Assembly: GCF_006345805.1 (NCBI RefSeq)
Contig: NW_021835988.1
Coordinates: forward strand, 1-64,000
Reading direction: 5' to 3'
Length of the DNA stretch: 64,000 bases
Source of the DNA: Octopus sinensis
Taxonomy: Eukaryota
Shown: positions 1 to 64,000 of the stretch, one piece after another
How the letters are laid out: each line of letters opens with the position of its first letter
Position numbering within the stretch: the first letter of the stretch is position 1
Position numbers and translations under genes: made by a program
The notes under the pieces: model-generated
What the model saw: the letters and a program-made list of their open reading frames with translations, nothing else
Database searches by the model: none
Told to the model about the DNA's origin: nothing

Positions 1-239
1 ATATCAATTATTTAAATACAATCGTAAAAACATTTCATTGTAAAAAAAATATTGACAATAAAAACTAAAGACTTATCATTTTAATTAAAAAAATTTTATT
101 GTAAAAAAAAAAGACTTATCAATAAAAAGTTCTGAAAAGTCGAAAAGATTAGAATTAATCAATGGTTATAGTTGAACTAAATCGAGACACCTCGAAAAAA
201 TTAGGGAGTATTTGGAATCAGGCCACCTTGAATGATTCG

Positions 240-960
240 ATGAGTTCGGAAGAAAGGGCACGAATACGAAGATATGCAATAACTACTATTTTGAGTACTA
301 TTTCTATTCCTGCGTGATAAATTAATTCCCGGTCTTTGGATGAAAGTCGTGTTGCACTAAATTTGGTCGACTTTAATTTCAACTTTTCTTACCTATTTTT
401 TAATTAAGTTAATTTTATAAGAAATTCAAAAATAAGAATCCTTTAAGACTCCCTGCAAGTCTAGTGTAAATGACGATATCACATCCTTGCACTGTAATGT
501 CAGGGATTTCAGCTATATTTAATTATTTTGATAATATTGACTGCTTCCATTACATAAAATTAAATACAGAAACATAAGTATATCTATTATCGCAGTGTGG
601 TGTTCAGTCTTTTTTGTTTTGAAAAGAGTCTTTCTCATGTTAAAAAATACTTTTCAATAAAAATAAATCGTAAAAATAATAATGGTACTTTAATCCTATT
701 TAGAATATTTATATGACAGTTTGAATACATTCTTCATTTTAAACTCAAATTTGTTAATAAATTGTGAGAATAAAAACAAACATTTCTTTTTAATCACATA
801 AAACTTTTTTTCAAATAATTGCCCCACATATTTCCATGTTGGTGATTTTTCAGTTAAGAGACGTAAAATTGACGTGAAATAAAATATCCGAATATCACCA
901 GCATTAATTGTTAGATGACACATATCAAACATTTGTCCCCAAACTGAAACCACAAAATTA
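240..960 (-). mobile_element. Degenerate hAT-type (ZMYM1/PRKRIR-like) transposase remnant
   Basis: Broken minus-strand frames give IPDITVQGCDIV (like the LDI..RGQGYD motif) and ATRLSSK (like TRWSS); many stops. Confidence 0.3.
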
Positions 961-1399
961 ACTCGAAAGGTAAAATATTGTAGGATTTATTAGGCCTTTT
1001 GAATCTCCCAAAATTTGAAAATTATTTAAATGCATGTATTAATGGCATCAATTGGATTGTGGAAGCATTACTAACCGAATACACACATCGAGAAAATAGA
1101 CGATCAAATAAATTAAAACTATTCTATTTAATTAATCAGTTTTACCTTGGCCGTATTCGACTGGAGTTTTTGACACTCACATAATCCTCCGTAGCATTTT
1201 TGTACAGGATGGAATGAAGACATTTTAAAGAAATTTGGTCCAGAAGGTACTTGTTCTGGGCACCGACCAACAGTTTTTTGTTGAGTAGAACTGATCCTTC
1301 AACTAAATATTTATGCTTCAAGTATTCTTCAATAGTGGCCAGATGAGTTTTTCCAGCACTTAGGCCTGAAGAATCGAGAAGCTTCTTTTGCAGATACAA

Positions 1400-1850
1400 C
1401 TTCGGTTTTTTAAGTCCGTAAGGAATCCAAATGAGCTCGAACCAGTCGGGCTCGACAGAGGCGACGGTAAGCGCCCGGATGGCATGTCAATCTTTCCGTT
1501 TGAAAAGGGGAAATGCCTTATCTGGGACGCCACCTGTTCCGACACTTTCTCCGCCAAGAATCTAATTGTCTCCGCCGCGGAACCGGGCTCAGTTGCAAAG
1601 CAGGCGGAACTAACAAAACAGAAGAAGTACCGGGTCCTGGCAAAGAATCACCAATTCACTGCAGTCGCGGTGGAAACCTCTGGAGTCATCGGCCCGCAGA
1701 CGCTATTGTTTCTCCGCCGCCTTGGATCTAAGCTCGTGGTTGCCACGAAAGATCCAACGAGTCGATCAGACTCTTTCAAAGGATCTCATTGGCCATCATG
1801 CGCGGGAATTGCCAGTCGATCCGCTGCGCATTTTAACTCTTTTCGTTTAT
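1400..1850 (+). mobile_element. CRE-clade non-LTR retrotransposon, 3' fragment (RLE endonuclease)
   Basis: ELEPVGLDRGDGKRPDGMSIFPFEKGKCLIWDATC...AVETSG...LFQRISLAIMRGN, homologous to the C-terminus of the 9156 ORF; A-rich run follows. Confidence 0.85.
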
Positions 1851-2325
1851 TAACAAGTTATTTTGTAAAAAAAAAAAATTTAGGCTTTCTGTAAAATTTT
1901 CAATCACAGAGGTTTCAATAAATTGATTTTCTCCACACAAAGCGAAGAAGCAATGCGATGTCGATTTTTAAATTTCTTAAGAAATCCATTTAATGCTTGA
2001 AATCCTTAAATATTACAAACTTTCGCCATTTTTAGAGACATGAACTTTAAAAGATATTCATTGGTTGTAAATCCAAATGATCGTTTTTAACGAATCATTC
2101 AACTGTCGAATGGTTTAGTGAAAATTAAGTATTCCTTCAGAATTTTGTTTATGCAACCCAGTGAAACATTGAAATAAAAGGATAAATCACGCTGTGTCTA
2201 TTTTTATGATAAAATTCGACATTCTCGTACTGGCCAAAACAAGTACCTGTGATCTTGATTAGCTCTGTTGAACTATACTGTCAATTAACGGCCGTCTACA
2301 AGTTCTTAATTCTGGGGGCAATTTT

Positions 2326-2480
2326 TTGCCGAATGGACTCGAAAGCAGGAAATTAATAATTGGAAGAATCAATGCTTACATGGCAGCAACTGAAATTGCT
2401 GCGTTAAACGGTCTCTTCGAATTTAAAGCCAGTAAAGGATGGCTTGAAAAGTTCAAAAAAAGGCACAATGTAAAACTAGA
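2326..2480 (+). mobile_element. pogo/Tigger transposase remnant (CENP-B HTH)
   Basis: FEFKASKGWLEKFKKRHNVK motif. Confidence 0.7.
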
Positions 2481-3213
2481 CTTTTATTTAAGTTGCGATT
2501 ACTTTTTAATATTTGTGGCTCGGAATATAGTCGCTACTCAACATTTTAGCATACATCCTGACTGCGTGACTTACAAATCTCTTCGACCTTTTTTTGATTA
2601 AAAAAAAATAATGAAAATTACATTCCAATCAACTGTTTAAAAACAAATATCAACATAACTTCAACATGAAAAAAATTAATAAATATAATAAACTGCACTT
2701 TTTTAAAAGTGAAGGATTAAACAAAGTTACATTCATTTCAATTCCCATTACTGGACCGACAAAACAATTTCCCTCTTCTCTTCTATAAATCGGATATATC
2801 ACATTAATTGTAGATTCATTATCTGGATAAAGTGACAAACATGCTTCACCCACTGTTCAAAACATATAAAAGGCAAAATCGAATACAAACTGATAGAAAT
2901 CGACACCTTTTTAAAAAAACAAAATAATTTGTGCAATCAAAAGTCAATATATCAACAAACAGACCATTCGGATATCTATCAAAGCCAGTATAAGCTGGAA
3001 ATGTGAAAATTTTGTCAGTATAAGCAACAAAACAAGAAGCCTCCTGAGAAGTCAGTCCATTTGTACGGCAGGAAGTAAAATAATTTGTTTCAATATCAAA
3101 TACACAGATTATATACGAAGTGGGTATTTCCGGGGAGTAAATATGACATGTTAAACAATTCGTTTCTGAATAAAAATGGCGGAATATTTCGTGGCGACTT
3201 TCAAAAAAAGCAA

Positions 3214-3745
3214 TTAGAATTTATTCCAACATTTATCTCGTATTTTAGACAAATCGACAGTTGCATGCAAAAACTGCTTTATTTCTGGAGAAAAACGAAA
3301 TTCTCTTAACACCTTGATGCACGTGAGCACAATAAAAGGATCCTCTCCGTCCACATCAAAATCCTTAATTTTGCCTTTAGACGTCGGCGGTGGTAGAACT
3401 CTGCCACATACTTCAACATTTATCCACTTTTCCGGAATTTTTAAAGAAAAGGAATCGAAAATATTGGGATATATGTTCTGATAGCGTCCTCCGAAATGAT
3501 AAATAATGTCGCTTGTGACACAAATCTGATGTTCGTGAACCATCACTGTCTTGAAGTGAACTAGAGAGATACACTCGTGACAGAGTAATTGAGGGGTCCT
3601 TAAAATCTTCGAAAATCTATTTCTCGGGACATTTAATATTTTATCAATATATTTTTTCCATCGACAACACGGAATTTTACCAGATTTGAAAAACTGACGT
3701 GGTTGAGCACTGCAACTTGATGAGACCATACAAGATATTTGCACA
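3214..3745 (-). CDS. Unknown protein fragment, possibly NYN/PIN-like nuclease; interrupted at its 5' part by a LINE
   Basis: Long open frame with RVLPPPTSKGKIKDFDVDGEDPFIVL and a nearby-frame VVDGKNI, loosely like the Regnase/PRORP D-motifs; sequence resumes at 5006 after the LINE TSD. Confidence 0.3.
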
Positions 3746-4995
3746 TTGTTGTTGTTGTTGCATAACCCCGGTCTCACATTAGGGTATGAGACCGGCGGCT
3801 AGCAGAAACAACAGCGCCTTCGCGGGTTGCTCCCAAAGGACCTCGGGGAGTGGACAGCAAATTTCCTGCGGACAGGAGGAGAACAGGGCAGCGGAAAAGG
3901 TGGTCAGTTGAGTGATCTTCGGCACAGCAGAGGTTGCATACCGGGGAGATCACGGCGTTCAATGAGTGAGCGTAGGAGTTTAGTGAGTGGTGGTGGCCCG
4001 AGCGGAAACGAGCAAGGTTGATCTGAGCGGAACGCTCCAGAAGCATTTCGGAGGGGTGAACTTCTGGAGGAAGTTTGTTGAGGACAGAGTTAGGCTTCAG
4101 CCTTAGAATGGACGACGTTGAAATGAAGTCGTGGATTTTTTTCATTGGCTGTGAACATTGGTTTAGGCCATTGATTTTGGCAAGTACCCGGGAGTATTGT
4201 TTGGCAGGCGTGTTCTTCAATGCACGGCCGTTGTCATTTAGCGTGTTTAGGGCAGTGCAAGGGTGGTAGAATTTTCGCGAAGCGAATAGGAATTCTGCTC
4301 CTCTCATGTTTAGATGTTCCTCTATCGGGAGGAGGTTGGTTTCACAGTGCAGATGGTCGATGGGTGTTGATTTCAGGCACCCGGATATGATGCGCATGGC
4401 TTTGTTTTGAATTGATTGGAGAGCCAAAGAGGAGCTCATAGATAGACAGGGAGCCCAACTCGGACTCGCGTAGCTTAGGACAGGGCGAATGTATTGTTTA
4501 TACACACGTTTGAGAAGTGGTTCTGCTGCGCACCAGTGATGTGACCACTTATTGCTTTCAGGATATTTGTACGCCTGTTAGCCTTGTCAGAGATCTTCGA
4601 GACATGTTTGTTGAAGGACATCGTTGGGTCGAAGGTTAGTCCGAGAACAGTGGGGTGTTTTGATAGTGGGAGAACAGAGCCAAAGAGAGATAGGTTGGGA
4701 TGTATGTTTGATTGTCTTCTGTCGGAAGATAATAGGGTGACCGAGGACTTGGAGGACGAGGCCTCGAGCCTGTTTTCTCTGAGCCAATTCTCAACGGAGT
4801 GGAGTTGTTGCTGAAGGTTGAAGGAGGCAGCTTTGTAGTCTTCGTGTTTTGAGGCAATAATAATGTCGTCAGCGTAAGATAGTGTCAAGTTGTTAGGGTC
4901 GTTTGCCGGGAAGTCATGCAAGTAAAGATTGAACAGGGATGGAGACAGCACGGAGCCCTGCGGTACCCCGTTTGGAAGATGTATGTTTGATTGTC
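3746..4995 (-). mobile_element. 5'-truncated I-group (Ingi/Vingi-like) LINE with RT and C-terminal CCHC
   Basis: GVPQGSVLSPSLFNLY and YADD; CNLCCAEDHSTDHLFRCP; (CAA)n tail; 3' hairpin ccggtctcaca/tatgagaccgg; 10-bp TSD tatttgcaca at 3736-3745 and 4996-5005. Confidence 0.9.
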
Positions 4996-7721
4996 TATTT
5001 GCACATGAGCACAAAATGAACCCAAAATTCAAATAAATAACAACTGTTTAATCACAAATGTATTTATCAAAATAAATAAAATAACATATAAGAAAAGCTA
5101 TTCAAATACACCCATTATGATAGTAAAAAAAAAAAGTTTAGTTGACTATAGTTAAGCAATTCGAACTAAATAATTTACATTAAAAATAAGACATTTTATT
5201 ATTACAGAGCCAAGATTTGAGATGACTGTCCCCTTAGGCAGCAACTAACGATCCTTGGACACCATAATCTTGAAAATAATACGTACAGTTCTTTCAGCAA
5301 CCCACAAGCCTTGTTCACTTTTACAAAAAATTACATAATACAATTTTTCGGTGTCTTTCGGACAGAATGCACCAAACACGACATATATATAGACGTTGCG
5401 CCAATCGAAATAGGAAATCTCCAGTTACAATATTTTTAAGTTTTGTCTTGTTGGCAATACTAAAACATGTCCTTTCAATAGATATCGAGAAATAAGCAAA
5501 ATAAACACTTTTGTTCTAGGTTATAATTATGAAATTATGTTCTTAGAAAATATTAGAAATCATTTTGAAAGTTCAGAGTTGTGTTCAAGTTCAGATTCAA
5601 TTAAAAATTTAAATATTTTAACTTATAATTTCTATTTAGGCAATTCTAATTGTCCATGTCTAAAAATCAAATTTCATTTAAATCTGATTGGTGGAAACTC
5701 AGCCTACTATAAAGCCTATTAATAGGAAAATGAATGTCCACAATATTAAATACGAATTTACTGTCTGTGATCAAGTTTAGATAAAAATTATAGATAGGTT
5801 CGAGTTAAAAAAGAATATGGAACGAACTCTTCGTTACGGCTGGATAAATTCTAAGAGGTCCTTGAAACCTTCCCGCCAAAAAAAATTTAAAAAAATTCCG
5901 GATTTTGGTTAAAATGAACTACAAGTATGTCGTCAACTCACATGATAAGGTCCTTAAAACCTTTCTGTCAAAAAAATAATTATATAGAATTTTGGTTAAA
6001 ATAAACAACGTGATTTTCCTCGACACGCATTATCAGGTCCATTATTGTATCTGTTATTATTAACCACACTGACAGATATATATGACTGCGAGGTCTTAAA
6101 CCCGTCGTTTTCACTTTAATGGTTTTGCATGTTTTCGAATAAGATTTTCACCAAAGTTGATTTCAAAGCATCAAGCCCTTTTAAAGTTCTCTGACATCAT
6201 TGAGTGACTATTACTTCAATAAAGAACTTATTCACGGCGATCACGGGGTTTCAAGCCTCTTCATTGCTCAAAAATCGTCAAAAGTATTCAGATCTTGTAA
6301 TTAGTGGCTATTGATGAATGATAGATCTCATCAACAGTTTGTGAAGAAACACACAAGAATTAATTTTTTTCAATTCAAATAATATTTAAAACTGAAGAAA
6401 AAAATGTCACACAGCTCCACCGGATAGAATCGTTTGAGTGTTTCCGCGGATGACCACCAGCAAAAAACGCTGAAACAATCATTGGGTCTCACAACGGTCT
6501 TTTATGGGCACAAAATTCAACTAAAAAATTATATATTTCTGGCTACGCTTCACTTCATGCTTTAATGCAGCTCTGACTTATCCAAACTAGAATAGATAGT
6601 TCGGGTTTGTTACAAAAGTATTTTTAACAATATATCCTGGAAGCAAGCAATTCTCCTGCTCTTTTTTAGGGAAATCTGTTTACGATTACCTCAGGATGTT
6701 GTTTTACCTACGTATTTGTCCTCCCGACTATGTGTAATCCTCTTGTTGAGGTCATTCTCCCCCTTTGGTCCAAACATAAGACGCCTTTGCCTGCAAATGG
6801 GTCTCAAAATTTGGCAAGAAAGATGGTAGAAGTTCAGGTTCTCACCTTTGTTAGAAGCACTGGGATAACATTTTATGTAAGTCCCTTTACGGATTTCTGG
6901 AATCTTTTTTAAACCAGAACCAATTTGCTTGTTTAAGAAGTGCGGCCCAGGCACAATTAGAAGCCTGGCTGATTGCTTTTCCACTTCCGTCGGTTAAGTG
7001 TAAGCTTGATAACGATGAACATTTTGTCGACATTGCTCACACAATATTGTTGAATGCCGGATGTCCGATGGAACGATGGTAAAAACGCACATGAAACAAA
7101 TCAAAAAATAAAGATTATAAATAATCACAATCTCTTTAGTAGATAGATTTAAAACTGTTTTATGTATGATAAAAGTCATTGTAGCTGCAGATAATCATTG
7201 TAGCTGCAAAATTTACACAAACGAGTTTGATGTTGGCCGATCCAGACATTTCCTGACATTACTCACCAAAAAGAATTAAACTGCATCTTTTCAAAATTTA
7301 CACAAACAGAATAAATGAAAAAAATAGATTTTACAAAATTAGACATAAACTTTAATTTTTAATCAAAAATACTCACTTTTGGACTAAAGCAAGAAAATTC
7401 AAAAATATAAATATAGTGAAGATATTTTACAAGTACAAAAAATACATAAACGACAAGATTAAAAAAATAAAGTATTGATGAAAAGAACAAATAAGACAAA
7501 TTATTATATTCATTATACATGATTTTACAAACTATTTTCTAATCAACTCAAATATATATTTTCTATTCATATCTGATAATGATTACTACACAACAACAAT
7601 CAACAAATCGTTGTGACCTCGGACATATCAGGACTTCTTCCTTTCTCATACAAATCGGGACATTTGTAAATAAAAAATTCCATTTTAGATCATTTCAGTT
7701 TCAGTAATAATCACATCCAGC

Positions 7722-8070
7722 TTGAATGACAGATTTGTTGTACATGGGAGAGAATATATTCAGTTCTGTGAAGCAACGTCGCTGATTTTCAGTATCCTGC
7801 ACTTTCTATTTTATTTTCTCAAAATAAAAACAAAATTTGGACCTTCTCGTGAAAGATTTATCGAAATGATAATATATTTTGAATTTACAATTCTATATTT
7901 TATAAGCATAGTCATTTTAGGAGCTGATAGTGGGCCTTGGTACTATAATATTGACAGAGGGATAATCTTTGTTACAGCAGTATTAATGTTTCTATAATTT
8001 TTTAGTTATTCTGTTGTTTTGGTACACTACTCAATGGTTATTGTGCTTATATATCGTATGTAGACGTATA
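7722..8070 (+). pseudogene. Possible TRP-channel-like transmembrane fragment
   Basis: Hydrophobic helices ending LVHYSMVIVLIYRM, resembling the TRPV S4-S5 linker; in-frame stops. Confidence 0.25.
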
Positions 8071-8399
8071 TGTATAAAATAATGGACTTTTTAACGTTTT
8101 TAGTCTTTTTTATTTTGATTTAATTAAAATATTCAAACATAGATATTAATAGATAATTTTGTTACTATAATCAATGTGGTGTAACCACCGATTAGAATAA
8201 AAATTGGTTATTTTTATTAAAAATGATAAAATATTTAAACAGTTTAATATCAGATTATTTAAACAGTTTTAAAAAATTATTCGACTAAGCTAAGGGCAGT
8301 CTTAGCTGATTCTGGTGATCTTATGGGAAAGTAAAAACGGCCACAAACCTGTTCCATCGTTCTCATAAAAGTTGGGATTCCATTTGATGTAAAGAAATC

Positions 8400-8910
8400 G
8401 TGAAATCCTTGAAATCAAGCGCCAATCAAATCGAACTCGCCTCACTAAACGCAGCCGCCCAACCACACGTAGGGGACTGGATAAATTCCGTCCCACTATC
8501 CTCAGCCGGTTTACTTTTGGATGATGAGTCAGTTCGGCTCGATAAAATCTCTTTAAACCAATGGTTGATAATTAACGTGTTAATAGATTAATCGGCCTGA
8601 CGAATCGCCAAACTGTTCCCCTGAGAACGGCAATCGAAAACCGCTGGGAAAGCCATCCACTTCGCATGGAGATTTTTTCCCCAAGCTTGCGTAGGAAGTT
8701 TTCCGTCTTTAGACCAAGAGAACCCGACGTCTCCAACGCTGTCGGTATCACAAAAAACTTATCCGTAAGGCTGAAACATTTGGTTAGGTTTAAATCTTCA
8801 GCCTTTTTAGCAGCAGATTTAGCCTCAAGAGCAGAGGAAGTTAGTTGTGAAGCAGAAAATGTATCTCAAAAGGTTGCGTCCCATACGATACCATTTCCGA
8901 TTCTAAAAGG
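8400..8910. mobile_element. Two CRE fragments in opposite orientations
   Basis: Plus 8400-8540: LASLNAAAQPHVGDWINSVPLSSAGLLLDDESVRL. Minus 8570-8910: IVWDAT...ALETSG...WLSQRFSIAVLRGN. Confidence 0.8.
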
Positions 8911-9011
8911 AAATAAGTTCATCCGTCAGAACGTTTCTCGCCATGGTTTGAAATCCGAAAAAAATCAGGCGCAATTGATGACTTGATATGATCGCATCTA
9001 TTTAAATAATA

Positions 9012-12000
9012 CGTGGTTACTTGTTGTTGCTGTTTCTATTTTTATTATTTTTGTTATCATTTCATTATTCTATCATCTATTAATCTATCCTGTCGTTACC
9101 ATTCTATTAATCGTTCCTTTTCCTTTTTCTTTCGCTTTATTGCATCATTCTTTACATGGCAACTTGTTCCTCTTGTAAATCATCCAATTCCCGCAAGAAG
9201 GGCCGCTTGTGCTCCTCTTGCGATCTGTACTTCCATCTATCCTGCGTCGGGCTCTCCAGGGCCAGCTCGGCCGTTATCCAATGCTGGAAGTGCCCGAGTT
9301 GCCTTGGTCTACCCAAACGCATATCCCCAATTCCCGGGAGCCATTTTACCCCTTCTCAATTCCTCAAATCCTTATCTGCTTTCCGAAGCGAATCATTCAT
9401 CCCAGTAAGGATTCCAAAATCGGCCAGACCCACTGTGGCCAAGTCCCTCGCAGCCTTGATCGACCTGGCGCTGGCTTCCAGCGCCCCTGACCCTTGGTTC
9501 AAGCTGTTCTCTTTCTTTCCCGTTTGCCTCAATTCTTCTCCCATGCGCTCATGTGCTGCTAATCACGTTTCTTCTGCCCAGCGGATTAAAGACCGTTGTA
9601 CATCTTACGTCCACTCAGAGTTCAACTCTGATTGGCTGTCTGTCTCTCTTACGCCCCCTTGTAAGGAGGAACCCTCAAAACGGCCCGGTCTCGCAGAATT
9701 GCGCTTTTCCCGGGCAGTCCGAAGCAAACTCCTCCAGGGCGATATCTCTGGAGCAGTGCGCGTAATTTCATCCAACTCCTCCGTGGCTCCTCGGTGTGAT
9801 GCTGTCCTGAATCAACTCCGCAGCAAACACCCCCAAGCTCCCACCGACCTCCGTGCAACACCGACGTTAGTTTCGGCTCCGTCCAACCCGATAACCTCGT
9901 CTGAGGTTTCGGCCGCTCTCGGGTCTTTTGCGCCCAGTAGCAGCGGCGGGATAGACGGTGTTAAGCCCATCCACCTACGCGATCTCCTGAGCCCATTGAC
10001 CCACGCATCCGGAAAAGACCTGCTATCTTCTGTCACTCGTCTTTGTTCGCACATTGTCTCGGGCGAGATTCCAACCGTCGCCAGAGATCTTCTTTTCTCT
10101 GCTGGCCTCATTGCCCTGTCGAAAGCCGATGGTGGCGTGAGGCCCATTGTGGTCGGTAACGTTTTCAGGAGACTCTCGGCCAAGATAATGTCCCGCAGGG
10201 TGGTTCCCCCCCTGAGTCTGGAGTTTCTCCCTTTCCAGTACGGTGTCGGCGTCCAAGGTGCTTGCGAAATTCTCGCGCACGGCACTCGCCAACTTGTCCA
10301 GTCAAAGCCAGAAGACTGCAAGTTCATCGTGAAGCTGGACGTCAGCAACGCATTCAACTGCGTCCGCCGGGACCATCTGCTCGAAGTGGTCTCGGCACGT
10401 TGCCCCGTTCTCTTCCCAATTGTAAAGCTGGCATACTCTGCCCCAAGCTGCCTTCTGATCCATGATCAGATCATCATGTCAGAATGCGGCATTCAGCAGG
10501 GTGACCCACTGGGCCCATTGCTGTTTGCCCTCTCTGTTGACCACATTGCACGGAACCTTTCTTCCACTGTTAACTTCTGGTACCTGGACGACGTGACGAT
10601 TGGTGGACCTACAGAGGTCGTTATGGAAGACGTTAAGAGAATCACTTCCGGTTTCTCCAAGATCGGACTATCTCTTAACGGCGAAAAATGCGAACTCGTA
10701 AACATTTCTCTTGCCCCCGCCGCTCTCCGCAACACATTCTCCTCTCTCAGCAGCCTGATCGTTGGGTTAATGCTAACGCCCACCGGCGATCTAGTTATCT
10801 TGGGCTCTCCAATTTCCGCTGATGGCATAGAAAATGCCTTATCGTCTAAATGGGACGAAATTAAACTACTCACTGATCGGATCCGTGGGCTTGGCTCGCA
10901 TCTTGCGTTTTTCTTGTTGAAGAACTTTCTTTTCGTCCCCAGACTGACCTATATTCTCCGTTCTTCCCCGTGTTTCGCTGCCACAGACTCATTATCCAGA
11001 ATCGATAATCTTGTCCACCAATCGCTAACAATCCACCTCAATTTGAGGTTCACTGGTGACGGTTTTACCCGTGCCAGTTTACCAACTCGCTTCGGGGGGA
11101 TCGGGATCCGCTCTTGTGCGGACCTGGCCCTACCCTGCTATCTCTCATCCATGTCGGCTTCCAGGAATTCCGTTTGCTCAGTTCTACTTCCCTCTCTCGA
11201 ACTTAATGAGCTCTCGGAATTCTCATCTGCATGCCGTACGTGGTGCTCACTCGACCTTGATTTTCCCACGATCCCTTCAGTTCAAAGGGGCTGGGACGAA
11301 ATTCTCTGCTCGAACACATTACGAAAACTTCGCTCTAAGTCGGACCAACTCCAGCTGGCCACCCTTAACTGCGCCTGTCAGCCGCACACGGGTGACTGGC
11401 TCAAAGCTCTCCCCACTCCTAGTACGGGGTTACTACTGGACGACGAATCCTTGCGGATTGGGATCAGCTTACGATTGGGTTTGGACATCTGCCAGCCCCA
11501 CCCTTGCCGGTGCGGGTCCTCAATTTCGTCAAACGGCTTGCACGCCTTGTCGTGTAAGAAGAGTGCCGGGAGAATTCCCCGTCACACTCATCTGAATGAC
11601 GTTGTGAGGAGGGCTCTAGAGTCGGCTGGTTTCCCTTCCACCCTAGAGCCAGTCGGCCTTTCCCGGAGCGACGGCAAGCGTCCCGACGGGATGACGACCT
11701 TTCCTTTTAGGGAAGGCAAGTCCCTGGTTTGGGATGCCACGTGTGTCGACTCTTTTTCGACGACAATGCTTCCCAGGACTGTCGCAAACCCGGGTTCCGC
11801 CAGTGCGCTGGCTGAAGAGACAAAGATGACGAAATACCGGTGTATTTCGGACGCTTTTGAGTTTGCCCCCCTCGCCTTCGAAACCTCTGGAATCGTCGGA
11901 AAGGCTGCGACTCAACTCCTCACCGCCATTGGTAGAAAAATCTCCACAAAAACAAACGACCGGAGGGAGACGAGCTGACTGTTCCAGCGAATCTCGGTCG

Positions 12001-12113
12001 CTGTGCTCCGCGGAAACTGCCACTCAATACGCAGCGCGGCATCGTTGAGCTGACCCTCAGGCTTCGACAATCCCCTTAGCCACCCAATTGCTTACTTTTT
12101 TCTTTCTTATTAA

Positions 12114-12151
<38 letters not shown>
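9012..12151 (+). mobile_element. Full-length CRE-clade RLE retrotransposon
   Basis: Single long ORF, long poly(A) at about 12115-12149, 11-bp TSD tttaaataata at 9001-9011 and 12152-12162, pyrimidine-rich 5' UTR. Confidence 0.93.
9156..12053 (+). CDS. PHD finger - reverse transcriptase - CCHC - restriction-like endonuclease polyprotein, with a premature TGA at 11976-11978
   Basis: N-terminal CSSC..CSSC-x4-H-x2-C..WKCPSC (PHD); GIQQGDPLGPLLF and YLDD; CRCG..HALSC; RHTHLND; RPDG..WDATC..KMTKY. The frame continues past the TGA as LFQRISVAVLRGN to a stop at 12053. Confidence 0.92.
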
Positions 12152-12389
12152 TTTAAATAATAGCAATTAAAAAAAAGTAAAATAGCCTGCAGAACAGACA
12201 CAAAAAATAGTATATTTTAAGGTAATTGGACCAATTTTGGATATTTTGCTTAGTTCATAAAACAATTTAAGAAATTTAATAACTGGATGAATTAATTATC
12301 GCTTTAAAAATATCCTTTTATGTCTACTTAACATTTAATATTTTAAAAATTTAAATAAAAACATTGAAAGAATTTAACAAATAAATAAT

Positions 12390-13300
12390 TATAATTTAAA
12401 ACCGAAAGATAAGTCTGAGTTTAAAAGTACGCCTTTTCATTATTCTTTATAATCATTTTCAGTTGAATGTACTTCTATTTTTGACAATTTTTTAGACCGT
12501 TTTCATATGTGAATTCCCTTTGAGAAAATTTGATATTTTTTTGCCAAAGTTATGTCGGAATGTAATATATAGTAGAGATGAAAATCAGATTCGCATAGCA
12601 AAGTTGTTGCATATGGTATCAGAACTTGCAGTGCTTTCTTTGAAGTTTCGGGAACACTTCTTGCTAACCGCACCAAAAAACCTCCAAAGAATTTTAGTCG
12701 TACAACATTTTCAGTGATGTAGATGTTTGCAATTCAATCAAATCGTCTTTAACTTCGTTTCTATCATGCATCTTTTCCATTTTGAAAACAAATGGATTAA
12801 CGATCCAGGTATCAGAATCACTAGCAACTTTATCCAACGTTGGAAAAATGGCAAAATTATTGTCATGGATACGGCGAGTCCATAACAAAAGTTTATTCCT
12901 GAAGGGATTTATAATGTCAGAAGCATTAATAATGCTTATGCCTTTCCTTTGAATTAAAAAATTCAACTTGTTAAGGTGATTAAAAATGTCAGCCAAATAT
13001 GCCACAAAAATAACAAAATCAGGAGATTTGAAACAGTCAAATAGTTCAGAGTTTTTTCAAATAGAAATTGGTTGATTTCAAGTCTGAGAATATAAAATCT
13101 TGTTAAGGCACGACCTCTTTAAAGCCATCTAACATCAGTATGATACAAAAGAACAGTGGCGTCAGCATCATAATCAATACATAATGTTTTGAACAATCTA
13201 TGATTCAAAGCTCTTCCTTGAATAGTATTTGTGACTTGAGTATCAAATTTTTAAAGATTACTGGAAAATAAATTTTGGGAAGATTTTTTTAGGCAGACTA
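12390..13300 (-). mobile_element. hAT (Buster/Charlie-type) transposase remnant
   Basis: AYLADIFNHLNKLN..IQRKG...FRNKLLLWTRRI..NNFAIFPTL, followed by the dimerisation region. Confidence 0.8.
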
Positions 13301-13539
13301 GACTTGTAAAAAATCGAGCATTTTACAATAATCAATGAAAAGTATTGTAGATTTACGATTAATGAAAATGTTGTATTTTAAATCATAAAATCATCTGACA
13401 TGAGTGATTTTAAACTCCCATTTGTTAAATACTTTCTTGAATTATTATGAGTTTTTACTCTTATTTAAGATCTACACCAATTTTTGTTGGCATACTATAA
13501 ACTAAATAAACTATTTCACTAATCACGTTGTTCTGATGC

Positions 13540-14250
13540 CTAACAAAGTCAGAGTCAGGCGATAGTTGAAAGATTTAATCAAACAAGCACAAGGATTTTA
13601 TCCAAATTGATGGCTTCGGATGATAAAAAAGAGCGGATAAAACACATTTGAAATGCTGTGTTTTTGTACAATCAGAGAGCTCATTGATCCACATGTAAAT
13701 TGGATTTTTTATTTTCTAGGCGTTAGTCCATTCCAAAGATATCGTGGTATTCCTGGATTCAACACTGTTGTTGAATTAGGTGTTGAGGAAAATCCAAAAG
13801 TTTTGATATAGAAGAATTGGAAGTTGTAAAAATCCCGATATTTATAATAAAGGTTTTTTATTGTTACTTATTAGTAAAGATGATGAGTACCGGTTTAATT
13901 TTGAGAGGATGAATTTGCAGTCTTCATATTATAGAAGAATGAATAGGAATAGAAATTGTCAAGTCTATAAATTTTCACGTCCTTTAAAAGTTTTCAGCAT
14001 TTTTTATTGTAGATTGGAGATATAAATCACCATGTGTTTGCTTCCTGTCCTAATGAACGGTTTCAGATAGATCTTATAGACTTAAAAAGATTTTCAACTG
14101 TTAATCATGATTTTAAATGCATTTTAGCGGTCATTTATGTCTATAGCAGGTTGGTTAGTTAAAAGAATCATTATAGATTTGCCTTCCCCAGGCCTCTTTA
14201 TAATAAGTCAGGCAAAGAAGTATCGGAAAATTTAAAATCATTATTTTAAA
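13540..14250 (+). mobile_element. Degenerate rve-integrase (KRBA2/Ginger-like) fragments
   Basis: SQAIVERFNQT and ERFQIDLIDLKRF...YSR|FAFPRPL, with a 27-nt GT-AG intron. Confidence 0.7.
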
Positions 14251-14339
14251 ATCATCTTTTTTTCATCAAATTTTAATTAAATATTACACACGCTATATAC
14301 TATGGATTGTTCACGTTTGGTTTTCCAAAACAAAAGAAG

Positions 14340-15200
14340 TTATATAAGAAATAACAATGAATATGATCAAATCAAGTCGATTCTCCATGGGATCGATGTA
14401 AAGACAAGAAATAGATATCAGGAAAGAAGGCTTTTGACCAAGTCAAAATCTTTTATTTAAATGACTGCCTTTATTATCGTGTTGAAAACGGGAGTCACAA
14501 ATTAGTTATTACTTCTGATGATCATGAAAAAATGAGAAGACTTTGTCAAGGAATTCACGAAGTTAGCCATTCCTGTCAAAATGAACTTGAGAGATTGTGT
14601 AGGCAAAGATTTTTTTTATTAAACGTGAAATCGTCCGTGATGTTGTTATCAACTGTGACATTTGCCGCTTTTCTGGACCTTTAAAGGACCATGATACAGA
14701 ATTTCATGTTTTGCTAATAAACCAAATGAAAGGTTTCAAATGGATTTAATCAATCTTAAAAGGTGCTTTTTCTGATTATTTTAGATTTTCGAGTTCCAAT
14801 GATTCTTTTTCATGGCTGTTAACTTGTATTGATGTATACAGCAAATATGGATTCACAAGAAAGCTAAAAAATAAATCTGGACTCGAGGTTTCAAAAAATA
14901 TTCAAGATATATTTATCGAGCATGGACCATCTCTATATCTAGAAACAGATAATGGGACAGAGTTCAAGAATTCTTACCTTACTGACTTGTGTGGAAAATA
15001 CAACATTCTCCAAATTCACGGAAGGCCTAACAATCCACGCAGTCAAGGGATCATTGAGCGTTTCAACCAAACGATTACGCGCAAAATCTCGAAAATGTTA
15101 TCTGAGGATAGTACCAAAAAGTGGATTAACTGTATTGGAGATGGCTCAAAAGATAAAATTCAAATTCATCGGCTTAAAAAGAAAATTAATTAAATTTTTT
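14340..15200 (+). mobile_element. rve-integrase (KRBA2/Ginger-like) gene remnant
   Basis: H2C2 region (IHEVSH..CDIC); D-D-E core RFQMDLI / ETDNGTEF / SQGIIERFNQT; 22-nt intron in LKR|FSS. Confidence 0.8.
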
Positions 15201-15600
15201 GAATTTTTATTAAAAATTTGTTTCAATTTGAGAGTTAAACACCGATATCGCAGTGTGAAACTTTTTGTAAAAAAGGTAAGAACTTAATAAAAATTCAAGT
15301 TCCAGTAGCATAACGAATCATCTTTTTTGTATTTGAGTTTTTTGTAAAATTTATTAAATGACATAAAAACAGATAATAGATAATAAAATTAAAAATAATT
15401 ACAATATTAAATTTATAAGCTAATTTTAACCTCATATTATATTTTATTATTTCAGTATAAAAGTTTTGGCAGAATTTTTATCTGGTGCTGATCTTTTGTA
15501 TAATTATATACACCCATATGGTTATCAATCATTATTTATTAGCGAATCAATAATGTGCGCTCAGGGCGTAGGGCGCGTTGTGCATGTGACATAATATTTT

Positions 15601-15748
15601 GACAATTTTTTAGACCGTTTTCACATGTGAATTTCCTTTGAGAAAATTTGATATTTTTTTACCAAAGTTATTTCGGAATATAGTAAAGATGAAAATCTAG
15701 ATTCGCATAGCAAAATTGTTGCATATGGTATCAGAACTTGCAGTGCTT
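15601..15748. repeat. About 150-bp copy of the hAT 3' segment at 12483-12635
   Basis: Near-identical gacaattttttagaccgttttca...gaacttgcagtgctt at both sites. Confidence 0.8.
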
Positions 15749-16045
15749 AATTAAATTAATTATTTTTGTAGTTGATAAATCAATAATAAGATTTACTGAT
15801 TTATTTTACTAAAACGTGATAAAATGACGCCGACTTTAGAATTGAGAAATACACTCAACGTCAAAAATAATGGACCATCTTACAGAAAGACAACTCATCT
15901 TCTTAACGATGGCAAGATCTACCGGATTTTCTTTTTTGTTTAATAAAAAATTTCGTGAAAAACAATCAACAAAATTTTTTGAACAAATATTTTCTGCTCA
16001 AAGATAGTAAGATACACAATTTACCTCAATATTTGTGATCCGTTA

Positions 16046-16085
16046 GATCAGCGGTTCTCAAATGCGGCCCCTCTAGAGTAACTAA
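16046..16085 (+). mobile_element. hAT terminal fragment, same family as 40474-41308
   Basis: cagcggttctcaaatgcggcccctctagagtaactaa matches the left end of the 835-bp element. Confidence 0.7.
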
Positions 16086-16145
16086 CCACACACTTGTCAT
16101 GGAAATTCTACGCTCCTTTTCTGAATTTTCCTTGGACACAAATGT

Positions 16146-18020
16146 CACCGGCCACAACTGTTACTCCGCCAGATGTGTTACACCAACATCAAATTGTCAA
16201 GTTGGAAAAAACTTAAAACATGAATCCTTTGGTATATTTCTATGAAATCAAAGAAAACTTATAAATTTTTAAAAAATATTGATGTTTTTTTAAATTACAA
16301 ATACACGTTAAAAATGCGTTAGTGCAAGTAACAAAGGAAGACTTAGAATTACTTAAGGAACTTAAGAGCAATCCTGAGCTCGTATTCGTCAGCAGGACGC
16401 TTTCGCGGATGCAAAGATCAAGACTACTGAAATTAGCAAATAAATTTGATTTTTTGGATGGAGCTCCATATATCACTAAAGATGGACTTAAATTAAGATT
16501 TTTCTGCAGCGATGAAGCTGAACTTAAAGATAAATATATTGAAGTTTGCATAATAAATGTTTATTTCAATTGGCTGAACATAATTTGAATCATTTTGGTC
16601 GAGACCGGTTGTTTTCAAAATTGGCGCGCTTATACCACGGAATATCACGTGCAGAGATCAATCGTGTCATAAAACGATGTATTCCTTGCCAGGTTTTAAG
16701 TTTTTTTTATTAATTTTTTAGTCAAAAAAATCATTGGCTACTAAACCCCCAGTTACGCCGATCATTGCAAGGCGGAGTCGCGATCGGTATATCGCCGATT
16801 TAGTGGACCTAAGGAGATATTCAGATATTAATGATTCTTATAACTGGGTACTTTTGGCTATATAAAGATTAGATTCTTGTAATTGTCGATTCTTTTTCGA
16901 AATTCGCGATAGTTGAGTTATCTTTTACCAAAAGAGCTCATGAAATTGCTTCGTTATTTCAGAACATCTTTTATTATATTGGGCCACCATTGATCTTGCA
17001 TACAGACAATGGTAAAGAATTTTGCAATGACCATGTCGCCCGTTTATGTGAAAAGTACAAAATTAAACATGTCCGTGGACGACCAAGGGCTCCTTGGGTA
17101 CAGGGACAGGTGGAAAGGTTGTAAGATAACATTATTCTTTAGACTAAATCAGAGTATCAAAAGATGGATTTCATCTAAAAGTTACTCTGATGAATGTTTT
17201 GGACGCTATTGCGATATAATCAAAGACATTGTTTTTGATTATAACAATACTGTCCATTCCACCACAAAAAAAGTCCCATTTAATCTATTATGGGCATAAA
17301 ATATCCTATTGAAACATCAGAGGAGGAACTAGAATCATTGTTATTGCAAAATGATGACATAGAATATTTGGAAGAGGAAAGGAATGAAGCGTATGTAAAT
17401 ATTCTGTTGGCAGCTGATAAAATGGCTCAGAGAAGAAAATGGAAGTATGACGAGGCTACTTTTAGTGTAGGAGAGATAGTAATCTTAAGGTATTTGGGAT
17501 GTATAAACATGTAATTTAGGCAAGATAATGACGCTAACAAACGACAATATCCACTTTATGATGGATTAGAGATGGTGAAATACACAATTGTGGCAAAAGA
17601 CGATTTTGTAGTAACAATACAAAGTGAGACAGGTGACATGTATGAGAAAATACATGTTTCACGCTTAATTAAAATTGGGAATGATCCTTCTTTTTTGTGA
17701 TTCCTTGATAGAAAACGTTTTAAACTAATAAGAGGCTTTTAAAATTTTTTTTATTAAAAAAAAGAATAATTATTTAATAAAAAAAATATGGATAAGCCAA
17801 AATTAAATAGATTGCTAAATAATTTAAAACTCATATTTTACACGGTATGTTGGTTTTTGGGAAAAAATTCATGTTTCAGTCCAAATTTTTTCTATTCAGA
17901 AAAGCATATTTTTGCGAACAATTAGGTTATGTTTTGTATTAATTTTTAATTTTAAAAGTTTATATTTCTATTTATATGAATTTTTAGTGTAACATATCTG
18001 GCGGAGTAACAGTTGTGGCC
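16146..18020 (+). mobile_element. TIR DNA element encoding an rve integrase, nested in a CRE copy
   Basis: 34-bp TIRs at 16150-16183 and 17987-18020 (1 mismatch); 13-bp direct repeat tggacacaaatgt at 16133-16145 and 18021-18033; removing the element restores the CRE reading frame. Confidence 0.85.
16282..17700 (+). CDS. H2C2-rve integrase (Ginger/KRBA2-like) with micro-introns
   Basis: HNLNHFGRDRL..CIPC; YIADLVD / HTDNGKEF / QGQVERLNQ; introns 16693-16721, 16848-16872, 17118-17142 and 17490-17519; a few homopolymer frameshifts. Confidence 0.8.
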
Positions 18021-18780
18021 TGGACACAAATGTGGCTCATTTCAGCGAAGTCTGGAGGGAACAAGGTCTTGACTTTCCGGAAGATCGAATGTCTCAACGA
18101 GCCTGGGACCGAATTAGATGCAAGAAAACTTTCAATCTGCTGCTCGAGTCGTCCAACCAGCAACGCCGCGTTTGCCTTCTGTCGGCAGCATCCCCGGCTA
18201 GCGGAGCTTGGCTTTGTGCATTCCCGAACGCCCCATCTGGCACTCTCCTTGACGATAAAGCGGTAAGGATCGGAGTCTCTCTGCGCCTCGGACTAAGGCA
18301 ATGTGTCCCGCACACGTGCCGCTGTGGCTGCACTGTTGACCCTTTCGATCTGCACCCTTTATCGTGCAGGAGGAGTGCCGGACGTTTCCCGAGGCACTCT
18401 GCTATGAACGACATCATACGAAGGGCCCTCGACTCGGCGGGATTTCCTTTGGTCCGCGAACCACCGGGTCTTGACCGCAGCGACGGGAAACGTCCTGACG
18501 GGATGACCTTTTCCCCTTGAAGGCGGAAAGGGCCTCGTATGGGATGCAACCTGCTGGAACACCTTTTTTGCTTCTCATTTAACTTCGTGTGTTCTGGAGC
18601 TAAGAAGGCTAAAGATCTAAAGCTATCAAAATATTCTGCCCTCTCGGAGGAATTTTCCGTGGTGCCGAAAGTTCCTTCGCAAGCTCGGAGCCAAAATCTT
18701 AATGCGCACCCATGATTCTCGGGAGGCGGACTGGCTAATGCAACGGTTCTCGATCGCCATTATCCGGGGAAACAATCCGC
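18021..18780 (+). mobile_element. CRE 3' portion; its left part lies at about 16090-16145
   Basis: GAWLCAFPNAPSGTLLDDKAVRIGVSLRLGL..CRCG..RHSAMND..DGKRPDG..WLMQRFSIAIIRGN. Confidence 0.85.
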
Positions 18781-18883
18781 CAGATATATCATAAACATAA
18801 TACTAACTAAATTATTTGTTGAATAAAAATAATCAGATAATGTTAAAATTTAATTATTTATTCTTAAGGTTAAAATAAACTTT

Positions 18884-19730
18884 GACAAGAGAGGTTTACA
18901 CCCTCTCTCTTTTCGCCTCAGTGCCGGCAGAATCCCAGGCACGCATATATTGTTCTCACATAATTGAAGATATCCGGTCACACGCCGATCAGTTTCAGTT
19001 GGCAAGCATTAATTGTGCCTGTCAACTGCATTCGGGCGATTGGCTGAATGCGTTACCGATCTCGTCACCGGGCATGTTCGTGGACGACGAATCGGTCCGC
19101 ATCGGAATCTGTTTACGGCTTGGCATAGAGATTTGTCAGCCGCACCATTGCAGATGTGGACAACTCATTGACAGGAGAGGTTTACACCCTCTCTCTTGTC
19201 GCCTCAGTGCCGGCAGGATCCCCAGGCACGCCTCATTGAATGACGTAGTGAAGCGCGCGCTTAACACCCCTGGATTCCCCTCGATGTAAGAACCGATAGG
19301 ACTAGACCGTGGGGACGGAAAACGCCCTGTCGGGTCGACTTTATTCCCGTTCAGGGAGAGAATGGCAACTGCGTAGACTCATTTTTTTCATCATCGTTGG
19401 TTGACTCCGCTTCTCGTCCTGGATCTGTATCTGCCCTTGCCGAATTTAGGAAAACTGCAAAATATGGCTTCCAGTGAGAACAAATCTTCCAGTGGAAACA
19501 ATTGGATTTGCAAGATGAATCTTTTTTAAGAATTAGTTTATTTAACTCTAATCGTTTGGAGTCTTCGGAGATCTTCGGCCTTAAGACACTCCGCTTTCTT
19601 CGCTCTCTCGGCCGACGAATGTGAAGAGTAAGACACGATTCAGGAGAGTCATCCTGGCTCTTGGAAAGTCTGTCGATCGCCGTGATCCGTGGGAATGGCT
19701 TTGCTATTCGCGAGGCCGGCCGAACGTCTC
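18884..19730 (+). mobile_element. 5'-truncated CRE copy
   Basis: SGDWLNALPIS..DDESVRIGICLRLG..CRCG..RHASLND..; ends WLLESLSIAVIRGN. Confidence 0.85.
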
Positions 19731-20086
19731 GTGAGGCATTAGTTATTAAATAATCTTTATACTCTTTTTTGTCGATAAATAAGTTTTTTTAAAAAAGAAA
19801 TAATGTCGCTGACTTGAGGGTCAGTCCAGCGAAGACGCGCTGCGACCTTTCTAAGCTAATTTTGGAGATTTCTGATTTGTTGCCAGCATTAAAATAATTA
19901 CCGTTTTTATGTGCTTTAGTGTACATTAGACTATTTTTAGATCAACAGCCAGTAATTTTAGTTCAAATATATTTAATTATTATTAAAATATATTTTTAAT
20001 TTACAAATAAATACATTATCAATAACGTGTAATATTGATTTGTGCTGTAGTTATTTATTACAATCAAAATAGACTTTAACTGACAA

Positions 20087-20950
20087 ATGGACAGCTCTGC
20101 TTTCTCCGAACAAGTTAAACAAATAATGAATCAAACTGGATGCTCAGAAACGACAGCAATAACCTCCCTCAAGGACAACCAACAAATGGTCTCCAAAGCC
20201 ATATCCGCCATCAGAGAGGGCACTGTAGGCCAAGTTTCTCTTACTTGATCAGACACAATGGCAAGAATACGGAAAAAAGAAATCCAAGCCCACAAGTGGA
20301 CCTCAATCAGAGCACGTGCCTTCGAAAGTAGTTCATGTGACCACTCAGAGACCCCCGCCTACCAAACAATGTCAAAAAATACTCAAATCAGACAAAAAGA
20401 GGAGATGACGACACTAAGGTGACTGCGTGGATATATTTAAGCTCGATGGATTCGTATTTACCCCATCAAATAGGAGAGAGGAGGGAGAATATGTTATTCC
20501 TGAGGCTTATAGACTCAGAAAACGGGAAATGTTGGGTTTAATGATTTGATGTTGTGTAGAGATGAGTTATCCTTTGATGTTTCCGACTTGTCTGACATTG
20601 AGTTGGAGATCACCACGTCGATTCAACCAAAGAATGTTTCCCCCAACATTAAAGTATTTTTATTAATCTAAATTTAGTTTGAAAATACTGAAAAACTTTC
20701 TCGTGTGGAATTTGTAAATGGGGTAGTTTGTATTATGTGAATTAGAAGGATGTAAAGTGCACAACCTCGCTTGTGTATGACAGCAATGCTAGGGTGGCAA
20801 CCCAGCAGTGTTCGGCCGGCTTTTCTATGGGTATGACGTGTTGACTGTATTTGTCAGAGGAAGGGTTGTTTCCATTCGAGTGGTCGCCCGATTATTGCAC
20901 TCAGGTCACATTTGGCAGGAAATGTGGCATTCCTGAACAGTCCTAATTTA
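20087..20950 (+). CDS. UBA-like N-terminal domain protein (UBAP2/Lingerer-like); 3' part uncertain
   Basis: EQVKQIMNQTGCSETTAITSLKDNQQMVSKAISAIREGT|TQWQEYGKKKS with a 28-nt intron, resembling the UBAP2 UBA domain plus W..VGKKK. Confidence 0.45.
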
Positions 20951-21089
20951 TAACATTAATTATTGTCACTGCTTAGGAGGAGTCATATTAGGATGAACGG
21001 AGTAAGTAAGCGACGCCTACACCGTTTGATATCCTCGGCCTGGCGAGAGCGAAGGCAGGACATAGTTTACTTTTCATACGGGGCACATT

Positions 21090-22480
21090 CCCTTGTTGAA
21101 TGAGAAGGCCGTCATTCCATGCGGACGTTTGCCGTCTCCTCAATCAAGACCAGAAGGCTCCAACCGAAGGGAGGCCATTAAAGCCCCGTTTGACGACGTT
21201 GTTTATATTGAAATGTCTCGTTTAACCGACAGGGAAGAGTGTCTCCAAAACCGAACATGCCCGAGCAATACCACAGAATCATAGAGGCAACAAGCTCACG
21301 TTTTTTATTTGTGATAGGAGTGTTCCATCGGAGAGTGGCGAACCAAGGACAACCAGATCTGAGACCGACAGCCAGAAAGGAGGCCTGATCAAATAGGGAA
21401 TGGTTGGGGAAAGCAGAGTGAACTCCCATTTTGAGGGATAGATCAAATAATATCGACGACATTGTGATTTAAACGAACCACCAAAGGGGATATCATCAAG
21501 ATACCACAAATTGAGCGGGCAATATGGTCTACTGCGAGGGCAAATAGGAGAGTGGATCCTCTTGCTGAACCTTTTTTCCCAAATAAAAGATTCGATGAGC
21601 ACGTGTAAGAGAGATGAATAATCGGATTTATAATGATCACTATTTTTTACAACTTTTATCATCAAGTCGTGTATTCTTTTTTAAAGGTTATTCCGATTGT
21701 CTTACATGGAGTGGAGTTGTATCAAAGTTCTTTAAAATTCATAATAAGTTATCCATTGAAGATGGAACTTGTACATACATCCAATCGGTTGTGCTGAAGA
21801 GGACGCTGTAGAGTAGCTCATTGAACACAGACACGGAATGAGGGTAGCTAATGAAGAGTACGCATCGGCTGCCAATCAACTTGCTAAGCTAGCATGTTGC
21901 GAGGACACTCAGCTGAACAACTACGCAGAAATGGAAAATTAAGGGAAGTTTGGGCCAAACTCTTCTTCCAAGCAAAGAAGAGAAATCACTGACGATCTGG
22001 ATTCTTAACTAAATAATTCAATATATTCCGAGGCATGATGACAATAATATATTTAATCAGGATTGTAAAAATATTTTACGGATATCTTCAATTACATGCG
22101 AACAATATATGTTGTCCCAGTTCCTTTGAGCCGACGGAATGTCCGGGACTTTAAGCCCCCAAGAAACCAACACGCTGACACCAGCCGCATATTCCAACAA
22201 CTCGCACTGTTCAGAAGAGGGAAAAAGAACAGAGTTGACGAAATTAGTGGAGGCGGACAACGATGATAGGTAACACGGAAGGGATAAATCACGACAAGAG
22301 CGAATACCGATGCCCCCATAACGGATGGGCAAATTAGCACGCAGAATATCATCAGATTTGAATTTTATCACCAGTAAATATCATTAAAACTGCACAAGGG
22401 CTTTGGAAAGCAGATTATCGAGGCGAAATAAGTATTCTTGTTCGGGGAAGCAGGGCGTAGAGCGCATTAAATTACATTTT
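21090..22480 (-). mobile_element. Scrambled CRE fragments
   Basis: LEPSGLD*GDGKRP; ALAVDHIAR..LWYLDD; RANLPIRYGGIGIRSCRDLSLPCYLSS. Confidence 0.8.
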
Positions 22481-22639
22481 TACAGGAATGCCACACTTAT
22501 TAAAGCAGGGGAAGATTGTGTTTTATTTCACATCCATCCAAGCTGTGCTAATCCATGAATAGCATCTAAAAAAGAATTTTTGGCAAGTGGTGTCGCAAAA
22601 GAGGAACAAGGAAATATTAAAGCAAATAATTAGGTTAGT

Positions 22640-23455
22640 CAATTAGTAACATCCGAAATGTAGGTCAAAAGCAATCCTTCCAGCATAGAAGATTGCTTGA
22701 TCCGGGATATCGGCAGAGGTTGCAATCTATTGTGAGTAAAATAACACACCATAGGCTTCCTCACTGATTAGTGTTGCGTCTGGATCTATTTCTACACTTT
22801 TATCAGTTAATTTGATTTCTAGCTGATCTGTCACTGTCGCAATCCTTATATTTGAATATCTAAGTATACATTATGGGTTGGGACCCATTTGTGAATATGC
22901 ACATTTTCTGGCCGTCAAAAATACTACAAAGTCAGTAAGTTAAAATACCCCATGTAGAGGGGACGACTGATTTTTGGCCTCTGGAAAATGGTATTTGATG
23001 GCATGTCACTTTAATGTTAGAAAAAGATTTGTACATAGTTGATAATGGGACTAGACGTGCAAAGGCATCTACGTTCACGTAACGAAGGTCACTACAGTCA
23101 TACAGATCTCTAATGATTCAAAATATTTGAATGTACATATAGTCTAGGTCATTCAACCCGTCAAATGAGTTGTTTAGTATTCTCTTTAGCGAGTCTCCAC
23201 GACAGTAACTAGTGTTAATAAAATGTTGATTACAATGTCTTCAAGTTTGTTAAATTCGAGAATATTTCTCCATTTGGAAATTTAACGTTTTTATTAATTT
23301 CAATTGTTGTTGTATGTCCTGCAGCATTTGCTCCATTGAATTCACAGTTTTGCAAATTTCTAATTCAAATAAGCAATTTTTCAAAAACCGTCGTGTTAAG
23401 TCACAGTCACTTTGGACCACTAAGTCAACAAAAAGTAGGACAAGTAAAAGCATTC
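22640..23455 (-). pseudogene. Signal peptide plus LRR ectodomain, glycoprotein-hormone-receptor/LGR-like (copy 1)
   Basis: ILNNSFDGLNDLDYI|DLYDCSDLRYVNVDAFARLVPLST; 75-nt phase-2 exon between 27- and 26-nt introns, typical of LGR LRR exons; stops further on. Confidence 0.55.
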
Positions 23456-23879
23456 TAATTAAAGCTAATATTTTATTGCGAATAACTCATTGGTTAGACA
23501 ACAAATAAATTAAAAATTTTTAACTAAATCCAAAACCGAAAATAATAAGAAATTAAGTAATTATTGATCCTAGTTTTTGGAAATTTTTCTCATCTTGAGG
23601 GGACTCCATAACTCATTATTTCCACATTTACTTTCATGCTCAGAGTCATTTATAATTTGTCAATTTGTTTTATCTGGGGTTTTCGCATTATTAGTTTGTC
23701 ATTGCAAACAACTGCCGTGATGACTTCTTTATTAGGCATATTAATTCCCATTACTATGCTCCAGAACGATGCTTTCTATTTTTCATTACAAGTGCCAGAA
23801 TGTATGTTCTCGTCGGGCCTTGAACAAATAATCTTTCGATATAGGAGATAGAACACTTTGTAATACTTTTAAACCTACT

Positions 23880-24065
23880 CCGTCCCTATTCACAAAAAGA
23901 TAGAACACTATTTTTTTCATGATTGTCGTTTAAATCATATATTTTTACTGGAATGCCACATTTATTAAAGCAGAGAGAGATTGTATATTATTTACGTCCA
24001 TCCAAGCAGTGCTAATCCACGGATAGCATATAAGAAAAAATTTTAGGCAAGCGGTGTCGCAGTGG
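23880..24065. repeat. Diverged duplicate of about 22470-22600
   Basis: ggaatgccaca..taaagcag..catccaagc.gtgctaatcca..ggcaag.ggtgtcgca at both sites. Confidence 0.7.
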
Positions 24066-24079
24066 TTTCTGTTTCGGAA

Positions 24080-24650
24080 GCAGTCAAGATTATTAACAAA
24101 GGAATTGTAGAGAATTGAGCAAGAGGAGAAATGCCTGGTTTCAATTACCTACAAAACACGGATTGGATGCCACCTACGTCGCACCGACTGCTGAAATCGA
24201 TTGACGAGATGTCTGATAAATGGAATGATTGAGAAGGAGAGGAAAGAAGTTTGCAGTATTGTGAGAAAGTGTTGGACTGCCCCACCAATCTCACTCACCC
24301 GAGATTAGGGTGTAATACTACAAAACAGTCGACGACCATCTCTGCTACAAGACGGAAATAGTCGACCCACCAAGAAAGTCTCTTATTTTACATGTGTAGA
24401 GGAGGTGATACAAATCTTAGAGGCCTATTCGTAAGCACATTAATTGTCTCTGTTCTCTCTGCAGCCCGACAACCTCAACCGACTAGGGCCTTTCTTCAAC
24501 TTGGCAGTTTTTCACTGCGAAGTGAAGGAGATGCCTCACAAGACAATAGAAATTGCGGAACAGTCCGTGGTGACACCAGAGGAGTACTCCACAACAAACA
24601 CTCCATTTTCATTGCCAAACTCATCCTGGACAACCTCTGAAGCATTTTGA
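24080..24650 (+). pseudogene. Highly diverged 14-3-3-like sequence
   Basis: RRNAW; EKERKEVCSIV; RV*YYKTVDDHLCY; PDNLNRLGPFFNLAVFHCEV; SIFIAKLILDNL. Motif order matches 14-3-3; in-frame TAA and a frameshift. Confidence 0.55.
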
Positions 24651-24949
24651 GTTTCGACTGGATACTTCCATAAAATCCGTAAATAAATCATTTATAAATT
24701 GAACAAAAATTGGCTAACTCAATATTATTCATAAGATTTCTATAAATAAGAAAATTTGTGAGGTTATTCAATAATAATTCGGTGGAAAGCACATTGCACG
24801 AATACATCTTCCAGCCTATAACTTTCTTCAATAATTACTCATGCGTGTTTCCAACATTGTTATGTTTCCATCTTCAATAATTACTCATTTGTGTTTCCGA
24901 TCAAACTTAAACTGCATTTTTCACTAATCATCAGTCGTTCATTGACAGA

Positions 24950-25330
24950 AAATATATCAATATTGTCAATTGAGCTCAGAAAAGGAGCTCATATTTGTCG
25001 TAAACTAGAATTTTCAGTTTCGTGCTGGACGTCGTATGCAATAAAGCGTGATCTAGACAGGCTATTTCCGTTTGGCGAGGGTTTCCTTACCGCGCAGTCT
25101 ATCATCACTGAGTCATAGTCTGGCTATTTCAGAGTCCACAACTGAAAGTGTCAGTTGGAGGACTACAAAGAGGCACTGAGTCGCCTTCCTTTCTTTTTAG
25201 TGTGCAATAAAGTCGATTATCTGTCGCTATCTCTGCCAAATTGGCATTGCTGACTAAATTAAGCTCTAAACTCTTTGCTTAATGTAGTGAAATACGTTTA
25301 CATCAGTAAAAAATGGCTTGCGAAAAGCCA
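24950..25330 (+). pseudogene. Degenerate Ras-family GTPase-like fragment
   Basis: SYAIKRD..GEGFLTAQSI and LPFFLVCNKVD (G4 motif); P-loop not found; stops. Confidence 0.4.
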
Positions 25331-25895
25331 CAAATAAAGGTCACTAACCTACCTTACATAGTGAGATAGTGATCACCTAACCAAAGAAAACTGCGATCTG
25401 TTGCGCTTAACCAAGGGAATTAATTGACCCTACTTCTGTTGTACTCCATTGGGGGAACATATTGTCCACACACTCCCTCAAACACATCCATTCGTCATAT
25501 TACTCAACATGACAACCCCAGGGGACCAAGTCTACTGAGTGTCGGCAAAGTCAAAGAAAGGACCTGTAAAATAAACCATGGTCATTTAGTTTGTAACACA
25601 GCGTTTAATGTTCTCGGATGAATTTGTTGTATATGCCTGTCGACAATTGAGAATTATCAGGTATTGACGTGGTAGTAAGAGGGTCACCAAGAGTTCCTTG
25701 AATAGAAAAAGCAACTATACACAGCTTCGCAAAACATTTGACAGCATTCAAAAATACGCATTTTCTAAGCGTTAATGTGAAGGGACGTGTGAACAGGACT
25801 GTCATGAACAAACTAAGTGACTGACAGGCACCCTTGATGGATCTAAAAGAAGTAGGTTGTTGAATGAGATTAGTAAAGAGAGAGTAAATGGAGTA

Positions 25896-26328
25896 TTAGA
25901 AGAGGGGAGTGAAGGACGTGTTTTTGTACTTAAATCGGTTCCTCATATCCCTGAGTGGAGCATGGGCGTAGTACTCGTCGATGGAAGGGTCAATCCAGTG
26001 GTCGCCCTCGTTGTAATAGACTGGCTAATATTGTTCCACCCCTCGACGTCCTTCATGATATCGGCCTCCATGTTCTTCTTTAGTTGCCTGACATAGCTGG
26101 GATATTAATAAACGTGGCACTTATTTTTGAGTAGTGGCTCGATGGCCACCACACTGTCGTAGTTCAACAACTTGCGTTCTCTACGTGTGAAGAGGACTCG
26201 TACCTTTGCCCCACTCGGTAGTGCATGTAGACGTACCAACTCACTGTCGTGATGTAGGCCGACAATATCAGTCATATATTGTACTAGTCGCCCTGCTCGT
26301 CCCATTTCCCCCTGTCCTGCACACACAT
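25896..26328 (-). CDS. NDUFA13: NADH dehydrogenase subunit NDUFA13/GRIM-19-like; frame-disrupted as assembled
   Basis: TM LILSAYITTVSWYVY; RERK..AIEPLL; IMKDVEGW; VYYN..WIDPSIDEYYAH; 23-24-nt introns. Confidence 0.7.
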
Positions 26329-26475
26329 CACCACCTATATTAACAACTATACAGATGGGCCAACGAAGGGAATAAGGAGAGGAGAAATGTGGGTAATGTA
26401 AACTACCGACATGCCTACTCGAATAATCCCTACGTTGGTGGCCACAGAATAACAAGCAAACAAAAGAAAGAACAA

Positions 26476-29230
26476 TCATACACAGTCATACGCCTTATTT
26501 GCCTTTTTTAACTGCTTCTTAACCCAATTGACAGTCTTCTTGCCGTTGGGGGTGCATGTGAGCCGGTCGTTGGTCAACAGTTGGTTGACGGAGTCGAGGG
26601 CGAAGAGGGAGCGAGTTTGTGTGGAAAACATGCCCAACATGTCCCTAGGAGTGAGAAGGTGTGGACACCCCAATAGTCCGCACAAATTTTCGAGGGTGGA
26701 AATGTCGTAAATGGAAGAGTTGGCAGCGACGGAAGTGAGAAAGTCGAACAAGAAGGGGAGGTGTGGATTGAGGAGGGAAGAGTGTGATGCTGGTGGTTAA
26801 AGAACAAACCCGCGAGTCCCTGGACAATGCCGGTGTATGCCTGAATGCATGCTTCGTGTGTCTGTGAGAGGAGAGCGAGGCCTTGTTGTGTGGACTGGAA
26901 TGAGGAAAGGGAGGACTTGGTCGAACGAGGCGGAGGCAGCGGATTGGAGTGTGTCGAGGACGAGGGTGGCGAATGGGGCAAAGTGGTGGCCGAGTGACAA
27001 GGCCAAGTCCCCGAAGCCGGCCAAAATGACAGCCTTGAGTTTGTCGGAGGTGTGTGGACTCTGTGGAATAGTGAGGAGAGTTACGAGGAGGATATTCCAG
27101 AGAGAGGACATGAGAGGGTGTGCGTAGGGGAGGATGTGTTGAGGGGAGTTGATGTCGGCGAGGAGTGCCAGACAGGCGAACAAGACCTGTGATGGGGAGA
27201 GTGGAGAACCTGTTGGTCGTTGTGGGGTGTGAGGAGATTGAGCAAGAGGGGAGGATGGTGTGAGTGTTAGTATCGTCAAGAAAGGGAGAGAGGGCGTAAA
27301 GGGCGTCCTCGTGGACATGGTGGTGGGCGGGGGAGGAGAGGAAGGTGGAGAGGATGTGGAAGGCAGTGTCTGCGTGTGTGAGTTGTGAGAGGGGGAGGAG
27401 GAGGACAATGGACTGTGGTGATGGGGAGGAGTACTCTGATGAGTGCACAGAGGAGTGACTGTACGTGGAATTGATTGTCGAATTGGAGTGTATGTTGTAG
27501 GTATTGGACGATGAGAGGGAAGTAATGTGAGAGGACAGGAGACATGTCGGGGAGTATGTTGTGTGTGATCAGACAGATCAGAGTCTCGTAGTACACCGAG
27601 TCGTAGTGTGTAGTGCAGAGGCGAAAGAGTGCGTCGAACAGATGGTGAAAGTGTGGGGAGAGTGAGTGAGGGGCAGTGGAAGCAAGAGTGGAGAGTGCCT
27701 ACAAGTGAATAAGAATGGTAACGTAGCAGGCATTGGTGGCCACTCGTGGTTCGTGTGTGAGACACGTGCGGAGTGTGTGGGCAATGTGGTGGAAGGGGAG
27801 GTGGGGGACGTGCTCGCACAACTGGCCGAGTACCCAGACGACGGTGTCGCGGACTGCCACACTGGGGTCGGTAGTGGCGAGTGTGAGGAGGAGGGGGAGG
27901 ACGCGGAGGGCGTGTGGGGCAATGTTGTGGCGGACGACACAGCCTGGAGTGACACACAAACACGACCGAATGCCATCACGGCGGCCTCCCGCATATTCCA
28001 ATGGGCATGTCCGATGAACTGTTCTGCAAAGTGGAGGACGTGGGGGAGGATGTGGTCGTGGCAGCATTCGCTGAGGAGTGTGAGACAGACGGAGGCTGCT
28101 TTGGGGGGGATCCAGCAGCCGTCGGTGTCGTCATCCTCGTGTTGTTTGGGGAGGTGTGTGAGTATTGGGTATATAATGTGGGGCATGGCTGCCTGTGCGT
28201 ACAACTTGGACGAATGGGGGGAGGACAACTCCACCTCACAAATGCTCGACCAGAACTCGATTCCCTGGAGGACGTGTGACTCACTTTGGATGGCATTGAG
28301 CGTGATCTGTACATGTCATGTCCTCACTACCGGGAAGATCAAGTCGGCCATGTAGTCCTCCAAGTACTCGTAAAAGTGTGCGGCCATGACATCCAGGCAC
28401 TTGAGGGACATGTCGGCCACGTCCACGTCCGACGAGTGGCACGACTGGCAGACCACCTTCATTATCACGTCCCGCTCATTCTATCGTAGACCAGAGGAGG
28501 GGGACCTTGGCCTGCAGGAGGGGGACTGTCGAGTGGAGAGCCCTCAGTGCGGCCAATTGGATATATCCACTAAATAGGACAAACACCACTCACACACTCG
28601 CCTCCATTCCACGCACAATCGCACTCACCAACAAGTCCGTGTGTTGGGCCATGTACGAACAGTCCTGCACTATTACCACACACCACACCAGGTCATTCGC
28701 TATGAACCCCAGAGCCTCCAAACCGGCCTCCGTCACACGCCCCTCCATCACGTTGTTGCACAATAACACCACTCCCTCCTCCCACTCTCCAAACGCCATC
28801 TCCACACACGCCACCGCAGAATACACCATCGCCACACTGCTCGGTCTCCACCTCTCCTTTCCCAGTCCACACACAATCTGCCTCATTACTCACTCCTCAC
28901 ATTCCATTTTATCCTCTCACGCGCCCACTCTTCCTGCTCTCTCCACCGTTGCGCCAGCCACACACGCTTCTCACTGTTCACACTCCCAAATATTATATTC
29001 TTCAATTGGATGCACGCCTGTCTACATACTACCTCCTTGCTCTCCCCCTTTATTACTTCCGACAGCTCCAACATCACTTCCGTCTACACTTTACTCACAC
29101 CACCCACTAAATTCCTTTCACACGCCTCCTCCAGCACTTCCAGGCACTTCTTCACTTCACACGGGTCTACAACTTTACACAACACTCTACTTCCCAACAC
29201 TGATTGCTCCAACAACATTGACAGATCCAT
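26476..29230 (-). CDS. KPNB1: Importin subunit beta-1, about 15 introns of 20-25 nt
   Basis: MDLSMLLEQ; RQACIQLKN; LQGIEFWSSICE; WIPPKAASVCL; WNMREAAVMAFG; DPSVAVRDT; EPRVATNAC; VHEDAL; FGDLAL; AYTGIVQGL. One 1-nt frameshift at the G-run 27248-27251. Confidence 0.96.
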
Positions 29231-29270
29231 CACCACAATACACTCTATTTTATTCCCTCTTTTAATTCAT
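26480..29270. other. GC-rich island with a G-to-C strand-skew inversion at about 28.3-28.55 kb
   Basis: Hand counts per 60 nt on the plus strand: 27301 G34/C6; 27361 G30/C5; 28381 G19/C20; 28741 G4/C29; 29101 G4/C27. Confidence 0.95.
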
Positions 29271-29393
29271 CTAATTTAGCTAATTAATAATTACTCTCCA
29301 ATTTTTGTTTTCCGAGTTCCCCATGACTCCACTCTGATCGTCCTCGGCATTATCCTCAATCTCCTCCTGCAGTCTCTGGGTCTCTTAAGGGAC

Positions 29394-31961
29394 TTGCTGA
29401 TCTTCATTATATTTCCGCCAGTCCCTATTTACGGAATTTGCAGAGTCCAGGATTTCAGTGAAGCCATGTTTGTACTCGACAAACATGCTCTCCAGAGTGG
29501 CCTTCAGCGTTACAGTCTAGATGTAGGAACAAACACTTTCTTCAATCCCAAGTATTCCTATGCAACACGGCCTTTGATCACCCTGCTCGGCACAAGTCTA
29601 CCTGGACTGGCAGGAGACGTGGTGAAGACGGGAACTATGTGCCGATCTACAACCAAATTGGCTACATTGTGTGTCGCCAAAGAGACACATGGCTTCTACA
29701 AGACTCTCGTTCTTACGGGGGCTCGGTCGTCGACAGTGACCACAAGATAGTCATCGGCAGATTCAATCTGAAGAAATTATATGTGCTGGATAAAACAAAT
29801 TGTCAACTCCCTCATAAATCGGACAGATACTTGACAGAAAAACTGGCTCCCTCACTATCGACTCGAAACTTCTATAAATCATCCATCGATGAATCCCTTA
29901 AAGACATGGAAACTGGACTTATGCCTTCAGCCGCTTGGAAGGCAATGTCAGCCAACATTCACTCGGCGGCAAATAAATATGTTGGAAAGCAGCCAAAAAA
30001 TACGCACTCTATCGGACTGTGTCACCCGGATACTCTTGCCTTGTCAGCTGTGCAAAAGGAGCTTAAGCTGAGGACTGAGAACACCAAAGATATGGATACC
30101 AAACTCGCACTGAAAGGCCGGCGTGCTGCCATCCAAAAAAAAATAAAGACCCTAAACCTCCAATATGGCCGGGATATCCTGGCTTCCCGTTTTGGAGAAC
30201 TGGAAACCCTCAAAGATAATCCACGCACATTTATGGCTTTACGGTTGCTTAAGAGGAAGAAAAACTGCCCCAAACTTCGACTCCAAACCAGTAATGGAGT
30301 TCAAATATCTGACCCGGGAGAACAGGTGGGAGTCATTGCGGACTATTTTTGAACAACGATTTAACGCTAACACCGAACAAATCTCGCCTTTCTCTGGCCC
30401 AGCACGACGACTGAAGAATACAATCTCCTTGAAGGAAGTTACAAAGGCTGTTAGCAGGCTCAAGAATAACCGAGCTGCGGGTCCGGACAACATTAATGCG
30501 GAGCTGCTGAAATACGGGCCCGAATCTCTTCTATGCAACATCACGAACATCCTCAACAATATGTTTGCTACAAATGACTCACTACCGCTGGGCTCTGGAG
30601 TTCTCATCCCTATTCAAAAGCCGAACAAACCTCTTGGTCCAGTAGAAAATCTCCGCCCAGTTATTTTGCTAAACTCCCTGAGGAAGGTTCTCTCGCTGAT
30701 TGTGCTGGATCGTATTGGAGACAAAGTCAATGACTTTCTGTCACCGAGTCACAGCGGATTCAGAGAAGGACGTTCAACCGCAGATGTTCTTTGGGGCCAC
30801 CGATTGCGGTGTGCAACCCACCAAAGATACAAAAGTGCCACGAGAATCCTGGGTATCGATATGTCAAGAGCTTTTGATTCCATCAATCGCGATCTCCTCA
30901 TGAGGGTTCTACGGAGTTTCTTAAATGAAGATGCTATCAGAATGATACAGGTCTTATTGGCAAAAACGGACCTCACTGTTCGCCTTGGGACAACGTCGTC
31001 CAGATCCTTCCCAACAAATGTGGGAACCCCCCAAGGAAACTCTCTCTCGCCTCTGTTATTTGTGATCTACCTTGAGGCTGCTTTACGAGAGCTGAGAGGT
31101 CTATATGACAAGTCAATAACTGAAGTGATTTACGCTGACGACGTCGACTTTGTGTCCACTGACAAATCCGCCCTACTCAGACTATTGGAGATTGCACCGG
31201 ATAAACTTGGAGAATGGTTCTCACCAAGTAATGATCCTAAGACTGACGTGGTCGATGTATCACGTTCGGATACCCAAACTATGGAAAAATGGAGACTTTC
31301 GAAGAAGCTTGGCTCTCTGCTTGGAGACCGAGAAGACATCATGCGGAGAAAGATACTGGCCGCTGTTGCTCTAAAATCCGTCATGAAAGATTGGCTACGA
31401 TATTGTCCCGAGAACCTATCACTACGTTCTAGAATCTACAACGCTTTTGTCAAACCGGTGCTATTGTACAACTCATCTACATGGGACATCTCTGACACCG
31501 AACTAAAGAATCTTGACTCGTTTCACAGAAAACAGCTTCGCGTCCTAAATGGTCTGCATTGGCCTAAGAAAATTAACAACTCATTGCTCTACAAACTCAG
31601 TAACTCGGTGCCAGTCAGCCAGGACATCATAGATGGCCGCTGGAGGCTCTTCGGACACTTCCTGAGAATGGACCCGTCCTCACCTGCTTACCAAGCCATG
31701 GAAGAGTACTTTCTCTCGGATAGCCCAAAGTTTCGCGGACGTCCCCGCACAACACTGCCGGTTGCGCTGGAACACGATCTGAAACACGTGGGCAAAACCC
31801 TGAAAAATGCGAGGACTTGGACGAACTGCGATGCCTTGCACAAAACCGCAGAGGATGGCAAACGATGGTTAATAAGATTGTATCGGGTGTGGCACGTGTG
31901 GGAATATAACTCTTTCCTTTCCTTGTTTATGTTCCTACGGAAGTGCTAATAATAATAATAA
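29394..31961 (+). mobile_element. RTE-clade LINE (partial APE plus RT), near-intact
   Basis: YNQIGYIV..DSRSYGGSVVDSDHKIV; RAAGPDNI; DMSRAFDS; GTPQGNSLSPLLF; YADD; RGRPRTTL; (TAA)5 tail. Frameshifts are single-nucleotide. Confidence 0.9.
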
Positions 31962-32269
31962 TTGAAGATGTGATTTATGGTTAATTAAGAATGAAAAAGT
32001 TTGAATGATCAGGATAATATAAATTTGATTAGGTATGTTATCATTATTATTATTAATAGTACGTACACATAACCAAAGAAATGTTAAATTAGCTAAGGTC
32101 CCATTTGTGCCGCACGTTGAGAAATCTTGTTCACCAGGCGTCTCCACCGGGGCCTGCTTTATACTCGTAGGTCTTCAAGGTCGTCAGTACATCGAGTTTT
32201 CTTCCAATTCCGTTGAGATTCTTGTTTAGTGCAACAGGGAGAGTAACTTGGGCCTTTCTCTGAACTGTG

Positions 32270-33330
32270 TTTTGTTGTTATTGTTAAAGTAATCATCCAT
32301 TATCGTGTTTGCTGGTGTCTTTACGTCCATCCTAAGTACGTTTCCAAACAGCCTCCATCTTGATTCTAAATATCGATGCTTATTGGCAGCGATCGTGTCA
32401 TAACGTATAATTTTCTGTTAAGGTTGTTTTCTGTGAAACGTGTCCATTTTATGTAACTCTGTCTCTATGACACCCCAGGTACCCGAGTTGTACATGAGTA
32501 CTGGTTTTATATATATGTTGTACAGCTATAACTTGAGGTTTGTTTTTTGAAGTTTTTGATGATTCCATATCTTTTGCATTTTCTTGTACATTGCAGAGGG
32601 TAAAACTCTCCGGTACATCATGTCCTCACTATCACCAAGTAATGATCCTAATTTCCTTTTTTTCCTCCAACTTTCATCAATATTTTCGATTCCCTTGCGA
32701 TTCTTACGTGTTAAGTATTTTCTTGATTAACGTGCAAATTCGTCCGGAGTTTTCTCCAAAACAAATGCAAGTTCCTGATCATCTTCTGACACAAAGTCTA
32801 TGTCGTCTGCATATATAATTTCCATCGGCATCGATCCTTCGCACTTTGTTCTGAGATCTCTCAGGTATACTATGAATAGAACGGAAGATAGAGAGTCCCC
32901 CTGAAATGTTCCAATTGTTGTCCCGAAAAGATTTGATAACTCGTTTCCAACCCGTACAGTTAATTCGGTTTTAGAAAGTCGGAAACGGACGAGCCTAGTG
33001 CTATCTTCATCAAGAAAACTCCAAATAACGTCCAACAACGATTTCCTATTGAAAGTGTCAAACACACTGGACATGTCCACTCCCAGAATTTTAAAGTCAT
33101 TTTTGTATCGTTGAAACATAGCATATATCCATCTATGAGACCAGACAGTGTCTGCATTCGAGCGACCCCTTCTGAATCCATTCTGTCCTGGCGACAGAAA
33201 ATCGCAAACATCAGAAGATATCCGATTAAGAGTTATCAGAGATAGAATTTTTCTTAGTGTCTTCAACTTAGCGTCTCCTTGCTCTTTCCTGGTTTATGTA
33301 AAGGAATTAAATTCCATCCCCAAGTTTTAA
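32270..33330 (-). mobile_element. Second, 5'-truncated and diverged RTE copy
   Basis: QNGFRRGRSNAD; DMSSVFD; GTFQGDSLS; YADD; TAA/CAA-type tail near 32275. Confidence 0.85.
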
Positions 33331-34216
33331 AACTGAATGTGTCTCAAATACCATATTGAAAATGTTCGTAATGGTAGCTGTCAATTTGGTTGGTGCATAC
33401 TTGATAATTTCTCCAGTATGTGATCAAAAGATAAACTATATGTTGAACCAATCTAAAAATGGAATCAATATTTTGTTTTTTTGTATTTTTATAACTTTTA
33501 ACAGAAAAATGCACTCGATCTTTGCAAATTGGCCATATTTGTTTTCTTGTAATTTCTTTGTCAGTTTAAACAAATAAAATCAATAATTTTGAAAAACAAT
33601 GAGCAAATAATTTTTTAATTCTATAAATTTACTTAAAAACGTAGTAGGTTGTATTGAATCAAAATTCAATTCTTAATTTTTTTATTTCTTTCCTTTTTTA
33701 CTTTCTTATTAAAGAAATAGGAGAAACTTCATGTTAATTCTCAACATTTCCCAGGATTTGTCTCTCAATTGCAGTTAATTTAGCTGCAATATCCATTTTG
33801 TCCACACTCGTTGTTTTTTTCAAATGTTTATTCACAGTTTTCAGAATCTTCTAAAACATTTAGATTTTAGGGGGGGAGGATGTATACATATGATGTGCTT
33901 GTCATTGACTTCTCATTATATAAGTTCACAAATTTTCTTATTTGCGATATCTTATAAATAGTATTAAGTTAGCCAATTCTTGTTCAATTTATAAATAATT
34001 GTGATTTATCTACTGATTTGATAGAAGTGTTCAGTTATTGCTCCAAAATGCTCGAGAGGTGAAACATTTGTACAACCAGGATTAAAAAATATTGTTTTCA
34101 TTACGCCTCGAAATATACGTGCAAAGTAATATATATTAAAAAAACAGTTCAATAAATATATAAATTCAATGTCTAACCACTGAGTTATTGACAATAAAAT
34201 ATCAGCATTAATTAAA

Positions 34217-35100
34217 ATGCTTCCACTTGTCCTACTTTTGATTCATTTAGTAATCCAAAACGACTGTGATTTGACAGGAAGGTTATTGAAGAATTGCTTA
34301 TTTTAAAAGATATCTTAATTTATACAACTGTATTTTCAATGGAGAAAATGCTGCGGGAGATGGGATAGATATTACCATAAAGAGAAACGTTACATTTCAA
34401 AATGGAGAAATATTCTCCCATCTAGAAAATTTGAAACAATTGTAATCAATATTTCATTGATATTAGTGAGTGTAAAGGAGACTCGCTGAAGAAAATACTA
34501 AACAACTCATTTGATGGGTTGGATAAATTAGACTATATGTATATTTAAATATTTCGAATTATTAGAAAGCTGTATTACTGTGATAACCTTCGTTACGTGA
34601 ATGTAGATAGTTTTGCACGTCTAGCCGCATTATTATATCTGTACAAATCTGATTCTAACATTAAAGTTTTATGCCGTCAAATACCATCTTTCAGTCGCCA
34701 AAAATCAGTCGTCGTGCCACGCTTTAGTATTTTAAATTACTGACTGTGTAGTTTTTATCACGACCAGAAAGTGTGCATGTTCACAAACGGGTCCCAACCC
34801 ACACTGTATACTTTGTTATTCTCATATAAGAATTACGAAAGTGATGGATGAAGCATATATGATGTTAGCCGACAACAGTGTGGAACTAAAATTATATAAA
34901 AATCAAAAGATAACCCTCACTATGGAAGAAGCATATGATGTATTTGTATACTCACAATAGATTGTAACTTCTGTGACCACCCGATCCCCAATAATATGAT
35001 CTGCACAAGTGAATGTAACTGAAAAAATATTCTTACGATATTCATTAACTAACCTAATTATTTATTCTGATATTTCTTGTTTTCGCTTTTCTTTATTGTT
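34217..35100 (+). pseudogene. LGR-like LRR gene, copy 2
   Basis: Clearly alignable by eye to the reverse complement of 22640-23455 (LLNNSFDGLDKLDY, LRYVNVDSFARL); stops. Confidence 0.55.
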
Positions 35101-35369
35101 ACATGCACTAGTCAGAATTAAAGGCAAACTTGCACAAGTGATTGCAATTGCTATTAACTTCATTTAAGTGGTATTTGGAAAGGATCACCTGTGACCCATC
35201 CGAGCACCGGTATCCTGCCAAAAGAGTACAGTTGCGAGGATTGACGGGTGTTGTCGTTGACCTGACCATTAACATTTTGACTACTTTCCTGGCTACCATC
35301 TAATTTTGTTTTTAGACTTTCATTATACGAGTAATAACAATCAGGAAAAGCTTAATATCTATAAATTAG

Positions 35370-35900
35370 TGATCCAACGTGACTGTGACTTAACACAAAT
35401 GTTTGGAAAAATCACTTAGGGCTTTAGATACCGTGATTTCATTGGAGAATGTTGCGAGACATTCAAAATTAATCTTAATTCAACATGACGTTGCATTTCC
35501 CTTTGGAAAGACATTCTCCAAATTACAAACATTCTTTTTTATTTCTGTTCTTTTAATCATTACAAAATTGAAACATTTGTAATCAACATTTTATCTAATA
35601 CCCGTTACTGTATCTGAAACTCAGTACAGAAAATACCAGAAAACTCATTTAATGTCGTGAATGTAAATGCCTATGCACGTCTTATCAGTTTAAAGCTCTG
35701 CACAAATCTTATTTTAAAATTACAGTTACATGCCTAAGTATGACATTATTCAGTGGCCACAAATCAGTCATTCCCTACCATAATGTATTTTAAATTACTC
35801 ACTGTGTACTTTTGATGAGATCTATAAAATGTGCAATATTCCAATGGAGCCCGACCCACAATATATACTTAGACATTTTAATATAAGGAATACGAAAAAT
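35370..35900 (+). pseudogene. LGR-like LRR gene, copy 3 (more decayed)
   Basis: gtgactgtgacttaaca...gtgaatgtaaatgcctatgcacgtct... matches copies 1 and 2. Confidence 0.5.
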
Positions 35901-35939
35901 TATTTAAAAATATATAAAATCCAATAAATAAAAATTAAT

Positions 35940-36996
35940 TCAATTTGAAATACGTCCAATGTGGTCTTGTATAACATTAATTGCAAATTTTCTTATATTA
36001 ACGCAAATCTTTGACTTTAGTGGGAATTCTTCTTTACATTTCTCACTAATCTCCAAAAAATACAAACTAAACATTTTAATACAACAAAACCTGCAATTCT
36101 CCACAGAAATACAAGCCACCCTTGCCTGCTCCTTCACACTCTCATAGGCCTCCTCTAAACTGTCCATGTCCTCCAACTGCCCGACCACGGTCTCCGCAAA
36201 TTTAACAGCTTCCATAAGACTCTACTAAGTGACCTCAGTCCCTCACATCTACCGAGTACTTGTGCTTAAAATCAGTCCCTTCACTGCTCTCGTTTAACGT
36301 CCTGACACGTTTGCTGATAAACTGTCGACAAATGTCACAAATTCGGATTGAATTGACTTTATATTTGTCGTTGAAATCGACTTGGATTTGAGATTTTGAA
36401 CAGTCAGGCCAATCCATATAAACTGTGGTGAAACATTCTGCGGAATTAAACTCTCAAATCTGCCTGCGTCGTCGTAGGATATAAAAAAACAGCATTTCGA
36501 ACAGATTATGTAACCACAGACTCTGCAATGGTGTCGTCGGTTTATGAAATTGTAGGTTTTTTTACAGCAATAACAATTTGAAGACATTTTGTCATCGATC
36601 CAAGGCACAGTGGATTTTTCAACCTCCAAAGCCTTGGTTTTTGACAGTCCTCGGTCCCCCGTTGCCTCTCGGAGACCAGCAAGAAGTCGAGAAAGTCTCC
36701 AAATCAGTTTGGCGTTGGCTTCTTTGTTTTTTCCGTGTTTTTCACGGAGGTTTTTGAGTAAAGAAGTATCGTCCTTCATTAGGCCTATAATTCTGGTTGG
36801 TTTAGTGGAGACCTATTTTTTGGGGTTTTATTTTTTGTGGATTGGAGGATTGTTCTTCAAAGTCTATGAGTTAGTCAATGTGGGATAGACTGGTAATGGG
36901 GTCATTGTGGGTGTTTAGAAAGTGTGATGTTAATTCGTTTTCATTATTAAACTTTTTATGACATGAAGGACAAAGAAATCCTTCTTTTGGTGGCAT
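35940..36996 (-). CDS. RBSN: Rabenosyn-5 (C2H2 plus FYVE), C-terminally short
   Basis: MPPKEGFLCPSCH..H..H; KLIWRL; EKSTVPWIDD..CYCC..RRHHCRVCG..CSKC; RICDIC; 27-28-nt introns. Confidence 0.9.
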
Positions 36997-37199
36997 CCAC
37001 AATGAAATAAATTATTTATTAATGTATTATTTTATATTAAATAATCTTTATTTAATAATATGTCGACTTTTAGAAAAATATTAATCTTTCTATTGATGCT
37101 TACGATCAGTAAATAATACATTTTTCTTCTAAAGTACCTTTTATTTAATATTGTGAATTACTCGATGTTTTTGAAATCTATATTTAGCTTGTATGAAAT

Positions 37200-37700
37200 T
37201 TTTTTTTAGAAATTTATGTTTCAAAGCATTTTTTAAACGATATTGGATTTTTAATAACGTTTTCACGGTAAAAAATTTTTCGTACTTGACTATTATAAGC
37301 TTCTAAACATGATTCATCTGAGCAGATGAATTTCTTTAATTCCTCGTCAGATATGAATAAAATCTTTTTTAAAATCAACCGTCTAAATTTATGTTTTGAA
37401 GTCAAAAAAATTTTGTATTTTGCTATTCGGGATGCAATTCAAATGAGTTCAGTATCAGCCAATTGTTTTAGGAGATACGTCAACATTAATATTAGTTTGG
37501 CAATTTCAGAAAGGGACACGGCAGAAATTGATAGTTCATTCTTCGAAGGTAATTGTAATGTGTTTTTTGATCTGAAGACAACTTCGGGTGACGCTCTGAT
37601 CCAATTTTTTGCATTGTGGTTCTGTCTTTGGAGAATTTTTTCGTCACAAATCCAACGCTCGATTTTGGAATTTTCAGCATTTTAGATATCTTTTTGATTG
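37200..37700 (-). mobile_element. Tc1-like transposase remnant
   Basis: MLKIPKSSVGFVTKKF..GSERHPKLS (HTH) and FICSDES (first catalytic D). Confidence 0.6.
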
Positions 37701-37849
37701 TTTTTAAGAAAAATAATGTCTAATTATCACTCTTTTTGTAAAAAACAATCAGATTTATTAATATTTCTTCTATATTGTTTATCCTCAAATTTTACATTCA
37801 AAATAGCACGCTGTTTTTACATTCTTGTTTGATATCTGATATGTCTTCT

Positions 37850-38560
37850 CGCTCAAATAAGAAAAGTCGTCATTATCAAAACGAATATTTAAAATATGGG
37901 TTTATTCATGTACTGAAGATACAAAACAGCCTTATTTTTTAAATTTGTTAATGTTCTTTCTCAAATGAGGCGATGAAACCATCACGATTACAGAATCTTT
38001 TCAAACCCAAGCACCCGGATAAAATGTCAAAGCAGATTGAATATTTTCAAACTTTAAATACAATTTTGAAAATAAGAAAACGATCAAATCGTTATTCACA
38101 AAGCCAGTACATGATGGTTATTTAACATTTATTTACATGTAGTTGTGGGAGCGCAGATCGATTCATATAAAATTGCTGAAATTATTGTGAAAACTTCCAG
38201 TTCTCATACTATCGCAGAAAATGTAATAATTCTATCACTGGAAGTAATAATATCGGATATAATGCATCAAGATGCTTCTAAAATATTAAAAGTCTACTCT
38301 TAGCAATGTAAGGATGCTGGTAAAGATTTTATTCGACTTTTATTACATACGGAAGTAAGATGGCTTTCAAAAGGAAATACTTTAGAAAGATTTGTTAATC
38401 TTTACGATGCAATAGTCGTATTTTTGCAAACAGAAGAAAGCTTGGTTTTGACTGAAGAAATCATTTCACTTAAAAAATGATATATTTTATTTGAATTGGA
38501 TTTTTACAAAATTTAATGAAATTACTATTCTTCTTAAAGGAAATTTTTTCAACATTGAAA
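37850..38560 (+). mobile_element. hAT Buster/ZBED5-like transposase remnant
   Basis: RHYQNEYLKYGF; NEAMKPSRL; LLLHTEVRWLSKGNTLERF. Confidence 0.8.
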
Positions 38561-39450
38561 GGCAACTTTGATATCCTTTTTGAGGTATCTATAACCAGGA
38601 TATCATCAGCGTAGATGACAAGCTTGCCAGTACGTACAGACGGCAGGAGAATGTCCGACAAGATGAAATTGAAAAAAAAGTGGACTCAAGACAGATCCCT
38701 GCGGAACAAATATTAGTACTTAGTAGTCTATCGCCGACACAGTTTTGTCGTCAAACATCATCTCATTGGTCGGACATTATCATTTAACACGCAGAAAAAC
38801 AAGACAAAACGTTCGTTAATCAGCAAATACCAAATCTTTTCACTTATATAAATTTATTCACTACTAAAAAAGCATTTTTTTAAATTATCTGATTATCTCT
38901 AAGAACTGTCATTAAAAGAGTAAAAAATTTCATCTCTCTTTTCAAAAAAAGTTTTTGAAACTTTTGAATATTTTTCAATCCCATTTGACAAATTCAGCAT
39001 GCATAAAAGAGAGAAACTTCTCAACTTGCTGTATTTTGTTAACAGTTTGTCAGAACAGTTTGTCAGAATTATTCTAATGACGGGTACAGTGCCTGGAATT
39101 AACGTTTTAAGGCATTTAATGAAAACCTAATAAAATCTAATTTCACATTTTAAAAAATTGTTGAAATTAAGACAGAAGGTCTTCGGCTCCTTCAATTGAA
39201 GGAAACCGGTGGCTAACAAAAACGAAATTGTCAATGTCGGACGCTCCCAAAGATCTCCGATCGCGATCCGGTGTTTCGAGGAAGCAGAAAATGGGCCTGG
39301 ACACGAGAAAAGGTCACTGAGAGAGTGGGAATGCGTGGATTCGGCAAGGCCTATTCTTCGACGATAATTGCTTAGCCCAATATGATGATCGTCATGTGAT
39401 TCGCCTTTTCGTGGAGACGATTTGGTTGGTAGTGGCTACGTTCCCTGACT
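38560..39450 (-). mobile_element. LINE RT remnant
   Basis: VPQGSVLSPLFFN..LVIYADDIL. Confidence 0.7.
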
Positions 39451-40326
39451 TTGTCCTATCATTAAAATCGTTTTAATTAAAATACGTTTTTTTATTAATA
39501 ATTGATTAATTAATCTTAATTTTAAATAGAAAATATACTAAATTAATCCATGTGTAAGCTGGGTGTTTTTTCACTATGTAGTCGTCTTTTATATTTAATT
39601 TGGATTCAAAGGGAATAATTCATGATGTAGTTCCTTTTAATGATTAAGTTAACCGAAATTGCATCCTTTTTGTGATATTGTCCGATTTTATTTTCTTGAT
39701 CTGCTTTATTTTACATACCTTAAAATTTACTATTATTTTCTTTGTAATTTTTATCTTTTTTAGCCTTATTTTTGTTATATTGCATTTTTATTCATTTTTC
39801 AAAACTAAAATTTATGTCTCTCAAAATGAGGAACCCGTTGGAAACAACTTAATTAGATTAATGAAATTTTTGTTATCGTTTAGTTGATAGTTTTGGTTTG
39901 CAACTTCTCTGGTGGACTGGGAGTAACGTTAAGTAAAATTATCAAAACGTTGGTGGAATTACACATGACAGCCACCGATTAGAATAACCTGTTGACTTGT
40001 TTAGAGACGGTAAAGAAAGAAATTGAACAAATGGCAAAAGACGTCGAAGATTTTTTTTCTATTGTCTATTTAATCCGATTGAGTTGGTTTTTCTTGTCTT
40101 TTGAGTTTTATTTTCATTAGCGTGTGGCTGAAAAGACTATGAAGCTCGTGATGTCCCATCCGGTTCCAATTAGTACTAGGAATCCGCGTGTGACGAGATG
40201 TCTATGTTGTCTTAGCATTGCGATTATATATTTTTTAGTCCACTAACAAATAACTATTAACATTTTTACTTAAAGCTAAAACATATGTCAAATCTCATGA
40301 GAAGCATGTTAAAAAGTTATTAGTAA

Positions 40327-43300
40327 TTAATTAATCATCTTCTCCACAGTGGCACCCTATAGGATGGTGAGAGGTGGGAATACAGGCACTGCGTATATAA
40401 TCAGTAAAATGAAAGTGACGATTAATATGATGGCAATGGCTGTTATAATATGCCATTTGTAGTTTCTCCATATCAGCGGTTCTCAAATGCGGCCCCCGGG
40501 GCCGCATGCGGTCCACAGGATTTTTTTTGCGGCCCCTCTAGAGTAACTAACTTTTTTAATTTTTTAATAATGTTTAAAATTAATTATTCATTCTTAAATT
40601 TAAACATATCCATAATTGGTGATTTCATTAATCAATTTGAAGCACGTTTTGGGGTACATTTATATAAATTTAATTTTTAGAATTTTAAAGAATTCCTTCC
40701 TTTAATAAAAATATACGCAACTCCATTCAGCGTGGAAATTAAGGATGCGCCTGCAAAGTTTCAACTCGACCTCATTAATTTACTACATGATATAGAACTG
40801 GCGGCATTGTTCAAAAAAGCGTCCATTATTAATTTTTACAAATTAATTCCTCAAGTCAAATTCAAAAATATAACACACAATGCATATATGAATATATCAA
40901 TGTTTGGATGTACATATTTATGCGAATCAATATTTAGTAAAATGATTCGCATAAAAAATAAATATCGTAAGAAACTCACGGATAATCACTTGAGTCAGCT
41001 TTTATGAACTTCTTCGACTTTACTTATTCCGGATTTCAAAAACTTGATAAACAAATAATACTTTCTTTTAGTTACAACGCCTTTTTAAGATTTTTTAGTT
41101 TGTATTTCTTTATAAAGGAAATTGAAATTAAAAAAAGAAATAAAAGAGTCCAAAAACTCATTACGCATCAGCAGTGGCTGCACTTCGAATTGCAAGCGAG
41201 TTACCGGCTTGGAAAATATAAAAATATATAAAATATTTTTTGTGCGGCCCGCGAAACTAATCTTAATTATCGATTTGGCCCTTGAGCTAAAAAGGTTGAG
41301 AACCCCTGCTGCATATTATATATCGGAACGATTTAAAAGGCGACGAAAACCAAAGAAACGACGTGGCAGGGCGGCTAATAATTTTAATATTTCTATTCAC
41401 TTTGGCTCAGGCAGGCGTGGGTTCTTATTTGGATCACTTCTTCCAAGTCCTGCTGGCCTCTCACGAGCTTCTTCTTCTGTCAGCAACTCCATTTCAATTT
41501 TCCCCTGCGTAAAATGAGTTTAAATCTAACAGCCAAAATCGGCTTCTCTTCTTTCAAGTTGTAGCAGGGCCAGAATCCTCTAATTCTTTTCTGTTCAAAC
41601 AAAGATTGAAACGTTGACGGATCATCAAAACATCGGAGATCACATTTTTTACTAGAGGACGCGGGGTTAGGCAATCCCCTCAATGGTATTTCAGTCATTC
41701 CGATAAAGTCGTCTGAGGAAAATTTGTCGTTATCCCATATTTGGAGGAATAGGCGAGGCTTTAGACGTCGTTCTGTCGTATTTAGACTCCAATAGTGTTC
41801 TTTTTTTAATCACCATTTCTCCCTCTGCTTCAAAGTAATCAAATTGGAATATCAGTCTCCAATTGAAGTTTTCTTATTTATTTATTTATTGAACCAGAAA
41901 ATCACCGTCATAGCCAAAAGAAAGAAGAATTCAGGTGATCCCAGCCTCCCTCAGCAGATTGCGCAGCCTCTCCCGATGTTCCGCCGATTGAAGTTTCCTT
42001 CGCCGTCTAACGATCTGTAATGAATATCTGTCTTCTGCACCAAGTCTATTCCATCGATCCACGCCTTGACGTAAATGTCAGACATCATTTCGCGCCCAAT
42101 TAATGGCTGGTCATCTAAAACCACGTCCTTCGTGTTCCACACGATCACTCTCAGTTCATATCTGTGGGAAAGGAGGTTGAGGTGAGAAACCTGACAGGTT
42201 TTCGGATTGAAATGTCAATTGGTGGACCGGGAGGACCCAAACAAAGAGGAAACATGTCGACCCAGAGCATCAATTTCCCCTTTTTAGTTTTATTAATTTT
42301 TGACAACTTTTTCAATTTCTGGCTGAATATCGTTGTACAATGGACGAGTTTCGACGTGTTCTTTCACTAAAGGCATTGCATTTAAGATATGCAAGGCCAG
42401 TCTCTCAGAGGCCTCTCCAAAGTAATCATTTATAGTTCCCGGAGTTTCTGGCAAAGTTATCAACATAAATCACCAAAGTCTTCCAAAAAGAAACATCTCT
42501 CTCCGATTTTTAAAGATTTTTCGAAATAAATCGGTTTCTCCAGGTTGTTTTGACTGCAAAATGATTCCAGGATTTGCTTGGGCTTGACAGAATCTCTCCA
42601 TACGTTAGGACCATCCCTGTCAACATATTTACTCGCTATATCACGTATAGTAGTTTTTTGGAAGACCACAGGTAGCTCGATGTTTCGTCAAAAGTCTATC
42701 TTCAAGGTCTATAACTGTCTTTCCGATCAAAGTAGTCCATCACAGAAATGACAAGGTTTTTTTCCTCCGGAATTTGCACCTTTAATTCGAACATTCTATA
42801 ATGTTCTAGAACTTTCATACCTCCCAAACCAAGAATTTAGGCTGGCGGGCACGTACTCCTCTCGATTATCTATTTTTTGAGATCCAATTTTTATTTTTAA
42901 ATATGGATCAGACTGAAATATTCAAATCAATGCAAACAAGTCCGGATTTGTCCATTGGTCTGAGATCCACTGCTTTGAGGACATAGACACGGATTATACA
43001 CTTTTCTTCTGCTAAAAATGGAATTTTCGGAACATTCTGACATGGAACGGCTCCTGCCTCAAGAGGATGAATGCGGAAACACCCCTAACAAGTATATTCA
43101 CACAATAACTTTGAATTGTCCGACACATTCCGTTTCTTCGTTGTCTGTCTTTCCTCGATAAAGATTAAAAGTATCACAAAAATCGTGAAATTTTTGAAAT
43201 TTGTCTGCGTCTTCTAGCGGCGTGTCATAAATCTAATAGTAAAACATTTTATATCAACTTTTATAGTGTCAAATCCTTTTTTAAGATAATTTCCGCATTT

Positions 43301-46300
43301 CCCTGGTTCCCCCGTCGAAGCGTAGTACTTTGACCACCAATCTATTTGAATCTCCATTTTTTCAGTGTCTGTAATCCTATCACTGCATAAAAGTCACCTG
43401 CATTACAGACGAATCTTGAATCGATGTCTTTGCTTTTGTTTTCTACTTTTATGGCCATCAAATAACCAATAAAGCTAAATTCGGGTCATCTTCACACCGC
43501 GACTTTTGAGTCTGATCATAATTCTCCGAATAACTTCCGCGCTTTGCTTTGGGGATAAGGTCAAGGAAAGTTGAAGAGATCTCCGATGCAGACTTGCGGT
43601 ATTTTTCCAAATTGGATATTGAGCACATGGCCACCACGGGAGTCCACCCGAACTCTCGATTATCTTTAATGCGGACATTAATTGGGGGACAGAAAGCTGG
43701 ATTCCGAGGAAGAATCTATAGACATGTGTCAAATAACCCAACAGTTTCAATATTTAAAAATGATTCTGAAAAATTTGATTTTTTATTAAAGTGACGGATT
43801 TTCCCAGTCTCCGTGTAGACTCCGTCAATTTCTACCTGAACCGACGGGCGTTTAACACTTAGTAACTGAAATGCTTTCATGTCGCGGAGTCCCAGCGCAA
43901 AAACCTATACTTTGAGTGAAAGATGTGACTTCAATGTTGCATTTCTCCATAACAGGACGAATATCCATGGGAATGGAATAAGTAGCATCACTTTTTTGCG
44001 GCGGGAATGGGTATGTCTTTCGTTGAAGATTCTATTCCAGTTTGAATTTCAAAAATCATACAATAAGTTCGAATGCAGCCAGAATTTCTCCGTATTGTTT
44101 ACCTCCGCGATACACGGGGTACCACTGGAGTTGCGGGGAATGTTGTGGTGTCGGTATTCTCGTGAAAGGCTTAATTGAGGAACATTGTCCTATAAACTCG
44201 TCCATTCCCCTAGTTGGCAAGGTTATGACTAACTATTTTGTCTTTATCAAATATTTCCACGTTGATTTCGACCAAATTCTCTTTGAGAGAATCGACACTT
44301 TCGTATAATAGCATTTCTTTGAAAATTAATGTCTGATCCCATTTTGGGGACGTAGTTTCTTTAATTGTCTTGGTTTTTTGGCTCTGGTTGTTACAAACAA
44401 CATATAAATAGCAGTCTCGAACATAATATTACTTATTACCTAATAATCCGTTTTTATCCAATCCCACGAGATTTCTACCTTGGAATATATTTATGACAGG
44501 CTTTAACATGAAAGGTCATTGACGGAGAAACGAGATCACATGTCTTGTCATCGTTCTAAAAATACACTAAACTGTGTTACTTACGGAATTATTGAATAAA
44601 AATGTGCACGGAATCAGCTCTCCGTCGCAAATAATTCTTCGAACCCACCGCCGACGTCTAACCAAGTCCATTTTTCGGTTTATTTTATGAAATTTGGTAG
44701 TAAAAAGTTGTGCGTACTCCCAACCATCAGTGGAAATTTCTTTTTCAATCTTTGTTTAAGTGATAAATAAAATACAGTCTCGTTATTGTTAAAAGTCCTC
44801 GTTCTTAATAAACGTCTTCTTCGACAGTTGTGATAGAGCTTTTCTATTTGAGAATAATTGGTCATTTCTCCATCAAACGTAGCATATTCCCAACCTAATT
44901 CATCTATAATTATAGCATGCCAAATTCGTCCACGGCTCTCTTTAAATCGACTTTCCAGTCGTCAGCCCATGACCATCCACTCTCTAACTGGACATCCATA
45001 GCTTTCATATCGCTTGACTAGATTATCATGTCGACAAAATACTGAGGTGGTAGGAACCCATTTCATTCCCCGAGAACGCGATTCACCCACTCCATTGCCA
45101 ACCATCTGGACATTTGAATGAATTTTTAGGAAGATTTATTTTTCCTGTTATATCTGAAAAATGCGGCCTTGTAAGTAAGAGTTCACTCCATTTCGAGGTT
45201 TCGTATAAATTTCGGTCAAGAATATTTGCATTTTCACTTTCCCCAATTGGAAAAATTGGCTGTCTGAATAAAATGTGTAAAATTCAAAAATACCTTAGAT
45301 CAGCTATGAGATCCTCGACATATTTGATAGCTTCGCTAGCCAACTCCCTGTGCTAGACATTTTGAATTATCATATTGCGAATAATTGCAACATACTTGTC
45401 CTATCAAGCTAAATCGCTCCAGGTATACTATTTTTAGTTTTTAGTTGGAAATTTGGTTCATAGACTTGATTCTGAACAGAATGTCCTCCCACTGGCACTC
45501 AATTCTCATTGCGGGTTTTTCCGATCCAAATGGAATATAATTGTAGTAATTTCCGTCATAATATTCCTGCAGAGGCAGAGTTGCTGAAGACGTCGGAATA
45601 GACTTACTCTCAAGTACATTCCCGTAGATTCCTGTTATCCAGTCATTATGAAGTTTAAACCAATGCTTAGTTCGAATGTGATCATTCCATCAAGTTCCTT
45701 CAGCATTCCTGCGTTTTGAATCATCCCAAGAAGAACAAAAGAGCGTCTGTTCTTGTATTTCTTAAAATGACGAAATTAAGTTACATAAATGTTAAGTTTG
45801 TATGAATTGTCGGCAGGACTAATTGGTGGGAGAGTTGGGTCACTTGGAATGGTTTTCAAATCAACTAAAATCCTTCCTCGGTAACTGAATCCTTCCACAT
45901 TCCCCTTGTCGGCGTCCATAAACTTGTCAGAAAGGAGGGTAAATTCTCGATGAGATCCATAAATATTAAGATAAGCAGGCCCGAATGTCGGCATAAAGCC
46001 TAGCACTCATTCACTGTATATCACCGTTTTCTCCTGAAAGAGAAATATCCGAAATGGACATTGTGGTCGTCCCCACCAAATCATTTCCGTTTAATTTGTC
46101 CCTGAAATTTAAGGTCACGGCAATGCTACCAATCCATTACGGTCAATTTAACGGTCTCACACAACGTCGGAAACTGAAAATGTGAAAAAATAATTTCCAC
46201 CATAAAATTGAACGCAAGTCGTTCCATGAATGAAGGATGATCTGTGTTGGGCAATATACTGGATTTAATCTTGTTATTAGCGATATTCACCCAACCGATT

Positions 46301-47830
46301 TCCCCGCAAATGAAGTAATTACGTAAGGGTCGATCAGATCTTTGTTGCTGTTTTTCGTAAATAGACTTTTCATTATAGACATGGCTCCAGGATCCACTAA
46401 ATATGTTGTTTAAAGAGAAAATAAAGCCATTTACGCGCATTGGCTAAAAATACTTTGTGGCAAATCTTCGGCTTCATATATTGTTAAGAGTAATGTCATT
46501 GGATGCAAGGATGCTCCCAGTGGTTTCAGCAGGTTTCTATTAAGTTAAATATTATATATACAATTCGACGTCAAAGTTTGTAGAATCTTGCGCAAAAACA
46601 GGCGGCTTGTCGTTCGCACCGACAACAGAAATGCATATTTTTGAAAACCCAGTTGAAGACATTCTTTTCTGGTTTGGCAAACTCAGAAAAAGCCATTTGT
46701 TAACAACAGCTCGTGAAGGGGAGTGGTAAACGTAGCCAAGGTCGCACTAAAAGTGAATTTAAACGAATAACGGAGAATGATCCGATTAGGCAGTCGCTAT
46801 GCAGTTTTTTTGAGTCGTAGACTTAAATTGAGTTTTAGATTTAGTCACGACATTAAAGTCAATGATTTCAGTCACAAGTTGTTTCGGTGATATTTTTAAA
46901 TTAAAATAAAACATTTCATTCCACTCCGGACAGTTGGTGCTCTTTTTAATTGTTGTTTTTTTATATTGCTTTTTCAACTTCAACCTGCAAATGAGTTTTA
47001 TGTTTTCTCCTTGCAATCGTCTCGCACTTACAATTTTCACTCGGATCTACTTTTAAGACAATTCGAGAACCTCAAAGTCCCTGGGATTTGTGTCGACAAC
47101 GACAGGCCTCGTTGATTGAATAGAAAGTGAATTCTTCGGAATTTCAATTTTATCCTCTAACAATGTTAGTTCAAATTACCCGTCGGTTCTATGGTGAGGG
47201 AGTCTCCTCTTCTACCGTATTTTGATCCATATCTACTTTGACAGTGAAGTCCACAAATGCAGACTAAAATTGAAAAGTCGAATATTTACGCTTGTTTTCG
47301 AAGTTTCCTTCAGAGATAGTTCGAGATGAAATGAATCAATTGATTTTTGGAAAACATTGTCGAGTTTTGCTTGTGCAGTTCCTAGCAATCTATTCACATG
47401 TTAAACTAAATTAACCTATTTTTTCCAATTTTTTCGTAATCCATGACAATCACGTCAATGACCTCGTCGAGGCCAAGAGGGAGCTCATCTATCGAAAATA
47501 CTAATTCCTAACATTTTTAATGAATTTTGACAAACTGAGTTATAAACTGGATTAATGTTCGACTTGATGACATTTGTACTTTTTTATGTTCTAATAAGTA
47601 ATGCTTGTCACAAAAAAAGCAGGGTGTTAGAAATAAAGGCACTTAAATGATTTTTTGTTCGCATTAGCAATTGAGCAAGCAACAACAGTTAACTCTTGGA
47701 ATACAATAAAGTTAGGACTAGATTTAAGTACCTCTGAATTTGAATTTAACATATGGATTACACAATCATTTTTGAGTGCCGAAATACTCGTTTCTCATTG
47801 ACTATCCATCAAACATGTAAGGCCATTCAA
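40327..47830 (-). CDS. Type-I ferlin (myoferlin/dysferlin-like; C2A-F, DysF, C-terminal TM); 5' end approximate; last coding region split by a hAT
   Basis: NPYVKFKFR; [17 protein letters not shown]; Dys[12 protein letters not shown] and GWEYA..RRRR; [36 protein letters not shown]; GKIEME; RPATSFLWF; [26 protein letters not shown]; many 25-30-nt introns. Confidence 0.93.
40474..41308 (+). mobile_element. 835-bp non-autonomous hAT (Charlie/Buster-type) inside the ferlin coding sequence
   Basis: TIRs CAGCGGTTCTCAA / CAGGGGTTCTCAA; 8-bp TSD ctccatat (40466-40473) and ctgcatat (41309-41316); internal hAT dimerisation fragment [24 protein letters not shown]. Confidence 0.92.
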
Positions 47831-48059
47831 AAATAGCATTTGATTGGAAAGAATTTTGGAAATACAACTACAAAACATTTTTATTACCAAAAAAATCTAT
47901 TCTTAAGGAAATTTTTGGGTTGAGAATAATCATTTAGTTTGTGGTTTCATATGATTAGTAATAAAATAGTTTTTACTGATTGAAAACAGTAAATCCACAT
48001 GGGTTTTGCACTAAGAATAGCGAAGAACCAATAATAAAAGTAAAATAATTATTTAGCTA

Positions 48060-48680
48060 TTTTCCCTTTGCTAACTATCTGGAATCCTCTCCCCGCATCG
48101 ACCTCAGTTTGTGTCTTGATTGACCTCATATTCATTGTTCGCCCAAATACTTTCCATATTTTGTTGTTGTGGACGGCCATTTCAGAAAACTGCAGAAATT
48201 TTGGATTCGCGTCAAGTCAACTGACCCGACTCCCCACATCCACGAATCCTTCCAGTCGAATTCCATTTGCAGGGATTTAAGCAACGTGAGTTTGCCCAGT
48301 TCTGCAAATATGAGGAAGCATTCCACAGCCGTCTCCTCCGTGTTCGTAGCCACATTTCAGCAGTCGATCACTTAAAGTCAATGGCCAATGTTAATTGTTT
48401 TGTCGATGCGGGGCGAGGATTCCAGATAGTTAGCACAGAGAAACTTGCCAGCAATGCTAAGTGCGTTGATGATAGCCTTCTGGGGAGAATGTTTGAGGGC
48501 GGATAAAAAGCAGTCCTCCAGTCGTGAGGAGGAGTACTTGTCGTGGTCGAGAATATTGTGGGCCATCAAGTATTGTCGACAGTCCTGAGTTTGGAACAGA
48601 TCAATAAAGTCTTGTAATTTGACAGCACACGGATTAAACATTCTGCACAATTATATCACAGCTTAAGATTTAAATGTTGG
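48060..48680 (-). CDS. Unidentified coding fragment(s)
   Basis: Two adjacent protein-like open frames (QDFIDLF..; ATNTEETAVECFLIFAELG..) in higher-GC sequence; family not recognised. Confidence 0.3.
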
Positions 48681-48739
48681 CAATTTTATTTAGACCAGTA
48701 ATATATTCAATAATGTATAATAAATAAATGTCATAGCGC

Positions 48740-49319
48740 CCGGGTTGTTGATACTGTCCGGGGTGATGAGAACGACTGATCACTTAAAAACACTAACAAA
48801 CAGTCGTTCTTGTTTCAATGGAAAATATCATAAATAGCTTTATCGACTCAAAATATTTCTCTCCGTCATAAATAAAATTGTGTTATAAAGAATAAAAATT
48901 TTCATTAAAAATAGAATGAAATTGAATTTTCAAAATTTGAATATACAGATTGAGGGAATAAACTTACAAATATTACAAAATGATGCAATTTCAGATAATT
49001 TAACTATTAAAAGAAACTACATCGCGAAATATCCCTTCTGAATCCAATTAAATAAAAAAATAAGGATCGACCAAATAATGGAATACAAAAACAAGGTATG
49101 TCAACCGCGTGTTTACACGTGCCATAATTTATTAGGTTTTCTATTAATAATTGGATAACCAAAAATTAAAATAATTTATTAATGAAAACAAACATTATTT
49201 TAATTAAAACACAATTCTACCTAGTAGCTTATAAACAGTGTAAATATTAGAGCGCATATCTCATAGTGTTTTTAAGTGATCAGTCGTTCTCATCACCCCG
49301 GACACTATTAACAGCCCGG
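48740..49319. mobile_element. MITE-like element with 56-bp TIRs
   Basis: 48740-48795 and 49264-49319 are inverted repeats (about 3 mismatches) around an AT-rich non-coding interior; no TSD seen. Confidence 0.75.
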
Positions 49320-49480
49320 CAATTAATGACCGCACGAGACACCCGGCCTGCCTCGAAGCGTGCCCAGGATTGGCGGCGGACAGAGCGAGATTTCCCAGCA
49401 AGAACGTGTCCAAACAGGTAGAATCCCAAATAAGGGATTTCCCCTGCTCGTATGGGAAGGTGGACATCCCGTCTTTAAAA
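49320..49480 (-). mobile_element. CRE fragment
   Basis: GMSTFPYEQGKSLIWDSTCLDTF..ANPG. Confidence 0.8.
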
Positions 49481-49559
49481 GATAAACCCCGTTATGGGGC
49501 ATTTAATATTTTATATATTTTTAAGCAATAATAAATTTGATTTTGTTAATCTCAATTTT

Positions 49560-51700
49560 CAGGCGGTATTTAATAAACTCGACATCTCCTTTTGCGGTTT
49601 TCCAAAGTACCTTTCGATTTGAGCAAATTAACAAGTTTCGAATTCAATTGATGATTTGGTGTTCCTTTAGGTAATTTTTCCAGCCTAAGTGTCCAGTAAT
49701 TTTATGATTGACCATCTTAGGTGATCGTCGAGGTTGTCAATATCCTCTCTGCTTCTCAAAGGCTGGAGCACGACAGTTCGAAAGGACTCTCGCATATAAG
49801 ATTCAAATAAGCTCCAGTCCATATTTACGCGATTTTAACCAATGAGTAAGTCTTCAATAACATTTACAGTTATTCGTATTTGCATTGTTTGGGGGATATG
49901 GTCAGAGCCAATGTCCTCTTCAAACTTGGTATATAACATAAGGGACTAATTGACGCCGAGCATGGAAAAATACCCAAACGATCATCCCGACCTCTGTCAG
50001 CATAATAATTCAGTTCTTTCGAAATAAAGACTGAAAAACCCAGACTACTGGATAAGTCTTATAGGAAAGCTCCATCCATGTTCGTTGTTTCACATCCATA
50101 GCTCACATTTCAAGATCTCCGGCTAGGATTGCCAAGGAATTTTCTTCAAAGAACGTCTCAATGACATTTAAATAATGCCTTAAAGACTTTAAGTACATTC
50201 CTCCAATGGTTAGCCAACCAGTAGTCGTATGCAATTTAAGCACAATAAGTTCAAAGAGAGTCTCCTCCACAACTTTGACGTTCCTCACCTTCAGGTCGCT
50301 CTGTAATAGACTGAGGTTCCTGTTCCCGCCACTGAGTTTGTTTTCCATGGTATATTAATAGACATGTAGCCTTTAAATTTTACTTTCATTCCTTTAGCTA
50401 AGTCTCATTAATGACCAAGATGTCAGACTTCTTTGAGGATAGAAGGAGCCTCAGTTCCGGTGATCGTTAGTACGATCAATCCTTCCGTCGTCGGCGACTA
50501 ACCTCCCGTGGGAGTGCCGCCAACTTGGCTAAAGGAAACGTATCATTGGTTGGCTTTTCAGACATTTCGAAGGCTTGCCCCTCTATCAAGTCCAGAGTTT
50601 CACTTTGGCTTCCTTCAGGTTGTCAAGGGGCCCGTTTTAAATTGCTTACTTTCTGTGGAACACAGATCGGATCTTTTTGAATGCCAAATTCGACAGTTAT
50701 CGCAATCCACTGTTTCGTAAGACTCAGCGTCCGTCTGTACATCAGCATTAGAGAAAAGTCCGTTTCTTAACAATTTCCTTCGAAATTTTTCCCCTCACAA
50801 GTTCCTCATTCGAAACTTTTATATTAGGTGCATTCCTTTTGGGAAATTGATTATTAGAGATGTCCTTAGAATCCTTCAAAGAGTTTTCAACTTTAACTTT
50901 CCAATTAAAAATTGTGCTCTAGTTGTCAGATGGTGTCACAGAGGTTCCCAAAGTAATTTCTGATTGTCGCATTACTCCGATTCTTCTCTCCAGTGACTGT
51001 TTAGCGACTGGGCAACTTCCCCAATTGGCTCTGTGCGTCGACAGGCCACAATTAATATAGAAAATACCCCCACATAGAAAGCGGCGCAGAGACTCCTTGC
51101 ATAAAGATGCAATATGACCAAAATTTTGACAGCGAAAACATCGCACTTAAGGTCGTTTAAACCATTCAACTCTTAGTGGAGTGAAACCAATTTTCAATCC
51201 CAGAGTTATCAGAGACTGTGTTTCGACTTTGTTTGTTACGATGAGTTTCCCGAGAGTTAGAGGCTCCCCATTCTTATAGAATCTTTCTAATACAAAGCCC
51301 TTGGAGATTACTCTCGACAAGAGCTTTTCGAAATCACAGTCTCGAGCCCAATATGGAATTTTTCGTATTATGTGTTCGGACTTGATAAGAGTAGCCATCT
51401 CAATCAAATGGCCACGCATTCCTAAAGGATGATTCTGGTTCCAATCGATCTGAAAAGATCGAAAGTCCTCTTCCTTTTTGAATAGTAGCTCATATGAGCT
51501 CATATTTCCATTGTTTTTACATTTAGGACATTTTATTGACCAAAGGATCAGGGTAAGCAAGTTAATTATAATCCCCCGTGATCCCCGATTCAAGCAAGGT
51601 AGATTTTTACACAAATTGATTGGCTTAATCAAAGGTACAAGAACCAAGCACGTGCTTGTGTATATTTTCTATAAACTAAATTAAAAAGTTTTTTAAGTCA
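49560..51700 (-). mobile_element. Degenerate Jockey/I-type LINE 5' part (ORF1 zinc knuckles plus APE)
   Basis: RCFRCQNFGHIASLC, CINCG..H; ILAGD; DIGSDHIP. Confidence 0.65.
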
Positions 51701-52949
51701 AAATGATATTTTCTTGGGTTATGGTAAATTTCATTTAATGGAACTCAAGACTTGTGTAGATTGAAAAGATCGCTAGGTGCTAAAGATTTATTTTAGTCTC
51801 CCTTGTTTTTAAAATAATCTTAAAAATAAAGACACTTATAATTTTCTCTTAGCCCCAATTATGAACTATTTCTATTTTAAATGTCAATGAAAATAGGTCA
51901 ATCAAATAATTTTATTGTCAGCTAGGTCATCATAATTTGAGTTTTTATTGATTTAATTCAAAGAAAAACCAAATTTTAATAAAAACCAGTCCCAAAATTA
52001 GTGACAGATATGGATTTTAACTTCAGGGGTTAAATGGAGGATAGTAGATCTCATCACATGGATAATTCACGAGTTTAAAATCACTGTCATAATAAAAATA
52101 GACTTGGTTAATGACATTCTGATGGTTGGTAACAACCTTCACAGTAACTCCATACGACTTAAAAATTGCTTCTTCAAAACAGATAAGCTAAATCTCAAAG
52201 ATTGCAATCAAACCAAATAACTTTTTTCTTTTGACGGAATAATTCCAGAATCAGAAAGTTTTCTAGAATGTATTAGACGATAACTTAACTTGTCTAAATT
52301 AATTTCCTTGCGCAAATCCAACGCTTTACTGAAATATTTCAGTTCTCCATCGAGAATTCCTTTAAAATGCCGTCCATGTTTATTCCATTCATGTTCCCTG
52401 AGTTTAATTTAACTCAATAATCACCAAAACATTTCATTCGGATGACTTTTTAGGTCGCTAGAAAAATATTTCTCTAGTTCTTTTTTTATTGGCTAAAAAT
52501 TGATTTATTGAAACAGTACATTTAATTTAACAATAGAAAATGGACATGTCCCTTCAGTACTGAGATTTTTAACGGACCAGAGACCGTGAATAGTCCACGT
52601 TGATGATCCCGTTTTTATGTAATCTTTATTCTTATTGATTATAACATATTAAGTAAACTTCAGCATAACCAGGCTGCCACTGTAAGGCATAGACATATGA
52701 TACAGAATCCATTCTAGATTAAAATTATGACAATTAATTTTTAGCGTCTATTTTTAATAATTTCTATAAACAAAACTAACAAGACCCAATTTATGTAACT
52801 AATGTATACGTTTGAATATTGCTATTTCGTTTTAGGTTATCCTAATGAATTTTTTAAATAAAATTTATCGTTAATTTTTAATAAAAACTTATTTTTATTC
52901 TAGATTTTAAAAAATTGACTAATTTTAGTCAATCGAGAAATATGAATTC

Positions 52950-54000
52950 CATGTAACTGCTCCCAGCATTTGTTCACTCAAAAACAATATACTTATTAAC
53001 ATCATGTCCATCGTAAAGTTGATACTACCGAACATTGGCATTGTTGTCTTGTTTATAAATTAATTTGACGTTGAGACCTTAAAAGCACAGTCGTTCAACA
53101 TTTAAATTTTCGTCGCATCTCAATTTTCTGTTTTAAACATTTTTTCGTTTGCAATAATTAAATTTTATAATGCAATATCCTATGCCTCTGATAATTCGGT
53201 CAAATCAAAAGCTAAAAGTTGCTTCATTTCCCCCTCATCGATTTTTCCAGGATTTTTAACACCCATAAATATATAAAATGGGATTTTTTCTCAAAGAAAG
53301 AATAGTTTTCAACATTCCTTTTTAAAAATGATACATTTGGATAAATAAAAATTCTGGTTAATAAAATGAATAGTATTGTTGTAATCATTTACGATGTCTA
53401 TTTTGTATTCCCAATATTGTCCAAAACAATTTTGAGAAAAACTTGCCGACAATATCCAACGTTTTATGCTTTGATTAAATTTAGAAATCGAATTTAAATT
53501 ATTAATCTTTCGACTTGCGATAGTATCAAAGAGCACGAGGCCTCACAAGTATACCATATTTAATACATTGAGCATCTATTAGCAAATTGCAAAATTCTTT
53601 TTCAATATCAATGTGTAGAAAAAGCGATGGCCCGTAATACAAAATACTTTGGAATAAGTCTGTGATTTCTGCAGACGATTTGATCACTGACAGTTCAAAC
53701 ATTACATATTTTGAAAAAGAATTTCACAATTACCAAAATTTATTTTAGTAACATCAAATTCATACCCAGCTAAAGCCATCATTTATCGCCGAATATCTTT
53801 CGAGCTCAATTAAATTCGCAATGTATCTGTCTCTGCATCTTTTTGCAATGATTGGCGTAATAAGGAGCTTCGTAGACAATGATTTTTTCGGCTAAGAATA
53901 TTTACAGAAAGGAGTTATTACCTGACAAAAACCACAAAGCGATATTATCTTAGAAATTTCTTCTCTATTCAATTCATAATAGAGATTTCTTAATTTTGAA
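52950..54000 (-). mobile_element. Decayed relative of the 16.3-17.7 kb integrase gene
   Basis: RYIANLIELERYSAINDGFSW; KFNQSIKRWI; KQDNNANVR*YQLYDG. Confidence 0.75.
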
Positions 54001-54149
54001 AAAAGCAGTCTCTCCCAAAGTGGTTATAGTTATGTTCCGCCTAACTTTTATTTATTAAGTTGCGTCTCAACACAGTTTTAGAGAGTTGAGATCGGTTATT
54101 GATTTTCTAAGATCGAGAAAATTTTCAGAGAATAGTTGATCTTGAAAAG

Positions 54150-54620
54150 CACGCATTTTCTTTCATTTACTTCTAGCTCGAAGTGGCGGAGAGCAAGGAC
54201 AAGATTTAGAGGTCCCGGAAAATAGACTCAATGGATCCTCAAAAAAGAGTTTAGGGAGTGTAAGGCATCATCGACCGCGAGAGTGAAAATGAAAAGCCTG
54301 AGTGGGTCACCATGCTGAACTCCTGTCCGGGAACAGACGAGTTAGTTTCTGAAGATGTGCATACTTTCTTTGTCGCAGGAAAGGAAAACCAACTGGGCGA
54401 TCTCTAGAACCCTTTGAAGGCAAGCCTCAAGGCTACAATCTCTCCTTGTGCTATTAAAAATGTTGCATAAATTGAGCTTCACGGCTGTGTGGAGGGAGTT
54501 GAATTTCAAGCTAGAGAAGAAGACTTCTGGAAGCGTGAAGTGAGGCCTCGAAACCGTTGGCGATCCCCATCCAGAGTTGGAGAGAAGCAAATTCGGAGCT
54601 GAGGCAGTGGCATACACTCC
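54150..54620 (-). mobile_element. CRE RT fragment
   Basis: GVQHGDPLRLFIFTLAVDD; NIFNSTRRD. Confidence 0.75.
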
Positions 54621-55250
54621 TCACTGCCAATTTAGCAGTCAGAAGACGGAAATAGCTTGCAATCCCTATGCAACGAATCCCGTATTGTTTTGAAAACTGA
54701 ACAAACCGATTATTCATAATGTAATAATGTGACTCAAACACTCAGTAGTACTAAAAGTTTTAAAATGATTTACAGATGGCCTGGTCTTTAATAGGGGAAA
54801 CAGCACATTTGATTCAGATGCACCACACCACCAAATGTACGCCAATCAAAGTTATTGCAAAGTTGCTTTCAGACAACGTGGCGTTGTGAAAACTACCAAA
54901 ATGTTGATTCCCAGTCATGAACTCTAATCCTTTTCTTTTTTGACGACATTTAAAACTCTTGCAAGTATTCCATTCTCAAATACCTCTGAGTTGATAAAAC
55001 ATGTTGCGTCGATTGTAAGCCAGAACGAACCTATTTTATACCAGTCTTTATACGATGAAACCTAAATGAATTTCTGTGATCATTCCGTGCTTTCTGATAA
55101 TCAGCTTGAGAGTAAAATAAGGTAATTAAAATATCAAAGTGTTCTTTATGGACTTGCTCGCTTTTCTCTAGGTCAAATATTTCTTAGATCAAGTCAAGAT
55201 AAACAAAAATTCCATTTTCTCTAATATTCTAAAAGTAAAACTGACAAAGT
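54620..55250 (-). pseudogene. Cathepsin-L-like (papain C1A) pseudogene
   Basis: NRFVLAYN (I29-like); FDWRTFG..AVSPIKDQAICKS; FESHYYI..VQFSKQ; catalytic region has stops. Confidence 0.6.
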
Positions 55251-55389
55251 ATCCTCTCAATGACATCATTTATATTTCTATCGGTCAATTTAGGCTCATA
55301 TTGTCTGTAAAGAGTATACTGCACTGAGTACTTTATAGTGCGAGTGAAAAAAGGAGTCAGCCAAACATCTCATATCTCACTGGCTACCA

Positions 55390-55999
55390 TTTTTTATTCG
55401 TGAAAAATCGATATGTATTTGTTTTGTAAAATTCTGAGGTGATCAGTTCCTAGATTAGACAGTCTTCTGGACTTTTCAAACGGAAACTGTCCCTCAAACA
55501 GAATAAGTAATTTGTACTTGACAAAATGAGGAACAAAATCATGCTTATAGAGATTGGAATCACCTCTCAAAAAAAATTGAAGCAAGTCGAAGTGGAAAAG
55601 CTCCACAAGTACAACCTGCTTGCCAGTGAACTGGGATTAATCCACAAAGCCAAGGTAACCATAGTACCATTGGTACTAAAGTGGGATGGTGTTGTGAGTA
55701 AATACTATAAACATCATTGCGATACTATTGGTTTGGAAGAACTTACACGAGCTTACATCCAGTCGGTGGTTATCAAAAAAACATTGGAGAGTATGCGTGT
55801 AGAACACAAATTTGGAATGATCCCGCCAGAAAAATGCCAAACGACTCGTTTTACAAATGGAACAACGGAAGAGGCTCTGCCAAGTGAGGCCATTGAGTCG
55901 AACTTCAGAACGACCACAGAAGAGGCCAACCCTGTGAGATGGATGAGTGTGCCCATCGAAGAGATTGGCTTTAGCTCGAAGAGGAGGAGAATCGAGTAA
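55390..55999 (+). mobile_element. C-terminal RLE domain of an R4/NeSL-like retrotransposon (not the CRE family)
   Basis: KIMLIEIGITSQ..VEVEKLHKYNLLASEL..IVPLVLKWDGVV..YIQSVVIKKTLES. Confidence 0.7.
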
Positions 56000-58179
56000 G
56001 AGGACGCATTAATTAGTTCAATTGACAAATAATTAGTCTTTATTATTCAACTTTTCGATATAAAAATGCAATGATCATTTAATTGTCAAAATTATATTAC
56101 AATTTTCTAATCCAATTCCAAAAAATTTCACAAATTTCGTTAATTTGAACAAATACTACGCAATATATTATTTTTAACTGATTTGAATATTAATTTATTG
56201 AAAGCTACAAAAATTATTTCATGCTACATATAACTTTTATTTCATGTTTGTAAGCTGAATCTTCATTTATTAAAATTAAATACTATACAGAACTGTATTT
56301 TATACATAATTTTGTCATAGATTCATTTAAAAAATTCATTTATAGTTTAATAAAAGTATTCTAGATCTGGATATTGGGAAACTACAAAGATCTGGATATC
56401 GTTAGACACCTTTACCGTCTTTTGGGATTGCGATGAGTAGTAGATTTGTCAGTAATAAACTATTAAAGAATTTTTCATTAGGCGTAGTTTATATTTAATA
56501 TTTTATTTAATTTACAGTTATAACTAAAATTCAATAAAAATAGGATCACATGTTTAGTTTATCTTGTGTAGAGTTTGCTATCTCCACAGTGTCGATTATT
56601 TTGTCACTTCCATAACTGGCATATATTGTACGAATATTATAACTATATTCAAACATTCTATCATTTAATACAGCCGAAAACACAGCACTAATTTAACTTA
56701 GTGCCGCTAATATCGGCAAATATTATTGAACATTACTTTTATGTTCAACATTATGAGACGCTGTTAAATATTATGACTAAAAATTTCTTGAAAATGGTCA
56801 TACTATTGGGAGTGTTCAATTTTATTAAGGCGGAGTCCAATAATCTTACTAGAAATTTTTCAAGCTTATTTTTAAAAAGAAAATTTGTTTGTACATTAAA
56901 AGTTTGAATTCTTTTTAATTTTTCATGTAGTTTGGTGATATGAATCTTCATATTTTTGCTTCTTTCACGAGTGAAAGGTTTCAGCTAAATTTTTGTAGAT
57001 TGGAAAAGGTTTTCAGCTTTAAATTATGATTAAAAATGGATTTTAGCAGTTATCGATTTTATGGTAGGTTAGTAGGTTTATTCAGATTTGCATTTGTCAG
57101 ACCACATTTTCATAATTTTTCAAAAGAAGTATGCAACAATTTAAGATCGCATTTCTACCTACATGGACGTTGCAAAATTTTGCAATCGGATAATGGCTAA
57201 GAATTCAAAAATGTGTCTCTAAAAAATCTTTGTGAAGAGTTCAACATAGTTAGAGTTCACCGCTTATTCCTCGATATCTTTTGAAAGGACCATTTGGGTA
57301 AAGAAATGTACAGGGGATGTAAAACCACAAAGCTTATTACGTAAAAATGATGGTATCGAAGCAAATAGGTGGAATTTTTACCTTCATTGAATTATCGAAA
57401 AGAATGAAAACTTACTCTGTTCATGTCATCATTTGATAAAAATTATATAACGATAATGTGATGTTACACATTTCATGTATACATATGTCCAAAATAACAA
57501 ATTACAACTTTTCGTCGCAGGCAAAATGATGTGGAGTCTAAGCACTATAGTCAGGAATATGGCAAAGTGTGCTTTTATATTTATCCCATAACTCTCCATA
57601 AATCCACATCGGCGATGTCAACTGTGTCCAGAGTGTGGTTATCTTGACGATATTCTCTCCACGGGAGGTAATATGCAGGGATTATCATGGATTCACTTAA
57701 TGCTGCCTGCACTCAGTCGAATTGGCGGTGTTCCTCTCAATTTTCTCTTATTGGGGGAAATTAGGGATGTCTGCGCTGATTTACTCTCAGTCTTTTGATA
57801 ATTAAACCGTCTCTGCTTCACTAGTTGTATCAATTAGGACGCGATGACACACCAATTTCATTAAGTTTTAAATTTTCATGATTTTCCTAGTGTTTTTTCT
57901 CCCGCTTACACCACAAATTGCTAATGATCTTTATTTATTTTATCAATTTTGTCGAAAATCTCTTATATTGTGGAGCCATTCTTTTCATTGCTTAAATCAG
58001 TAGAAGATTACACTTATTGAATGTCCATAGTACTCCTCATGTTTGCAATGCGGTTGACCTATGATCGAAATTTGGGTGGAATCGTCCTCCAGGTTTGTCC
58101 AAGTGGGAGGGATGTGCAGTGCATGAATAAGTGATAAAAAAAACAAGTTCTACTCGTAGTAAAACTGCTGTCAAAAGCA

Positions 58180-61100
58180 TTAATAGGGGGGGCAGGCATA
58201 TATGTGAATTCTTCCATCAAGATCGGCGACAGCCAGATTGTTCTAACGTAGATAGATAAAGCAACATTTCCCTCGTAGAAAGCAATGCGAGTGTTCTTGG
58301 CGAATTTGATGCAACGCGTCTTTAAGAACTTCATGTGTCTACAATTTATAAACTGAATGGAGGAATCTTGACTAGAACTGAATATTATGACATCCTGATC
58401 AACCAGGCCAGCAGGTTAAATGTAGAATGATATGCAGAACATGAAATACTCACGGGAAATTTAAATTTGTCGACGCAGCGTGTGAGCTGAGAATCATAGG
58501 AGGAAATCTGTCCGTTCTGTTTTAAAACATAAGTATAAACACATACAGTACACACATCAATGGGATGACATGGGAAGAGTCAAATACAATCAACGAGACA
58601 GGAGAATCCCCCACTTTCTTGATTTTGGAGGGCCAAGAACTAATTTATGACAGCAAACGTGGTAAATTTGGTGCGCAAGTCATATAACAGCATATTGCCC
58701 GTGGAAGTGCCAACAACGAGAGTTTTAGTCCCAAATTCGTCAAAAGCCATGCAAGTGACGAGACAGTGAGCAACATCCAAATTCTACTCGCACTGCCAGA
58801 CAAACGACAACCTCGTGAAAAAGTTCAGTCTCCAGATTCCACATTGAAATGCTTTGTTTATGAGAGATGGCCAGTAAACCACACGACTGACTCCAGGATG
58901 AAAGAACATTCATTTCCTCGCCTACAAACAAACAAGTACAACTCGAGGCAGCCATCCATGACCGGACGCGCTCATAAGTGGGGTTGCCGCGATATACACA
59001 AACAATGTGGTTATCTGACTACATTAATGCAATGCACTGACGAGATATTGTCAGCAAGTGGGCATTGTCGTGCTCGTTTATAATTTCCAAACAAGAAATG
59101 TCTGATTCCGAGGATATTATGTGGTTCAGTGCTCCCTTCCTGTCCATCACACTACCCCAATGAACAAGTGAGGTATACCTAATTTCAGTCCCATCGTACA
59201 CTATGAATAGTTCTGACGTGAATTTGTTGTATTTTAACAATATACGACACTCCTTTGTCACGGACAGCGTCAACGATTTAGTTTTCTTGAAAGAGGAATA
59301 ATCTGCCCATCAGAAACCTCAGTAATACCGTCAAAAATACAATTCTGGAATTTAAAGGACAAGAAAGATCTGATTTGGTGTTCTTTATCTTTATTGCACA
59401 AACGACATTGGTTGATTAAGGACGCGGTGTTGAAGCTGGGGCGGACAAACTCGTCAATAAGTTTATCGAACAAGTCCAATTTTTGAGAGACACGATTGAA
59501 TTCGGTTTTGACGGACTTAATAAGCATTAAGCGTACCTCCGGGTTGGTCATCGAGTTTTCATAGAGGGAGACAATGGCGAGTATAATTTCCGTTTCGGGG
59601 GTGGTTGTTTGAGGAAAATTAAGTTTCTTCCCAAATTCTAGGCATTTCTTCAAAAAGTAAAAAATCAATCCCCGTCGATCTGGATCTTCCGAGGGAGCTA
59701 GGAAACAAGGAAGATAGGCGATGAGTATTCCACCCACCAAGAATAATGACTCCTACAACTCCTAATGAAGCACATACAAGTTGATTGAGGAAACAAATTT
59801 CTTTATAGTAGACAGTCCGAGCAGTATCGACTGCCTTGTTGAGAGATTGGAGTGTGTTTAGACACATGTCCGCCCGCGAGTCGCAGTCAACCAGAATTGA
59901 TCGAATGGAGTACATCGCCACTGACCTGATCTTGTCGTAATTCACCACGATATACCAGAAAACAGGAATCCTTCACGAGCTGACAAAGTTGGTAGATCGC
60001 ATCCAATTTGAGGGCGACTGATTGACGGTATTTGCTTTTCTGGCATATCTAAAGTGAGTTTGACAGTAAACACTTTGGCGAGCAAGAAGAGGTATACCAA
60101 CAAATATTGGCGATCGGCGGATCGTAAATAGTCGAGGCACACGTCGATTACATCCCTGGCATTAATGAAATACTACAGTCACGAGGAGGGGCTAACCTGG
60201 TTGGAGGGCATGGCACTTGCCAAAATAGCCAGGAAATAGGCCGAATATGCCCTGATTTCCGGGGAGGAGGCACCACGCAAATTGCAAATAAAAAGCTTGT
60301 AGAAATCGTCATTCATGCAGGCCTGGCGCGTTTTCTAAAGGAAATAATAAGTGAGAGAGTGCATTATCCGCTCTGAGCAGTTTTCCCCAAATATAAAATA
60401 GTTTTCTCTGCAGCTCATTCTCTGCCACCGGCAATAAGTGGATGAGATAACTGGAAAACCCCACGGCCACCACCTCACAAGTAGGGAAAATAACAACCTT
60501 ATGAACTTGCTCCTCGCCCATTGTCTCGACGTAGTCTGCAAGAGCACAGATAGCCCGAGTGCGGTTGGTTTGAACCAAAATGGCCCGCAATGTCAGAAAT
60601 GTGCAAACCTGGAGCATTGCCGGCAACAGTTGTCCGTTGTTTCGGTGAAGTTGAGTGTAAGCCTGGAACGACGTGATCACTTTATCAAAAAAATCATTCC
60701 CAATGGTTATCCCTTCGGAACTTTCTCCCTCTTTTAGGAAAGAGATTGCTTCGTCGAGGACAGAGTGCCAGAGATTCCACAGGTTGTGAGTTTTGGTGTA
60801 GGGGAGTGAGGGGACTGAGACAGGGTGGGCATCCAGACAGCCCAGAATGTGAGTGGCCAGCATATAATTCCTAAATAGACAGGAGGAGAGAATATCCCCT
60901 CTGAACAATTTGGTGAACTGGGCTGAATTGAATCCCCACGGCAACCTGGAGGAAGAAGGTCGAATGCAATGCAGTCTTGAATGGCCGTGAGAATCCACTG
61001 CAGTTGTCGTGCAGAGTCTTCCGGTCTTTCGGGCTGCCGGCCAGTCTATGTGAGTGAAGTGAATGCAATACTCGACTGGCAGGAACTCCCCCTGGGACGG

Positions 61101-61907
61101 GTGCCTGCTCCACATTTGACTAATAATGGGAAGCGAGGTCGTACAAATTGAGGGACAGCAGCACTGGCGATAAAAGACAGCACGTGAACAAGTCGGCGGG
61201 GAGTCCCTCAGCGCGAGGAAGTGACTCGCCGTGTGAGCAAGCAGCGAAATGAATAAACTCCTTATCAGGGAATGAGTTCTGAATGGGCCAGGAGGACTAA
61301 CCTGGAAACGACTGACGATGGTGGCTGCAGATGACGTGTCGAATATGAAAATGGACGGGGCCTTGAGGTGTTCCACCATCAGCTCGTTGTCCACCTCGAC
61401 CATCCGCCCCCTGTCGACGACCCACATCTTGTCAGAGGGAGGCAGATTAACTCCACAGTAGTGGAAGACTGCCCAGTTGTCCTAATGCGTCTGCATTGCC
61501 CCAATCACCCCAATGTGCTTCCTCGACTCTGCGCATTTGTTGAGGAGTGACGGCAGGTCAGGATTAGTCAGGGCCTCGAATACTGTCCCTCTGTTGTCGA
61601 GAGTCCGGTAGAGTCCTTTCAGTCTCTTGGCAATATCTCTGAAGGTGTAGAACGGGAATCTCACACGGACATCTGCAGTGTGGTGGGCAGATTAACCAAT
61701 CCAAGTGAAGAGGGGGCAGATATCTATGACTAGTTCGTTCAGCTCGTCCTCCCTGTCAATGTCGTGATTGAGCACTGCGATGACGCTCAGAGTTCTTCTC
61801 TGTTGATAATATTACATTCCCACCTGCTCAGAGTGGCCACTCTCACGAATTACAGTCTCCTTCCATAGTTCTACTATGTAATTCACATATGACTCCACAA
61901 TGTTCAT
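58180..61907 (-). CDS. RPTOR: Raptor (regulatory-associated protein of mTOR), divergent and compact
   Basis: RRTLSV..FTWID; AVFHYCG; PSIFIFDTSSA; FTKLFRGDILSSCLFRNYMLA..PVSVPSLP..HNLWNLW; WD40 LEIINEHDNAHLL, WSQSCGLL, LAVADLDGRIHIY; 23-27-nt introns. Confidence 0.92.
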
Positions 61908-62943
61908 TTATTTATAACATTCTAATTATTTATTATTTAAGACAGTAGAAAAGTCTCAAGAAATAAGTGCCGTCAGATGCAGGCAACTCAAAGACAGTTT
62001 GGGCGAATTGAGATCACTTACAGAGAAAGATGAATAAACTAATATTGTTTCTTCGAGTGCTGCACATGCGGGTGTTGCACATGCGGGGATATAAACAAAG
62101 TGCCATAAGACAAGTCTCCATTCCTCACCAGACGGAGATAACTAAACTCAAACCAAATGGGCATTTCACTGGTGGATCTGACATGGTAGGTTCGTAACTT
62201 TCAGGACCGCGTCAAGTTATAATAATTGCAGAGCAGAAGATGGAGAGACCTCAGCATCTGGTTATGCCTTCATGTGTAATCATGGTAAAGCATACTCCCG
62301 CACTCCGTGACTCTCGTCTTTTACCGTGATTACACTGTTTCCGTTGACTATTAAAAAATTCCTATCCCGCCAATATGAGAATAATTCTTCTGGTTGGGAG
62401 AGTTATTCTGCCACGTTGACGACGATAATAGTCACTGTGTGGGTTTTCCAGGCAGCAAAAAAGAGTCTTGTGAAGACTTTAAAGTATTTATTAGGGATTC
62501 CCTCTGAAGTTTGATCAATTCCTTCACATTAATTTGAATGGCACTTGGACCATACTTGCCGACACGTAGCTTTTGTGGTCCCAAGGTGTGCACCACGCGC
62601 TTTTTTAACAGCAAAGAGGGCAGCCTTCCTTTGGGATACACTTGACTCACTCCACAAAGTGTCGTCCATCTTGGTAAGAATTCTTTTACTTAAGTAGACA
62701 ATGTTAGTTATTCCACGTCCTAGCTGTTCGCAAGACAAGTATAATCTCTATTTTTTGTCAACACAATAAGGTCTATTTCATCACACTCACTTGGCTTGAA
62801 TTCGATCATACCAATGTAGTAGTTTAGGGAATCGGCTCCTGCAGTGAGAAGGATGGGCAAAGAATAATCCTCAACCCAGCATGTGGACATGACCGAATTG
62901 ACATGCGACTAGGATAATGCGCAAGTTGGCAACCATTGGAGTA

Positions 62944-64000
62944 CAGTACGACCCCGGTTTGGGGCAGACCCCATGGGTGGGGCACCCTCGGGTTTTGGGG
63001 CACCCCCGCTTTTAGGGGCAGTTTTTGAAAACAGTAAATTTTTCATTCTATTATTTATTTTTGATGACCCCGGTTTGGGGCACTTATTTAATTTATTTAA
63101 TTACAAAATGTTAGTTTATTTATTAATTATTAATTAATACTATTATTTCACGTGTTTATTTTGACTTTAGTATGGTTCGTAAAAAGAATTCAAAGATTAA
63201 TTATGAAACAAAAATTAAAATCGCTAAAGATATAAAACATGGTCAATTTTCAGAAAGAGATCTTGCTAAAAAGTATAAAACGAGCAAAGGTATCTTTTTT
63301 AACTAATTATTAATTACAGGTACTATTTCTCGCATTAAACAAAATTTTGTTTATTATTTTGACGCGGGATTAACTGAATCCGATAGAATCAAGGAATCAC
63401 ATGATCCAAATAATGAATTAGATAGATTAGTTTTTGAAACTTTTCTACGTCTGAGAGATGAATTTCTTCCAATTTCTGGAACTATCTTAAAACTGATTGC
63501 AAAAAAATTATCTAAAAAGATAAATTATGAATCATTTAAGGCATCAAATGGATGGCTAGACCGGTTCAAGAAAAGACACGAGTTGCTATTTAAAACTATA
63601 AGTGGAGAAAAGAATTCATCTGACCTTTCTACGGTTTCCAATTTTTTTGCTGATTATGACAACTGTTTGGAAACTGTAGGAAGTGAAAATATTTTTAACT
63701 GTGATGAAACAGCTTTATACATAAAGCGAACGCCGTCGAAATCTTTTGTTCAATTTAATGACAAATGCAATGGAATTAAAATGAGCAAAGAGAAAGTTAC
63801 CCTTCTCCTTTGTTGTAATGCACTTGGTGAAAAGTTAAAACCTCTATTAATTGGAAAATTCAAATCTCCTAGGTGTTTAAAAAATTTTAACGCAGAGGAT
63901 CACGGAGTACTATATGCTGCATCAAAAAATTCGTGGATGACTAGTGATATTTTTGGGAAATGGTTATGGAAAGTAAATCAAGATATGATCAATGAAAAGA
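62944..64000 (+). mobile_element. pogo/Tigger DNA transposon, left part (runs off the window)
   Basis: TA|CAGTACG terminus; repeated (c)ggtttggggca-like subterminal motifs at 62955-63020 and 63070-63082. Confidence 0.9.
63172..64000 (+). CDS. Tigger/pogo transposase (HTH, CENP-B HTH, DDE_1), open to the window end
   Basis: FKASNGWLDRFKKRH; IFNCDETAL; KEKVTLLLCCNALGEKLKPLLIGK; NSWMTSDIF; 30-nt intron at 63290-63319. Confidence 0.9.

Follow-up and report, generated by a model that had tools for sequence, protein, structure and literature searches.

A G/C strand-skew flip within a predicted importin-beta1 gene on a dicyemid-like contig of an octopus assembly

The window analysed here, the whole 64,000-nucleotide stretch of the contig, carries a minus-strand gene of the KPNB1/Kap95 type which, judged from its homology, is a divergent importin-beta1 (Table 1). 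The gene model was built from homology together with a comparison of the gene's copies. Minimal-intron dynamic programming was unsuitable and gave wrong paths, because the C-rich reading frames are without stops. The protein matches metazoan importin-beta (arthropod, rotifer and cestode) with E = 1e-90, 31% identity and 97-98% coverage, and the tblastn pieces are collinear with the metazoan proteins from residue 1 to residue ~876, across the change in strand composition described below. Pfam recognised TPR_IMB1 (2e-39, residues 429-774) together with HEAT_EZ, HEAT and HEAT_2. IBN_N (PF03810), the Ran-binding region, returned no match at E <= 0.001; residues 1-95 align to the N-termini of orthologues at 27-32% identity. 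We also considered whether divergence of the protein was focused in the compositionally skewed arms of the gene, which we rejected, as the ratio of its identity to the inter-metazoan identity is 0.56-0.61 in every zone. The whole protein is therefore a long branch.

The contig, its LINEs and the neighbouring Raptor gene belong to a second, dicyemid-like organism with micro-introns and not to the host. The first-pass annotation had treated the locus as part of the assembly's own genome, which we could not sustain: the 2.7-Gb assembly has a separate and conventional mollusc-type KPNB1 on a 30-Mb chromosome, and the assembly chromosomes also carry separate HSP70s. Raptor is interrupted by GT..AG introns of 23 nt, the same as those of the importin gene, and the island and its flanks are therefore one genome. 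HSP70 pieces on sister contigs (C7755, C8703 and C9082) are separated by gaps of 21-30 nt. Several LINE reverse transcriptase (RT) ORFs are present in the window, with 99%-identical copies on small contigs only, and the best named relative of the RT is among Octopus sinensis records. Dicyema sp. has introns with a median of 27 bp (PMC6543705), those of D. japonicum are similarly short (PMC13644364), and the D. japonicum genome, whose host is O. sinensis, has a GC content of 36.7% and 49% repeats (PMC6736024). The contig resembles these genomes in its introns, which are mostly < 30 nt, and in being AT-rich (window GC 38%), LINE-rich and octopus-associated. The protein collection yielded no dicyemid importin, its best matches being those at 31% identity, and the published dicyemid genome papers make no mention of skew. 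The presence of parasite contigs within a cephalopod-type assembly matters to annotators of that assembly.

The importin gene is the parasite's only importin-beta1. It is represented by five copies of a 3.2-kb sequence on four contigs, with 98.2-99.4% DNA identity and an identical skew profile, which differ by single-base indels typical of long-read errors. The gene had been described as intact, and this is true of the five-copy consensus; the window copy is one C short relative to the four others, giving a frameshift in exon 10 that is probably a homopolymer assembly error. Homology among the copies ends at 29552, and the sequence beyond, where a LINE-type retrotransposon begins, is therefore specific to the window copy.

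Table 1. Features of the importin-beta1 locus in window coordinates; intron base counts refer to inner bases, and zone compositions to the coding strand.
Feature	Position	Strand	Details
Importin-beta1 (KPNB1/Kap95-type) gene	26476..29230	-	ATG 29230, stop 26476; 15 exons, 14 micro-introns; 804 aa in five-copy consensus
G zone	28601..29300	-	G 40%, C 9%, A 26%, T 24%; starts ~70 nt 5' of ATG
Unskewed centre	28201..28600	-	~400 nt; G 28%, C 27%
C zone	26601..28200	-	C 41%, G 15%, A 20%, T 24%; ends ~120 nt before stop codon
One-C deficit	27242..27262	-	C-run ~27250-27255; window copy against four others; frameshift in exon 10
LINE-type retrotransposon	29553..32000	+	RT ORF 30156-31949; begins 323 nt 5' of ATG
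Intron 1	29084..29107	-	24 nt; G10 C0; 5' micro-intron quoted in first-pass annotation
Intron 2	28878..28900	-	23 nt; G9 C1
Intron 3	28665..28688	-	24 nt; G9 C1
Intron 4	28570..28593	-	24 nt; G6 C2
Intron 5	28481..28505	-	25 nt; G3 C10
Intron 6	28307..28330	-	24 nt; G6 C3
Intron 7	27944..27966	-	23 nt; G5 C5
Intron 8	27699..27722	-	24 nt; G1 C5
Intron 9	27370..27406	-	37 nt; G1 C20; least certain boundary, picked to preserve frame
Intron 10	27187..27209	-	23 nt; G0 C11
Intron 11	27061..27084	-	24 nt; G0 C9
Intron 12	26895..26916	-	22 nt; G0 C11; 3' micro-intron quoted in first-pass annotation
Intron 13	26790..26809	-	20 nt in window, 23 nt in other four copies (GCC indel)
Intron 14	26645..26668	-	24 nt; G1 C10

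The block at 26480-29270 has a GC content of 54.2%, against 38.1% for the whole window. Within it the plus-strand GC skew, measured in 200-nt windows, lies between +0.41 and +0.72 at 26600-27900, is ~0 at 28200-28600 and reaches -0.50 to -0.70 at 28600-29300. The positive arm extends over 26.6-28.2 kb and contains a short balanced stretch at 27901-28000. The arms that flank the centre are unequal (~0.7 kb for the G zone and ~1.6 kb for the C zone). The AT skew across the island stays within ~+/-0.2; the exchange of G for C is pure, with A and T near-equal in both arms. On the coding strand the cumulative (G-C) peaks at 28541. The first-pass annotation had described the locus accurately in these respects: its counts per 60 nt are exact (G34/C6 at 27301, G30/C5 at 27361, G19/C20 at 28381, G4/C29 at 28741 and G4/C27 at 29101), the block is GC-rich on an AT-rich background with A and T in balance, a single minus-strand gene does run through it, and both of the micro-introns quoted as following the flip are real.

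This skew pattern is real and very unusual. Set against a further 415 1-kb windows from this contig (SD 0.091, maximum |skew| 0.32), the island has z values of +5.5 and -5.0. We scanned the 216 kb of readable contig in 300-nt windows for runs > 0.8 kb with |skew| >= 0.45, and all such runs lie in the importin gene or its tandem copy; no other skew-flip island was found in the 216 kb scanned. A DNA search for further C-rich, G-poor regions, insensitive as it is to composition, returned only the five copies and one pseudogene fragment. The Raptor, FYVE, WD40 and FAT-like genes of the contig have a GC3 of 0.36-0.55 and a third-position skew of -0.25 to +0.06, and the earlier suggestion of gene-sized repair or replication units finds no counterpart in the ordinary skew of these genes. 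The importin gene has a GC3 of 0.58-0.86, placing its silent-site GC above that of its neighbours. No known RNA families were found at 24-32 kb. CpG depletion or methylation was rejected as a cause, the CpG o/e of 0.8-0.9 in the arms being unremarkable.

The skew arises at the nucleotide level, as third positions, introns and UTR all follow the zone in which they lie. In codons 1-150 of the G zone the third positions are 56% G and 6% C (skew +0.73 to +0.87), and in codons 301-750 of the C zone they are ~60% C and ~10% G (skew -0.56 to -0.93). Codons 201-300, in the centre, have the highest GC3 of the gene, at 82-86%, with G ~ C (G21/C22 and G18/C23 at third positions). The 5' UTR contains 54 nt without any C. 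All 14 introns are GT..AG, of 20-37 nt in the window copy and 22-25 nt plus one of 37 nt in the consensus, and their interiors match their own zone, as is clearest from intron 1 set against introns 10 and 12. The encoded protein has followed: in the C zone His is up from 1.7% to 9.1%, and in the G zone, where the N-terminal importin-beta domain region falls, Val is up from 5.9% to 12.6%. These shifts look like a cost of the nucleotide bias and not its target.

An old pseudogene fragment on contig C2292, with ~83% identity to the C-zone segment at 27891-27494, gives a view of the substitutions involved. C/G transversions account for 18 of the 51 substitutions between gene and fragment and occur at every codon position as well as in an intron; at 17 sites the gene has C where the fragment has G, with the reverse at one. 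At codons 421 and 429 the fragment retains the acidic residue common to outgroups and the gene has His (GAC>CAC). At codon 420 it is the gene that holds the conserved Pro, the fragment having changed CC>GG. Outgroup polarisation of these C/G differences is thus mixed, and refers to a fragment of the C zone only. An APOBEC-type TC/GA context was not found for the C/G changes in the fragment comparison, where the 3' neighbours of changed G are mixed. Singletons among the five copies, some of which may be assembly errors, show a different spectrum, with 12 C>T against one T>C in the C zone and three G>A against one A>G in the G zone. They are mostly strong-to-weak, as expected for unfixed mutations, and this current spectrum erodes the skew rather than builds it. 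To account for the pattern one must therefore invoke a past episode or a bias in fixation.

We consider the best explanation to be a site, with its centre at ~28.2-28.6 kb, where double-strand breaks have been repaired or recombination has taken place over a long period, a reading that we hold tentatively and would not call probable. At the DNA level, GC would have been raised across the importin gene and C would have given way chiefly to G, the strand affected being the coding one in the 5' arm and the template one in the 3' arm. After each break, 5'-to-3' resection would expose one strand as single-stranded DNA to the left and the other to the right; where cytosines of the exposed strand are damaged or lost, bypass may then yield C>G, and conversion tracts around the centre would push GC up. 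The geometry of the locus, with its unskewed centre of ~400 nt, its highest GC3 at that centre and arms of 0.7 and 1.6 kb, fits a hotspot. A fuller version, in which this is a stable, PRDM9-independent dicyemid hotspot whose resection polarity has been fossilised as base composition around a GC-saturated symmetric core, in the only importin-beta gene, is slightly more doubtful. If it were true, the position of a hotspot, its resection length and its bypass chemistry could be read from the sequence alone, and such sites could be searched for in any genome.

The first-pass annotation had also proposed a long-lived break or recombination site. What stands of that proposal is the polarity, the unskewed high-GC3 centre and the excess of C/G transversions, and what counts against it is the erosion of the skew by recent changes and the extent of the skewed domain. 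This domain runs from ~70 nt 5' of the ATG to ~120 nt before the stop codon and so corresponds approximately to the transcription unit, an agreement that would be fortuitous for a hotspot. The inequality of the arms and the single locus seen also count against a hotspot.

The match to the transcription unit is explained at least as naturally by the main rival, a transcription-linked bias in which the non-template strand near a start site gains G and loses C, as at R-loop-prone promoters or immunoglobulin switch regions. We regard this as somewhat unlikely and yet a serious contender. At CpG-island promoters and in immunoglobulin switch regions, R-loops are associated with a GC skew that makes the non-template strand G-rich and C-poor, and here the G zone lies directly downstream of the likely transcription start site (TSS), the domain beginning where a TSS would be expected and lying inside the transcription unit. 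That UTR, introns and fourfold sites are all skewed alike is also in its favour, as are the GGG runs, of which 37 lie on the template strand of the C zone and 11 on the coding strand of the G zone; canonical G-quadruplex motifs, however, are absent from both strands of the island. The difficulty lies in the 3' 1.6 kb, which is C-rich on the non-template strand and cannot be explained by sense-strand R-loops. In one version a sense start at ~29.3 kb would be joined by an antisense start at ~26.6 kb, their convergent G-rich non-template zones meeting mid-gene. Sense transcripts cross the C zone too, so this requires a putative dominant antisense promoter, and the C zone stops inside the last exon and not at the transcript end. 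In a second version distinct phases of Pol II transcription would impose distinct mutation regimes. Against a general effect of transcription, the Raptor, FYVE, WD40 and FAT-like neighbours show no trend from 5' G to 3' C.

An intragenic change in the sign of GC skew is documented in unicellular fungi (PMC3315797), where the transcription-tied skew also reaches fourfold sites, UTRs and amino-acid usage and was ascribed to mutational regimes over protein selection. This likeness supports the transcription-linked reading. However, coding strands in the fungi favour C towards 5' and G towards 3', which is opposite to the order in the importin gene, and the fungal skew is weak and genome-wide, whereas that described here is extreme, about an order of magnitude larger, and present in one gene family in 216 kb (PMC3315797).

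Selection on the RNA or protein seems improbable to us; it might, for example, act through the folding, translation, 5'-3' pairing or micro-intron recognition of a (pre-)mRNA that is rich in purines towards its 5' end and in pyrimidines towards its 3' end. On the coding strand purines do reach 66% in the G zone and pyrimidines 65% in the C zone, the gene is the only importin-beta1 of the parasite and has an intact consensus, and the fact that recent mutations erode the skew means that something maintains it. However, complementarity between the arms is short and at the level of composition (14-27 nt at 70-93%), Raptor has micro-introns of the same size and no skew, and the dragged usage of His and Val has the appearance of a cost.

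A replication landmark, meaning a fixed origin or terminus located mid-gene, is very improbable. Sharp sign changes in GC skew are typical of fixed origins and termini, as in bacterial ori/ter and human N-domains, and the importin island shares this abruptness. The nuclear skew jumps, however, are weak, TA-coupled and tens to hundreds of kb long. The island has an amplitude of +/-0.7, far above known nuclear replication skews, with no coupled AT skew, and falls to zero within 1-2 kb instead of over a replicon. By the convention used for bacteria and humans, moreover, the plus-strand jump from + to - would mark a terminus; an origin, the alternative that had been offered earlier, would jump from - to +.

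An assembly artefact, whether an inverted segment, a chimeric join or a foreign insertion into host DNA, is scarcely credible. The contig does come from an organism other than that of the assembly chromosomes and the copies do carry indels of the long-read-error type, but five concordant copies on four contigs share one skew profile and the encoded protein remains collinear with importin-beta through the flip, and a chimeric join was rejected on these two grounds. The flanking Raptor gene has the same introns, and no inverted repeat is present, an inverted duplication or palindrome being rejected on the same short composition-level matches.

In nuclear genomes, strand asymmetry is usually a faint, statistical signal. 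At the importin locus one essential gene shows a near-saturated asymmetry with a flip in sign, its silent sites passing from 56% G and 6% C to 60% C and 10% G, and the protein has visibly paid, His being up ~fivefold and Val ~twofold in their respective arms. Whatever the process, be it break repair, R-loops or another, the locus is a natural experiment, seen at its end state, in the extent to which a housekeeping gene can be driven by a strand-specific bias acting locally. It further provides a concrete search image, in sequence alone, for similar sites.

How the proposed break-repair site would relate to known recombination systems is also of interest. A literature search found no paper in which a fixed flip of strand skew is tied to recombination hotspots; the gerbil papers use 'GC skew' to mean GC richness. 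Runaway GC-biased gene conversion is known to rewrite conserved genes, as in the Pdx1 region of the gerbil and sand rat (PMC6573468, PMC7403616). There, as in the importin island, GC is raised locally within a conserved and essential gene and the nucleotide bias pulls the amino-acid content along. However, such conversion raises G+C equally on both strands and alone predicts neither a G-versus-C skew nor a flip. Clustered C>G mutations coordinated by strand on resected single-stranded DNA belong, with mutagenesis beside meiotic break hotspots, to the closest known systems. At human meiotic double-strand-break hotspots (Hinch et al. 2023, PMC7615360) single-stranded DNA is on the forward strand to the left of the break and on the reverse strand to the right, extending 1-2 kb per side, and strand-asymmetric C>N mutation is seen in the flanking 2 kb, with C>G peaking off-centre and a strand-symmetric centre. 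The resection polarity argued for in the first-pass annotation is correct and matches these data (PMC7615360), C being lost from the forward strand on the left and from the reverse strand on the right, and the two systems also share the symmetric centre and the kb-scale extent. C>G is prominent at the human hotspots, and C/G transversions, of mixed direction by outgroup, are prominent in the C-zone fragment comparison. An A>N asymmetry is present at the human hotspots (PMC7615360) and absent from the importin island, where A ~ T in both arms. The human signal is one of de novo mutation rate at short-lived PRDM9 hotspots, with no visible base composition (PMC7615360), whereas the importin island, known from its sequence, would be a fixed and near-saturated composition in an essential gene.

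The GC-rich block at 26480-29270 has a GC content of 54.2% against 38.1% for the window, and the five 60-nt base counts reported for it in the first-pass annotation were reproduced exactly. GC skew on the plus strand, computed in 200-nt windows, is +0.41 to +0.72 at 26.6-27.9 kb, close to zero at 28.2-28.6 kb and -0.50 to -0.70 at 28.6-29.3 kb, while the AT skew stays small across the whole island. The extremes of the island correspond to z = +5.5 and -5.0 when set against 415 further 1-kb windows from its contig, in which skew has an SD of 0.091 and an absolute value of at most 0.32. A minus-strand importin-beta1 gene runs through the block, which falls, in gene order, into a G zone, a centre and a C zone. 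The pattern is identical, positive then negative, read from either strand. It is strongest at third positions, with G 56% and C 6% in codons 1-150, G and C about equal at a GC3 of 82-86% in codons 201-300, and C ~60% and G ~10% in codons 301-750. Intron interiors match their own zone (G10/C0 in intron 1, G0/C11 in introns 10 and 12), and a stretch of 54 nt at the start codon is free of C. The final ~120 nt of the coding sequence and both flanks are of ordinary composition, and neighbouring genes have a GC3 of 0.36-0.55 and a third-position skew of -0.25 to +0.06. We conclude that the skew is essentially an exchange of C and G, with A and T little altered. Across the 216 kb of contig surveyed, long runs of |skew| >= 0.45 were confined to the importin gene and the tandem copy of it; these 216 kb exclude C12459:176001-224000 (48 kb, N), and the proposal of gene-sized repair or replication units finds no counterpart there. 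A FYVE zinc-finger gene at 35900-37100 (ORF 36294-36812, minus strand) shows a weaker skew pair, with plus-strand values of -0.42 over 35.9-36.4 kb and +0.37 over 36.7-37.1 kb, opposite in coding-strand order to that of importin; low GC makes these counts small.

Features of the window and of related loci. Coordinates are those of the window unless a contig is named (G000, assembly holding the window; C-numbers, its contigs and chromosomes; C12459, the window's own contig)
Feature	Coordinates	Strand	Description
Importin-beta1 gene	ATG 29230, stop 26476	minus	15 exons, 14 GT..AG introns of 20-37 nt
G zone	29300-28601	coding strand	G 40%, C 9%, A 26%, T 24%
Centre	28600-28201	coding strand	G 28%, C 27%, A 20%, T 25%
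C zone	28200-26601	coding strand	G 15%, C 41%, A 20%, T 24%
Sixth importin copy (L014)	G000:C2292:148521-148982		truncated degenerate pseudogene fragment, about 83% identity, matches 27891-27494
Host KPNB1 (L009)	G000:C22:24124000-24133999		at least 10 small exons in 10 kb, most 64-90% identical to vertebrate KPNB1
Raptor (mTORC1 subunit) gene	58000-63000	minus	23-nt GT..AG introns, e.g. just downstream of 61305 and 60947
LINE reverse-transcriptase ORF	9111-11978	plus	intact, 955 aa
Pogo/Tigger-like DDE transposase	63307-63999	plus	transposon-type ORF
Integrase core	14750-15193	plus	transposon-type ORF
LINE C-terminal domains	1370-1894	plus	transposon-type ORF

The importin protein aligns to importin-beta of arthropods, rotifers and cestodes at 31% identity, with 97-98% of its length covered, and is collinear with these orthologues from residue 1 to about 876. 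It matches the Pfam profile TPR_IMB1 (2e-39) and HEAT repeats; the N-terminal IBN_N profile gave no match at E <= 0.001. Val rises from 5.9 to 12.6% and Glu from 8.1 to 13.2% in the G zone, and in the C zone His rises from 1.7 to 9.1% and Leu from 12.6 to 17.0%, with Glu, Lys and Gly depleted. Overall divergence from the orthologues is similar across all zones. We conclude that the cause of the skew works at the nucleotide and not the protein level.

The gene had been taken, wrongly, for part of the assembly's main genome: the host has its own conventional importin-beta on the 30-Mb chromosome C22 and the contig represents a second, micro-intron genome. Against a bird KPNB1 the C22 exons show 64-90% identity (one weak terminal match, 53%); they are spaced 0.1-2 kb apart, with an exon GC of about 0.43, AT-rich introns and no unusual skew. 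Copies of the window LINE at 99% identity are confined to small contigs, two of which, C7755 and C9497, carry HSP70 matches (one on C7755 with in-frame stops); HSP70 pieces on the sister small contigs C8703 and C9082 are separated by gaps of about 21-30 nt, and the chromosomes have a separate HSP70 set. Together with the 23-nt introns of Raptor, itself ordinary in composition (GC3 0.45-0.52), this places the island and its flanks in one genome, other than that of the chromosomes. Among animals, introns this short have been reported only from dicyemids and myxobolid myxozoans (PMC13644364). Since a myxozoan importin is only 26% identical to ours, the window fits the published profile of Dicyema japonicum (GC 36.7%, 49% repeats rich in LINEs, host Octopus sinensis; PMC6736024), and the closest named relative of its reverse transcriptase comes from O. 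sinensis records, we infer that the contig is dicyemid-like and the host octopus-like. Two animals appear to be represented in the assembly (2.72 Gb, 13,516 contigs; the window starts a 455-kb contig), a host of cephalopod type, on contigs of chromosome scale, and a micro-intron, LINE-rich, AT-rich organism, and genes annotated on contigs of the latter would be wrongly credited to the host. This second organism occupies numerous contigs, the longest about 0.7 Mb (C499-C13496, against chromosomes C1-C22). The family of the 955-aa LINE seems to have been active recently, with more than 20 further copies, 98-99% identical, among the other small contigs. A second LINE family, at about 75% identity, is also present; the transposon-type ORFs, of which the pogo/Tigger-like one runs past the window end, illustrate the repeat richness of this genome.

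Five copies of the 3.2-kb importin gene, 98.2-99.4% identical in DNA, are present, two on the window contig and one on each of three small contigs, with the same skew profile in all. Both copies on the window contig belong to a segment duplicated in tandem, in which window 1-64 kb corresponds to 80-150 kb with blocks of 94-99% identity. This duplication spans about 65 kb (1-64000 against C12459:80237-150133) and is broken by differing transposon insertions; a patch at 22682-23681 has diverged by 4-6%. Within the island the difference between the tandem copies is 0.2-0.4%, against about 1.2% in the flanks, a contrast compatible with purifying selection as well as with conversion from copy to copy. 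Each of the five copies has single-base indels of its own; that of the window lacks one C, present in the other four, in a C-run at about 27250, shifting the frame in exon 10, and in the majority consensus the reading frame is open throughout, for 804 aa. We read these indels as probable long-read assembly errors, which would disrupt gene models on parasite-type contigs. About 32 single-base indel columns, many in homopolymer runs, separate copies otherwise 98-99% identical, with the worst load in copies L012 and L013, and the pattern looks like unpolished long-read error. An artefact as the cause of the flip is excluded so far as sequence alone permits. Besides the five copies and the C2292 fragment there is no further paralogue, so we take the gene to be the parasite's only importin-beta1.

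The C2292 fragment, which corresponds to part of the C zone, has lost about 1.1 kb internally, so that some 30 nt after its gene part there follows a piece of the 3' flank of the gene. Its C skew is lower than that of the gene. At 17 sites the gene has C and the fragment G, with one site the reverse; these 18 C/G transversions, among 51 substitutions, fall across all codon positions and an intron. Such changes appear to have been unusually frequent in the history of the family. Outgroup polarisation was mixed: an acidic residue common to other animals survives in the fragment at codons 421 and 429 but is His in the gene (G>C on the gene side), and a conserved Pro at codon 420 survives in the gene but is Gly in the fragment (CC>GG on the fragment side). 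Among the five recent copies, singletons, some of which may be assembly errors, mostly replace the abundant base through a transition (C zone, 12 C>T and 1 T>C; G zone, 3 G>A and 1 A>G). The skew would be eroded under this present spectrum and so requires either biased fixation or an earlier episode.

Three processes would yield the positive-then-negative polarity: a central break with resection, convergent transcription and a replication terminus. Our preference, a tentative one held at less than even confidence, is for the first, in which a putative break at the island would be resected 5'-3' and C would be lost on the exposed 3' tails on either side. The earlier suggestion of a recombination hotspot is supported in part, in that polarity, geometry and mutation class fit it. 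The skewed domain approximates the transcription unit in extent and its arms are unequal in length, both of which argue against a break. Convergent transcription, with C lost on each non-template strand, is the main rival, at only slightly lower confidence. In its favour, the domain starts at the expected TSS position, and reversals of skew within genes have been linked to transcription in fungi (PMC3315797); against it, the fungal effect is weak and of opposite sign to that of importin, neighbouring genes lack comparable skew, and an unproven antisense promoter is needed. Selection on RNA is conceivable, the purine/pyrimidine partition being the one observation in its favour. A replication terminus at the centre, like the replication landmark first suggested, is disfavoured by the amplitude, the absent AT skew and the 1-2-kb range.

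The literature search turned up no earlier account of a G/C skew that is fixed, near-saturated and sign-flipping within a nuclear gene, and we therefore take the importin skew as a variant of known strand-asymmetry phenomena that merits genome-wide follow-up in dicyemid assemblies. At human hotspots the single-stranded DNA is the forward strand on the left and the reverse strand on the right, and a symmetric centre is flanked by 2 kb of strand-asymmetric C>N with off-centre C>G peaks (PMC7615360). An A>N asymmetry is not seen in the island, which counts against the break reading. The excess of C/G transversions and the confinement to one locus are in line with it, as are the symmetric core of the island, where GC is maximal, and its arms on the kilobase scale.
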